NCBI GenBank assembly: GCA_017654855.1
Contig: CM030333.1
Coordinates: 1,178,001 to 1,242,000, forward strand
Reading direction: 5' to 3'
Length of the DNA stretch: 64,000 bases
From: Podospora anserina
Taxonomy: Eukaryota
In this document: piece after piece, positions 1 to 64,000 of the stretch
Layout of the letters: each line of letters starts with the position of its first letter
How positions within the stretch are numbered: position 1 is the stretch's first letter
Made by a program: the position numbers and the translations under genes
Notes under the pieces: model-generated
What the model was told of the DNA's origin: nothing
Seen by the model: only the letters and a program-made list of their open reading frames with translations
Database searches by the model: none

Positions 1-972
1 TAAATCCTTTCAGCTCAAGATTTTGTCTCGTCGTACCTGGAATAACAAAAAGCCGTCACACTTCAACACTGTAAACTAATTGTAGAAGTTCTCTCATCAT
101 GGAAACGCCTGTAACTTAATAACATCAGGTAATCCCATATTACAACTCCTCACGTCACGAAACATCTATATATAAGTTCTGTATTATAATCGTTTGCATG
201 GGACAACAAAACACTACAAGTGAAAGAATATATAGAGCCCCAAAAGCAAAAGTCATGATTCAACAAAGAAAGGGCAGTGACGAATATTCAGCGCCAACTT
301 CTCGACAAGACCCAAGTTGTGACTCGACTTTGTAGTCGAAGAGCACTTATAGGAATTAAACAACCAAGCCGTAAAGTCAAACAGAGACTCAGAACTTATA
401 ACTCAACTCGGTAGCTAAAGAACATTCTCAAGAAATATAAACAGCCAACCAAGTCATAAAAGTCCAGCCTCAAAACTCACAGAAAGCTCACCCCCCATCT
501 TCTAACGAGGGGCTACGAAAACCTCGAAAGGTTTCAACGAAGAAGGATCGAACTCGGGGCCTATCGGTTGCAAAACCCCGGCGGTAGGCGGTGGACGGTA
601 AACAGCAGCTCTGACATCCTTACCATTTGACCTGACCACACAGGTGTGTGGCGCCCTGGTAAGCATTCCAGAGCTGCTGTTGGAAAGGGGCATGTTTTGA
701 CCTAATATATAAGCCATCGTTTGCTCCTTCCTTGAAGGTGTGCACAAAGTCGAGTCGTGAGGTCAAGTCGCACAGCAACAGAACCACACCAGACCCATCT
801 CGTCTCACAAAGCTGGAGTCAACCAGTTGATCAAATTACTTTAAATACACAGCAGCAAAGCTGAACAACCCATCATACCCAATATACACAACCAACATAC
901 CCCCCTCAATGCTATCCCAAATCAAAAGCCCACCAACGCCTTGCTCAAATCAACCCTCCCCCAATCTCAACA

Positions 973-2331
973 TTAATCCCCACTAACCCTAGCATGCCTA
1001 AAATACTTCATCCCCACCCACGCAACCACCACCCAAACCCAGGCCATCACACAACTAAGTATTATCAACGCAGGATAATACCCCACAATCGGCAACGTCG
1101 GATCATCCTCCAACTCAGGCGGCGCATACGGTGTAGTCCCCACATCCCACGCCCAGCTCCAAACCCCCAAGCAGCTCCCCATCCCAATCACAAACACCGT
1201 CCACGTCACAATCAACACCACCCACCCCCACCACTCCGTCTCGGAATAGTCCCAGTCTGAGTCTGGTTGTGGCAGGGGTGTCGTTGATAGCCCTGCCAGA
1301 GAGGTGAGTGCCAGCGGGGACTTCGCTCTCTGAACCGTGCCGCGACGGCGTTGGATTGATGGGAGGATTGATGAGCCTGAGGTGGATGATCCGAGGCCCA
1401 ACGGTCGGGGAGGGCTGTGGGGAGAATGGGGGGGGTTGAGAAAGTAAGATTCTGACCCCGAGGCGGAGGAGACAGAGGCTCTTTCCGGGCGGAGGAGGTT
1501 AACGGAGGAGGAGGTGGACGAGAGGTTCGATGTTGATGAACCCGGCCCGGTGGGGACGGCCATGTGGAGGGCGTCTTCATCGTCTGTGGTGCTGTAGCTT
1601 ATACTTGGGCTTCTTGAGCCGGTGATGCTATTTCTTGAGCTGGGCGTGTTGGCATTTATAGGGGCCAATGCGGCAGTGGGGGTTGCGTCTGGATCGGACG
1701 GTTGGGAACCACTTCGGCTGGCATATCCGTCCATGCTGGGTCGGGGTGTGAGGTCTGATATTCCCAGACCGTACGGTGTAGATGTATTAATAGAATTCTT
1801 CAAGATACCGCTATTATTCTGGAGGTGTAATGTGTTTGATATAACCGAGGTCGGCGCGGTGCCGGCTGTGACTTGGATTGGTGTCCCGTTCGGTTCGCCA
1901 TAGACGTTCAATTTTGTGTCGATTGTTAGTCCACGATCCCGCTTTTCTCTTTGAGCACCCCGCCCCAACAGGGCAACCTTTCGCAACGATCCTCTACGTC
2001 GTCGTGTTTTTAGCGGTTGCGGCTGCTGGGTTTGATGTTGGATAATGTGAGGCAACGGCGGGGGCGCAGCGTTGGGCGCACCCGCGTAGCGTGGATGAGT
2101 GTCGGCCGGTATGGAGGTGAAAGAGGGCGTGGGAGGAAATGTTGTGATCTCGGTCTCGTTGGTGTTGCGGCGGGATCGTGGGCGGTGTTCGCCCGAGTTT
2201 CGCATAAAAGGTAGTTTCGAAAGCAAGCCTCCAGCGCCAGAGCTGCTGCGCTTGCGACCGGGCGCTGGACGAGTTGGGACGGAAGATGGCGTATCGGCGC
2301 CGGCGCCTGTGACCGATGACGACTCGTCCAT
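973..2331 (-). CDS. PIG-Y/Eri1-domain membrane protein (putative GPI-GlcNAc transferase subunit Y) with a long disordered N-terminus
   Basis: Intronless ORF. First ATG is at 2331 (the ORF track starts at TTG 2337). The C-terminus has two hydrophobic segments (WWGWVVLIVTWTVFVIGMG; YYPALIILSCVMAWVWVVVAW) ending in WVGMKYFRH, which resembles the PIG-Y terminal WxGxKxFRH motif. Confidence 0.7.
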   Translation of the reverse strand: MDESSSVTGAGADTPSSVPTRPAPGRKRSSSGAGGLLSKLPFMRNSGEHRPRSRRNTNETEITTFPPTPSFTSIPADTHPRYAGAPNAAPPPLPHIIQHQTQQPQPLKTRRRRGSLRKVALLGRGAQREKRDRGLTIDTKLNVYGEPNGTPIQVTAGTAPTSVISNTLHLQNNSGILKNSINTSTPYGLGISDLTPRPSMDGYASRSGSQPSDPDATPTAALAPINANTPSSRNSITGSRSPSISYSTTDDEDALHMAVPTGPGSSTSNLSSTSSSVNLLRPERASVSSASGSESYFLNPPHSPHSPPRPLGLGSSTSGSSILPSIQRRRGTVQRAKSPLALTSLAGLSTTPLPQPDSDWDYSETEWWGWVVLIVTWTVFVIGMGSCLGVWSWAWDVGTTPYAPPELEDDPTLPIVGYYPALIILSCVMAWVWVVVAWVGMKYFRHARVSGD

Positions 2332-3066
2332 GGCCAATGGGAGATATCGGGGACCTGAATATGGCGTAGGAGAACAGACAGTTTCCGAACAAGGTTCTGG
2401 CTAGGAGGAAGATGTCTGTGTCGCGGCGGCCACAGGGCGTCAATGGCGTGTTACCCCTCGAAATAATAGGGCACGTCCAAACAGGGTCTCAGATCCATCT
2501 GTCAGGGCAAGCCGGTGGGGTGGACTGGCGTTGAAACTGCTGTTTTGGGACCAGGAACAAGACATGGACATTCACATCTCGAGATGGAATTTGATGGATT
2601 GAGGCTCAACAACGCGAGAAATGTAACATTTCCAACCCCCTGCAAACGTTAGGTGACAGGCCACCCGGCGCCATCCCGGCAGGCAACGTACCCCTGAATT
2701 TGATGGTTTACGACCCACCCGCCTCCCCCAGGTCCCTCCATTGGCCAACACTGAAATCAATGATGGAGGCTATGAGACAACGGAATGAGACAATATGGGA
2801 AGATAGGTATTGCAGATTCTACATGTTCTCTTGCATAGCGCTATCTCCAAATCCAGTCAAAGATATCAAAGACGCAAAGACGTCCACAGCCCAGCGCATC
2901 TGGCCTTCCCCAGTAGGAACCTCCCGCAAAACGGTGTAACCCCACGCTAGGCAAAAAGGGGAAGGCGTCCAGGAACACCCTGGAGATCGGACACGCCCAG
3001 CTCCGCCCGCCTCGAACACTCCTCGACGACGAACGAACCACCTGCTGCCCACAGCGTGCGCTGTCG

Positions 3067-4759
3067 ATGGCTCCAGGTCCAAAGCCGTCTCTTCAACCTC
3101 CAGGGACACCGCCGACGCCGGTTTTTGCGATTACCGGTCAACACGGCGAGCCCTCTTTTCACTTTGTTTGCGACGATTTTGATCTGGATCAGCAACAACA
3201 ACAGCCAGGTCGAAATCATCCAAACAACGAACCCGAGGCAACCGTCCGATCAGAGCCGGAAGCCGCGCCCTTTTCGTCCCCGGTACAGCATTACCTCGCG
3301 CCCTCCCCACGAAGCAGTCCTGCCGCCTTCCTCGATCCCTACTCTCACCACCCGTCGCTACGGCCGCCGACGCCCGATCATCTCTTCAACAGCATGTCGT
3401 CCGATGGGGGCCTTGCCGCCAACGGCGGCGATGCGCCTGCCATGAAGAACCCCTTCAACTTCCAAACCCAGATTATCTCGTCTGGACCGATCAAATCTGT
3501 ATGTCTTCGGCCTCTTCCTATCCAATCACTCAGCTAACAACTCGCAGAACATCGGCCAACGCCGCGGTCACAGATACAAACACTCCTCCATCTCGGCCAC
3601 TCACCAAATCTTCCAAGAACCACCCCCTCGACCGCCCCCCGTCCTCCCCGCCTCTCTCCCCATCCCAACCCTCCGAGAAGCCTGGTCGAGCATGCAGCGC
3701 GATCAAAAAGCCAGGTTATGGTGGTGCTCCCTCCACGCCCTCATCGCCCTCTACGTCTTCCTCTCGGCCGAAGGCTCCCTGGCCATGACAGCCCTCTCCC
3801 ACCTAGTCTTCTTCGACGTCGGCTCCGCCGCAGTCTGCGTAGCAGTCGACGTCCTAGGCAACTTTGAAGTATGGCGCCGCTCCTCGATCCGGCACCCCTT
3901 CGGCCTCCAACGAGCCGAAGTCCTCGCCGGCTTCGCAATGTCTGTCTTTCTCGTCTTTGGCGGATTCGACCTGATCTCGCACTCCATGAAAGACGTCCTC
4001 GAATCCGTCGGCCACCACGCCCCTCACCACCCCGTCTCAACAACCGATGACTCCTCCCAACCCGCCGGCGGTGGCCACGGAGGTGGTGGTCACAGTCACG
4101 GAGCACGATACATCACCCCCGGCACCCTCGACCTCGCCTCCTTCGCAGCCTTTGTTTCAACCCTCATCTCTGCCTACGGCCTGCGAAACCACGGCCGGAT
4201 CCGCCGTGTCATGCGCGTGCCGCTGCCGTACCTCTCCTCCCTCTTACCCGAATCCACCATCCTTTCCAACCCCTTCCACTTTCTCACCCTCTTCTTTTCA
4301 GGCATCATGCTTGTCCTGCCGCTAGTCTACATCCCCCACATCATCTGGCTCGACCGTCTAATCTGCGCGACGATTTCCCTGTCTATGTTTTTTCTCGGGG
4401 CTCGTCTAGCAGTAGGACAAGGGTTTATGCTCCTCATGTCGTACAACCACGTCGACAGCAAGAAACAAAAGGGGGACAGCAGCGAAGTCGCCAGCGTGAT
4501 CAAGGAGATTGAGAGCGAGCCGCAGGTTCAGAGGGTGGAGGAGGCGCAGTTTTGGCAGGTGCACTATGGGCTTGCGATGGCGAATCTGAAGGTCAAGGTT
4601 AAGGGGGGGGAGATGATGGGGGGAGGGCAGGGGCAGGATGGGGCGGTCAGCCAGTTACGGCAGAGATTGGGGAGGGTGGTGCAGAATCGGTTGGGGGAGG
4701 GGTATGGGAGGGGGGGGAGTTTGAGGTGGGAGGTTACTGTGCAGATGAGTAGTGACTGA
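3067..4759 (+). CDS. ZRG17: Zrg17-like cation diffusion facilitator (ER zinc transporter subunit); exons 3067-3498, 3548-4759
   Basis: Intron 3499-3547 (GTATGT...GCTAAC...CAG) joins two ORFs in frame. The join gives RRGHRYKHSSIS (Zrg17-type motif). Also present: HPFGLQRAEVLAGFA (CDF signature-like), a His-rich loop, several TM segments and C-terminal FWQVHYG. Confidence 0.85.
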
Positions 4760-5045
4760 TTGGGTAGGGGTCTTGGGCAGCGAAATGGGAAGGAAGAGAG
4801 GGATTGTACATAGCTCTGTCATTGTGGGGTGGGAACTTACATGGCGTTATTGGATTTTTATATATATATATATTTTTTGGAGGATGGGTTTATATTGGAT
4901 GAGATACCTTATATAGGGCGAGCTTACAAGTTGAGCGTTTTGAAGGACTGCTGTTATCATGTCGTGAGTGATGCGGGTGAGGTTACATATCACTTGCCTA
5001 CTCCTCAGTTCTGTAGGCACCTTGATGGATAGTACCCCTGACACT

Positions 5046-5048
<3 letters not shown>

Positions 5049-5109
<61 letters not shown>
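5049..5109. repeat. (AC)n microsatellite, about 30 units
   Basis: Perfect dinucleotide run between the convergent ZRG17 and DUG3 3' ends. Confidence 0.97.
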
Positions 5110-5116
<7 letters not shown>

Positions 5117-5340
5117 ATCACAACCCCAGTACTGATCAAAGTGTTCCAAATCTGAAAGCTTGAATTCAAGAATAATTACAGACATATACACAAAAACAAG
5201 AGGTATCCGATCCCGCTTATTCCACTTCCCAACCAACGCTGAAACAAGCCAAACCATAACTTTTGACTCCGCAGTACGCCAATTGTGCCCGTAACCGACC
5301 TTTGCCCAAAACAGTATCCCCCAAAAAGTCACCAGCAACC

Positions 5341-7014
5341 CTACCGCAGCGCTAACTCGGGAAACATCCTCGCAATCTTATCCGGATTCCCATACTCTGT
5401 CCTCGCCGGCGTCGGCTCCGGCGTCACAGGACTGGTATCGCTCAAATACGGCCCCAGCATCCCCGCGTGCCCTCCCGCATCCACCGCGCTCAAGCTCGCC
5501 CTCTTCTTCTTGATGTTCCCCTGACTTGGCTGGGTTGGTCTCACAGTCGGCACCTCCGGTGCTGGAGGAGCCCCGCCGACAAGCGTCGAGCTTGACTCTG
5601 AATGCGAGAGTGGTGTCCGTGTTCTTGGGACGGTTGAACTGCTCTCTTGACGGGCATAAGGAAAGGTAGGGATCGTGGGGCCGAGGAGGCGTTTTTGTGG
5701 GTGGTTTTGTTTGTTCTCTTGAGGTTGGGGCGCGCAAGCTGGACCGCAAGTGGTGGATGGGCCGGCGATGGTGGGAATTGGGCCCGAGATGCCGGCGCGG
5801 AGGGTGGTTTTCTCGTTGGCCGAGAGGCCGCGGGCTCGGACAAAGGCTGCCGAGCGGCGGTGTTGGGGGTTGCGGTCGTAGTATTGGTCTTTGATGGGAT
5901 GAACCATTACTGTCTGATTGTGGATGGTGAGGATTGAGTTTGTTGGGACGTTGACCCAGTTTTCTATCGCACGGATGGTTAGTTTGGGACAATTATGGGG
6001 ATCGGGGGTGAACATACCTCGCTCAAAGGAAAGGGGCTCACTGGCTACTAGAACTACATCTGCCCCCTTATCGCTGCGCTCCATTTGATAGTCCCTCTTG
6101 TGGGGGGTGGGGGCGCGGGTTTCCCAGAGTGTGCCCGACGAGTAGTATAAACTGGCGGCTTCGTCCGAGGCACTACCTACGTAGCGGGTGCAGATGACGC
6201 TATGGCCGTCTGATACGGCAAAGTTGAGTAAACTTCTGGTGTCGACATTCTCAGAGTGGATAACGCTCTCGGGAATGTTGTCGATGAGTTCGTTGATGAT
6301 GGCAATTGTCTTGAGCATCGCCCTTCTAAGAACCGTTGGCCCAAATCCATCGGCTGGCTGGGAGCTGGGGTTGTGTCCCATGCGCTCGAGTGTGTCCAAG
6401 AACAAGGCAAACGCCCATTCACTGTCGGTCCCTCCCACTACTCCAAGATACCACTTGTCGGCCAACCGCTCGCCGAGCCTCCTCTTGATCTGCTTCCAGC
6501 CGCCGATGCCACCATTGTGCATCCAGATCAAGCTGCCGTGGGAGAATGGGTGGCAATTGTCTTCGCTCAGTGACCCTTCGGTGGTGGCGCGGACATGGGC
6601 GAAGATAAGGTGAGAGGCTGTCTTGGAAGCCAATCGTTGGAGGTTGACGCAGTTCCAGGCTGGTGTGGTCGAGGTGAAGAGGCAGGGCGCAGCGCCTAGC
6701 TTGGGGTCGGTGTAGAAGCCAATGCCGAACCCGTCGGCGTTGTTTTGACCACGTCGAGTGTCCTGTTGGAGGTGTGTAAGTTGAAGTCTTTTGTCGGCGC
6801 TATGCTTGCTCGCGTGGTACTCACCAGCCGGAGGCGAGAGTCAAATGACTGCTTGAGGATGGAGTGTGCTGGGTCGAGGACTAGCTTTGAAAGCAAGATC
6901 TCGTCGCTCCCTTTGTAGACCTGAGCATTAGACACCATACGTCAGTAAATCATTTCCCCAACGAGAACCGCCAAAGTATATGGCGCATAGCGGACATACC
7001 AGGAACCGGCACAT
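5341..7014 (-). CDS. DUG3: Class II (Ntn) glutamine amidotransferase Dug3, glutathione degradation; exons 7014-7000, 6920-6825, 6762-6018, 5963-5341
   Basis: The spliced N-terminus is MCRFLVYKG (catalytic Cys2), followed by NADGFGIGFY, FTSTTPAWNC, FAHVRA, NCHPF, MHNG, GGTDSE and VASEPL. Donors are GTATGT/GTGAGT and acceptors are YAG. Confidence 0.92.
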
Positions 7015-8333
7015 GGTGATGGCGCCCAGGACGGAGCGGGCCGGTGAGTGTTCGGATTGGGCGACCTAATGGATAGATTCGGGACGGGACTTGCTGGGCT
7101 GAGACGGGGGACTCAATCGATAGATCGGAGTCAGTTGCAGAGTGGCGTGTAGAGAAGGGGAGATAGTTGTGAATTCGCTGCAGGAAAGCGAATTGGGGTG
7201 GTTCGACAGCCTATTATGGAAGAGACGAGACGGGTTGGGACAGTCACTCGAGGCAAGTCCCTGGCTCGCAGGGCTGACGAAATCGGCCAAATCAATGGCG
7301 GAACGAACCCATTCATCTTAGCGCAGTACCTAAAGTCTGGGGTGCATGCTGAGACCAACGCTGTAACGGCCCTACCAGGGCAGCTTTTGTTTGATCCAAA
7401 CAGGTGGCATGAGCCTAAAATCGACCTGGAAACTTGTAATCCTGTCTTTTGTGTTCTCACACCCGATAGTTAGGAAGCATCGTGGTGTCTTGGTTGAGTA
7501 AAGCTCAGCTCACTCTGTACCTCACTATCACAGGACCCTGGGTTCTGGAACCACAACTGGGCCCATGCTGGTTCATCTTATCGGTTCGTTATCGCCGCTC
7601 AACATATTTCGGCATTCCTCAAGCAACACAGCAACCTCTGATCATAAAGTCTAGGAGAGATTTTTTTGGCTTCTCTATAACCATACAAACACGCCTGCTT
7701 CCCGCAGATATGACTGCTGTCAGCGGTAACTTGCTTCCATCTGCCACTTGCCGCAACGTACGCAATACAGAGAGACCCATCAGTCTCAGACCAGGATTAT
7801 GTCAGAGAGCCATTTTGTCTCTCAGCGTTTTTCGGAGGCGCTCAATGACGTGCTCCGGGCTCCAATCCGATGAAGCCGGAAGATGAGACTAATTGCTCGT
7901 ACGGAGTAATGTTAAATCGCCATCACTCTTGCTTCTTTGTGGAAACTCCGAAACTCTCGCCAAAATGGGCATCTTATAAACCCCAAAAGTCAGAATGATG
8001 CCTGACCTGATACGTGCAATTCAGGGTCTGATGATCATGCGATTAAGCCATCTTGACTGAGGGGCATGTGGCGTCCAATGCAATAATCGTGGCCTCCCAG
8101 TGTCCCAGTTTCTGCTGCGTGGGGTGGGTCTTGGCAACCCCAAATGCATTGCTACACAGGGCCGCCCAAAGCACCGCGGTCCAAATCACTGATTGCCCAT
8201 TTTCCATGCACCTCAACCCCTCCGAACTAAGATAATCGCCCGACCGACGACCATAACCCCCCATTGTCTGCGGACTGGACACCTGCCCGAGACAGCTTCG
8301 TATGCGTGCTAGCTACCAGACCCCCCGTTTACC

Positions 8334-11219
8334 ATGAGCGCACAGCTCCGCGCCGCCGGGGCGATTGCCCCCGTCGCCCGTCGCGTCGGTCTGCGAGCCG
8401 TCCGCCAGTTCCATCAGTTTCCCACCGGCGGCATCCAGAGAGCCGACCTCGCCGCCCGTGACCTCCGGAGGTCTGTGCAGTTCCCGGCCAAGCTGTACCA
8501 CAATGCTGTCATGGTGCGGAACGCCTCGTTTGTCCGCCTGCTGCCCAAGTTGGCCATCAAGTTCGTCAGGATCCCCGCACTGTTCGGTGGGCTGATGTTG
8601 GGTGCGGCGGGATGGGTACAATATCAAGCTATCCGTAAGGACTTTGGAATATACAGACTAAAACGATGTAAAGCTGACAGGATATAGAACTGGGTAACTC
8701 TGCCACCGAAATGTACACAAATATCAAGACTGGTGTGACGGACACCGTTTTCGCCATATGGGGAACCGCTACCGATATCGCCAACCAGACCAAAATTGGA
8801 TTCAACGAAAAGAAGGGACAATTTACGATGCCAGAATGGCTGGACAATATTATGAAGGGAGAGGGTGCCGCCGGGGAAGGCTCGGAAGGACCAAATGGTG
8901 GGCGGGAACCCCCAAAGCAATCTAGAGTGGCCGGCGGTGCTGCTGCTGCAGGAGCTTCCGCGGCAGCTTATGGTTACGGTGCTGCCGACGAGGAGGACGA
9001 TCGCTCACCAGAGGAGGTTGTAAAGGACGACCACATGATGTACATCACCAAGCGGATGATCGAGATTCGAAACCTCCTCTCGCGAGTTGGGCAATCCAGC
9101 AGCGTCACCCTGCCATCCATCGTTGTTATTGGTTCGCAATCATCTGGCAAGAGCTCAGTGCTGGAGGCTATTGTTGGGCACGAGTTTTTGCCCAAGGGTA
9201 GCAACATGATCACCCGGCGCCCGATCGAGCTCACCCTTGTGAACGACCCCCAAGCGAAAGTCGACTATGGCGAGTTCCCAGATCTGGGGCTTGCGAGGGT
9301 TACGGACTTTTCCTTGATTCAGAAGACCCTGACCGAGCTCAACCAGTCTGTGCCCGAGTCTCAGTGTGTGTCTGACGACCCTATTCGGCTCACCATTCAC
9401 TCCCCACGAGTTCCGGATCTCTCTCTGATCGATCTTCCTGGCTACATTCAGGTTGCGGGCGAGAACCAGCCGCGTGAGCTTAAGCGCAAGATCTCTGAGC
9501 TTTGCGACAAGTACATCCGAGGTCCCAACATTATCCTGGCTATTTCTGCTGCTGACACCGATTTGGCCAACTCTACTGCCCTGCAGGCCAGCCGTAGGGT
9601 CGACCCAAGGGGCGAACGGACGATCGGCGTCATCACCAAGATGGATCTCGTAGACCCAGAGAAGGGTGCCGCCATTCTTGGCGACAAGCAGTACCCTCTC
9701 CGTTTGGGCTATGTCGGTGTCATCTCCAAGATGCCCGTCCAGACTGGTGGTCTCTTCAGAAGAGAGAGCAGCAACCTCCTGGCAAGCATCAACAAAAACG
9801 AAAAGGCTTTCTTCAACTCTCACCCGGAGGAGTTTGGTCCTAACTCAGGGGCCGCTACGGGCACCATCACGCTGCGCAAGAAGCTGATGCATGTTTTGGA
9901 GCAGCAAATGTCCTCTAAACTCACAGAAACAACCGATGCCATTACTCGTGAGCTCGAGGAGACAACTTACCAGTTCAAGGTCCAGTACAATGAGCAGCCC
10001 ATGAGTGCCGAGTCCTACCTCGCCGCCAGTCTGGATGACTTCAAGCACCAGTTCCACAACTTTGCCAACACCTTTGGCCGCCAACAGCTGCTGGAACTGC
10101 TGAAGGATTCTCTGGACCAAAAGGTGCTCGACCAACTCGCTGCTCGGTATTGGAACAAGCCCATCGAGGATCTTTTCATTGCCCCCGCTGAGCCTGACAG
10201 TCTGGTTGACCTCCCCAAGGCCGACCCCAAGTCGCCTTACTGGCACCGCCAGCTTGACACAGCCTGCTCCGGTCTTACGCGCCTCGGTGTCGGCCGTCTC
10301 GCTGCTACCGTTGCCTCCAATGCCATTCAGGCGAACATTGACAAGCTGCTCGACAAGTCGTCGTTTGCGAAGCACCCATCCGCCCGCCAGGTGATCAGCG
10401 AGGCCGCTGCTCTTGTCCTCGCTGACAGGGCGTACGCTACTAGCGATGGCATTGAGATCTCGCTGAAGCCGTACAAGTTTGACCCGGATATTCAGCCCAA
10501 CGAGTGGGAGAAGGGGCGGGAGCATGTGGTGGGTGTTCTTCAGGGCGAGCTGGAGCAGTGCCAGAATGCGCTCAAGTCATTGGAGAGCTCGGTTGGTGGG
10601 AGGAAAAAGTTGAGGGAGGTGATGGGCTTTGTTGACAAGGCGAGGAAGGGTGAAATTATCATTGAGGGAGATCACCCCAGCGGTGCGGGCGGTTTCAGCG
10701 CGGCGCTGCTTGCGAGAGGTAAGGTCTTTGTTCCTTTTTTACGAATCCCACCAGTGACTAACACCACCTTTAGGCCGTGAAGCCGTCTTCCTCCGCGACC
10801 GCGCGGACATCATCAACATGCGGATTGTTGCTTCCAAGTCGAGAAAGTGCAAGTCCCTCGAGAACAAGTACTACTGCCCCGAAATTTTTCTGGATGCGGT
10901 AGCCACCAAGCTGGCTCAGACGGCGGTGCTGTTCCTCAATGTGGAGATGCTGAATGACTTTTATCATCGGTTCCCGAGGGAGGTGGAGACGAAGCTGAAT
11001 GAGTATATGAACTCTCATGGGGGCAACGGGCTGGAGAAGTTTGCGAGGGAGGACCCCAAGATTAGGAGGCACTTGGACTTGGTGCAGAGGAAGGAGTTGC
11101 TGGAGTTGGTGTTGATGAAGATTCAGGACTTGCACCGGTTTGATGCGGCGGGGAATGTGAAGGCGGATAGGGATTATTTGAAGAAGGGGGGGCAGCAGAG
11201 GGGGAGGTGGTCGTTTTAG
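8334..11219 (+). CDS. MGM1: Mitochondrial dynamin-like GTPase Mgm1/Msp1 (inner-membrane fusion); exons 8334-8634, 8688-10718, 10774-11219
   Basis: Arg-rich presequence, TM segment IPALFGGLMLGAAGW, and a second small-residue hydrophobic stretch followed by an acidic patch. GTPase motifs GSQSSGKSS, TRRP, DLPG and TKMD; C-terminal CPEIFL. Two GTAAGG..TAG introns restore the frame. Confidence 0.95.
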
Positions 11220-12123
11220 GGGGGTGGGGAGAGAGTAGGCGAAGAGGGTGAAAATTATAGGGGATGGGCGGGAGTGAGTATATGGGTGGGATTGGGAAAG
11301 GGATGGGAAAGGGAAAGATGGGAGGTTAGGCGTCAACAAATTGTTGGTTGGTTTTCTTTTTTTTTTTTGGTTTTGTTATTATGATGATGGTGTTTGATGG
11401 GAGTTTTTTTTGGGGGGGGCTTTTTGGCTTGTGTTTTGGTTTTATAAAGAAGCAAGTAAAGTTGGGCAAATGAATGATGTTTGGGTTTTTTTTTGGTTTT
11501 ACTATACAATGTTTTAGATGTTAAAATAGGTGGGTAGAGTGTGAAGTATGCCTTGCGTTTTTAGCCATGGTTGCTTTTTGTCCTGAGTCTTGTATAGGAG
11601 CTGTTCAATGGTGGTGTTGATCAGGGCGAGATAAAGTGATAAGAGGGGCTATCAGGGTAGGTAGGGAGTGTGGCCTCGGGAAGGACCCAACTTGAGCGTG
11701 TGTCTCCGCGCAATTCCAACACGCCTTGAATTCTCCGGAGAGTAAGGTGGTGATTTTGTGTGTCATGGAATTGCTCGCTGAATTAGTACGGGATGTGCTT
11801 GATTTTATGGAAGTGGGAGAGATGCCGAGGAGTCTCCGGTTTATCTCCTGCGGGGAAGCTCGCAACAGCGGGCAGTCCAGCGATCGATCATAGCCACGGC
11901 GTAACGTAACGGATGAACCGTTGTGATCAATTGAGTGAGGGGTTCGGGGAGATGGAGGAGGTGAGGGGTCATGACGTGCGTTTGTTGAGGGATGGGTAGG
12001 TGGGTATGAGGGTGTATATAACCTGGCTGTAGAGACTTTTATCTCAGTTCAGACGCACGGATTGATGTCACGAGCACGCTCTCAACTTTTTAGTCCAGTA
12101 TTAGAACAGAAGACCACTTCACA

Positions 12124-12770
12124 ATGGCCGACTCAGCCCCCCGCCTCGCCGCCCTCGACGTACCTACCCCCTCCCCGTTTCACTTTCCCCTCCCGTACCT
12201 AGGTGGCTAACCTTTCGATCGGTAGGACTCCATCGTCTCCCGCCTCCCCTCCTACTCCCAATCCCTCTTTGCGGCCAAAACCGCCCACGAGCTCTCCTTC
12301 TCGGCAATCGCTGAACACCTCGGCCGGTCCGAGGTTGCAGTTGCGGCGCTCTTTTACGGACAGGCGACGGCCTCGCCGGAGGATATCACCAAACTGGCGG
12401 AGCTCTTGAGCTTGCCCGAGGCGCAGCTGAGGAAGGATCTCGGGACTGGGTTCCCTGATCGGGGGAGGTCAGGGCCTATGCCGCCGGTTGAACCGCTGAT
12501 TTATAGGTTGTATGAGGTTGTGCAGAATTACGGGTATGCGTTCAAGAGTGTGATTAATGAGAAGTTTGGGGATGGGATTATGAGTGCTATTTGCTTTGAT
12601 ACAAAGGTGGAGAAGGAGACGGTGGAGGGCGCGGATTGGGTTGTTATTACGCTGAGGGGGAAGTGGTATGTTCTCGTCTCTGTTATCATGTTACCCTGTC
12701 AGGGCATGGAAGATGTGGGACGGTATTGACTGACTTTGTGATTTGCAGGCTGCCTTTCACGAGGTTCTAA
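12124..12770 (+). CDS. cyn1: Cyanate hydratase (cyanase); exons 12124-12159, 12226-12665, 12749-12770
   Basis: [38 protein letters not shown] and a spliced end of ITLRGKWLPFTRF*, all typical cyanase motifs. Introns are GTACCT..GCTAAC..TAG and GTATGT..CTGAC..CAG. Confidence 0.93.
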
Positions 12771-13556
12771 GTGGGCAGATGGTAAGACGGGATAGTAGGG
12801 GATCGAACTCTCATGGAGGACTCCTCATTCAAGGGTTCGAGTGCTTCCCAGGAAGAGGGGAAAAGTCACGATGGCTGGCTTGTGCCTGAGACAGAACGAT
12901 CAAATCACACAAAGATCAGGATCTGGTGCCTGACAGGTGTTTTCTGGTTTCCTTTCATGGTGTCTAGCAAAGATGTTCGAGACAACGGGCGAGGTAACGG
13001 CTGAAGAATATCATGGGCGAATTTTCAAGTTGGATTGTTTACTTGCTTTCATCGGTATCGCCGTGGCAGAATATCACGGGCAAAATGTTCGGCTAGAATT
13101 GTTGGCTCTCTTTCACCGGTCCGAGGCGAGCCGGCGACAGGAGCTCGAGGCAAACACTTTCTCAATGAACCTTTGCCTATCACCAGGACTAGATCCAAGG
13201 TTTTCTTACCTTGGGCTCTCTGACGGCAAAGACGCGGGATCCACAATAGTAAGGGGCTCAGGGGGTCACAATACTAAGATGGCCACCACCGAACAGCTCT
13301 TTTGTCAATAGCTAGCAAACCAAAGAAGCCAACTTTTTTCATGAAATCAAACATCTACTGCTCCCACGTTGTAATTACGCTTTCCCACGTGCCGAAGCTT
13401 CTTTTCTGCCGTGTGCTTGCCTTGATGGTTGTTTGTCTCCCGGGGGATAATGCTAAGAGCACAATACTAAGACCCGCCGCCTGATGGACTCTGCTCTAAT
13501 GATTCTCGAGTTGTCTGTCTAAAGTCAATGAAACTCAGGGGAGATCATCTCCAAGG

Positions 13557-13688
13557 ATCAAAGAAACCAATTTGGTCTAGCTTGTGATCCTGTCTCTTGT
13601 GGCGGGTGGCCATGGAGGAAGATGGCCGCTCAACACCACAACTCACCGGTTTGTATGGCATTCAGCAGCCTCAAAAAAAAGTATAAAA
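13557..13688 (+). promoter_or_regulatory. Putative mfp promoter elements: HMG-box-type site ATCAAAG (13557-13563) and TATAAAA (13682-13688)
   Basis: ATCAAAG fits the (A/T)(A/T)CAAAG HMG-box consensus, and a-factor-type pheromone genes are controlled by the mating-type HMG protein. The TATA lies 100 nt upstream of the ATG. Short motifs can occur by chance. Confidence 0.45.
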
Positions 13689-13781
13689 CATGTCCTACCC
13701 TCCCCCTAAACCCATCTTTTTTTTTCTTCATCCGCATCCACTTCTGAACATCTTCAGTAAAACAAAAAACCAACAATCAAA

Positions 13782-13856
13782 ATGCCTTCCACCACCGCTC
13801 AGACCAAGGTTCCCCAGACCTCCACCAACTTCAACAGCTACTGCGTTGTCATGTAA
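13782..13856 (+). CDS. mfp: a-factor-like lipopeptide mating pheromone precursor, 24 aa (MPSTTAQTKVPQTSTNFNSYCVVM)
   Basis: Strong fungal start context (ATCAAAATG) and C-terminal CaaX box CVVM*. Close to Neurospora MFA-1 / Sordaria PPG2, and next to cyanase as known for this locus. Too short for the ORF track. Confidence 0.95.
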   Translation: MPSTTAQTKVPQTSTNFNSYCVVM

Positions 13857-14975
13857 ATTGACCAACATGGTATGCTAAAAGGCGCGCTCCAGCACTAGAA
13901 GCAGGCAAGAGAGAGGGAGACTTGTTTCTCTCTCTCCCCTGAACCTCCATCTTCACTCTTTTCGGCTGTATTTCGACTTTTTCATCTGCCCCAAATGACA
14001 ACAAGTCTTCCTCCTGTGAACGTACGGGAGTGGACTTGGATGGATTCGAGCTACTTTCGACAAGGTTGAAGCCTCACAGGTTTTCCTCTCTCTTGTCCCA
14101 CGAAATCAACGCTACTCTCCTCTCTCAATAACTGGATTCGTTGCTCTTTTGGGTACCGCCTCAGTGTCGCTGCCTGGAAGGTACGACAACATCAATCGGC
14201 TCTCAATTTTACCCCCAAAACCGATTTTTAAAACAATCACAAAAACTTCAACTTTCTGGATCCACCTTTTTGAACATAAACACAGAAAAAGAACAAATCG
14301 GGCTCACTTTTCATGGCCTGCTTCTTCACACCAAACTCCTTGCTTTCTCAGACAATCAATTCTTTTCGCTTCTTTGACGACTTGTTCCGACTCGAAAAAC
14401 GACAAAAATCACCACTTGGCTTTTTTTGCCCTTTCTTTGGGAAGGACAGTTACATGGGCAAGAGAATTTTTGGGAGGGGAACCAAGGGGGAAGATTCAGA
14501 CGTGGATTGGAACCTTTTTGCTTCTTTTTCTTTTTTAACTTATAACTTCTTCTTGCTGTACCCACTGCAGGACTAGATAGATTCAATCGAGGCTGGTTGA
14601 TAAAAATTCCTTGATCATGATGGTGGCTGTGACTATGATATGAGGACCTAAAACCATAATCTGACTGATAGGAAAAACATCCATGGTGTCTCTCCTCGAG
14701 GTTGTGAATCACTGCATTGAAGGTTGACTTGCACTGACATCACCCCTCCTCCATCAACCCCACCGTTCGGTTCAACAGCCGAGACGGCCCCATAACCCCA
14801 CTGCCCCACCTCGACTCGCCAAGCCGCTAGTCTTATCTTATCTCAATGGTGGGGATAATTTTTGCAATTGCCCAATCTTGCCTGGCCATCCCGAGCGAAG
14901 CTCTCTGCGACCGCAAACACAACACTATCACGGTTCTCACACCCCCCATCACCCTCGAGAACAGCCGCCGCCACA

Positions 14976-16038
14976 ATGCCGCACAAACACACCCGTCGCG
15001 AGAAGGACGAAAACACGTTAGTTAAATTCTCAATCTTCCCCATTCTTGACGCAAACTAACACCCTCACCAGCTTCGACCTCCCCCCAACCCAAATAGCCA
15101 AACCACTCCCACCCACCACCATCTCCAAAAAGAAAGAAAACGAGAAAAACAAGAAAAGAAAACCCCAGCAGCCAAAGAAGGGCGATGATCCAAATCAGCA
15201 AAATGACGCCCCCAAACCCAAAAAGAGAAAACGCGGCGACAAGAATGACGATGCGCCTCGTGCTTTCAAGAGGTTGATGGCTATCAATGAGGGGAGGTTA
15301 CCGCGCTCGGGGTTGGATAATGGTGATGCGCCAAAGAAGAAGAAGAAGGGAGGGGACATCAGGAAGCTAGTGGAAAAGGCGAAGGAGACGACCGCAGAGG
15401 AGAAGAGGGAAGAGCTCAAGATCATGCCGGGAGAGTCCATGGCCGAGTTCAACCAGCGTGTTGATGCTGCGCTGCCGATTAGTGGCTTGGTTACCAAGAC
15501 TAAGCTCAAGGACGGGAAGGATCCGTTGGGGCTCAAGGTGAAGAGGACGTTGAAGGAGAAGAAGATGCATAATATGTATGCCGAGTGGAGGATGATTGAT
15601 GCGAAGATCAAGGAGAAGAGGGAGGAGGAACTTGAGGAGCTGGAGGAGAAGGAGATGGAGAATGAGGCCATGGGGGTTTCTTGGAAGCTGGAGCAGGAAG
15701 CTGGGAAGAAGAAGAAGGGGAAGAAGAAGACAAAGTATATTGGGGAGGATAATGGGCCCGAGGGGGATCCGTGGGCGGAGATCAAGAAGAAGAGGAATGA
15801 GGGGAAGGTTGGGTTGAATGAGGTTGCGCAAGCGCCGCCCGAGTTGACGAAGCCGAGGATGAATAGCTTGGTGAGGGGGGCGAAGGTGCAGGTTGCGGAT
15901 ATTCCAAAGGCGGCGGGGAGTTTGAGGCAGAGGGAGGAGTTGCAGGGGATTAGGGAGAATGTGGTGGAGCAGTATCGCAAGCTGATGGAGGGGAGGAGGG
16001 CGGCGTTGGCTGCGGAGGGGAAGGAGAGGGATGATTAG
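14976..16038 (+). CDS. Lys/Glu-rich conserved protein, CCDC137/UPF0653-like, probably nucleolar; exons 14976-15016, 15072-16038
   Basis: CACAATG start, MPHKHTRR..., and a GTTAGT..ACTAAC..CAG intron giving FDLPPTQIAKPLP. Conserved-looking blocks are DDAPRAFKRLM, LKIMPGESMAEFNQRVD, EVAQAPPEL and RENVVEQYRKLM. Confidence 0.75.
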
Positions 16039-16536
16039 GGTAGATGGGTGAATAATATGTGTGAAGTGTATGGCTGGTTCTTGTGGTGGTAGCATTTGGT
16101 GATTTCGGCTTTGAGTGTAGATATTCAAAGCTGGCCAAGTACACCATGCCAGGCCTACAGTTTCAGCCAAAATATGATCTTGTAGATACCAATGACCACC
16201 AACTCAAGCCACCAAGTGCTCGAGTCAATATACTTTCCTTCATTCATGGAGCTCAACGGTGGGGCACGAAGATACAAAGAGCTCCCCAAGTGGTAATGAA
16301 ACGAGGGCCAAAGCTTCCTTGCAATGCCGTCCCCCACCTTGCCTCGGAGCATGCTTCAACTGCCCCTCTATTCTGCAGCAAAAAAAAATAAAAAATCGCA
16401 CCCACCCTCCCATCACCAGTCATCTTCATTCCTCTGCAAACCACCAATTCCCGAGACGTCAAAATTCAAATCACGCTGCGACACAACATCAATTCGATTT
16501 TCACCACTCGAGAATGGTGCAGCGCGCCTCGTCACA

Positions 16537-19500
16537 ATGAGCCCAGTCGGTTTCGAGGTCTTTATTGAAGGCCTCATATCGCAGATCGCCTATTGCGGCT
16601 CAGAAGGTACGTGAACATCTCTCCTGAATCACCCTTCCATCATCACCTCCTGGATAACAGCACCACGTTCGAGACTCGCGTCGTCGCCAATTTTTGAGAG
16701 TCGCCTCGGTCATTGATACCTATGGAACTCATCAATAGGACCCTTTTGGACCAGTTTGCCTATATTTCGCGTGGCCTGACCGACCGTTCAAGGTTTTGCT
16801 GGAGACTTACACGGCTAACAATTGCCGCAGGCATCACTCTCACACAGCTCTTTGAGTTCATTCGTGAATATCACGGCACCCTCGCTCGCGAGAGTGGCAA
16901 AACCCACCCAGAAGTACCCATCAAGTCAGAGGGTGATGATGGCGAAGACATTGAGAGCACGCTCACCGATGCCGAGTTGGCCTCGGCGCGGTTGGCTTGG
17001 GACTGGCTCCGGTCCAGACCGCAGATTTTGATTAACGGCCATCCTAAGAGGTATTGGAATTTCCTCGAGTTCGACCAAGTCTTGGCTCTGCCCAAAGCGG
17101 CGCCCACCGGTGGTCCGTCCGAGTCATCGGCAATTGACCCTCAGTTAGAAGCTCCCGCCGCCAAATCCACAACTGCGAAAGGCAAGGGAAAGGGCAAGGG
17201 CAATGGCAAAGGCAATGCCCAGGTCGAGAAGCCCAAGAAGAGCCTTGCTGTCCGACCTCGGATTGTGCCGTCAAAAGAAGTTGTTTGGCAGACCTTGACC
17301 CATCACGGTATCGACTACAAGAAGGTTCCGCCTCTGGAGTGGGCTTGTTTACAGGGCATTGCCACAGCAAAGCACCATGGCATTCTTCAGAGCAACCTCC
17401 GAAAGCTTGTCGATCAAGATAAACGGTCTCTACCCAAGAGAACAGATTCACTCTTTAGGAAAGGTTACATTGTCAAACGAACCGTCGTAGTTCAAAAGAT
17501 GAAGACGAGTATGCTCTGGCTGGCTGACTTTGCCCCGAAGACGGTGGATAACGACACGTTTGGTTTGGACTTGAACCCCCAGGCTCTCGAGAAGTTGGCG
17601 AAGGACACCAAAACTGTCTCCTGGCATTCGAAATGGACGGGAACAAACATTGACGTGGCGGCCCTCGGCAAAACTATTGTTGGTGTCGTCAAGGCCTTTG
17701 GCGTCATGCGTTATGCCGATCTGAGAACCAAGCTTGGAGTGTCTGGCAAGCCATGGCAGATGAAGACTGTTGCAAAGAGTTGTCAGCGGTTTGCCGATTT
17801 AGGAGTCATCAAGTATACAGCTGCTTGCTTTCCCACGACTCGCAAAGTCTTCAAAGACTGTCTCAAGTTCGTTCGCGATCCCACCGACGAGGAGTGGCAG
17901 AGGTTCCTGGCCACTGGCAAGAAGACGTCCCAGTATTCGGATCCTAGCAGACACCGTGAGCCGAAGCCAAATGCGCTCGCGCTTTACGAAAATTCTGGAG
18001 CGCGGATTCAAAACCATTGGACTCCAGAGAAGCCGCTGGCTCAGACAGTCTTCGAGGTGATCAAGAGCGCAGGCCCAAGAGGAGCCTCAAATCCCCAGGT
18101 TAGCGTTGCCACTGTCGGCTACCAACATCGGCGGTACCTGTCAAGCTACTTGACAAAAGTTGCCGAAACGCGGCAGCCCGCCCACTTGACCCAGTTTCAG
18201 GTCAACAGCGAGATGATTCGGATCGGCAAAACCTCTGCCTACATGTACAGGGCTACTGGCGGGCAGTCTACCGGTGGGCAACCACTCTTGACGCAAACAG
18301 CAGCGGCGGACAATCCTGGCTCTGCTTATGGCTTTGGAGAGGTTCGGCCCAAGATGTTTGCCCCCGACGAAAAGAATTCACTCAGCGCCCTGTCTCTGAT
18401 GGCACAACCCCCGCGCCAGGCGAACCGGAAGCAAAGCCACGTTGCTGCACAGTTGAGAAGACAGGAGCAGGCCCTAGAGGAAGCCAGAATTGCGTCGATG
18501 CAGTCTATTGCTGAAGAAACCCCGGCGGCTGATACCGATACGGCTGATGCGGCGCCAAAGGAGGCTGCTATTGAGGTCGTCGAGGAAGCTGTTGCAGCTC
18601 CTCCTCGCCCATCACTGAAGCGGGGAGCAGACGAGATATCTGGAGATGATCGCCCACCGGAGCTGTCCCCAGGTACCGTCTACAAGGTCCGTATCGGTGA
18701 GCCACACTCGCTCAACCCGCAGCGGAGGAAGCGTGGTGCTCAGAGCGATTCGCTTGTCATTGTATTCAAGAGGCAAGGCGATGCTCCCTTCGTACCAGCT
18801 TCAACCCCACAGAGATGGAGCGAACTTGGAAATGATGGCGCCACAGACAACATGACGGTTGAATTAGGGGAGCCGTCACCTTCGACACCTGCTCCGGAAG
18901 TTACAGTGGAAGAGGTTGAGAGGGCCACTCCTACTCGCGGCAGAGGGCGTGGTCGTGGTCATGGTCGTGGAGGTGGCCGAGGTCGTGGCCGGAAGGGGCA
19001 AACCACTGTTGCCAATGGACAGAAGCAGTTCGTCTGCGAAAAGTGCGGAAGTTCGTGGAAGAATTCGAACGGGTTACAGTATCACCTGACGGCCGGGCAG
19101 AATGCCTGCAATACGAATTTCGATCCTTCACACAACTTTAACAAGCGCCGACCCATGGAACCTGTCTCGACACCCCCAGTTGAGAACTCCAGTACACCAA
19201 CCACTCGAGGTGTCCGTAAGACTGGGGCCACGGCTACCAAGCTCCGAAGAGGAGCTCTTCGGCCATCTATGAGAAAGCGGCCTGCAGACGAAGCCAGGGA
19301 AAGCGAGATGGAGTTTAGAGGTGTTGAGGTTGCTGCCATTCCGGCGACTGCTCAGGTTGGGACGGTTATTCCAGACCCAGACCCGCCGGTTCAGCCTTTT
19401 CAAATTCAGAGCGGGTTGCTAACCCAGCGGAACTTTGTCCAGCAGTCCAGAATGCCACTGGGTAACAAAGCTGCGCCTGCCGCACCTTTCACTTTTCAGG

Positions 19501-22500
19501 GCCAAGTCAGCCCCCCCCCTCAACCTATGGACTTGGACACCCGGCCGATCTCAGCTGCTAAGCCCGCGACCCAGGCTTTACCAAGTATGCAGCTGACAGC
19601 CCAGGCTCCGGCCCAGCATGTCTACAATGGCACAGCTGATGTTGAAATGCCTGACAAGCAGCATGATGTTGCGGTTCCGGACGAGCAACAGGACGTTGAG
19701 ATGTCTGAACAGCCAGACGACCAGCCAGTCGGTGTTTCACAGTATCCAGATGTGCCTGATCCAAATGCTCATCAGGCGTTCAACCCGGAGAATCGCGTGC
19801 TCACACTGGAGAAGACAGAAGCACATCCAGCCAGCACTGCGCCAGCGCCATCCCAAGACTCTCAGGGCATCAAGTCCTTCGTGCCGAATTACTCGTCCTA
19901 TGAACAACTCGCAACGAACGCGAAGGTGCGGACTGCCATGGTTTTTGATATCGTGCAGTATCTTTTGGACAATAACAATGGCGTGTTTCCTGGTGAGAAA
20001 GCTGTTTTTTATGCCGCACTTCGGGTCTATTTGGCGACGTTCCCGGGAACCACTCCACCAAGTCTAAAGAACTGTCAGACTGCCATCAACTCGCTGCAGG
20101 CTCGCAAGTTGATAGACATGCACACTTACTTGTTGAGGAATATGCAGGGCAGGATGGAGACATACAGCGTACTGGTTCGCCACGGCATGGATCCTTCTGC
20201 AGAAGCCGTCAAATTCACCGCGCGAATGATCAAGGAAGCGTTTCCGGGACTGTACATCCCGCCTGCGTTCTCGCCTACCCCGGAAGAGATGGCTGATTTA
20301 CAGGAGACTGACCCGAAATACCCAAAGGGGGAAAGGGACGCACGACCAAATGCAAATGGTCAGAAGTTTCGGGCCAGGAGGCGGCAGATCACTGAGGTTG
20401 AGGTTTTCAATGCCCCGTACTACAATCAGAACATTGCTGGCCAGCCTGTCAAGGATACCTTGCGGCCTAATCACCTGCGGAGCCACGGGAATGTCGGGCA
20501 GAAGAGGCAAGCCCCGGAAGACGGGGCTGGGGCCGGGGCCCAGAGCTCTTCCCCGAAACGGCACAAGTCGAACGGGGGGCATGCGACTCATCCAGAAAAT
20601 CAAAGCGACTCACTCGTGGATCCCGAGCTTTTCAAAACGTCGCCCCCTCAACAATACTACCCGCTTGGCAACATCAACCACATCGACAGCATTCACAGGC
20701 CATCCATCGTTGAAGCCGTCAAGCACTTCCGTCTCTTGCCCACACGGGGCGGCAGCAAGATGCATCACAATGCCCGGCCAAGCAAGTCGCCAACGAAGAT
20801 GCCCGAATCCCTCGGCAGGATCAAGAACCCAGGGTTGAACAGTATGCCGACTTGGTTTTTCAAGAAGGGTTCCTACTTCTACAATCTTAATGCCAATCCC
20901 AACCCTGAGCTTGTCTCGCCTACAGTTAAATTCTTGGAGCCCAACGAGAGCCTCGAGGTTGACGATGGAGAGTTTGAGAGTGATGAAAAGGGGACGTCGT
21001 GGACTCCCGAGCTTGAGTCGAATGATGGCGAATCTACGGGCACGGATTGCGACGAAATTACTGTGGTGTTGGATGAAGAGGTTGAGAAGCCAAAGGAGTG
21101 CACGTTTGCCGAGAGCACTACGCTGACACAAGTTGCGGATGGGGTGTGGCACGAGCACAGCCAAAAGCACTTCAAGAGGCTTGATACCAGCTTCACTGTT
21201 GATGGCTATATGCCGACCCGGAAGTGGCAGCTTGAGCAGAACATCCCCAGAAGCATTGAGACTATGGCGAAGAAGAGCGACTTGGATGCCCATACTGACT
21301 GGAAAGACAAAAAGTATGCGCTGTTTTGCACACTTATCGACAAGGTCTCAGACTGGGAATTGTCCAAGAATGGGTCTACCTTGCTAGAGTCTGGCAGTGT
21401 GGCGCCTGATTTCATCATCCTCAACATCACTCCCAAGCATGGAATGAGCCATATGCCGGTCAAGGCCCGCTTTAACGACCAGAAGCAGTTCACGATGGAC
21501 ACCCTTGATTACCAGGAGCTGGAGTCTGATGACGATCATCAAGAGCTCTTGCCCGGGGCTTTTGCCCACAGGAAGAAACGTCTTGGCAGGCCTCCCGGTT
21601 CTAAGTCGCAGACCACTCGCACTCGCTCTGGGAAGATCAAACTCAAAGAGATCAAGACCAAGCGCGAGCATACTGGCTTCCCGCAGTGCCCAGAGGACTT
21701 CCTTAGACAGCCGGGTGACAGGGCCGAAGGGCTGGACTGGTCAAGTGAGAATGTGCGTCTCGCTACTTACGTTGCCATCGGTACACTCCTGGGTGGTACT
21801 TCTCGTTCTGTTGATTGGGGCTTGATTATGAGGATATATCCTGAGCAAACGTAAGTTCTTTGTTTCGTTCTCGAGAGAGTGAAGAGGGTGCTAACAGTTT
21901 CACAGTCTCAGTCAATTGCGGCACTACTGGGGTATGCTTAGGAAAGATCGCGCGTCGAGCATTGTCATATTGACGGCCAAGTTTCACAAGAAGTTCCTCA
22001 AGGCTTACGAGGAGGAAGAGTTGCCGCCTCTCGACTTTGACGATGTGCTTGCCTACGACTGGCTTAAGCTCATCAAGTGGACGACCAGACTGGATTGGGA
22101 AGAGAAGACGGCGTTGCCCGCCACAAGCCAGGCCCTGGAGGAGAACTTCACCCTGACTCCCGTTAGGCACGAGGACCGTGAATGGCGCGAGGCTTACTAT
22201 CACCCCCAGCGATCCGTCTTTAACCGTTTCCAGGACGCCACATCCGAGCCGTTGGCTGTTTCACTGGACAACCAGCCCAAGCCCAAGCCGTCTCAAGATA
22301 TGATGGTCGCCATGGCCTGGATTCGCTCGCTCTGCGTGACGCCTGTCCAAGAGAAGCTAGACGAGAAGTTGGTGCAGAAGCGTAACGGCCTCTATCCACA
22401 CATGAGAGCTGTCGAGATCACGGAGCTGGTGGAGAGAGCCATCGAGCAGCTTCAGCGCATGCACGTCATCTCCAAGTCTTCCAGGGACTGCAGTAACGGT

Positions 22501-23286
22501 CGTCAGTGGCGATTCAACACTAGAGTGTTTGAACAGCTTGTCAAGGCGGCCAGCCAGGAGAAGTTTGAGCAGGCCTATCGGTACAAGAAGAAGCTGGACG
22601 AGGCGTTCAGAGCCAAGGGTAAGTCTTCGGTTCGTTTCAAGGCTGACGACAAGGGCATGACGATGGTGCTTGTCAATATGCAAGCCATGGGCCGGGTTCG
22701 CACTGTCATCCTCGACCAGAAGAATGTGCCCATGGGTCATGAGCCCGGGAACTATGAAACGAGAAAGTATCCCAAGGAGTACATGCACTTCAAGATGGAC
22801 ATCATTCCCACCGACAAGTATGTCTACGATGACGACGCCGAGCTTGTCGAACTTCGAGAGAAGATTTTGGCTGCCAAACCGCCTGCTGCGGGGCCGGGAG
22901 GGGCGGTTCCGGTCTGGATGACTTGCCACGGCGATCTGAATGTGGACATGTGGATCCAGTACCTGAGCGTGGTGGTGATCACGCTGGCTTCACGTGGCAG
23001 CATGAGGCCTGACGAGCTGGTCAAGACAGTCAAGCCGGTAATTATGGAGTTTGAGGCGGAGCTGATCATGGATTGGTTGGAGGGCGTGGGCGTGCTCAAG
23101 GAGCAGATTGCCGGGATGGCGAGAGGTCTTGGAGAGTGGTGGTGGACTGTGGTGGAGGTTTCCAAGGAGGGATTGACTGCTCCTGCTGAGAAGGATAAAG
23201 GAAAGGGAAAAGAAGTGGAGCAAAGTGCTGCCGGTAACAAGCCGAGAAAGTCGTTGCCGAGTGGTAGGCCCACGGTTACTGCTTGA
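16537..23286 (+). CDS. TFC3: RNA polymerase III transcription factor TFIIIC B-box-binding subunit (tau138/Tfc3/Sfc3); exons 16537-16606, 16831-21850, 21906-23286
   Basis: About 2150 aa after splicing. N-terminal IAYCGSEGIT; winged-helix block LEWACLQGIA..GILQSNLRKLVDQDKRSLPKRTDSL..KGYIVKR; C-terminal TLLGG..VDWGLI, PVWM..GDLN..MW and GEWWW blocks typical of fungal Sfc3. Canonical introns. Confidence 0.85.
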
Positions 23287-24069
23287 GGAAGTTTGAGGGA
23301 TGATGTTTTCTTGGAACTTTTGTGCATCAGGATACTATGTTGCTCTCCCACTCTATTTGTAGTGGATAGAAGAGCTAGGAAATATGGGGGAGGGAACAGT
23401 CATGAGAGAGGGAAAAGAGGGCTTTTTGTTGGAGGTTGGGCTGGACAGGATTTTCTTCGTCGGCATTCTTCTTCACTTGTGATACCCCCTGGTACCTCTT
23501 AAGGACTGGGACTTTCATTTTGGGCGTTTGTGGAGCATAGGAGATGGGGCATTAGCGGATTGGGGGAGTGTGTGTTTCTTGTAGTCATATGTGTAGAATA
23601 ATGGTTGGTTTTCTGGACTCTGTGTTCTTGTGATGCTTGTGTTGAGGTGAAAGGATGTGCTGGATGTAAATGTCGACATGTCTCGACTTGCCTTCTTGAT
23701 ACCTATCGACGGCTCTTCTGTCTCCCACCGACCAGGATGGGCTGCTGGTTTGTTGCAAGATGGGTGTGCTTAAACTGATATATACCGAGTCTGGGAACCT
23801 CGACGGATGCCCTGGGGCGTGCTGACGTCTGTTCACTGTAAAAGCCCAAGTTGAACAAAATTTGGACATATCAGCAATCAAATTCCCAGTTCCATGTCCT
23901 GTCTGTTCCATATTCCACCGGCCAGATCTCACCGCGATGCTATTGTAATTACAAAATATCTGTGTCAATTCCAACAACTCCGTTCCCTTATTATCCCACC
24001 CCACCCCCTGCCCCATCAAAGCAGTTAATTCAACGCCAGTTCCCAAAAATGCAGTTCCCCCTCTCATCC

Positions 24070-25052
24070 TCAACCAAGCATTACCCTCGCCACAGCCGCA
24101 ATCAACAACACAGCCACAGCAATAATCAACCTATCCAACCAAACCGGCACCCCCTCGTCCTGACTTGTATCCCCCCTCCTCGCCTCCGCCAACAACCGCT
24201 GCTGCACCCCCCGCACATCAACCCCCGGATGCGGCGTCGGCACCCGTTCAACAGGTCTCTCGTTATCAACCGTCCCAAGGGGTGCAGGTGCAGCAACAGT
24301 CTGAACAAACCCCTCCGCCAACCTCGCCGTTTCTTCCCCATCACTCTCCGTCTCCTTTTCCTTCCCCTTTTCCCCCATCTCATCCCTCCACCCCATCTTC
24401 AACTCCTCGGGCACCTTTTCTCCTTGCTCCACGACCCCCATCTCCCGACACATCTTCACATGCTCCCCCATCACCTCCTCATTCCTCCTCCCCCCCTGCC
24501 CAATACTACAACCCACCCCACAAACCCACCCCCTTGACTCCCCCGCCAACCGTCTCCTCACTTCGCTTCCCGCTTCCAACCCCCCTAATTGCCCCTTGAC
24601 ATCCGTCTCCATAAACGACCGTAACGCAACCAAGGCTGTCCTAATCCCCCAAGCAGGCTGCCACGTCTCTTCGTGATGGCCGCTGATGCTGAGGCAGATT
24701 TCCCTGTTTACTTCGAATCTGCCGGAGGGGGTCAGGAATCGGAAGCTAGGCGGGCGGAGGGGGTAGGAAGGCGGGAGGTTGATACGGCCGTGGTAGAGCC
24801 CGTTCTCGTAGGGGGAGGAGGGGGGGCCTAACAGGGTGAAGTGCCATTCGAAGAGGTCGGTTTCGAGGGGGGAGGCGAGGAAGAAGGGGGAGGGGTGGTT
24901 GGTTAGTTCTTGGGCTTCTTTTACTGCACACACAACGCAAGGAGGGTCAGTGACGGGAAAGGGAGAGAGGATTGGGTGGGGGGGAAAAACATACAAATGC
25001 GGCGGATGGTGGGGGATTTGGAGTTTATTTTGGGGGTTGCTGGGGTCGGCAT
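24070..25052 (-). CDS. Tail-anchored ubiquitin-conjugating enzyme of the Ubc6/UBE2J family; exons 25052-24995, 24923-24070
   Basis: The spliced start is MPTPATPKINSKSPTIRRILKEAQEL. Motifs: LFEWHFT, YENGLYHG, YPLRPPSF, TPSGRF and catalytic ICLSISGHHEETWQPAW. C-terminal TM segment LIIAVAVLLIAAVA. Confidence 0.9.
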
Positions 25053-26190
25053 GGTTGAGGATGGTGAGAGGAGGTGTTGATAGGTAGTAGGTGGTGTCGC
25101 GTGTGTTGTTGGGAGGGTAATGATATCGCCGTTTGATCAATAGGTGATAGGTAGGTTAAATAGGATCTCGTCGGTAAGTAAGCAAGTTTCAGTCACCAAC
25201 ACTTGTCGCAAGCTCCAACAAAATGCAACACCTGTCTCCGGCGGCGGCGGCGCAAAACTTAAAAAGTACCCGTTGTGCAAAAGGAAAAGTTGTGAAGCTC
25301 GCAGAAAGGATGACGGAATATCCGTAATAATCTTCTGTCCGAGGATAGGATTGAGGGGCAGCAGCAGCAGCAGCAGCAGTAACAAAGCAGAAGCGGCCAG
25401 GTTGCAACAACGACCACCCGATGCCACTAAAATTAAATGAATGTTTGTTACGGAGGGTAGATTCGATGTACTTTCGAAGATTAATTAATAAGATAAAAAC
25501 TTGCGCAGAGGAGAGAAAAAAAGATGATGACTTTATTCACCCCGTTCCTGTCTCTCCGATAGACTAGTTTTCAGAAGCAGCTGAGACAAAGCTGCTGCTG
25601 GCTTCGTTGCTGAACGAATGCGCGGACGGATCTGATTAGGAATAGCGCTGGTGCGATGGCTTGGCAAGGAGGGAGTGGGGATCTTCGGGAAGGTTGCTCA
25701 GCGTTGGTGTCGGGCCGTGGATTGGGAGGGGAATCTCGGAAACATCACCAGCCCGAGGATAGTGGCGAGACTCTCGACAAACACCACCTTCTTTCACGCT
25801 AAAATGTTTCTCAAAAGGGATGTTCTTAGTAGCCCCAAACCACCTGCAGCATCCACCATGCCTGTCGGTTCACCAAGTCAACTTCAACAACAACTCCCAG
25901 CTATATTACCACAAGCCACAAAACTACATCACCCCCCCCATTGTAATTTAATACACCCATTTGTCCCTCTCAAATTTCCCACCCCAAATGCCATGGTGAA
26001 CAAACGCTCGCTTCGTGCTGCTAGCCCTACAAATATCAAATGTAAAAAAAAGAAAAAAAAAAGAAAAAAAAAGGGGTATCCCATCATCATCCCACGCTTT
26101 CCTCCCTGTCTCATAAAAACTTCAACAACAACGCCAGACACACAGCAACCAGAAACAAACCAAAAAAAAACATACATGATGCACACATCC

Positions 26191-26240
26191 CCTTCCCATC
26201 CCTTCCCATTCCTTCCCATCCCTTCCCATCCCTTCCCATC
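26191..26240. repeat. Five tandem copies of the 10-mer CCTTCCCATC (one variant)
   Basis: Seen directly, just downstream of the cohesin-loader stop codon. Confidence 0.9.
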
Positions 26241-26264
26241 CCTCCAAAATATCCCTCCCATCCC

Positions 26265-29086
26265 CTACCTCAACTGCGTCTTCTCATAAGCCTCATTAGC
26301 CAACCTCACCCCCTCCCCCCTCGCCCTTCCCGCCTCCCCCACCCGCCCCTCAATCTCAAAACTCTGCCCCAGCATCCCCTCCGCCACACTCATCCACAAC
26401 AAATTCCCGCTCTTCCTCGCCTGCGTCGCCCCCGCCTTGGCACTCTTCAGCGCCTGCTCCCCCACCACATTCTCAAACAGCTTACACCTCATAATATTCA
26501 ATGCCATGCTCAAATACTGCGTATTGTTCAGCTGCTGCGCTCCCGAAAGCCCCCCCTGGATGTGCCGTTTCGCTTGATTGAGCGACAGCTCCGGTTCAAA
26601 TGTGCTCGACGCCAACACCAGATTCCAGGCCGTTCTGATTTCAAGATCGGGATCGTCCTCGCAGATGGGGCGGAGGAGGTCAATCAACTCGGCCGTCTCG
26701 GCGCTGTCGCGGTGGTTGGGTTCTTGCATAATGTACACCCTGTTCAGCGCGGCAAGGATACACAATTCTGTCTCGAGCCGGGAGCCATTCTTGTACGCCC
26801 CCGTGGGATCAAGCTCAAAACGGGGGTTCTTCCAGATGGCGAGCGCTTCGTCCATGTTGGCCATGCCCTGCTGCTGGCAGCCTTCGAGGTAGAGGGTTAA
26901 GATATCGACCGAACTGCCCGGCAAGGGGGACGTGTGGGGTTGCTCGTGGATGGCATCAAGGCTCTGCTTTACTCTGGCCCAGTCGGTGACTGTGGCTGCC
27001 TGAAGCCCAATGAGAATGTGGGTGTAGCAGGTTAGTTCTCTGGCCCAGTCGTGTTGCCTGAGGGCTTCTGGAAGGGGCTGAGGAGCGGTGGAGACTTTGG
27101 TGTCGTCAAGGACGCGGAGGCCTTCGTTCCACAAGGTTGCGCTCCGGCCGGGGGTGGTGGCTCTGTAGTGGGCGACGATGCCGTTGAAGACCCAGCTGTG
27201 ATGGTTGTCAGTCTAGTTGGAGCGACTGCAAGAATGGCAGGAAATCTTACGCTATAGCCCAAGCCTCCTGCTTCCCCAATGTCGACAAGACCAGATAGTC
27301 TGCATTCCCCTCTCCCTGCCGCACCACCGCCCTCGTATCGTTACTAACCGTCGGCGCCGTATTCGACATCCGGTTGATAGACAACAACACCTCCCCATTC
27401 TGAAGCGGCCAGTCCGGCGAGTTCTTGAGCTCTTCCAGCTGTCTTTGAAGAACAGTCAACTTTTGTGCCGCAACCTGATGTGATTTCTGGTGAAGACTGC
27501 AGGCCAAATCAAGCAGTCGCAACAGTATATCGATCTGTGGTATCTGAATAGACGACTCCAACTGTATCTTGGACACCTGGGCAACACACAACTGCACCCG
27601 GTTGGCCCAGTCATCCTTCATGGTGGTCATGTGGGCGAACCCTTCTAACAGCATGGCCATGGCAAAAATCGAAAAATCTTTGCGCTGGTTGGCAACCCCG
27701 GCAATTTTTCGTAGATTGTCAATCGCGCCGTGTTCGGCTGGAGATCCGGCCTGGAGATGGAACGACGCCTTGAGGAACCGGAAAGCATAGATCCAGTGAA
27801 CATGTTTGTAAGTCCCGCAATCCGAAATGTGCCCCTCAATGAGCTTGAAAGCAGCTTTGGGATTTCGTTGAAAGAGCGTCTTCATGAGGAGAAACTGAGA
27901 GCAGTATTTGAGATCAAGAAATCGGTTCTGGTAGTACCTGTCAGCGTCTGGTTCCATGCAACGGTAGGCAACATAAACTTACCTTGTCGCAAACAGCTAT
28001 CCCTCTCGTCAGGGTCGTTTCTGCCTCCATGATGTTGGTCGTTTCATCAATCAATACGCTGGCATATCGCAAACACAGCCTCGCTTCCAGTCGAGGCCAC
28101 AACTTGTTCGACTTGAGAGCAACATCCAGACACCCCAAGCCAGTCGCCACTAATTTGTGGTGGTCCGCTACTTCCGCCTCAGACATGGATTTGGCGACTC
28201 TTTGAGACGCCGTGTTTGCCTTCTCGAAACAGTCCTCGGCTACAGATATTAAAAGGGGGAGCGTTTCGGTATGTGCCGAGGAACTGGGCGTGGCTGGCGA
28301 CTTTGCAACTCCTGCTCCAACACTAGGTCGACTTTGGTCTTTTGGTATTTTCAGTGAAGGCGCCGCTCGAGAAGGTGGTGGTCGCTCATTGAGCTTTGGG
28401 CTATCTTCGGCAAACGGTGTTCGCTGCGGGGGTCTCGCAATCGGAGGAAGCTGTGATATTTGAGGACTCATCGTTCTCACGGGAGGCTGCAATGCCGGTG
28501 GTACATGACTCGTAGGTCTCGGTGTGGCAGGTGATTGCTGAAGGTAGGACGGGTTGACAAATTGTACGGGAGCGGCCGAGGGGGTGGGTATCGGTGGTTG
28601 CGGTGGTTGTGATGGTGAAGGTTGAGTATAGGTCCCATTACTGTAGTTTACATAGGGCTGCGGCTGTGGCGCACTCGAAGCCGGATAGTATTGGGCAGTC
28701 GGCTGCACCGGCGGTTGTGGTTGGTGCTGGTGGTGTTGTTGTGCCGGTGGTTGCGGGTGCGGGAGCAGAAGTTGCTGCGGTTGCAGCTGTGGTTGCGATT
28801 GTGGGTGCTGCTGCTGAGGGTATGCGGGATGGACATATTGATTGTGTTGGTACTGCTGCTGGTTCCCATTTTGGTATCCATTTGCATATGGGGGATAGGT
28901 AGTCTGCGACACGGGTGGCAGACGCGGATGTGGTTGTCCCTGTGGTTGCGGTAACTGAGGTCGTTGCTGATGCTGTTGCGCCTGGTGTTGCCCATATGCG
29001 TGTTGCTGAGGGTGGAATTGAGGATGCTGCGGTTGATGTCCACCACCGTATGCCTGCCCTGGCGGCATCGTGTCTCGATATGTCAT
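26265..29086 (-). CDS. Cohesin loading factor Scc4/Ssl3/MAU2-like; exons 29086-27983, 27927-27251, 27195-26265
   Basis: A Q/P-rich N-terminus is followed by LISVAEDCF, HKLVATGLGCL, PRLEARLCLRYASVLIDETTNIMEAETTLTRGI, DLKYCSQFLL and HWIYAFRFL, then helical repeats. Two GTAAG..CTGAC..CAG introns link three ORF-track fragments in frame. Confidence 0.85.
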
Positions 29087-29804
29087 CGCATTGGCCGGTC
29101 CCCAAAGAGTCTATATCACCCTTTCTTCACCTTTGATTCCGGCTGGCGGCGCGCTGTCGTGCGCATCGATTGTCGTCGAGTGCCCGTCCTTGGCCTCCAA
29201 CTTCGAGTCTCGAACAGTCTCCAACGCGCGCCGCTGCACATGGATGTGGGTGCTGTCATGTGGAGTTCAAGGACCCTTCTGGATGGAACAACTGGACTCC
29301 AGCCACTTTCGCTGACAAAAAAGCACGGAGATCAAATTGTGGCGTTCTGGATGTGGCTGGTGTGCCTCACTTCGTACACATGCTCATGTTCCCTTCAATT
29401 CAAGATCACAAAATGACACAAATGTCCGGTGCAATGAGCATGAATCACCGGCTTTGTTCCAGAGTTAGCAATCAGCCTATAATAGTATTACGAGACGGAC
29501 TTCACCGGTACCACTACATGTTCTGTCCGCGGAATGACCGGCACTATCTCAATCCTTAAATCACATTTTCAGCGGGCAAACAATGGCTCTTGAATCAGTC
29601 ATATCATGTCACATAGCAGAAGATATCAATTTTTGGTTCCACCAAGGGTAAGTGTGAGGTCGATTCTGGTCTCAATATCTAAAGCCCGTCCGGAGGGACT
29701 ACTGGGGTTTTATATCCTCTCAGCAGCAGGGTATACTCCGAGAATCCATCGTGATATCCCTCCACATTTCCACCCTTTTCATCGTCATCAAGACGACGCT
29801 ACGC

Positions 29805-30519
29805 TTAGTGACCAGCGCGGCGAGACTCAGCGATGACACGGTTCATGTCCTCGACCTTCGCCTTGGCACGGCCGAAAGTACCGAGCTGGGAAGAGAATGT
29901 CAGCAACCGAGAACAGCTTGTAAATAGACTATCAGGGTTCCTACCTTCTTCTTGGCGAGCTTACGGGCACGCTTGTCCTTGGAGTTGCGGAGCAATTCAA
30001 TGATGCGGCGCTCATAGGGAGCGAGACTGTGTTTGCAGTTAGCGACCACCCTTCAAGTCCACCAGAACCATACGAGAAAAAGAACATACCCAGCAACCTC
30101 CTTGACAAGGTCACGGACGAAGGCAGTGCGCTTGCTAAGGTGACCCTTGGTGCGGCTAACGCGGGGCTTGGCGACGCGGGCGGTGGTCTTCTGTGTTCAG
30201 TGAAAAACGGTATCGATTAGCCAGGTGTCCATCATCCGCTGTTATGCTTCGACATCTCCATGTTCCAGGAGGAAGCAGCGCGGAGATCCTCCACGAGGTG
30301 AGACAGAAGAGGCTTTATCTTACGTGGCCCTTGTTGAGACCCTGTGAAGCAAAACGTTAGCATGTTGATTTTTGACACTATTTTCGACATCGCGGGAAAA
30401 TTTGAGATTGCGAACTGCGACAACCACGAGTCTCGAATTGTCCTGCGAATGCGAAACTGATGAGCGCGTAGACTTACGGTGGCAATGCCAGAGCGGGGAG
30501 TCTCCTTGGTAGCGGCCAT
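29805..30519 (-). CDS. RPL36: 60S ribosomal protein L36 (eL36); exons 30519-30478, 30341-30324, 30190-30090, 30026-29945, 29885-29805
   Basis: The spliced product is [107 protein letters not shown]. All four introns are GT..AG. Confidence 0.96.
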
Positions 30520-31057
30520 TGTGCTGGTTGATGGCGTGAATGTCGTCGTGACGTTGAGCGGAGAGGAAAGGGAAATCGGAGAAGTTTTGGAGTTTTGTGT
30601 GGTTGAAGTTTTCAGGGCAAAAGTTCGAGTGGAGCTCAAGAGCTTGGCGGGGACCAACTGGCAGTCAGCTGAGCGGCTGGTGTCCCACCATCTGTGGCTG
30701 CACTTCCCGCAGAGGCTTGGCAATACACAGGGGCCTTCGGAGCTTGTGAACGTCAGCTTCCAATTGGTGATGAGCTTCAATGACAACTTGGTCCCAAAGG
30801 CCGCTCCCAACGTGGGGTTTACAACATAGCAACTACGAAGTACAGATGACTCCACGCCAAATCTCTTGACGAATTCCCCGATATAATACTGTACATCTTT
30901 CAGCCGCTCGGACTCTGTAGAACGAGTCCAAATTTCCATATCAGGCGGAGCCCGGGGATAGGCGGCATCCACTGTCTGGCGACGTCACCATCAGTACTGC
31001 GCATCTTCGTCCACTGCAGCGCAATAGCGAGAGCAGATGCAATAACCCCTCCATACC

Positions 31058-33769
31058 ATGGCTACCGATACTCCAGAGCCTTCAGCGACTCAACTGGCAC
31101 AAGCACTCGTCGAATTTTCTTTACGCGGCTCTTTTCCAGAAGAAAATGTATCGTCACTGCCTCTCAAGCCCGATGCGCTGGCCGAAGCTATCAAGGCCCT
31201 CGCAGATGCCAGAGCTAAGCTCCAAGTATGAGGTTCTCCCACCCAACTGAGCACAATATAGGGATGCTAAGAACGATATCTTTGTGCCCGAGCAGGCAGA
31301 AATTCATGCGATCAACGAGGATACCGCCGACGATGTACGAGCATGGCAAACCAATGCGCAATCTGTCCAGGACGACATGATCCGGTCAAAAGCGCTAGCA
31401 AACGAAATCATCAAAACTTCTGAAGCACCGGCAGTCTCAGGGAAGGATACCCACGATGCCGAGGCAAAGGCCGAGTTTCTGGTTCGGGAGCTCAACTACA
31501 ACGCCCAAGTGCAGGAAGCTCTCAAAGGAATCAGGACAGTCAACCGCACACTCGATGAAGTTGAGAAAGCAAGAGATGAGCGGAGGATATTGGATGCGCT
31601 ACACCTACTCGAACGATCATGGAAGGAACTTGATGCCATACCAGTCAACAAATCCTGTCGGGCAATCAAATTGCTGGATATCAGAGCTTTTGAACTCAAA
31701 TCCGATGTTCATGAGGTTTTCGACCATGTGTGGAACACGCTTATCAATGTTGATGTTGAGAAGCATACGGTCTCTATGAGCAGCGGCCGGGATGATGAAC
31801 CTATGAGTCTCTCGGATGCGGTGATAGGTCTGCAAGCCTACAAGGAGCTTGACAGGCGTACGGCTCAGCTCTGGGCCAGCCTTAATGCGGCTGTCCTCGT
31901 TCCCAGAATGGATATGGAGAGAGAGACCTTGCCGGGCATTCAAATACAAGATGTAAGTGATCCATTTCCAGGAGATAGATCTTGTCTAACATCAAGCAGA
32001 ACACTCTGGAAGTAAAAGGTACGACAGATAAATCTGTCGAGTCTTTATTCACCGATCTCGAAAAGGTTTTTAGGTTCCTTGTTGAAAGATTACCCGGTGA
32101 CTTGGTCGAGACCATTTCCCCCACCCTTCTTCCAGGGGTAATACACCGAGTAACCAGTGTATGGCTTGATTCGGCCGTCCCATCGTCTTTGAACGACATG
32201 GCGAGGTTTCAACAAGTCATCGCTCTCGCCAAAAGCTTCTGTGCGACACTACGGAAACTGGGATTCACAAATCTGGGAGATTTACAAGAGTGGACGGAAA
32301 GTGCCCCGAGGGTATGGCTCTCCAAGTGCAGGGAAGCCGCATTGGATGCGGTCCGCGCAAAGCTGTCGAAAGGCTTTGGTGAACCGACCCGGGTAGAAAA
32401 GATCGAGAAGCAGATGGTGTCAAAGTCAGAAGGTCAACAAATAGCGGCCAATGGGGCCGCAGCTGTTGATGACGATGGAGAAGGATGGGGTAATGCTTGG
32501 GGTATTGGGGATGATGAGCCACCAAAAGAAGAGCCAAAAGAGGTGGAGAAGAAGGCAGCTGCCAAACCGGCGGATGACGGTGACGAGGACGTAGCGGATG
32601 CTTGGGGATGGGGAGATGAGGCTGCCGAGGAGGAGCAGCTCATTGAGGAGACACGGAAGAAGACCGAGATGGAAGACGAGGATCCAGCTGATGCTTGGGG
32701 CTGGGGTGATGATACTAATAATGACGCGCCTACGGCTACAGCGACAGCTACAAAATCTGAGCCAGGGATCAGGGAACTAGTGTTGAAGGAGACATATAGC
32801 ATTTCATCGATGCCACAACCTGTCTTGGACCTAATAGCAGCCATTGTGGAAGATGGTGCGACTCTGACCCAGGACAGGCACGCGAGTAGCCCGGTAGCAG
32901 CAGCCGCGGCTGGACTGTTCGGTGTGCCGACTCTTGCGCTGGCATTATTCAGAGCCATCTCGCCTCACTACTACGCTCCAAAGGAGGGTGGGAATATGTA
33001 AGTTTGAACCCCCCTCACTCAGTTTTTGCTATGTTGTTCATTCCTAACCGGCATGAAAAAAAGGTTCCTCTACAATGACGCAACCTGGCTATCGGAAAAA
33101 CTAGCGGATTTCTCGGCCACCTGGAAAACCCGCCATGATATCAGCACCCGAGCGCAAAACATGCTGAGACTAGACAACGACGTCAAGGCTCTTCAAGGGT
33201 TTGCCAACCGCGCCTACACGAACGAGCTCAGTCTCAAAAAGATGATGCTGCGGGATCGGTTGGGGGGTGAGCAAAACCTTTTGCAGCTGGACGACACGGA
33301 ATCCTACGTTGCGTCGGCGGTCTCGATGGTTAGGTCGATAGCGCTGGAGTGGGAGCCCATCCTGGCGAAATCTGTGTGGCAGCAGGCGGTTGGGTCGATG
33401 GTTGACGCGTTGGCGTCGAAGATTGTTTCTGATGTGATGGATCTGCCGTCTATTGGGCAGGAGGAGGCGTATAATATTGCGAAGCACATCGCTTCCGTGG
33501 AGGAGCTGGATGATTTGTTTTTGCCGAGCAAGGGGGAGGTGCCGTTGACGGCGCAGTTTGCGGGGAGCTGGTTGAGGTTGAAGTACTTGAGCGAGGTGCT
33601 GCAGAGCAATTTGAAGGATGTGAGGTATTTGTGGATGGAGGGGGAGCTGAGCTTGTATTTTGGGGTGGAGGAGGTGCTGGATTTGATTGGGGCTAGTTTT
33701 GAGGATAATGCGAGGACGAGGGAGGTGGTGAGGGAGATTAGGGGGAATCCGAGGCCTAGGGGGGAGTAG
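31058..33769 (+). CDS. Dsl1/ZW10-family ER tethering-complex subunit; exons 31058-31225, 31296-31952, 32000-32997, 33064-33769
   Basis: Acidic lasso region with repeated (D/N)AWG(W/I)GD motifs, plus MFLYNDA, IVSDVMDLPSIGQEEA and WLRLKYLSEVLQSNLKDVRYLW..GELS..F..EEVLDLI..SF, typical of the ZW10/Dsl1 C-terminus. Three canonical introns. Confidence 0.87.
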
Positions 33770-34232
33770 TGGGAGGTTGGAGAGTACGTTGTTCATGCAG
33801 CATCGTTGTTGGCGAAGGAAGCTTGCAGCCAACACAGTCCAGACAGTATAGATGTGTAGAATGGCGTTCTTTTTAGCGTTGGTCGATCCGATTCGCATGC
33901 AAGCCATTGAATACCTACCTGGTTATTTATTGCGGAGGGTGGAGTCTCTGGGTTTTTTGTTGTCCCTGTTTCTCCAGAGGCCAGCCCCTCTTGATGTGTT
34001 CTCCGAGGAGCTCTCTCGCTCACTAGGTTTTTCCAGTTGTCTAGACGTCTCGGGCATAATCTTTCACGATCTTTTTTTGACAGGGGTTGGCGGTGCTCTT
34101 TACTAGATAGGTAAGGTGAGGCGAGGTATCTCGATCAAAATGTGCACTTGAACAGTTTTGCATGTTTTTTTTCCTGCAGAGGAGAAGGAATGAAGGAAAG
34201 ATCCTCCCCTGCCCGGGTTCGCTTCGATGCGA

Positions 34233-34240
<8 letters not shown>

Positions 34241-34302
<62 letters not shown>
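34241..34302. repeat. Compound microsatellite, (TC)24 followed directly by (GC)7
   Basis: Seen directly. Confidence 0.95.
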
Positions 34303-37300
34303 TCAATTCTTTTCTTCGGGGTGGTGTGTTTTGGTGTGGAGGTGGTGGGTTTTTTTTCGTGGACTGATCCAGAACGTTGGGGTAAGGTACCTAGGTAGGT
34401 ATGGCTTGGGAGAAGAAGAAATGGTAGGTACCAAATGTCTCAGATACGTGTATGTGTGTGTGTGTGTGTGTGAAAAAAGAAACATACATGATAAATTATC
34501 ATGATATCAACAGTAAGGTAACATGCACACTAATTATCGAATCGGTTGAATCGGACCCGGGGATCTGACGATCTGCTGTATCTCTCTCTCCCCCGCCTTT
34601 TTGGGAGCTCCCAACAATCGAGGAAAGGTATGCTTGTTGCTTTTTTTTTTTTTTTTTTGGTGGATGGGGAGGGGGGCGAGCTGAGTATCAAGATTGGGGA
34701 AGGGGAGGTAGGCGGGCAGGCGGGCTAGTATCGTACAGTATGCACAGCTGCTGCTGGAGGGGGATGCAAGAGGGAGAGAAAGCGGAAGTTCGGGAGAGAC
34801 GGAGTTGGAAATGCCGAGTGAGGTGGGGGGTTTGTTTGGTGGTGAGAGAGAGATGTGTGTGTGTGTCTCTTTTACTCAGGACATCGGTTGTAAGACAAAA
34901 AGACGCAGGAGAAAAGAAAAAAGCTAACTGCTGCATGGACAGGTGCTCATCTGCGTGTCTTTGCGTCTTTAGCGTGGCAAGGCGTCCTTCAAGAGGCAGG
35001 ATCAGGACGGTGACTGGAGGGGGTGTCGAGAGATGTTCACTGTCATGTCGAGTACGTACAGTACTTTGAGTTCCAAACCCATTGTCGTCAGACCAGTTGG
35101 GAGGGCCAAGGTTTAGGGTAGATTGTACAGACTGTATGAGTTGCAGCAACTAGCCGTTGTTCAAGTTGTCAGCTGCTCGCTTTTTTTATTGCTTTTGAGA
35201 GAATTATGAGGAGACAGCAAGACATGGGGTGTGGGCACTGGGATGAGGTGTGATGAGAGGAGATTGGAGAGAGAGCGGGTAAGGGGTAGTCAGAAAAAGA
35301 TCCGTCGGTCGATTTTATTCCCTCCCTCCCTCCCTTCCTTCCGCTGTCCGTTTCTTGTCTATGGGTCAACGGGGGACGGATAGGACCCGTTGCCTTCTTT
35401 TCTCCGCTACCGCTACCGCATCCGTTCCCGTAACCGTAGCGTACCCACTTCATCCATTGTGCTGGGTCTGTTCTTGCTCTATGGGATTTGGAAACGTGAG
35501 ATGGGATTCATCTCATGTGCATGTTAGGATCGAGGAGCCTCTTACTGTCGAAGAAAAAGAATTACGAGATCTATGTGAAAAGAAGCAAACAGCTGCGAGG
35601 TATCACTTCTCCGGCTAAATCGTGCCGTCTGTTTACCTTGTTGCTCTGAGAGACAATGCGGCCATTTCTGCAGCGTCCTCTGAGACGAGATTGTCTTCAC
35701 CTTGATACATGTCCGCCTTGCCCGGTCTCCCAGAATAGCCACACCGACTCACCGACTACTATACACAAGCACAGATCAGCAAGCAATATATTCCAGCTTC
35801 ACTTTTTCCTGATCCGACAACAGCCAAGGCCATGATCCGAGCTGGCTCTGAAACAAAGTCACCGGCAAACAAAGCAATATTTCACCGCGCTGGCTGGCCC
35901 ATCCATGTCGAGGCAGGAAGCCTTGTGTGACCCGAGAGAATAGAACACCTCCAAGCCTCGGGCCGGCAAGTTGCATCTCGCTGATCGGAACGGCCGGCAT
36001 TATTCCTTCTTTTTTCTGTTCTTTCGCTCTTTTGTTCAGCCAATCAGCTTCAAAGGATTGTTTCCCCTCAAAAAGGATCACACAACAGATCAAAAGAAGA
36101 AATGAGCATATGCAAACCAGGGGAAAGAAAGGGGGCTGGGAGGGGAACCGTCCATTCACAAACGGTGATATACCGACATGATGCATGCGTAGTTTATATA
36201 CATACATAACAGCTGAACAAGGAGGGTATGTTGTGGATGAAGAGCTTCGTACTGTAAAAGTAGGTTGACGTATATTATATTTTAAACTATGCTTCAAAAG
36301 ATACTTGATAGGCTTGTATAGATAGTTGGAGGGTCTTGAAAAGATAAACAATAGGCCTTGAAAGATAGTTGAGAGGCCTATTCGACGTGGAGGGGTGAGG
36401 GCGAGAGTGAGTGGTTGAAATGACAAGACAGAAGCCTCCATCTGTTCGTCGGTAAGCAGGCTTGGACTGAGGCAAGCTGCAAGAATGTAGAGACGCAGAG
36501 ATGGCATAGTGCGAATAAATGAGCCCACCAGCAGCCATCATCAAAGTTGCTCACCACCGAAAGAAGCAGGTCAAAGATTAGGTATGGTCGGGTATGTCCG
36601 TCCTTTCACAGGTAGTACAGCACAGAGTGATAGCTGCCATGCCAAAGTCCACGATACTTGACGCGAGAGAGCCAATACCGAAACAGGAAATCCGTCTCAT
36701 GTCTATCCTCAGATGCAAAAGCAATTGGGCATTGATGCGAGTTACATACCTGCATGCATACCAAGAGAGCAGACTCAAAGAATGATGAACTGCCGCTTGC
36801 TGCTGCAAAGTCCCAAAGCCATCAAGGTCCTCACTTTGCAGCGCCTTTGCAGCTGATGACCTCTCGGTGTTACTCATTCCCAGTTTACTTGTGATACCTA
36901 CCTGAACCCTGTGCCACCTCTTCCCCAGATTATCTGAGCAACTTATCTATGTGCTCGTACACAGGGTCAATCTCAAGCAGTATGTCCAGCCTGCTGACTT
37001 TGTTTGTTTGGAAACATTACCCCTGAGCAGACCCACCATTCCCCCCTGTCGTCTCCTCGCCTCACTTTACCACAATGCTTCCAACACGCCTTGTTCAACA
37101 CCACCCATCCATCCTATGATGTGGGGAAAATATTGAAAGCCACAAGGAGCTTCCCTGCCCATCAATCTAAAAACATCCAAATCTATCAACTCACTGCAAG
37201 TACCCGCTGCTTGATCATACCCCCATCCTTGCTTGTGTGCCCTCCCCAGGCCAGTCAAGCTTCACGCCCCTCCTCATTGACCGCTCCTTTCTTCCTGCAA

Positions 37301-40300
37301 CCCCCGCGCAGGAAAAGAGACAAAACGCCTCAAATGTCTCTGTCCCTCCTGTCGACTGTCTTGTCAGTCGCCTGTCGTTGTCAGATACTGAGACTTTGCT
37401 CGGCAGGAGAGGGGAAATTATGCGGGTAGCCATATCCCTCATCCAAATGCCACCCTCTCCATCTCCATCCTGGCTATCTTCTTTTTGACCGCTCCAAGAT
37501 GACGTTTGCTTCGCGGTTACCTGCTTGCTTCAGAACGCGAAAGCGAGAACCTCGCCGCCCTGTCAAGGGGTCAACCCCGCGACGGCTGGGTGCATTCTTT
37601 CATGACTGCTCGAGGCTATCAAGGTATATCTAAGAACGATGTCAGAGGCGCCATGTCTTGACCGTCGTATGTCTCATCGGCGGCTGTTGTTGAGTCACGT
37701 ATCACGCTCAGGGAATCTCGGCTAGGTGCTTGCATCTTCGAGGCCATCAAGGCCAGGCTCAAGGTCACAAGCAAATCATTCTGCTTCGATAAGGTAGCCT
37801 CATGTGTCGCTGTCTCGTCTTGCTTGGCTGCCAGCACTATCGGTCCATGATGAGCTCAAGGTTCAAGGGTCCACTGGCCAGTTGCTTGCATGATTCTTCT
37901 CAAGTCCGTCATTCTGTGCTGGCTGATTTTGGTTCTAGCCGCATCCGAGTGTCTTGCTTGTCACTTTCTCATGACAAGGTCAGGGTTCATCGAAAATACT
38001 CGACAAATACAGACTCCAGACCACACCAAACATTGTTTGAATCATGATTCCCAGCTACCGACTAGGCCGGATCATGTCTCTCATGTCGTTGGCATGATCA
38101 AGGTTCAGGGTTCTAGACTCAGGGGTACTTGGCCTTTCTCTCTCAAGGTACCGAAACTACTCTCAACAATTGTCGGGACCGGTATACAGACAGCACACAT
38201 TCGAGGGCATCACAACGACATGTCTCACCTCCTGCCTCGCTGCCCAAACCTGCAACCTGTTGCTACCCTTTACCGACCGAGAGCGACCCGTACCGGCACC
38301 ATCCGTCCCGTGCCCGTTCTTTCATTATCTCTGGCGTTCTTCACCGCTGGTCTCACACCTAGTGTAGCAGTGAAGCTGCCCTTGCCCAGCCCGTGATGAT
38401 CTTGGAATCGGGATAGAAAGTACCAGGCAGTTTAAGCAGGTATTCAGAACCCGGTCGCCTCACCGGTACTTCTCACCTCGTCCCTTCGTTCCCGTCTTCA
38501 CCGGTGGTCTCCCTTAAACCAAACTTTCCAACGAAACAGGTCTGCAAGTAAGAGTTTTCTGCATCAGACACGCAATTGTCTCTGTTCAGCCTAGCCCAGA
38601 CCAGTCTACTCGGCATCGGCAATGTTGACTGAAAGTGATCCGAGACCTCGTGTAACCCGGGCACAAATGAGTGCTACCGACGACACATGCCACTCCCTAA
38701 TTCCCGACAGCCTACCGACCAACACCGAGGCCTCCTCATGATATCTCCGAGCCTTTGGTTTTGTAATCAGCTAGAATTTGTAACACACAGGTTTGCTATC
38801 ATCAGTCAGCCATCTGACGACACTCAAACAAAGACCGGGAACATCTCAACACCTCGAGCATTGCATCTATGACGAAATCCGGTGATATTCCCGAGCAAAA
38901 TTACTCCCGGCCTCGGACAACGTTTGGTCCAGACTGTCGGGACGATCTGTCCAACAAAGCAAAGCCAGATGGCAGCAAAGAAAAGCCGGAGTAAGCCCCG
39001 AGTTTGACCTCCGACCTCGGTGGCTACCGCTCTAATCATTTCTCGACGAATCACAATCAGGGGCTAGAAAAAGGAAGGAAAAAAAATGAGAAATGCAAGA
39101 TGCAGCACCCGGGGCAGGTACCTCGCTGTCGGGAAAGACAATATTGGCAAGACGATAAGACTGGCCGGGCTGGCAGGGGATGAAAGGCACAGAAAGAAAG
39201 AAGGCAACCATTACCTACATTGCTTCCGAAATACAGCCAATCACACAGCCCTCACACAGGGAGCCACGAAAACCATCGTACTTGCAGCGATATTTTCTTT
39301 GCTGGTTCCAGCACAGGCAAGTAAAAGTGCAAAAGTGATGCTGTGTATCCCTCATCGTCGTTCCCTCCCTCATACCTACCCGCCCGCTCCATCCATCCCA
39401 TCCCAAACCTTCCTGATCAGATCAACCAAAATCTCAAAATATCACTCCTGCTTACTCTCCCGGAGAAGCAGACCAGGCTGCCATCGGGTACGGTCACCAC
39501 CCCCTTCCCCTTTCCTTCTAGTCTCCCCGAGTAGACTCATGCGGGACCATGCGGCCTACCTGTCGTGTCACCCGGCCACATATGTACAGTTCAAGAAAGG
39601 ACCGTAGCATATGTGTAGGTAGAAGCACGATCCTACATCCAGCCCCCAGTCGCCCAATGATTCATGACATGGGAGGAAACTGCACGAATGCACTTGGCTC
39701 TCATCTGCCGTGATACACGACGCCTTATTTCACTTTGTCTGAGGGAAGATCAAAGCAGCAGTCAGTCACTGTTTTTTTTCTTTTTTTGCCGTGACGCTGG
39801 AAACATGGTGTCGGGTCCAACCTTGGAAAACAGAACCTTGGATTGGAACAGTCGCTTGCGCAAAGTTGATCATACCAAGGACTAACCAAAGCAAGAAAAT
39901 ATGCAACTGTAACCTCCGTCCCATTTCCGGCACTCAAACACAGGTTCTTTGCCTTATGGCCGTCCACCGCTCGCTCGGGCCGGAGCTGCCCGGGGTATCC
40001 GGTCTTATCGTTTGCAATTCCCGCCCTGGTTCTTTCTCTTCCCGAACAAGCGCTGAACGCATGAAATACGATAACAAAAAGCACATCACTTACGGCGATA
40101 GCGTAGCATTTCCAGTCTCAATCTTACTGACGTGTCATGCAAGCCTGTCCCAATTCGAATGATGTGGAGCAGCGGTGAAGATACCGTGCAGCTTCAAGCT
40201 GCTTCCTACAGGAGCAAGACCGACCTCCGACCCCCGACGACGTGCCAACCAACCAGCGGAATATCCTCCGTGGACTTGGAATCCATCCGAAAAGAAGAAA

Positions 40301-41838
40301 CACGGCGGCAGTTGACGAAGCCTGCCAGGCGGTGCAGTCGTCCGCAGTCCGCAGTCCGCGCACGATGATGAGGCATCCATCAGCCCCAACCAGCCATCAT
40401 CTTCGGAAGCAACCGAGATCATCTCAAGACTTCAATCTCGGGCTCTGTCACGGAGAACAAGAGTGACACGATATGCCGAGGCCTCTTACAACAACCTCAA
40501 CCGCCTCACTGCTGGCTGGCGTAACCACCTCACCACCACCCACTCCACGTGCCAAAGCCAAATCTGATATCTTTGGCCATCTCTAGTATTCTTCCTTCAG
40601 GGGGGTGTTGTACCCGTACTACAGGATACCAACCAACCAACCAACCAACCAACCTAACCCACAGCCAGCCTTCCTGATACAGCTGCACTCCCCCACATTC
40701 ACCATTATATCCATCAACGCCTACCACCATGCGTGACACTGACTGACACACTTGCTGCCCGCTGATAAGGAAGCTACGGCAACAAAGCTACAACTGTCAC
40801 TCGCTACTATACCTACTGCAGAGTTCTTCTTTGACAATAATAAATGCAACGGCGATACAAAACAATGACATTGATACCTCATATTGCCGCTTGTCACACA
40901 TGATGTTGCTCCTTTACGCAAAGAAACACGGCTGACCAACCTGTCCCCTACTCATCTCAGCCTCACCCGTTTCAAGCATCTATTCTCACCCAACAAGACA
41001 AGTTGTAGGGCTGGATAAGCTCACATGACCCTTCCTCACGTTAGCTCACGTTAGTTCTCACGGGGACATCTAAAAACAACGGCATTGCTCCGGTGCATAA
41101 CTCCGATAGCAGATATGACAGAGACAGCAACACCTGCTTTGGCAAGCTCGGTTTTGTCAGACCGCCTGATGGTTCTGAACTGAAAAGATAGCCTTCTGCA
41201 TGGGCTTGCTTTGCATCTGATATGTCGGGTTACACAAAGCCCAAAATACCACCTTGAGAGAAGCACAAAGAAAAGTCAGAAAGGGAAGGGCCGCGAGAGG
41301 CGAGAGATCTATTGGGTAAGGTAATGAACAGGAGGTGTGACGATGAACACACTGCAAAGGGCAAGAGATGGAAAGAAGGGGGGGAGAATGTGAGTTGCAT
41401 GCTGGTGTCAAATGTCAACATCTCTTCAACAACATAAGGTACACCACACTACAACCTGCGGCCTGACTCATCACCAGGAGTTTGTATATCCCTCTCACCC
41501 ATGACACTCTTTCATTAGATGCGGCAGCAAATAACAACACCAGGTATCTCATTGCCTAAGTCAGCCATAACCTCAAAATATGCACTCACGATGCACCCAA
41601 GACCGCTCATCTCACAAAGCCCTCATCACCTTCGACACCAAGAGACATGAGGAGACCGGCGAACAACCACGAAGTTTTTACAAAGTTCTCAGACCCCTTC
41701 TCACCTCTGCATCAAGCCCCCTCCTGTAAAGCCCCAATCCAGCCATCCGATTGCTGCGATCGACCCAATAAGGCTGATTTATACTAACATCTTGTGCCGA
41801 TGCCGAGGGGGATATCTCCCCGTTATTATTCACGAGGG

Positions 41839-41929
<91 letters not shown>

Positions 41930-41930
41930 C
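41839..41930. repeat. (CAA)n microsatellite, about 30 units
   Basis: Perfect trinucleotide run that decays into ACGGCAACGACAACG. Confidence 0.97.
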
Positions 41931-44900
41931 GGCAACGACAACGGACATCCGACTGCAACTAACTGACCACCCACTACACCAACAAAGTAACTACAAGTAA
42001 AGGGCTCTCTCATAAGATGTATCAAACCATAACCCCCGTCCAGTAACAACCGCAGAGAGGAAAGCACGCCACATCTCCGCAGATTTGGTCTTTTTGGAGA
42101 AAGGTTGAGAAAGGAAATTGTGCAATTTGACAGCTCACATTCCGCAAAACCCCGTGCCGCGCCGAACAACACGCAGAGAGAAAGCCGAGCAAAGCATGTT
42201 ACCTACTGCCGTGTGTGTGTGACCTCCTCCCCCTTTTTTAATCTTTTTTTTCTCTTTCTTTTTCCGAAGACAGAACGGAAGTAACGTTTTGTGTGAGTTT
42301 CTAAATATATGTCCCAAAGACATCCTGGTAGCTATGCACTCCTGGACAGGACAAGACTACCTATACTGCAGCCTGGCTTTTGTCTGATGCTTTCAAGGTT
42401 CCATACAACAGACGGCATACCCCGACTGAGTAGTGCACTTAATGTGAGGCGCTGCTTTGCCGAGTGCGAAGACCATGCAACAACACAGCAAAGCACGAGA
42501 GAGAGGCGGTGCCACTCCGGGATCGAAGATCTCAACCACATCTCGACCAAAAAAAACCCAAGCATCAATAATACCTACTGGCAACATACTTTTCGGGCCG
42601 TCTTCCCTATGGCGGTCACTGGCGGTGAATCGAAACCCCTAGCACCCTCACTTACTCCCCCTCCTTCCCCCTGATAATAATGAGCCGACTTTTCCGTTCC
42701 CCCACAATTGAAGCCAAGTAGCCGTGTTATTCACCAGCTCCTCCCCTACCCATCCCAACGTACGTCGTATAACCCCCCATCAGTTGCCTCACCTCTGAAT
42801 GCGAGATGTCAGTATCATAAATATTTGTCACTTTCTTGTTGTTTTGTCGCATAAGCCACCATCACTGCCCTGCAGGCCTTGTCCGTTAAAGATGGTCATA
42901 TGCATTGTCTCAACAGACCTCTCATTGTCTTTTCAGTACCGGTGTTTCTCTTCAGCTGCTCAACTTTTGTCACGTATCACTTTTCTTCGGTCTCCCCCAA
43001 AGCAGATACCAAAACATCAAACGGCAACTTCCACCCAGAGCCTTGTCCAGTAGGTAGTCACTTACTGTTGGTACCTGTGTACTATCAAACAACTGACCCT
43101 CGACGACGACTCGGCCGAAGCTGCAGTCTGTTAAAAGCGTGACACGTTACACCCACTCATTCTTCCCCGTACCCCCAAATCTCGTAGTCATCAACCCCTA
43201 CACATGACCTTCCCACACACGCAAGCCAAAAATCCCAGCCAGGCTCGGAGGAATCCAACTTGTCGTCTTATCCTTCCTGTACAGCAGGCCCTTAGTGGGT
43301 GACCCTACCTACCGCGTTTAGCCTCCTCCAAAAAGTAGGGCGAACAAAGATGGATGGATGGTTGGGCAAGTGTCAGATAGATCAACCAAAATCTCAGATC
43401 TCAACCCCATCTCCCCCTCAAGTGGTTGGTGCAAATGTGTGTGGGCGCACAACTCACTCCCCTTCTCCTTCGCCCCCCGGTTCCTTCACTGTCTCAACAA
43501 CCTCACGAACACAACCACCTTTCCTCAACGAACAGGTATGGTATTACAAACTCCCTTCGTTCCTGATTTTCTTTTTTTGCCAAACAACAAGAACAAAAAC
43601 CCCTTGCCAGTCAAACCCGCTGCTGCCAGGCGCAATCCCCAGGTCAGTTATCGGTAAACAACCCCCTGCTGTGCATAAAATCCAACTACGTCATACCTTC
43701 CCTCCCCAGGGCATCCCCACTCACACCCCTCCGAGCAGGCGGGTTCCGGGTTCGGGTTCTTTCCCTCACTTCCTTTTTTTTTTTTTTTTTGGGGGTGGGC
43801 CGAATGTGGAACCAACAACCACCACATTAAAAAAAAATTGGAAGGATTCTAGAAAACCCTTGGAAGAAAAGGCTGGAAAGGTAAAATAAATAAAATAATA
43901 AAAATAATAAAAAAATGATAAAAAATAAAAACCAACTAACCAACCCTGCTTCAACCCTGCCTGCCCTTGACCTTCCCTTGGCGGGGTAAAACCAAACCAA
44001 AAACCGTGAGGGGAAAGGTGTTTCGCGGGGTTGTTTATATGTGTTAGGTAATAATCCAACATTCAATATCAAGCTACACTGGCGGAAGACATGACAGGAG
44101 AAAAGATTCTTGTTTCTCCTCGGCGGCGGCGGTGGTGGTGGTGGTGGTAAGGGTAGTTAGTTGTGTCTGGTGGTTGGGACAAGCCGCCCGCTGCGGCTTG
44201 AAAGACCTCACCATTATGACAGAAATATATGCAAACAAACGCCCTGTAGCAATGGTGGTCATGATCAAAAAGAAAATCCTCGGCAATGTAGTCTGGTCTG
44301 GTGCAATGTATACCACATGTCCCCGTCTTCAAGTCCAGTACCTCAACCCTGCCTGCGTACACTTACCATCGTGGTATCTTCATGATCTCTTGTCATGGCA
44401 GTCAAAGCATCTCCGCACTGAATTCTTCATTTGGGTCTCTGCATCTTTCACTGTCACTCTCGAGAAAAGGTCAGGTAGTTTTATCACCCTCCCCCCGCCC
44501 CCCCGGCAAACCACGCTCACAAACCCCAGAACATCTCACACATCCTGACTGCTGCTGCAGAAATAATATGCAGCAGCAGCAGGGCCAAAGCGCCACCACC
44601 ACCACCACCGTTGGGGGGTTGGGGGAGCAAAAGAGAGAAATTGATGGCATCATGGCCCATCGTCCCCAAAATCTGCAACCCTGCCATCCGAATCATCTCC
44701 TGCAAACAAGGGTGTTGGATTAATACCGCTCTCCCTCTTTCCCCCGTTGATGGATGTATATCAAGCTTAGTGGTCTTCCTTCCTCATCAGCAAAAAAAGA
44801 ACCCTTTCTGGTGGTGGTGGTGACCCCCAACATTTCTCCTGCTACTACAACACCATCAATTTCCCGGAGACCACCTTATGATAAGAAACAAAAAGTTCTC

Positions 44901-45596
44901 AGTCTTTCTGGTCAAGTTAGGTAGGTAGGTGGGTCAAAAGAACCGTAAAGAAAGACTGCCGTGGATTTGGAGAAGACTGAATTCCCCCCTCTTCTCCTTC
45001 ACCCCCCTCTCCCGCTCCTCAACCCTTGCCGGCCATGCGTACATATACGAACTGATGCACCCCAGGTGGTGCAGTCCATGCAAATATATACCCATTAGGA
45101 CAATACATACATACCAAACAAACAAACCCCCCGTCTGTTTCCAAGAACGCCACAAAAAAAAGTTTCCTCTCAAAAATAACCTCCGTTGCCTGCCCCCAGA
45201 AGCGATGAGGGGAGACCACCACACGAACTGCTGACCTGTCTCTTCTTGCCGGATTGAGCGATTTGCAGAAGCCGTGAATGCAACAAGCAGGTTGACGAAA
45301 CTGGCTGGGCCCCACCAATTCCCGCCCGCTGCTGCGCTGTCACTTTGATATGATGAGGAGTGCCATGTCGATAAAAAGGCAAGTCGACGGACGGGTTTCT
45401 TGCATGGTGCAGCAGCAAAGCAAGCAAGCAACGCTTTCGTGCCCACTTCCCCCCCCCACCCGCCCCCAAACGCACATCTCCAGATCGCAAACCAAAGGCT
45501 GGATCTCGGTTGCTTGCTCGCCCTCACATGTCTTTCCCCTATCTCTTAGAAATCACCAACCTCATGTTGCCTTATCCCGCCGGGTTGAGATTGGCC

Positions 45597-45608
45597 AGAG
45601 AGAGAGAG

Positions 45609-45657
<49 letters not shown>
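45597..45657. repeat. (AG)n microsatellite, about 30 units with one interruption
   Basis: Seen directly. Confidence 0.95.
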
Positions 45658-45661
<4 letters not shown>

Positions 45662-48600
45662 ATAAAAAGGAAGAGAACGTGTACAGAACAGGTGTTTGCT
45701 ACCATGCAGCATGCAGCGCGGGATGGCTTGAAGAACTGCTCCATATTGAAAGCGGGCAGAGAGCAGGAGTTGACGAATGTCGTTGAAGAAAAAGCATGCT
45801 TCGAAACGCCCCACAGTTTTTGTTTCGCTGCAGATGTTCTGTGCAAGCGAACACCACCCCCTGTGGCTGATCGGAACCTTTTTTTAATCCCCCACCACCA
45901 CCCCTCCAAGAAAACGACTCCAGACCTCCAGACCTCCAGACGACAATAACATCCCGCGCAATCATCAGGCCATGAGCTACGGCCGGCACGACCTCCGCGG
46001 TAGTAGAAAACAGTATCTTCGCAAGTGCCGCGGGGAAGATCGTCGGGGCAGCCGGCTTCAGATCCTCAGTGGGTGGCACGCAATCGGAATTCTTGATGAA
46101 GTTGCTTTGCATATTCGCGTGTGTGTGTGCGTGTGTGTGTGAGCTGGCGTCCATCCCCATCACGGAATCCATTGCTGGTTCCGCGTACCTCTTCTCATTG
46201 CTTCTTTTCGTTGGAACAGTACCCTCTCCTTGGACCTGAGAAACGTCACGGCGGTCCATCAGTGCAGCTTGCAGCGGGACCTCCCGCTCTCAACTCGGCC
46301 TATCAGCCCCCTTGTAGCCAAAGAAAGGTATGATAAGGGGCTGTGCCAAACCGAATAGTATTCGGTCATGTCCATTCGAAAGACGACAAACACTTCCGGC
46401 CTTGTTGGTCCGTCTGCCCCGGGCCTTCATTGGCACAGGTCCTGCAGGACAGTGAGCCCAACACAAAAAAAAAAAAGAAGAGAAATATTGGGTGCTGCGT
46501 ACTGCGTATGGAAGGGATACGGCAGCACCGATAGCTCAGGGGAAACCAACTGTTGACGATGAAAAAAAAATCTCTAGTGGTAGCAAACTACACGTAGCTG
46601 AGAAGGGTTTTGCAACCCGCATCGAGTCACATAGTCGGTGAGCGTTTCAATAAGTCGGCATTTCCGCTCTTGCGTGCGTGATGAGAGAAACCATGGCCGG
46701 TTCGTCACATTGGGCATCACGCTGCTGGCGGGTAGAGGGGGGATAGAGAGGGAGGGCCAATGCCGTGAGAGCGAGGCCGGAGTGGAAAGCCGTATAGGGG
46801 CTGTTGTGACCCCTTTCCTATTGAGCCCACGAGGCACTGGTATTTGCGCCGACGAACCAAACCACCTCACATCGGCGGGTTGTGCTCATGACTTGCCATT
46901 GGCTCTGCAGTATCCGACTGCTGCGCACAGCGTGTGTCAAGGCAAGACAGGGCAGATCAGGTCAGGTCAGGTCGAGACAGAGAGGCATGACGTGGTTTGC
47001 TGTATCAAAGTCCGTGATAGGCTTGCGAGGGAGGCAGGTCCCCTGGTTCCGAAGAGGGCGAGTAGACATAGGTAACAGAGGTTGCATCGAGTGAGGAACA
47101 CCGTGGGCATTTGCCGACATTCCAATGATTCAGCGGCGAGCTGCCACTTGACTGTGAGGGACGACGGCGCTGATGAGATTATCGAGAGAGATAATCTGCG
47201 GCTTGCCAGGTTTGAAACCGCTCGGGAGTTGGACGTTTTGGGTAACGGCGGCTAACACGCCATCGTCGCCGATCCGTTGTGGGGCCATCCCGACGCCGGC
47301 CACTAACGGTGCAAAGTCCCGGTTCATCAGGATGCGGGGCACTCGGGCGTGTCGGGGTTTCCAGGCTGGCGGTGAAGCAGCCGTGACGGTGCGGGTGATC
47401 ACTGGGTGTCACCAATGCCAGCCCAGGATGAGCATGTGTTTGTCCAGCGCTGATCTGCACATCAAGCCATCAATTCCTTCCTGCGCTACCGTTTCAACTT
47501 TTTGACAGTCCGGGGGAGGTACGGAGCAAGGAAAGGCGGCAGATTATCAGATCATTTCATCTTGTTTGGCTGCCTCCGGAAGAAAATGACCAGTCGAATA
47601 GGATGGCGAGTCAGGGCATAGTATTGGCATATTCCCAGACAATGTGCGTGTCGCCGGACATTGCAAAAAAATAGTATATGTGCGTTTTCATCAGAAGTCG
47701 ATGTTGCACCCAATTGTCAGTACCTACGCCGCCAGCCATCACGCCATCATAGTCCATCTTGATATCGCGGGTTCTCCCACTAGCGCCATCGACCGGCCTA
47801 CACTACAGACATGTTGGCCGCTGGCGCTGTTGCTGGTGGCCCGCGACGTTTCTTTTCCAGAAGGTGTCGTCTGGCCGCACGACGACGTCGGTAATGCCCC
47901 AAACAGCTGGTCGACTGCGTGGTGCCGGGTGATTCGGCTTGCTAGAAAGAGCTCTGCCGGGAAGGCGGGGGGCGGGCGGGCTGGGCTGGCAAGGTGGTAT
48001 CACAAAGAGGGCAGAGGAAACGATGTCATTGGGATGGGTTAGATCTGGTCCCTGACCAGCGGCAGGGACTTTATCGCTTGAAGCGAGAAGGAAAATGGCG
48101 CCCAAGGCTAAGATTTTTGGCCCCGTGACACGATTCGGGCGACCCGCTATTATGCCGAGCACGAATTGAGGGCATTCAACTGGTTCAGCGCAATCCAGGT
48201 ACCCAATCAAGCTGCGGGGACAGCACGGCGGGAATGGATCTTGGACTGGTTCTTTTCTTTGACGGACGAGAGCGTGGCCGTCCGAGAGATGATCAAAACG
48301 TTGATCGTCAGCCTGGGCATGTTTGAGATGGCTGTTAGGTGTCGTTGCTGCCATATCCCGAAATAATGCCATGTTGTGTGTTTGCTGCCAATTCGTCTGC
48401 CGCCGCCAGTGGGTTGGGGGTCTCTATCCGCGCTGGGAAAGCGATTTACTAGAACAAAGGCGCCTGTCAGCACCCATGCATTCGTATTGCTATTATCGGC
48501 GCGACTCTGTCGCGGGCATGCTTGGCATCAGAGCAGCAATGGAGTTCTTGGGCACCTCCTCTCCGGGGAGGTCGGTGAGGTGCTTCGTAAAATGAGATCG

Positions 48601-51600
48601 AAACCGAGGCTCTGCGCCCGCTCGCATGGCCCAGGGCAGTGATCCTGCAGCGACCCCCTAGTGTAGCGCCTCGATATTTTGTGCATATTGTACACCGTAT
48701 GGGTGCATATGCCATCAAGGTGTGCATGTAGGTGAGGTGTAAGATTCAGGGCGAAGGCCGGGCAACGCCCTGGTATGAAGATCACCCACAGCGTGCCTCA
48801 GATCGCAACAGCGAGCAAAATCATACCTGGCTGCAGCTACGCTACGGAGGGGTTAGGAACGGAGTCAGTAGAAGCGCCAAGAAATAGCCTCTTGGGTTGT
48901 AGACGGAGAGGCCTCTCCATGCGGCACAGGCTACAGCGCATTCGCTTTTGAGAAGGGTTGGTTGTTGGAAGTTGGATCGATCGAAGGCTGCCGACTTGCC
49001 GGACTCGGTGCACCATGCTCCCAGCTGAACTAGCGGTGGCTCCCCCAACACTGGATGAGTGAAATCTCGGGCGATTTGCCATGTGCTCGTCAGTGCCGGC
49101 GGTCAACAGTTGTCGGGTCGAGGGTTGCTTCCTGCTCTCAGCATCAGCAACAGGCTCAGAGGTGCTCGAGGGCCTGAGGAGGGATAGGGCATAAGCAGGG
49201 CTTCAGGTGGTACCGGTGAGGGCGATCCCTCTGACCGCATCCCGTTTCCCATCCAAGTGGCCTCGGTCGATGGTTACCTTTGCTGCTCTCGGCGGACGGC
49301 TATCCGGCTCCGGAGAGAGGCAGAGAAGCAGAGAGGCAGAGAGGCTAGGAGGACAACGTGTGCTCTGTGGCTGCAAGTGGCTCGCCGCCGTCGTTGCGGG
49401 ACAGGCTTCAGCCAAAAAGGCCAATGAGGTTGGAATGAGGGGCAGTCCAAGGCTCCAAGCTGGAGCCATGTGGACGATATCGTTGGGTGGGGCTGGGCAC
49501 GACAGGGGCAGCTTCAAGGGCTGCAGCTGTTTGGCAACCACCCAACCGCTCGGATCCGCTTTTCTGTCCCTGTCCGCCGGGAGCATCAGCGTTTTGTACC
49601 TGTACCTGTGCCGGTGCCGTACCTGAATTGATATGTGTGATTCCATACCATAGAGTCGTAGAATCAAGCGTTGAAAACGAGAAACGACCGCTGCGAAAAA
49701 TCAAACGGCAACCTCATCAGATGATCCGGGCGATGAATGACATCTCCATCCCGTCAGGGAGAGGTTGCCGGGCAGCACAAGTGTGAACCCCGCCGTCCGA
49801 TCTGTGTGTTGTTGTTGGATCGTCTGCAGTGTCTTCCCATTTCAGAAGGGCAACGACGGCAACCGGCAACGGCTTCACTTTCATGTCAGACTGCGCCTGC
49901 AACAAAAGGTCAGCATTAATATCATCACCATGGCACGAGGCTCCATTCGTATGTCAATGGATCCAAAACGGGCCATACAACCGGAGGAGCCCCGCCATCT
50001 GATAATTATGGTGATGGCGGCAGAAAGTTTATTTTGTCCTCAGAGTGGCGTATGACTGACGTTTGGTTGGTCGGTCCTGCTTGCACCGGGGCATCCACTC
50101 GAGCAAATCCGAAAGAGGAAGGCTTGATGCGAGGGCACCGTGTCAGTCGCGTTCGGTGGTTTGGTTCGTAGAAAGCTGCGGGGTTGCGGGTTGTGGGTGG
50201 TTTGCGAGCCCCGTTTTCTTTGGGGGTTGATTTTCCAACCTGTTCCATGATCTCATCCCTTCCACATCCGTCCGTTCTCCCAGCGAACGCCAGCGAATCA
50301 CCGAGAAATACGGCCGTGGGGACCTGAAGTTGTGCTGGGGAGAGTCAACGACGACGGTGTTTTCGGAGGTCGGCTGTTTTGTAGGGCTTGAAAACGAGAC
50401 GGTGTACTTTGTACCGGTACTTGTACCAGCTTTTGCTCCGCGAACCCTAGCGCTAAAGCAATGGTGCCCATCAAAATTTGCAGGCCAGTGAGTGACCACA
50501 GTTGCAACCTACCCCCATGCTTCAGAACAACTCTACCTATCTCACTGGATCCAATGTATTATTCTCGGTATCTTTTGCATATTTGTCTTTTCATATTATC
50601 AGCAATCCGGAGTCCTTTTGACTTGCAAAGAGCGTTTGTCTTCGAGCGAGTTCGTTGCTCTGAATAGAGCTACATCTGTTAGGTAATAACAAGACACACT
50701 GTGCTGTTTCCGGCTCGTGGCCCAACAACAACCCAACAAGAGCAAGTAACAAGTATCTTACACTTATTACCGTAGGAATCCGCTGTCATCGCCTCCCGCC
50801 AAGGGCCTGTTCAGACAGCTGGGTTTGTAGCCGTGTTTCCGTAGATTGGGTTCCCTGCTCGAGGTTCATGGTCCAAGGATGCTGTTGCTGGTGCCCGGTC
50901 CTGGTCCCTGGAGCGCTTACCGCGAGGAAGGTACAATGTACTTGCAGCTTGGATGACACAATTTTCACTCCATCAGAAGGGAACAGTCACCGTCTATTTC
51001 CCATTTCCCCATACAAGTTTTTGCAGCTCCTGCTTTTGCTTCTCCTGCTTTGCTCCCTTGCCCTGACCGTGCCATGGCTTCTGCGCCGTCACTCGAACTA
51101 ATAATTTCCGGGCATTGCCTTCTGGAACGCAGCAACAAAAGAGCCAACGCCCACCCACTCCAGCTCACCCACATCCCCCACCCTACCACAGGTCCACGGC
51201 CTTGAAATAAAGTTTTGGCTGCGCGCCCTCGAACTCGACAGACGGACACAAATCAAACTCTCCAAAACCTGAAACCACCTTTAGGTTAACCTCAACTTCC
51301 AGTTTGCTCACCATACGACATCTAACCACGCCGGTACACGAGCACACACCCACTGCCAACTGCCTACCTTATACTGCCTGTCCTGCCGCAGCAGACCTCG
51401 AGCCATTGTTCTGCTGTTACCCGCGTCCTCGACTGATCAGCCATTCCCGACGACCACCTTGGCCTGCTCCTGGGCTGAGAGCTGCAGTACCTCCAGGACA
51501 AAGTGTCGGGCAATTTTTGTGTGGTTTTTTGGTCTCACCTCCTTTTCTCGACGCTGCACGCGCGCCACAAGCGAAACCGCATACCTCACCCAGCAATAGC

Positions 51601-52529
51601 GCTGCTCGGCTGGTCTGGCGCATTCGCCAAGCTACGCACGGAATTCACTCCTAGTCTCTCCCCCAAGTTCCCAACTCTGCCCAGCACTTACGGACCCGCA
51701 ATCCCACCAGGAGACGAGCACGGGAAGTGGGCGCTGCTATAGGGTTGCTGAGGAGGACCTGTGTCTGCTGCAGTGCGGTCGGCATTCATCTTTTTGGACT
51801 GCTGCTGCTTGTAATAATCTGTGTTTGAAGCAGGTCTTGTCTGTGTGGACCACCAAGGTTCCCCCCCCCCCCCTCCAAAGCTGCGACTCTCCAGGAAACG
51901 TCCCAATAGAGACACTTGCATACGACTGCCACCTCGCCAACCCGGGCTTCACAACGCAAGACAGGCTCTCGCACACACGGGCCACTCCCGCCCCATCCAC
52001 CCCCCAAGAAGCACTCGACCTGGGTCATACATGCTGTGTGTAGGTACCTAGGTCTTGTTCCCCGTACCTGGTACCCACAGATACCGCAGGTACATCACTT
52101 ACAGCGACCACTCACGACTGGTTCGGGTGCGCCTCGCTGCTCTTTGCTGATTGCGCGTGGGACTGGATCTTCCATCGCCTTGCATCTTCTCACACCCATA
52201 CAACCACTCAGTCCTGGGCCCCTGGCCGTCCATTCCCTTATACTTCAAGAACGACACCCCCCTCCCCGGAGTCGACTGGTCCGTATATCTATATCTTCCC
52301 CGCATTTCTAGCCATTGGCATCAACACACATCACAAGCACCATACCCTCGAAGAAAGATGCGACCAAAGGCTTCCCATTTCAGATAGTCCTCCAAGATCT
52401 TTCCTTGCCTGTACCGTGGCCCTCTTCGTCTCCACGTCCACGCCTTTGGGTCGGCAAAGCGGCTGCTCCCTTTCCTAGTGCCTGTCTATTTCCCGGGGTC
52501 TTTTCTATCCTGCAACAATCGTCGAAATC

Positions 52530-55500
52530 ATGTCCGTCTCTACCGATTCACCGCGTCCATTACTGCCCTCCACCTCTTCTCCCATGACTCCCGATCTCCT
52601 CCAGAGCAGGCGTTCTTCACGCCCCAGCCAGGTCCGGACGGACCTGGTCCCTCCATCACATGCCCAGCTCGTCGTTATACCACCATCAGCAGTCAGCAAC
52701 TCGTCCGCCTCCACCATGTGGCCAAGCTCGCAACATGGCTCGCCAACCCAGTCTATGGAGGCTGTTGCCAGTCTCACGACGGCCAGCTCCCTACAGGGCT
52801 CACCAGACTCGCTGGAGCCGGGGCAGGAAAAGGGGCTTGAGCTCGTCACCCCTTTGCAGCTTCCGGAGGCCATTGTCTCGAAGCAGCCCGACCAGACTAC
52901 CACCACATTGTCTCGAAGAACCAGCAACACCTCACTCGGCAGCACCCTGAAGAGCCCCCTTGGAAGCACAACGGCCATGGCTGAGGCTAGCAAGTCGATG
53001 AGCCTGATCCGTCGAACCTCGAGCTCGCTTCGTAATAGGGCCAATGGCCTGTTCCCTCGAAGGGGTTCCTCAACCCATCCAAGGAGCCGGGATGGGAGCG
53101 TTGGTCCCGGTGTCATGCGAAGGAGGGGCAGTATGAGCAATCCCGGTACCCCCTATGACAATATCAGTCCCTTCGAGACTGATTCAGATGATGATGTGGT
53201 ACTCGTGGGCGTCGATGAAGTATTTGGCGGTGATGGGGCCTTCCGAGAACCAAGCCCTCTTGCTTCAACACCATTGGCCGCGAGTTTTGGCTCCGTTCCG
53301 CTCTCCCTCCGCCAAGGGACACCACTGACGAAAATCACCAAAAAGAACAACCGAAAGCGTATCGTTCTGACTCTAGACCCCGATTCGGCCAAAATCTGGT
53401 GGGATCGGACCAAGGCATCCAAGTGTGTCTATGTCGACGACATCAAGGAGATTCGCATGGCGGGAGACATTGGACAGTACTTGCTCGATGCGAAACTCGA
53501 AGAAAAGGACAGGCCCAGGTTCTTCTCCTTGATGTATGCGGTTCCAGGGAAGCCAGGGGTAACAAAGTGGCTACACCTCATCACCGACACAGACAAGGCC
53601 TTCTACGACTGGACCCAGACACTTGGAGCCTTCTCCCAGTACCGGCAAGATTTTGCGGCCAGCCTTATGGCTTTCAATGACGATGCTGTTCGTGTTTATT
53701 GGGACCGGGAGATGGAAAAGCGGTTCGGTGCGGTGCGTTTCAAGGAGGCCGAACAAATCGAATTTGCCGATGTTGAACGTGTGTGCCGAAACCTGCACAT
53801 TCATGCGTCGACCGACTCACTGCGGAAAATCTTCAACACTATCAAGGGCAAGCCCCTGTCGTACTCCCAGAGCAGCAACCCTGGCCTCAACTTTGATGAA
53901 TTTCTTGAATTTGTACGAATGATGAAGGCGCGAGAAGACATCCGCCGCGTATATCAAGAACACACCGCGAGTCAGGAGAGTGGTATGACCAAGCCCGAGT
54001 TCTTGCAGTTCTTGCGACTAGTGCAGTGTGAGAATGTCGACGAGGACTTGGCAACTTGGGAGGCCACATTCGCTCGCTTTGCGCGCAGGGGCAAAGCGAA
54101 GGATGCCGAGTCTCAGGGTGATGCAGGTCTTATCATGTCAGAGGCCGCGTTTGCCAGTTATCTTTCATCTTCTTCCAATGCCGTCATTCCCAAAGCACCA
54201 CAAAAGTACGACCTGAACAGACCAATCAACGAGTACTACATTTCCAGCTCCCACAACACCTACTTGCTCGGTCGTCAAGTAGCAGGCACCTCTAGCGTAG
54301 AGGGCTACATCTCTGCACTGATGGGAGGTTGCCGATGTGTCGAGGTCGATTGCTGGGATGGTGCTGATGATCAGCCCGTCGTCTCGCATGGTCATACGAT
54401 GACCACGCGCATCTCCTTTCTCGAGGTCATCAAGACCATCAACAAGTACGCCTTTGTCAAGTCTCGGTTTCCTCTCTGGATCTCCCTGGAGGTGCGGTGC
54501 AGCCAAGCGACGCAGGTCAACATGGCCAAGATCATGATCGAGATCTTTGGTGACAAGCTGGTGCAAAAGCCTCTCGAGTCCTTCACTGATCGCCTCCCAA
54601 CCCCGTCAGATTTACTGGAGCGTATCCTCATCAAGGTCAAGAAGCCGCAACAGCCCGACCCCGTCGAGCGGGTTGGTCGTAGACGCGGCAACAGCATGCC
54701 TTCGCCTTTCCAACGCCCACTGCCAGACAACGGACCGGTCCCATCCAGTCCCCTCCTGAGTCCCACAGCGATGGCCCGCACCAACCGCATCAACACCATT
54801 ACCGAGGGCAAGGTTCACGACACGCCCAGCAGCAGCCCCAGCGAGTGCGACAGCGAGAGCGAAAAGGATTCGGCAAGAAAGGTGGTCAACAGTAAGATCA
54901 GCCCGGTGCTCGGCGCGCTCGGAGTTTACTGTGTCGGTATCCAATTCGACGGCTTCGACACTCAAGAGGCCAAGTCGTTCAACCACATCTTCTCGTTCAA
55001 AGAGAAGACGTTTGCGGAGAAGAACCAACCTGGCCCATCGAAGCAGGCGCTCTACCGCCATAATATGCGGCACTTGATGCGGGTTTATCCTAATGGTGGG
55101 CGCATCACATCCAGCAACTTCGACCCACTGATCTACTGGAAGCGCGGAGTGCAGATGGCAGCGCTCAACTGGCAGACATTTGACCTCGGCATGCAGCTAA
55201 ACCAGGCCATGTTTGCTGGCGGAACAGACCAGTCAGGTTATGTTCTGAAGCCATTAGAGGGGCGTCAGATCCAGCTCATGCCCAACTTGACCGCTGATGA
55301 ATGCGTGGGCAAACGGCCGCGCAAGAGGGTTTCCTTTGATATTGATGTTATTTCAGCCCAGCAGTTGATGAGGCCGCTCAATCTCGGAGAGAAACGGACG
55401 TTGGATCCCTACGTCGAGGTTGAAGTCTTCCTTGCCGACGACAAGAGAAACAAGAACAATGCCGTCTCCAACGTTACCGTCGAAGAGTCGAAGCGCACCT

Positions 55501-55907
55501 ACCGCTCCAAGTTTGTTCGCGACAATGGCTTCAATCCCGAGTTCAACATGTCGTGCTCGTTCGACCTCACCACCAAATACCCGGACTTGATCTTTGTGAG
55601 GTTCAAGGTCAAGCAGGCCGAATCCAAGGGTTACAATGACAAATCCCCTCCTCTGGCAACCTACACTGCCAAGCTTTCCAACCTCAAGCAAGGCTACCGC
55701 ACAATCCCACTCCTGAACAAGGAAGGCGAACAATTCCTGTTCTCCACTCTCTTCGTCAAGATCCGCAAGGGTCCCGTGGAGGTGTTCATGGCTGATTATC
55801 AGGAAGAGGTACCCAAGAACGGGAACAGACTCAAGAATATTGGCAGGAACGTCTTCAACCAATCCAACACGAGCCCCAAGTCAAGCATGGACAGCGGCCG
55901 TTCCTGA
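52530..55907 (+). CDS. PLC1: Phosphoinositide-specific phospholipase C (PH, EF-hand, X, Y and C2 domains), intronless
   Basis: X box YYISSSHNTYLLGRQ, GCRCVEVDCWDG, HGHTMT; Y box HLMRVYP..RITSSNFDP..YW..GVQMAALNWQTFDLGMQLN; GYVLKP; C2 DPYVEVE, NGFNP, LKQGYRTIPL. Which paralogue it is cannot be determined here. Confidence 0.95.
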   Translation: MSVSTDSPRPLLPSTSSPMTPDLLQSRRSSRPSQVRTDLVPPSHAQLVVIPPSAVSNSSASTMWPSSQHGSPTQSMEAVASLTTASSLQGSPDSLEPGQEKGLELVTPLQLPEAIVSKQPDQTTTTLSRRTSNTSLGSTLKSPLGSTTAMAEASKSMSLIRRTSSSLRNRANGLFPRRGSSTHPRSRDGSVGPGVMRRRGSMSNPGTPYDNISPFETDSDDDVVLVGVDEVFGGDGAFREPSPLASTPLAASFGSVPLSLRQGTPLTKITKKNNRKRIVLTLDPDSAKIWWDRTKASKCVYVDDIKEIRMAGDIGQYLLDAKLEEKDRPRFFSLMYAVPGKPGVTKWLHLITDTDKAFYDWTQTLGAFSQYRQDFAASLMAFNDDAVRVYWDREMEKRFGAVRFKEAEQIEFADVERVCRNLHIHASTDSLRKIFNTIKGKPLSYSQSSNPGLNFDEFLEFVRMMKAREDIRRVYQEHTASQESGMTKPEFLQFLRLVQCENVDEDLATWEATFARFARRGKAKDAESQGDAGLIMSEAAFASYLSSSSNAVIPKAPQKYDLNRPINEYYISSSHNTYLLGRQVAGTSSVEGYISALMGGCRCVEVDCWDGADDQPVVSHGHTMTTRISFLEVIKTINKYAFVKSRFPLWISLEVRCSQATQVNMAKIMIEIFGDKLVQKPLESFTDRLPTPSDLLERILIKVKKPQQPDPVERVGRRRGNSMPSPFQRPLPDNGPVPSSPLLSPTAMARTNRINTITEGKVHDTPSSSPSECDSESEKDSARKVVNSKISPVLGALGVYCVGIQFDGFDTQEAKSFNHIFSFKEKTFAEKNQPGPSKQALYRHNMRHLMRVYPNGGRITSSNFDPLIYWKRGVQMAALNWQTFDLGMQLNQAMFAGGTDQSGYVLKPLEGRQIQLMPNLTADECVGKRPRKRVSFDIDVISAQQLMRPLNLGEKRTLDPYVEVEVFLADDKRNKNNAVSNVTVEESKRTYRSKFVRDNGFNPEFNMSCSFDLTTKYPDLIFVRFKVKQAESKGYNDKSPPLATYTAKLSNLKQGYRTIPLLNKEGEQFLFSTLFVKIRKGPVEVFMADYQEEVPKNGNRLKNIGRNVFNQSNTSPKSSMDSGRS

Positions 55908-58508
55908 GAGCCTTGCACACCCCCTACAGCAACAAAAAAAAAGCTGGACTTTCCACTTCCCCCTTGTATCAATAACAGATTTGAACGGGTTTTCCTTCTG
56001 GCACAGCCATCTGAGCCGCTGTTTTCATCATTTTTCCACACATTTCTGTTTTCTGTTCAGGTTGAATCTATTATGAAATACCCGGTGGCTCATATCATGT
56101 ATCATGGATAAACAGTGTTGGGGTTGGAGAGGTAGCTGTCTTGACAGCATTGTGTTTTATTTTTCTTCAACTTCTTTTTTCATGTGTGCTCTTCCCCCTG
56201 GAGGAGGAATGGTCTAACATGTGAGCACTTTTGGGTCAAGGGAGGGATCATCAATTCACAGGAGCAGGGGTTTGCACGGGACTGGGGGGAGGGAAATATT
56301 TGCATGTATGTTTTGTGTATAAACAATACCCGTTTGACACAAACAAAATATTTGATGAATGTCCTGGAGACGCATGGGTTACAAAATGGGACTGGGGGTT
56401 TTATTCAGATTTATTGTTTTTCTCTTTTTCTTTTGTTTTTTTCTTTTGATACCAAGCATGATACCAAAGCATATTTTGGAAGATAGGGAAATTGGGAAAG
56501 GGAAGGAGGAGGCATATGTGACAAACATGATTTTGAACTTTGGCGGCGCAAAAACCTTTTGAGGAACGGGGGTTGGTTTGGGTGGGTGGGTGGCTAGCTT
56601 AGGTGGTGTTTGTGGTTTTTTTTTTACATTACATAGAGGAAATTCAAAGAGAAGATGAAAGCCAAGAGATGAACAAACATATTTGGACGGAGGTTTTTTT
56701 TTTTTTTTTTTTTTTTGGTGATAGTGGTTGCTATTTTGCTTTGCGGGATTTCGTCTGGGAGTGTAACCTTGAGTGGGCTTGGGTTGTTATAAGGGTGTTG
56801 TGTGCTACGCAGCTGGAACAGAAGAGGTAGCAGGGGTTTTTGGATTCATGATTATGACCGAGGGGAAGGGATATGGCATGGTTTCCATAAGGGCAAGGGG
56901 GTGTGTGTAATCTCTGGGAATTGTGAAATCATTTTCCTTCTAGCTGCTAGTCAGCGCACGAACTTCATTCATTCTTTTTTTTTTCTCCCTGTTTCTTACA
57001 AGTTCTCATCAGCATTCTCAAAAGATTCATAGGGACATACATTTTGAGGAAGGTCATAATTATCAGGGCATGGATGGGACAAACAAACCATGAAAAGAAG
57101 GGTTTACAAACATTGGGGTTGACCATTTGTGTGTATGTGTGTTGTGGGAGAGAGGCAAACTTGATATTTCATGGGTTCATACTACATTGGGGTACTACAT
57201 CACAAGGATTAGGGAAGGAGGCTGTTTGTTTGGGGGAAGTCAGCTGCATAGCATAAGCATCATTATATACTCGGTGAGCGGCTCACGCTGCTGCTGTTAC
57301 TCTACGATACCTACACCCATTCTAATCCGCTGTGAACATGCACCCCCCGACCCAACACACCTTTTATTCAATATGCTCGTAGATGTTTTCTGTGATATTG
57401 TGGTAGGAGGAAATCCTCCGGGGGCGGGGGGGTGGGGAGGGCAAGCCATGATGAAACTGAGATGCCTTCAGGTAACTTGGAAATATACCTCTCTACCTTA
57501 CCTCTGGGATCCACAAAACTCAACTACTACACTCGACTCTCTGCCAAAACCCATTTGTAGCATTTGCCCCCCAGAATAATCTCAGTAGGTGCCTGGCCCA
57601 TTGTCGCGAGTCAATGACAATTGGAAGGTATGCGGTGATGATCAACTTCCATTGTCATCGACTCTCACACAGCCCGCCGTATCCCACCCTATCTAACTAG
57701 GGTACCCAACATTTGCGGTATACACCACGAGCCAAACCACACAAAAAGCCATGTTCAGTCATCAACTGTAGTACTCATATAGCAGCCGCGAAAAATAAGG
57801 GAGCACGACATCAAAGCTACAACTCCCTACCAAAGTCATTGACATCACCACTCTACATTCTCACTCCCTGATACCTACAGCCGCGCTGCTTCCGGACCTG
57901 ACCCCGGCACGCCGGAAAATCACGGGTACGGTAACATCCCTGACAGGGACAGGCAGCAAGGTGTGATTCAGCTATCAGCATCCAGTAACGAAAATTACCA
58001 TAAACTTCAAGCAATTTCTCATCCTGTATCAGATTGATGTGATTGGTGGTAGAGCTGATCAGATGATCGAGATAGGAGTGACCCCTGGTAGAAATCACAT
58101 GTAAACAATCGTGGCCTTTAGTCTTGAGCTGAAGCAATTGTACTGGTGATAGACATGTTGCCATGGACAACTACAAGATGGAGATATTCATCACGGCAGC
58201 AGTAACATAACCTGGTGGGAGTTACTAGACTCAAAGTACATAGTAATTGAGTAAAGTCTCGCTGCATTGCCTTGAGGCACTACGTACATCTAAGAATATC
58301 ATCTATGAGCCTTCGCTATGCATAGCTACCGATGATAGTAGCTAATAGACCTAATGAGATCATAAGCACTCCTCCCCGAGTCTCAAGCATGCATCCCAAG
58401 ATCAACTGTAGAGCCAAACCCAATCAACGCAAACGTCTTTCTCAGTCAAAGCCAAACAATAAAACTCACCGGCGAGCCCCCTCACAGCCATCAACCCACT
58501 TAACGAGA

Positions 58509-59882
58509 TCACCACTGACCCTCCAAAGCATCATTCTTCTTCTCAGCTTTCTCCTCGGTCTTCTCCTCGCCCCAACCATCAACACCCTTGTCCTCCTCAT
58601 CATCCTTCTTGTTACCGAAGGTCTTCTTGGCCTGGGCAGACACAGTATACACAGTCATACCCGCCGACCCCATCTTTGTATCCACCATACCAGCCGTAAA
58701 CTGGCCCATAAAGCGGGCGTAGTCTTCCGACTTGCGGATCTTGCACTTGCTACCCTCGGACTCAGCGTGCTGGGCCAGTGCTGCGTTTGTGTCGAACCAT
58801 TTGGAACACACTGGGCACTGCACTTGGAAACCAGTGGTCGGATGTGTTAGAATGTGGTTTCGGAGACCATTGCTGGTGGGGAACGCCTTGCTAAACAAAG
58901 CGTCACTACATAAGCTTATTAAATTGGGCCGTTTTGACGAGACATACATGCACCTGTCCCTCGGACACCCGTACTTTCTGGTATACTGGTTATAGTACTG
59001 TTTGGGGTCCCAATTGGGGTTGCGAGGATCGTGTCTGTCATAGACCGGTCTCTTCTCAGGCTCTCGCCAATCTTGAGCTTGCGCGGGGGCGCGACGCGCA
59101 GGAGCAACAGCGGGGGTGGTGGCAGGACCAGTGTAGCTCGGGAAGAGCACCTTAATGTCCCCAGCCTCACTTGACTGTTCCGGATGGTCGCTCCCCGGCC
59201 CAGTCAGCAAATCGCCCTTCTGACCCAGCGACATCATCTGGAAGGTGACGGGATCCGGCTTGTGGCTGCTGTCAACCAGAGGACGGAGAGAGGAGAGGGT
59301 GTCGCCCGCGGTCTCGTCCTCCGTTGTGGAAAGATACTGGGTGTAATGGGCAGGACCCTTGTTACTGCCACTCCAAGCGGTGAAAGTGGCAACCTTGTTC
59401 TCATGTTGACCAGGCACCATCTGAAGCTGGCGGGCAAATCTCAAGGCTTTCTCTCGCTCCTCGTGGAATCTCTCATTGGAGATTGTGTTGCATCGGTTCT
59501 TTTCGATGTGATCCACGAAGCCGCTCATGCGAACAAGGGTGGCTTTGCAACCGGGGCAAACCATTTTCTGGTCAATCTGATGGAACTGTATCTAGGACTT
59601 AGCTAAGAGTAACGCGGGCAGTCACCAGAGTCCTTACCTGCTTGTAGTGCATCTCGGCAGCACCCTCGGTGCGGAACATCATCATACATTTCTCGCTGTT
59701 GAGAGAAAGAGGTTAGGGACAAACGGGGAAAACAAGAAGCCATAGACAAACCAGAAGTAGTGTCTGTTTCCCTTCGCATACTCCGTCTTCCAGTGATTGA
59801 TCATCGTCTGCTTGTCATCGAACGAAGCCTTGCAGGTTTGGCAGATAAACTTCGACTCCTCTGGCTTCTCCATCTCGTCCAT
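58509..59882 (-). CDS. Multi-C2H2 zinc-finger protein of unknown function; exons 59882-59752, 59695-59638, 59585-58948, 58890-58509
   Basis: Splicing restores the fingers CQTC..HW, CEKC..HYKQFH, CPGC..HIEKNRC, CPRDRC..HILTH and CPVC..HAESEGSKC. Donors are GTTTGT, GTAAGG and GTATGT. Confidence 0.8.
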
Positions 59883-62800
59883 GGTGTTAGATGACAACAC
59901 CGTGACCGTATAGGTAGAGGAGGAGGCAGAGGAGGAGGAGGAGGATCAGGAGGATGAGGAGGAGGATGATGATGATGATGGAGAGCATAACGAACATGTG
60001 TGGAAGAGAAGGAAGAGTATAAAGAATAAGTTTGTTACGCAATTCCGACCTCAAAAAAGTTGAGACGAGGAAGAGGAAGAAGAGTTCAGTTGGGATGCAA
60101 GTTTCCAGCAGCAGGTAACCTAAATTTCAAAAGACAAAGGGCAAACAGAGTTTGGCTGACCGTGCGATGATTCGACTTCAACTGGCAGGTACATCCTTTT
60201 CACCGGTAGGCCGACGTTTTCCATTTTCAGCCGGTCGGCAATAGTGGACAAATACCTATGAGGAAAGAACGATGATGCCAGTAAAGGCTCCCGCTCCTTC
60301 TCAAAGACCGGAAGCATCAGATATGGCAATTGCGGGCAGACGGGGCTGTACCTTATGATGTCTGGGATCTTGAGTTCTACGAGATCATGGGGAAGATCGG
60401 TCTGATATCATGTGTATATGGAGGCTACTGTACAGGTTCTGTTCTGGCAGTATGCGTAGAGGTCTAATGCCTACCAGGTAGATGAGGTGAGTAAATGTGG
60501 ACAGACTTTCATGATTAATGATCGTATCTGTTGTTGTGTTTGCCCAGCCACTTCAAGCAACCGCAAGGTAAAACAACCATGACAATAACAATAAGTTCGG
60601 CAAACATACAAATCTTCACATTTGACATCAGAGAAGATACAACCGGTCACCTACCTAGGTATGTTTGATCCATCAAGCTGCACACTCCCAACATCTCATC
60701 ACAAGATGCTACTTCCTTCATCTTCACACTCTTCGCTGGCGATATCGCCCCCCATATCCAGATCCAAGCCTCAACCATCATGCCCGAACAATAGCATCCT
60801 CCTCCTCAAAACCAGACATTAAACAAGGCTGTATACCTAGGCCTGTGGATGTGGCTATTCGCAGTCAAGCCATGCAGCATATTTCACCCCTAACCCAGCA
60901 CCTGTGCCCGATACAAACAAGGGGTGTTGTTACTTTAGATCCCAAAACCGATCAAAGATCCACAGATCGACGGATCACCCGCCCTACTCCCTCCTCATCT
61001 CCCTGATCTTCAGAAAGCCTTGCTTCACCCCCCAGCATTGTTGTCGCCAGACATGAAGCAATGCACGATGTGTTGTTTTATTCCTCAAGCTCAGGTGAGC
61101 TGACAGTGGCAAAATCCACACCCACGCCCAAGATCCCTCCCCTCGTGAGCTCCTCTATACGGCAATTGATGGACTACATCACCCCCCTACAGTTCAACCC
61201 CCCTCCCCCCCCCACATATTCTTTGTCACAGTAGGTAGCTTCATGTAAGATTCCTCATCGAAAAAGAAAAATAAGCCTGAAAACACAGTTTAAGGTGCAA
61301 GTAAGGAGAAGTAAGTAAAACACCAGCATTCGAACCACGTATCTCAACTAGTTATCGCCACTTTGGCTCTCATCAATCCCTTTCCCACACCTATGCAATA
61401 TAGGTACATATTCGACCGGTCTATACGTAACATACATTCCCACCACAACCAAAACCCACAATCCTACATACGTCAGATCAATACCCTCCTAACGCAAGCC
61501 CATTACATACGCAGGATCCGGCTCGCCTAACCCAATCCACAAACCCCCCCATGTTATTCCTCATCCTGCCCCTAAAAATGCGCCTTGGCTTGATATTCCC
61601 TTCCAGTCACACATCTGATCCCAGGAAGTGAGTGGTTGTTGTCTCAATGCAATGCACCATGCAATGTGCGTACAATCATACCTACAGTCAGCCAGCCAGC
61701 CAGCCAGCCAGCCAGCTTGCGGCTGGCCAACCAATCCCAGCCTTTTGTTCCAGGAATCCTTCCATTGTGCAGGAAATTGTCCAAAGACATGTCTTCATGT
61801 TCGTTGGAATAAGCCCAAGGAGGGAACCAATATCGGTTCAGAGATCTCTTTCATGAGGTTTATGAGGGAACAATGACGCGGCTCTGCTGTCAGTTTCAGC
61901 AGCCTACTGGAGTTGCTTGCCCAGAAGCAGAAAGATGTCGGGCGGTGTAGCCTCCTCGTATTTACTCTCAGAGCTAAAAAAGCTGATCAAATATCAACAT
62001 GAGAGATCAAAACTTCGGCGAGCGGATACAGTGATATTTTGAAGACATCCTGAGCTCCACCACCCGGGATGTATCACCCAGTTTGTGTCAAGTCCATTGA
62101 GGCTTAAGATGAAAGTGCTGCTGCTGTGGTTCTCTGCGAGGTGATATGGGGCTGGAATCCCGCCGAGCGCTGACCAGCTAATGTAGGAACGGCTGCCCGT
62201 AATCCAGTAATACGAATGCTATTGACAACATGCATCCACGCCCGGCATAAGTAACCAAACAAAAGCCAATGACCAAGAAAAGGCATATCATGAACATTAA
62301 TACCATGGATCAAACAGAAGATCGGCCGTAAATGAACACCGAGATACAAGCTCTAGACCGAAGCACTGATCAGAGGTTTGAGGACAAGGCGAGCTTCATT
62401 GCAACCTATCGCCGGATCAACAGACAGCCTCAAACGCTAAGTCGATGTGGACGATAACCTCTGCGATGAAACGAGAAGATCACCTCGATGCACCCACAAG
62501 CCATGGGCCAAGAGCATGGTTTGAGCCACGAGAACCGGGTGTGGCAATCTTTCCGAAGAACCAGGGAGACGGATCAGCAGATCGCATTTCGTGCAGAAAC
62601 TAAAAGAGACATCCGGGAGATTCTGCCGCCGGGCGGCACCTGACGATGATACACAATTACCGCAGTGTCGTTTGTCGGTTGAGCTACTGCGAAGCTGATA
62701 GGGCTGCAGACAATCCGTGACACTGGGCCCCGTGAATGAGAGCAAGGGTGACATAGCGCCTGGTATGATGGCGCTGAAATGGGCACCCTCCGACCCGGAA

Positions 62801-63250
62801 TCATATGGACTAATTCAAATGAAACACAATGTGTGTTTCTGGAGGAGGCAGAATACCGAGGAAAAACTGCTCAAGGGCAAGTGTGTGGTGGTTTTGGCGT
62901 GAGACGAGGCGAGAAAAAAGTGAGGCGGACGAGGTCAAGCTCTGGGCAACCAGTAGAATGGCACCTTGGAGATTCCGTACATGCAATACTGTGCCTTCCA
63001 CGAGCCTGTAGAAGGATGTCCCTGAATGGCTAGAACCAAGAAGAACACTAGGATGGAAGCGGTACTGTACTTAGTGACATTCTTCTCAAGCCTCCTCGAC
63101 CGTAACCGTGCTTCAACTGACCACCTCAGCCAAGGACCTTGGTTCAACACAGGCATATAAGGACACCAGAGTTCCCGTTGCTTTGACAATGACGATGACA
63201 GGGAGCTCAGTACCTTTTCCCAACATTATCATTATTTCCCGTCGCCCAAA

Positions 63251-63742
63251 ATGTCGTCTTCGCCGCCTGAATCGATGAACAGATACTGGATTCCCAATCT
63301 GGATATCCACAAAAAGGTCATCACTCAGGAGCTTCAGTATTACCTCGGACCCGACGCGAGCGTGAGGCCTTTTACTCGAGAGGTGTGAAAAATGCCCTTC
63401 CGTGAGGTTTGCGACAGGCTGACGAGTGCAAACTTTCAGGGTGAAGATGGCTTCTTGATCACCACACCAGGACCTTGCCTGTCAGATGTGAGCCGCCGAT
63501 TCCACACCAGAGCTCCGATCGAGCCCCAACGTTGACAATGCCCCCAGGAGCAAATAGACGACATATGCGTCAAGTCGAAGCAGCTGTGGGAGAAACAGGC
63601 AGCAGCGCGAGCAGCCGGCAGTTCGAGCAAATCCCTCAAGCGACCTCTTCACGCACCTGTATCACTCGGGAAGTCGGGCGGCACCAGTGAATCGTCCAGT
63701 AGACGGAGAAAGCCCAGAAGCCATCGGGATGACAGACGATGA
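63251..63742 (+). CDS. Small 124-aa protein with an RfeG-like N-terminal domain; exons 63251-63382, 63440-63487, 63548-63742
   Basis: CAAAATG start and two phase-0 introns (GTGTGA..GCTGAC..CAG; GTGAGC..TTGAC..CAG). The product begins MSSSPPESMNRYWIPNLDIHKKVITQELQYYLGPDASVRPFTRE-GEDGFLITTPGPCLSD-EQIDDICVKSKQLWE, resembling the RfeG-family YxIP...I...I..YLG.DA.VRP pattern. Absent from the ORF track. Confidence 0.8.
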
Positions 63743-64000
63743 GAGTTTGGGGGATACCCACTATCGGGCACGAGGTAGCTTGGTTCAGATCGTTTCGGAT
63801 GCCTGATGAGGGGACAGTAGCAGAGGGATCAATGTGGAACGTGGGGAAGCAAGCCACGAGGGGCGAATGGTGAAGCAGAGTGACTGAAGTTGGCGGTTTG
63901 AGGTGCATGTGCCATATCGATTGTTGTGTTATGGTGGTTGTAGAGTATTTGGTCGACCAGCAATATTGTGCCATCTGGCAATGGAACGGCGTTTTCCTAT

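Follow-up and report, generated by a model that had tools for sequence, protein, structure and literature searches.

A strongly folding, inverted-repeat-rich spacer beside the PIG-Y gene of Podospora anserina, possibly the relic of a MITE-like element

Background

The MITEs of Podospora anserina are described in PMC8105982 as elements of less than 500 bp that escape both RIP and H3K9me3 silencing. The 2008 genome paper speaks in addition of 'repetitive elements of unknown origin' and of small segmental duplications, and gives 28 annotated ncRNA genes and elements, which were found by homology search (PMC2441463). Intergenic nTARs are put at 1732 in this species, 55.8% of them spliced and 32% shorter than 500 bp (PMC9801653). 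Among the results listed by a brief literature search, none dealt with Podospora milRNAs. The hallmark of a milRNA precursor is a set of discrete, Dicer- or Argonaute-dependent small RNAs of 19-25 nt that come from one arm of a hairpin.

Here we analyse a segment of 468 bp (positions 303 to 770) in a 64-kb window of nuclear, fungal DNA from P. anserina. The window is the whole stretch of DNA that was analysed, and all positions are counted from its first letter. An initial annotation had read the minus strand of the segment as a candidate for a structured RNA with many helices, about 470 nt long. We compared this reading with the predicted folds, public contigs, family models and protein collections. 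The DNA here does not code for protein, abounds in inverted repeats and falls outside the catalogued RNA families, and we tentatively regard it as the relic of a small repeated element.

Results

Position beside the PIG-Y gene

The segment occupies spacer DNA 203-670 nt 3' of the stop codon of a gene on the same (minus) strand:

973 to 2331, minus strand: neighbouring gene, 452-aa protein with a C-terminal PIG-Y domain

The domain was recognised as Pfam PF15159 (E 2e-23, aa 371-448) in a scan of the 454-aa reading from a TTG start (973..2337). At 97% identity, the nearest named relatives of the protein come from the Podospora anserina species complex; Triangularia and Apiosordaria follow (88-90%), and the fusion architecture is retained across the Sordariomycetes among the protein relatives compared.

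Inverted repeats and predicted fold

The principal elements of the fold are a long-range inverted repeat that encloses the segment and a large hairpin inside it:

303 to 346, no strand assigned: left arm of the long-range inverted repeat, with a perfect core (321-333), outer parts (303-306 and 309-313) and an inner part (343-346)
740 to 770, no strand assigned: right arm of the long-range inverted repeat, with a perfect core (744-756) and AGTCG three times (748, 753 and 766)
601 to 681, no strand assigned: three-tier hairpin of 81 nt whose minus-strand pairing runs 14+2+7+3+7 bp, strong on either strand (minus z -7.69, plus z -6.04)

All the helices proposed in the initial annotation exist in the sequence at the positions given there, as judged by a check of complementarity. 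The two arms of the core, 321-333 and 744-756, are complementary at 13 of 13 positions, and 601-625/657-681 at 88% over 25 nt. The minimum free energy (MFE) fold predicted for the minus strand of 303-770 comprises 157 pairs, including 29 G-U pairs. In it the segment is closed by 303-306/767-770, 309-313/760-764 and 321-333/744-756. The main hairpin is formed by 601-614/668-681, 619-625/657-663 and 635-641/646-652. The same fold keeps 518-524/529-535, with its UUCG loop, and 555-562/573-580. It includes a multibranch domain (462-596) with hairpins at 552-582, 518-535, 490-513 and 473-489, and further hairpins at 405-455 and 353-404. One of the proposed helices, 726-730/734-738, is complementary in sequence but is displaced in the MFE fold by 726-731/683-688.

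Perfect inverted repeats of at least 13 nt with a gap of at most 500 were found at three sites in the window, namely 321/744, 601/669 and one simple-sequence cluster, and a shuffled window (n=10) contains 0-3 such repeats (mean 0.8). The nested pair 321/744 and 601/669 are thus the sole non-simple perfect inverted repeats of that size in 64 kb. The end motifs are also repeated. The right end has AGTCG three times in a stretch of 23 nt and the left end has it once, as against 43 times in 64 kb, and the left arm (303..346) carries CGAC, CGACT and AGTCGA motifs.

Folding significance and strand bias

The density of helices had been thought too high for ordinary intergenic DNA, and the minus strand had been favoured. 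Both points hold. The minus strand of 303-770 folds at -180 kcal/mol (z -7.67), and none of 100 dinucleotide shuffles was equally stable; the plus strand reaches -135.4 kcal/mol (z -2.14). With block-wise shuffling in 78-nt blocks, which preserves local composition, the scores are -6.78 (minus) and -2.39 (plus).

For comparison, the full 64 kb was divided into 200-nt windows without overlap, and each of the resulting 640 strand-windows was compared with 20 shuffles, giving a mean z of 0.0, a standard deviation of 1.22 and a 1% quantile of -3.7. The minus strand of 601-800 is the most negative of the 640 (z -6.6 with 20 shuffles, -5.5 with 60). The next outliers, with z from -5.1 to -4.7, fall in coding DNA or in simple sequence of microsatellite or purine-rich type, and are unrelated to 303-770.

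The 81-nt hairpin is nearly strand-symmetric, whereas the smaller hairpins are specific to the minus strand:

683 to 731, minus strand: 49-nt hairpin, z -3.84 as against -0.78 on the plus strand, significant on the minus strand only, with a TATA-like run in the loop
490 to 535, minus strand: two small hairpins, a 10-bp stem with four G-U pairs and a 7-bp stem with a UUCG loop, z -3.06 minus, -0.58 plus
552 to 582, minus strand: weak hairpin (555-562/573-580), z -1.79 minus, +0.12 plus
405 to 455, minus strand: 51-nt hairpin, z -3.97 as against -1.41 on the plus strand, significant on the minus strand only
353 to 404, minus strand: weak predicted hairpin, z -1.03, level with shuffles

The boundaries of the minus-only hairpins were taken from the minus-strand MFE fold, so that the strand comparison for each individual hairpin is biased. 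In the unbiased 200-nt scan the strands differ in z by 4.03 at 401-600 and by 2.80 at 601-800, both among the top six of 320 windows. A composition skew was considered as the cause and rejected: in 93 skewed windows the G+T-rich strands fold no better (mean z +0.11 as against -0.21). Since the per-hairpin result agrees with the unbiased scan and there is no composition effect, the folding bias towards the minus strand is real. Outside the hairpin the plus strand is level with shuffles (z +0.3 to +1.75 for 301-650).

Transcripts and a plus-strand intron

Contigs from four public runs, belonging to four studies, were placed on positions 1-3000. That the runs are RNA is a guess, with which their behaviour agrees. 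They come from 18 candidate RNA runs, all of them guesses, in which X1-X12 contain 0.11-1.00 of 56 sampled words and X19-X24 contain 0.00. Three kinds of behaviour are RNA-like: one contig skips a GT-AG stretch of intron size, several contigs stop in sequencing adapter at 2564 and 2846, and X1 has a gap at 2607-2825, between two divergent genes. Contigs are strandless except at a splice, and a contig that covers two features need not be one transcript. Contig depth and the uncovered parts (897-995 in X4, 984-1183 in X6 and most of the segment in X10) were left out of the evidence.

Contigs cover the segment in all four runs; in X1 a single contig spans 1-2607. In contig 9 of X4, the one spliced contig, 657 is joined directly to 713; the 55 nt left out have GT..AG ends on the plus strand. 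The start of contig 16 of X6, from a separate study, falls precisely on 713 and has no loose end, which weakly hints at this junction too.

659 to 713, plus strand: GT-AG intron of 55 nt (GTAAGC...CTAAT...AG, branch site read by eye), a typical short fungal intron
241 to 983, plus strand: span of the contigs that fit the plus-strand spliced form (X4 241-620 and 592-657^713-896; X6 713-983)

The 7-bp middle stem of the 81-nt hairpin holds the 5' splice site of this intron in its 3' arm (657-663). No ORF of at least 40 aa is present on the plus strand from 414 to 994. Given the plus-strand GT-AG joint and the absence of a plus-strand ORF, at least some of the transcription yields an RNA that is spliced, lacks an ORF and runs on the plus strand, convergent to the PIG-Y gene. 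The transcripts look weakly made and seem to carry the segment along.

The proposal of a discrete 470-nt RNA on the minus strand is unsupported. The sole strand-resolved junction belongs to a plus-strand intron that runs through the main hairpin. Against the further suggestion of a novel ncRNA there are also the nearly equal folding of the hairpin on the plus strand and, as described below, roughly neutral drift and a diverged second copy.

Known RNA families and Pol III signals

The statement that hallmarks of known RNAs are absent agrees with the covariance models of Rfam 15, no family of which matches, be it an snRNA, snoRNA, RNase P/MRP, SRP or telomerase RNA, a ribozyme or a riboswitch. 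No match reached the gathering score in the whole 64 kb, and at E<=10 over 1-1500 there were eight matches, all sub-threshold. Within the segment these are limited to mir-3167, which matches the hairpin on either strand with 25.1 and 22.5 bits as against a gathering score of 86; it reflects hairpin shape only. ARAGORN predicted no tRNA genes in 1-3000. A search by eye for known motifs found no Sm site, box C/D, H/ACA, RNase P/MRP (CR-I) or SRP helix-8 arrangement.

A B-box-like motif had also been pointed out. It is present but no more frequent than expected by chance:

544 to 554, minus strand: B-box-like motif (RGTTCGANNCY), two matches in 64 kb as against 1.83 expected

No A box with up to two mismatches was found upstream of it (minus strand, 556-640). 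A tRNA-derived SINE or other Pol III gene would resemble the segment in the AGTTCGATCCT motif, which is like a B box, but the segment has no A box or tRNA-like fold, and its B box is at chance level.

A minus-strand ORF and sequence drift

The minus strand of the segment contains one ORF:

502 to 717, minus strand: orphan ORF of 71 codons plus stop (717-505 from ATG), or 81 codons from a TTG at 747, judged to be non-coding

The 71-codon ORF has no Pfam match at E<=10. Among 5.8 billion proteins it has one matching cluster, at 93% identity, whose members are ORFs predicted from assemblies of public reads, and an HMMER pass over 1.84 billion representatives gave that same cluster as the sole true match. 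Two further phmmer matches (8 and 21 matched stretches) proved to be unrelated repeat proteins and were discarded. Besides the sequence of the window itself, the cluster contains two variants from related taxa, with differences at six and five of 71 residues (7-8.5%); the ORF is open at equal length in all three.

The PIG-Y protein differs at 8-12 of 452 residues (1.8-2.7%) among named representatives of the complex; for Cercophora samala the figure is 23. In sister taxa the translated ORF thus changes three to four times faster than the protein of the PIG-Y gene. Identity within the P. anserina complex is given as more than 98% in genic regions (PMC10936905). Taken together, these rates argue against a protein gene and against strong constraint on the sequence. 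To judge from these comparisons, the segment appears to change roughly neutrally, at least as fast as the average DNA of these species.

Seven nucleotide changes can be inferred from the variants. Placed on the minus-strand fold, four fall on unpaired bases, two replace a G-C by a G-U pair, and a single one disrupts a pair, a G-U in a helix of 3 bp; the 81-nt hairpin has none in its three main stems. By resampling, the minus-strand fold has one broken pair as against 1.99 expected (P 0.26) and the plus-strand fold two as against 3.53 expected (P 0.15), in each case from only seven substitutions.

A second copy and other repeat-like features

A contig of 201 nt in X1 (record 2) matches 606-640 with three differences and is unlike the window on either side of the match. 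When the 30-letter flanks are aligned by hand, one is identical to 567-596 at 23 of 30 positions and the other resembles 642-680 at a similar level. The second copy is visible over about 130 nt (at least 567-680) and is about 80% identical overall, with indels of about 9, 6 and 3 nt. By the hand alignment, the main hairpin has apparently lost one arm of its apical stem in this copy. If the differences are read in the frame of the ORF, with codons aligned by hand, about three are of synonymous type and ten of replacement type, which looks neutral. Many are transversions, so that they are not RIP-like.

As this second contig is recognisable, the core is present in the genome at least once more, as an old and diverged copy, and a diverged copy elsewhere points to a repeat and not to a unique RNA gene. 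In the remaining 63.5 kb of the window, blastn and nhmmer found no further copies, save for the hairpin matching itself. A metagenome scan with the pattern of 17 specified bases common to both copies gave at least 120 listed matches, all of them chance matches of 21-24 nt.

No target-site duplication was seen by eye at 303/770 or at 321/756 (flanks of 2-9 nt); the only matches were 2-nt GT, expected by chance in 1 in 16. Seen as a MITE, the segment has imperfect terminal inverted repeats (303-346/740-770) with a perfect 13-nt core, is small and non-coding (468 bp, with only an orphan ORF), and has one diverged copy in an X1 contig and none in the rest of the window. Since there is no target-site duplication and the copy number comes from a single extra copy, we file it as MITE-like and not as a MITE. 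A spliced non-coding transcript, as in nTARs or lncRNAs, is also present for the runs that were guessed to be RNA.

Discussion

Our preferred reading, which we hold tentatively and consider possible rather than probable, is that of a decayed MITE-like or dispersed inverted-repeat element within a spliced non-coding transcript convergent to the PIG-Y gene. The long-range repeat (303-346/740-770) and the 81-nt palindrome would be the remains of a small non-autonomous element, or of a dispersed repeat, and this element (MITE-like, <500 bp) would then have drifted roughly neutrally. Inverted repeats, end motifs, a length below 500 bp, lack of coding capacity, roughly neutral drift, a diverged second copy and passive inclusion in a transcript all favour a repeat rather than an RNA gene. 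The strand symmetry of the main hairpin (z -7.69 and -6.04) is also what a palindrome at the DNA level predicts. On the other side, minus-only hairpins with z of -3 to -4 are not predicted by a relic palindrome, there is no target-site duplication, a single extra copy was seen, and the differences between the copies are not RIP-like. In this model any transcript that passes through the segment, on either strand, would fold the 81-nt hairpin. On the plus strand the hairpin would bury the 5' splice site (-2 to +5) in the 7-bp stem and could favour retention of the intron. On either strand it would be a plausible Dicer substrate.

The relic reading leaves the minus-strand folding bias unaccounted for, and because this asymmetry is unexplained a minus-strand RNA has to be weighed. 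It would be a lineage-specific structured ncRNA of about 470 nt acting through its multi-helix fold, perhaps a small family with a second copy. The strand contrast speaks for it (z -7.67 as against -2.14, block-wise -6.78 as against -2.39, and first rank among 640 strand-windows), as do several hairpins that are significant on the minus strand only, an asymmetry that is no composition artefact. In addition, 29 of 157 MFE pairs are G-U, just one of seven inferred substitutions breaks a minus-strand pair, with none in the main hairpin stems, and a TATTTAAA-like run, read by eye on the minus strand, lies about 75 nt upstream of 770. However, the segment is without an Rfam match or a recognised snRNA, snoRNA or RNase P/MRP motif, the sole strand-resolved junction is on the plus strand and the contigs have no defined ends. 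The drift is about neutral, the test of substitutions against structure falls short of significance (one broken pair as against 1.99 expected, P 0.26), and the second copy has apparently lost an arm of the apical stem. We consider such an RNA unlikely. Its fuller form is likewise unlikely: an undescribed RNA of the Podospora lineage, about 470 nt long and built from the closing helix, the 81-nt hairpin and four to five G-U-rich hairpins, with at least two family copies in the contigs and the plus-strand spliced transcript as its antisense partner. The same minus-strand bias would suit a PIG-Y mRNA with a long 3' UTR or read-through tail, of which the segment would be the structured far end, affecting 3'-end formation, stability or convergent collision. 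The segment is on the gene's own strand and begins 203 nt past the stop codon, a G+T-rich skew of the minus strand continues from the coding region through it, and the single X1 contig (1-2607, strandless and with RNA ends unmarked) covers both. A contig over two features, though, need not be one transcript, and a structure 203-670 nt past the stop contrasts with the usual P. anserina 3' UTR, for which PMC9801653 gives a median of 212-239 nt and a mean of about 300. This explanation we regard as rather unlikely.

The plus strand could instead be the functional unit, as an ncRNA in which the 81-nt hairpin hides the 5' splice site and tunes splicing or retention of intron 659-713. The GT-AG joint 657/713 is covered by the stem 619-625/657-663, the hairpin reaches z -6.04 on the plus strand, and X1 has an unspliced form (contig 1-2607). 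The rest of the plus strand is level with shuffles and there is one spliced contig only, and we think this improbable as the main function, although it is compatible with the relic reading. Finally, the codons of a small minus-strand protein gene (71 aa, 717-505) might form the helices by coincidence. Its ORF is open at equal length in three variants, and the indels relative to the second copy look, in the hand alignment, like multiples of three. It has no Pfam match and one orphan cluster only, its residues change by 7-8.5% as against 1.8-2.7% in the neighbour, and its ratio of synonymous to replacement differences from the second copy is about 3:10, all of which make a protein gene highly improbable.

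If the ordinary reading, that of a relic in a transcribed spacer, is true, a small relic of inverted repeats can overshadow all else when fungal spacers are screened for ncRNAs by their folding, and strand-resolved transcripts and copy number need to be checked before RNA genes are called. The one feature with possible biological weight would be a hairpin that buries a working 5' splice site of the convergent transcript beside a gene of GPI-anchor biosynthesis; it would offer, in a fungus that is a genetic model, a simple, testable case of structure-controlled splicing or of small RNAs made from a hairpin. If, on the other hand, the minus-strand RNA is true, a large lineage-specific class of structured RNA would be added for filamentous fungi, whose ncRNA catalogue is very small.

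Comparison with known systems

In its 81-nt imperfect hairpin of about 33 pairs, inside a non-coding transcript, the segment resembles fungal milRNA precursors; the likeness is one of predicted shape alone. With fungal MITEs it shares a length of about 470 bp and terminal inverted repeats that are imperfect around a perfect core of 13 nt, as well as repeated end motifs, lack of coding capacity, at least one diverged copy, a position in a gene flank and inclusion in transcript contigs. It differs from them in having no target-site duplication and in an internal multi-hairpin fold that is biased to one strand. With the nTARs of P. anserina it has in common that it is an unannotated spacer, ORF-less and with one canonical short intron. 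That class is defined by transcription alone, and to this the segment adds the strongest predicted fold in 64 kb.

Possible transcript boundaries in the PIG-Y gene and upstream

Contigs from four public sequencing runs, each from a different study and only guessed to be RNA (X1, X4, X6 and X10), were aligned to positions 1-3000. Within the PIG-Y gene (973..2331, minus strand), contig breaks common to three runs from three studies fall at 1166-1204, which we place just upstream of the part coding for the PIG-Y domain (994-1227). The contigs concerned, as aligned to the window, are:

996-1204 and 1197-2564, X4 contigs
start at 1184, X6 contig with an adapter loose end
start at 1166, X10 contig

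These breaks hint weakly at a boundary: they could mark an RNA end, or an isoform boundary separating the long amino-terminal part from the PIG-Y part, a reading based only on contigs of runs guessed to be RNA.

Upstream of the gene, X4 contigs have loose ends of adapter sequence at positions 2564 and 2846, and the X1 contigs leave a hole at 2607-2825. Together, these features suggest that a divergent gene pair has its start sites here, composed as follows:

PIG-Y-fusion gene, minus strand
ORF from 3067, plus strand
common spacer, approximately 280 nt

The model of the neighbouring PIG-Y protein in P. pseudoanserina is 498 amino acids long (46 gap columns), compared with 452 elsewhere in the Podospora anserina species complex. 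This is probably a difference in gene models.

Repeats and other fold outliers

An 8-mer complementary to the TTAGGG telomere repeat unit is present just past the PIG-Y gene stop codon (984-991, plus strand); by our own estimate, chance alone would give approximately two across both strands of 64 kb. An 11-nt perfect inverted repeat with TA-rich ends (171-181/390-400, 208 nt apart) overlaps the left part of the hairpin-rich segment (303-770), and we estimate that several such pairs would occur by chance in 64 kb. Overlapping 13-nt inverted-repeat matches are also clustered at 44130-44810. This cluster looks like simple sequence; Tandem Repeats Finder reported no array there.

In the folding-energy scan of the window (200-nt windows, both strands), the strongest outliers after 601-800 on the minus strand were 34401-34600 and 59801-60000 (z -5.1 and -4.7). 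Their sources are a (TG)n microsatellite and GAG/GAT-rich simple sequence; neither is a structured element.
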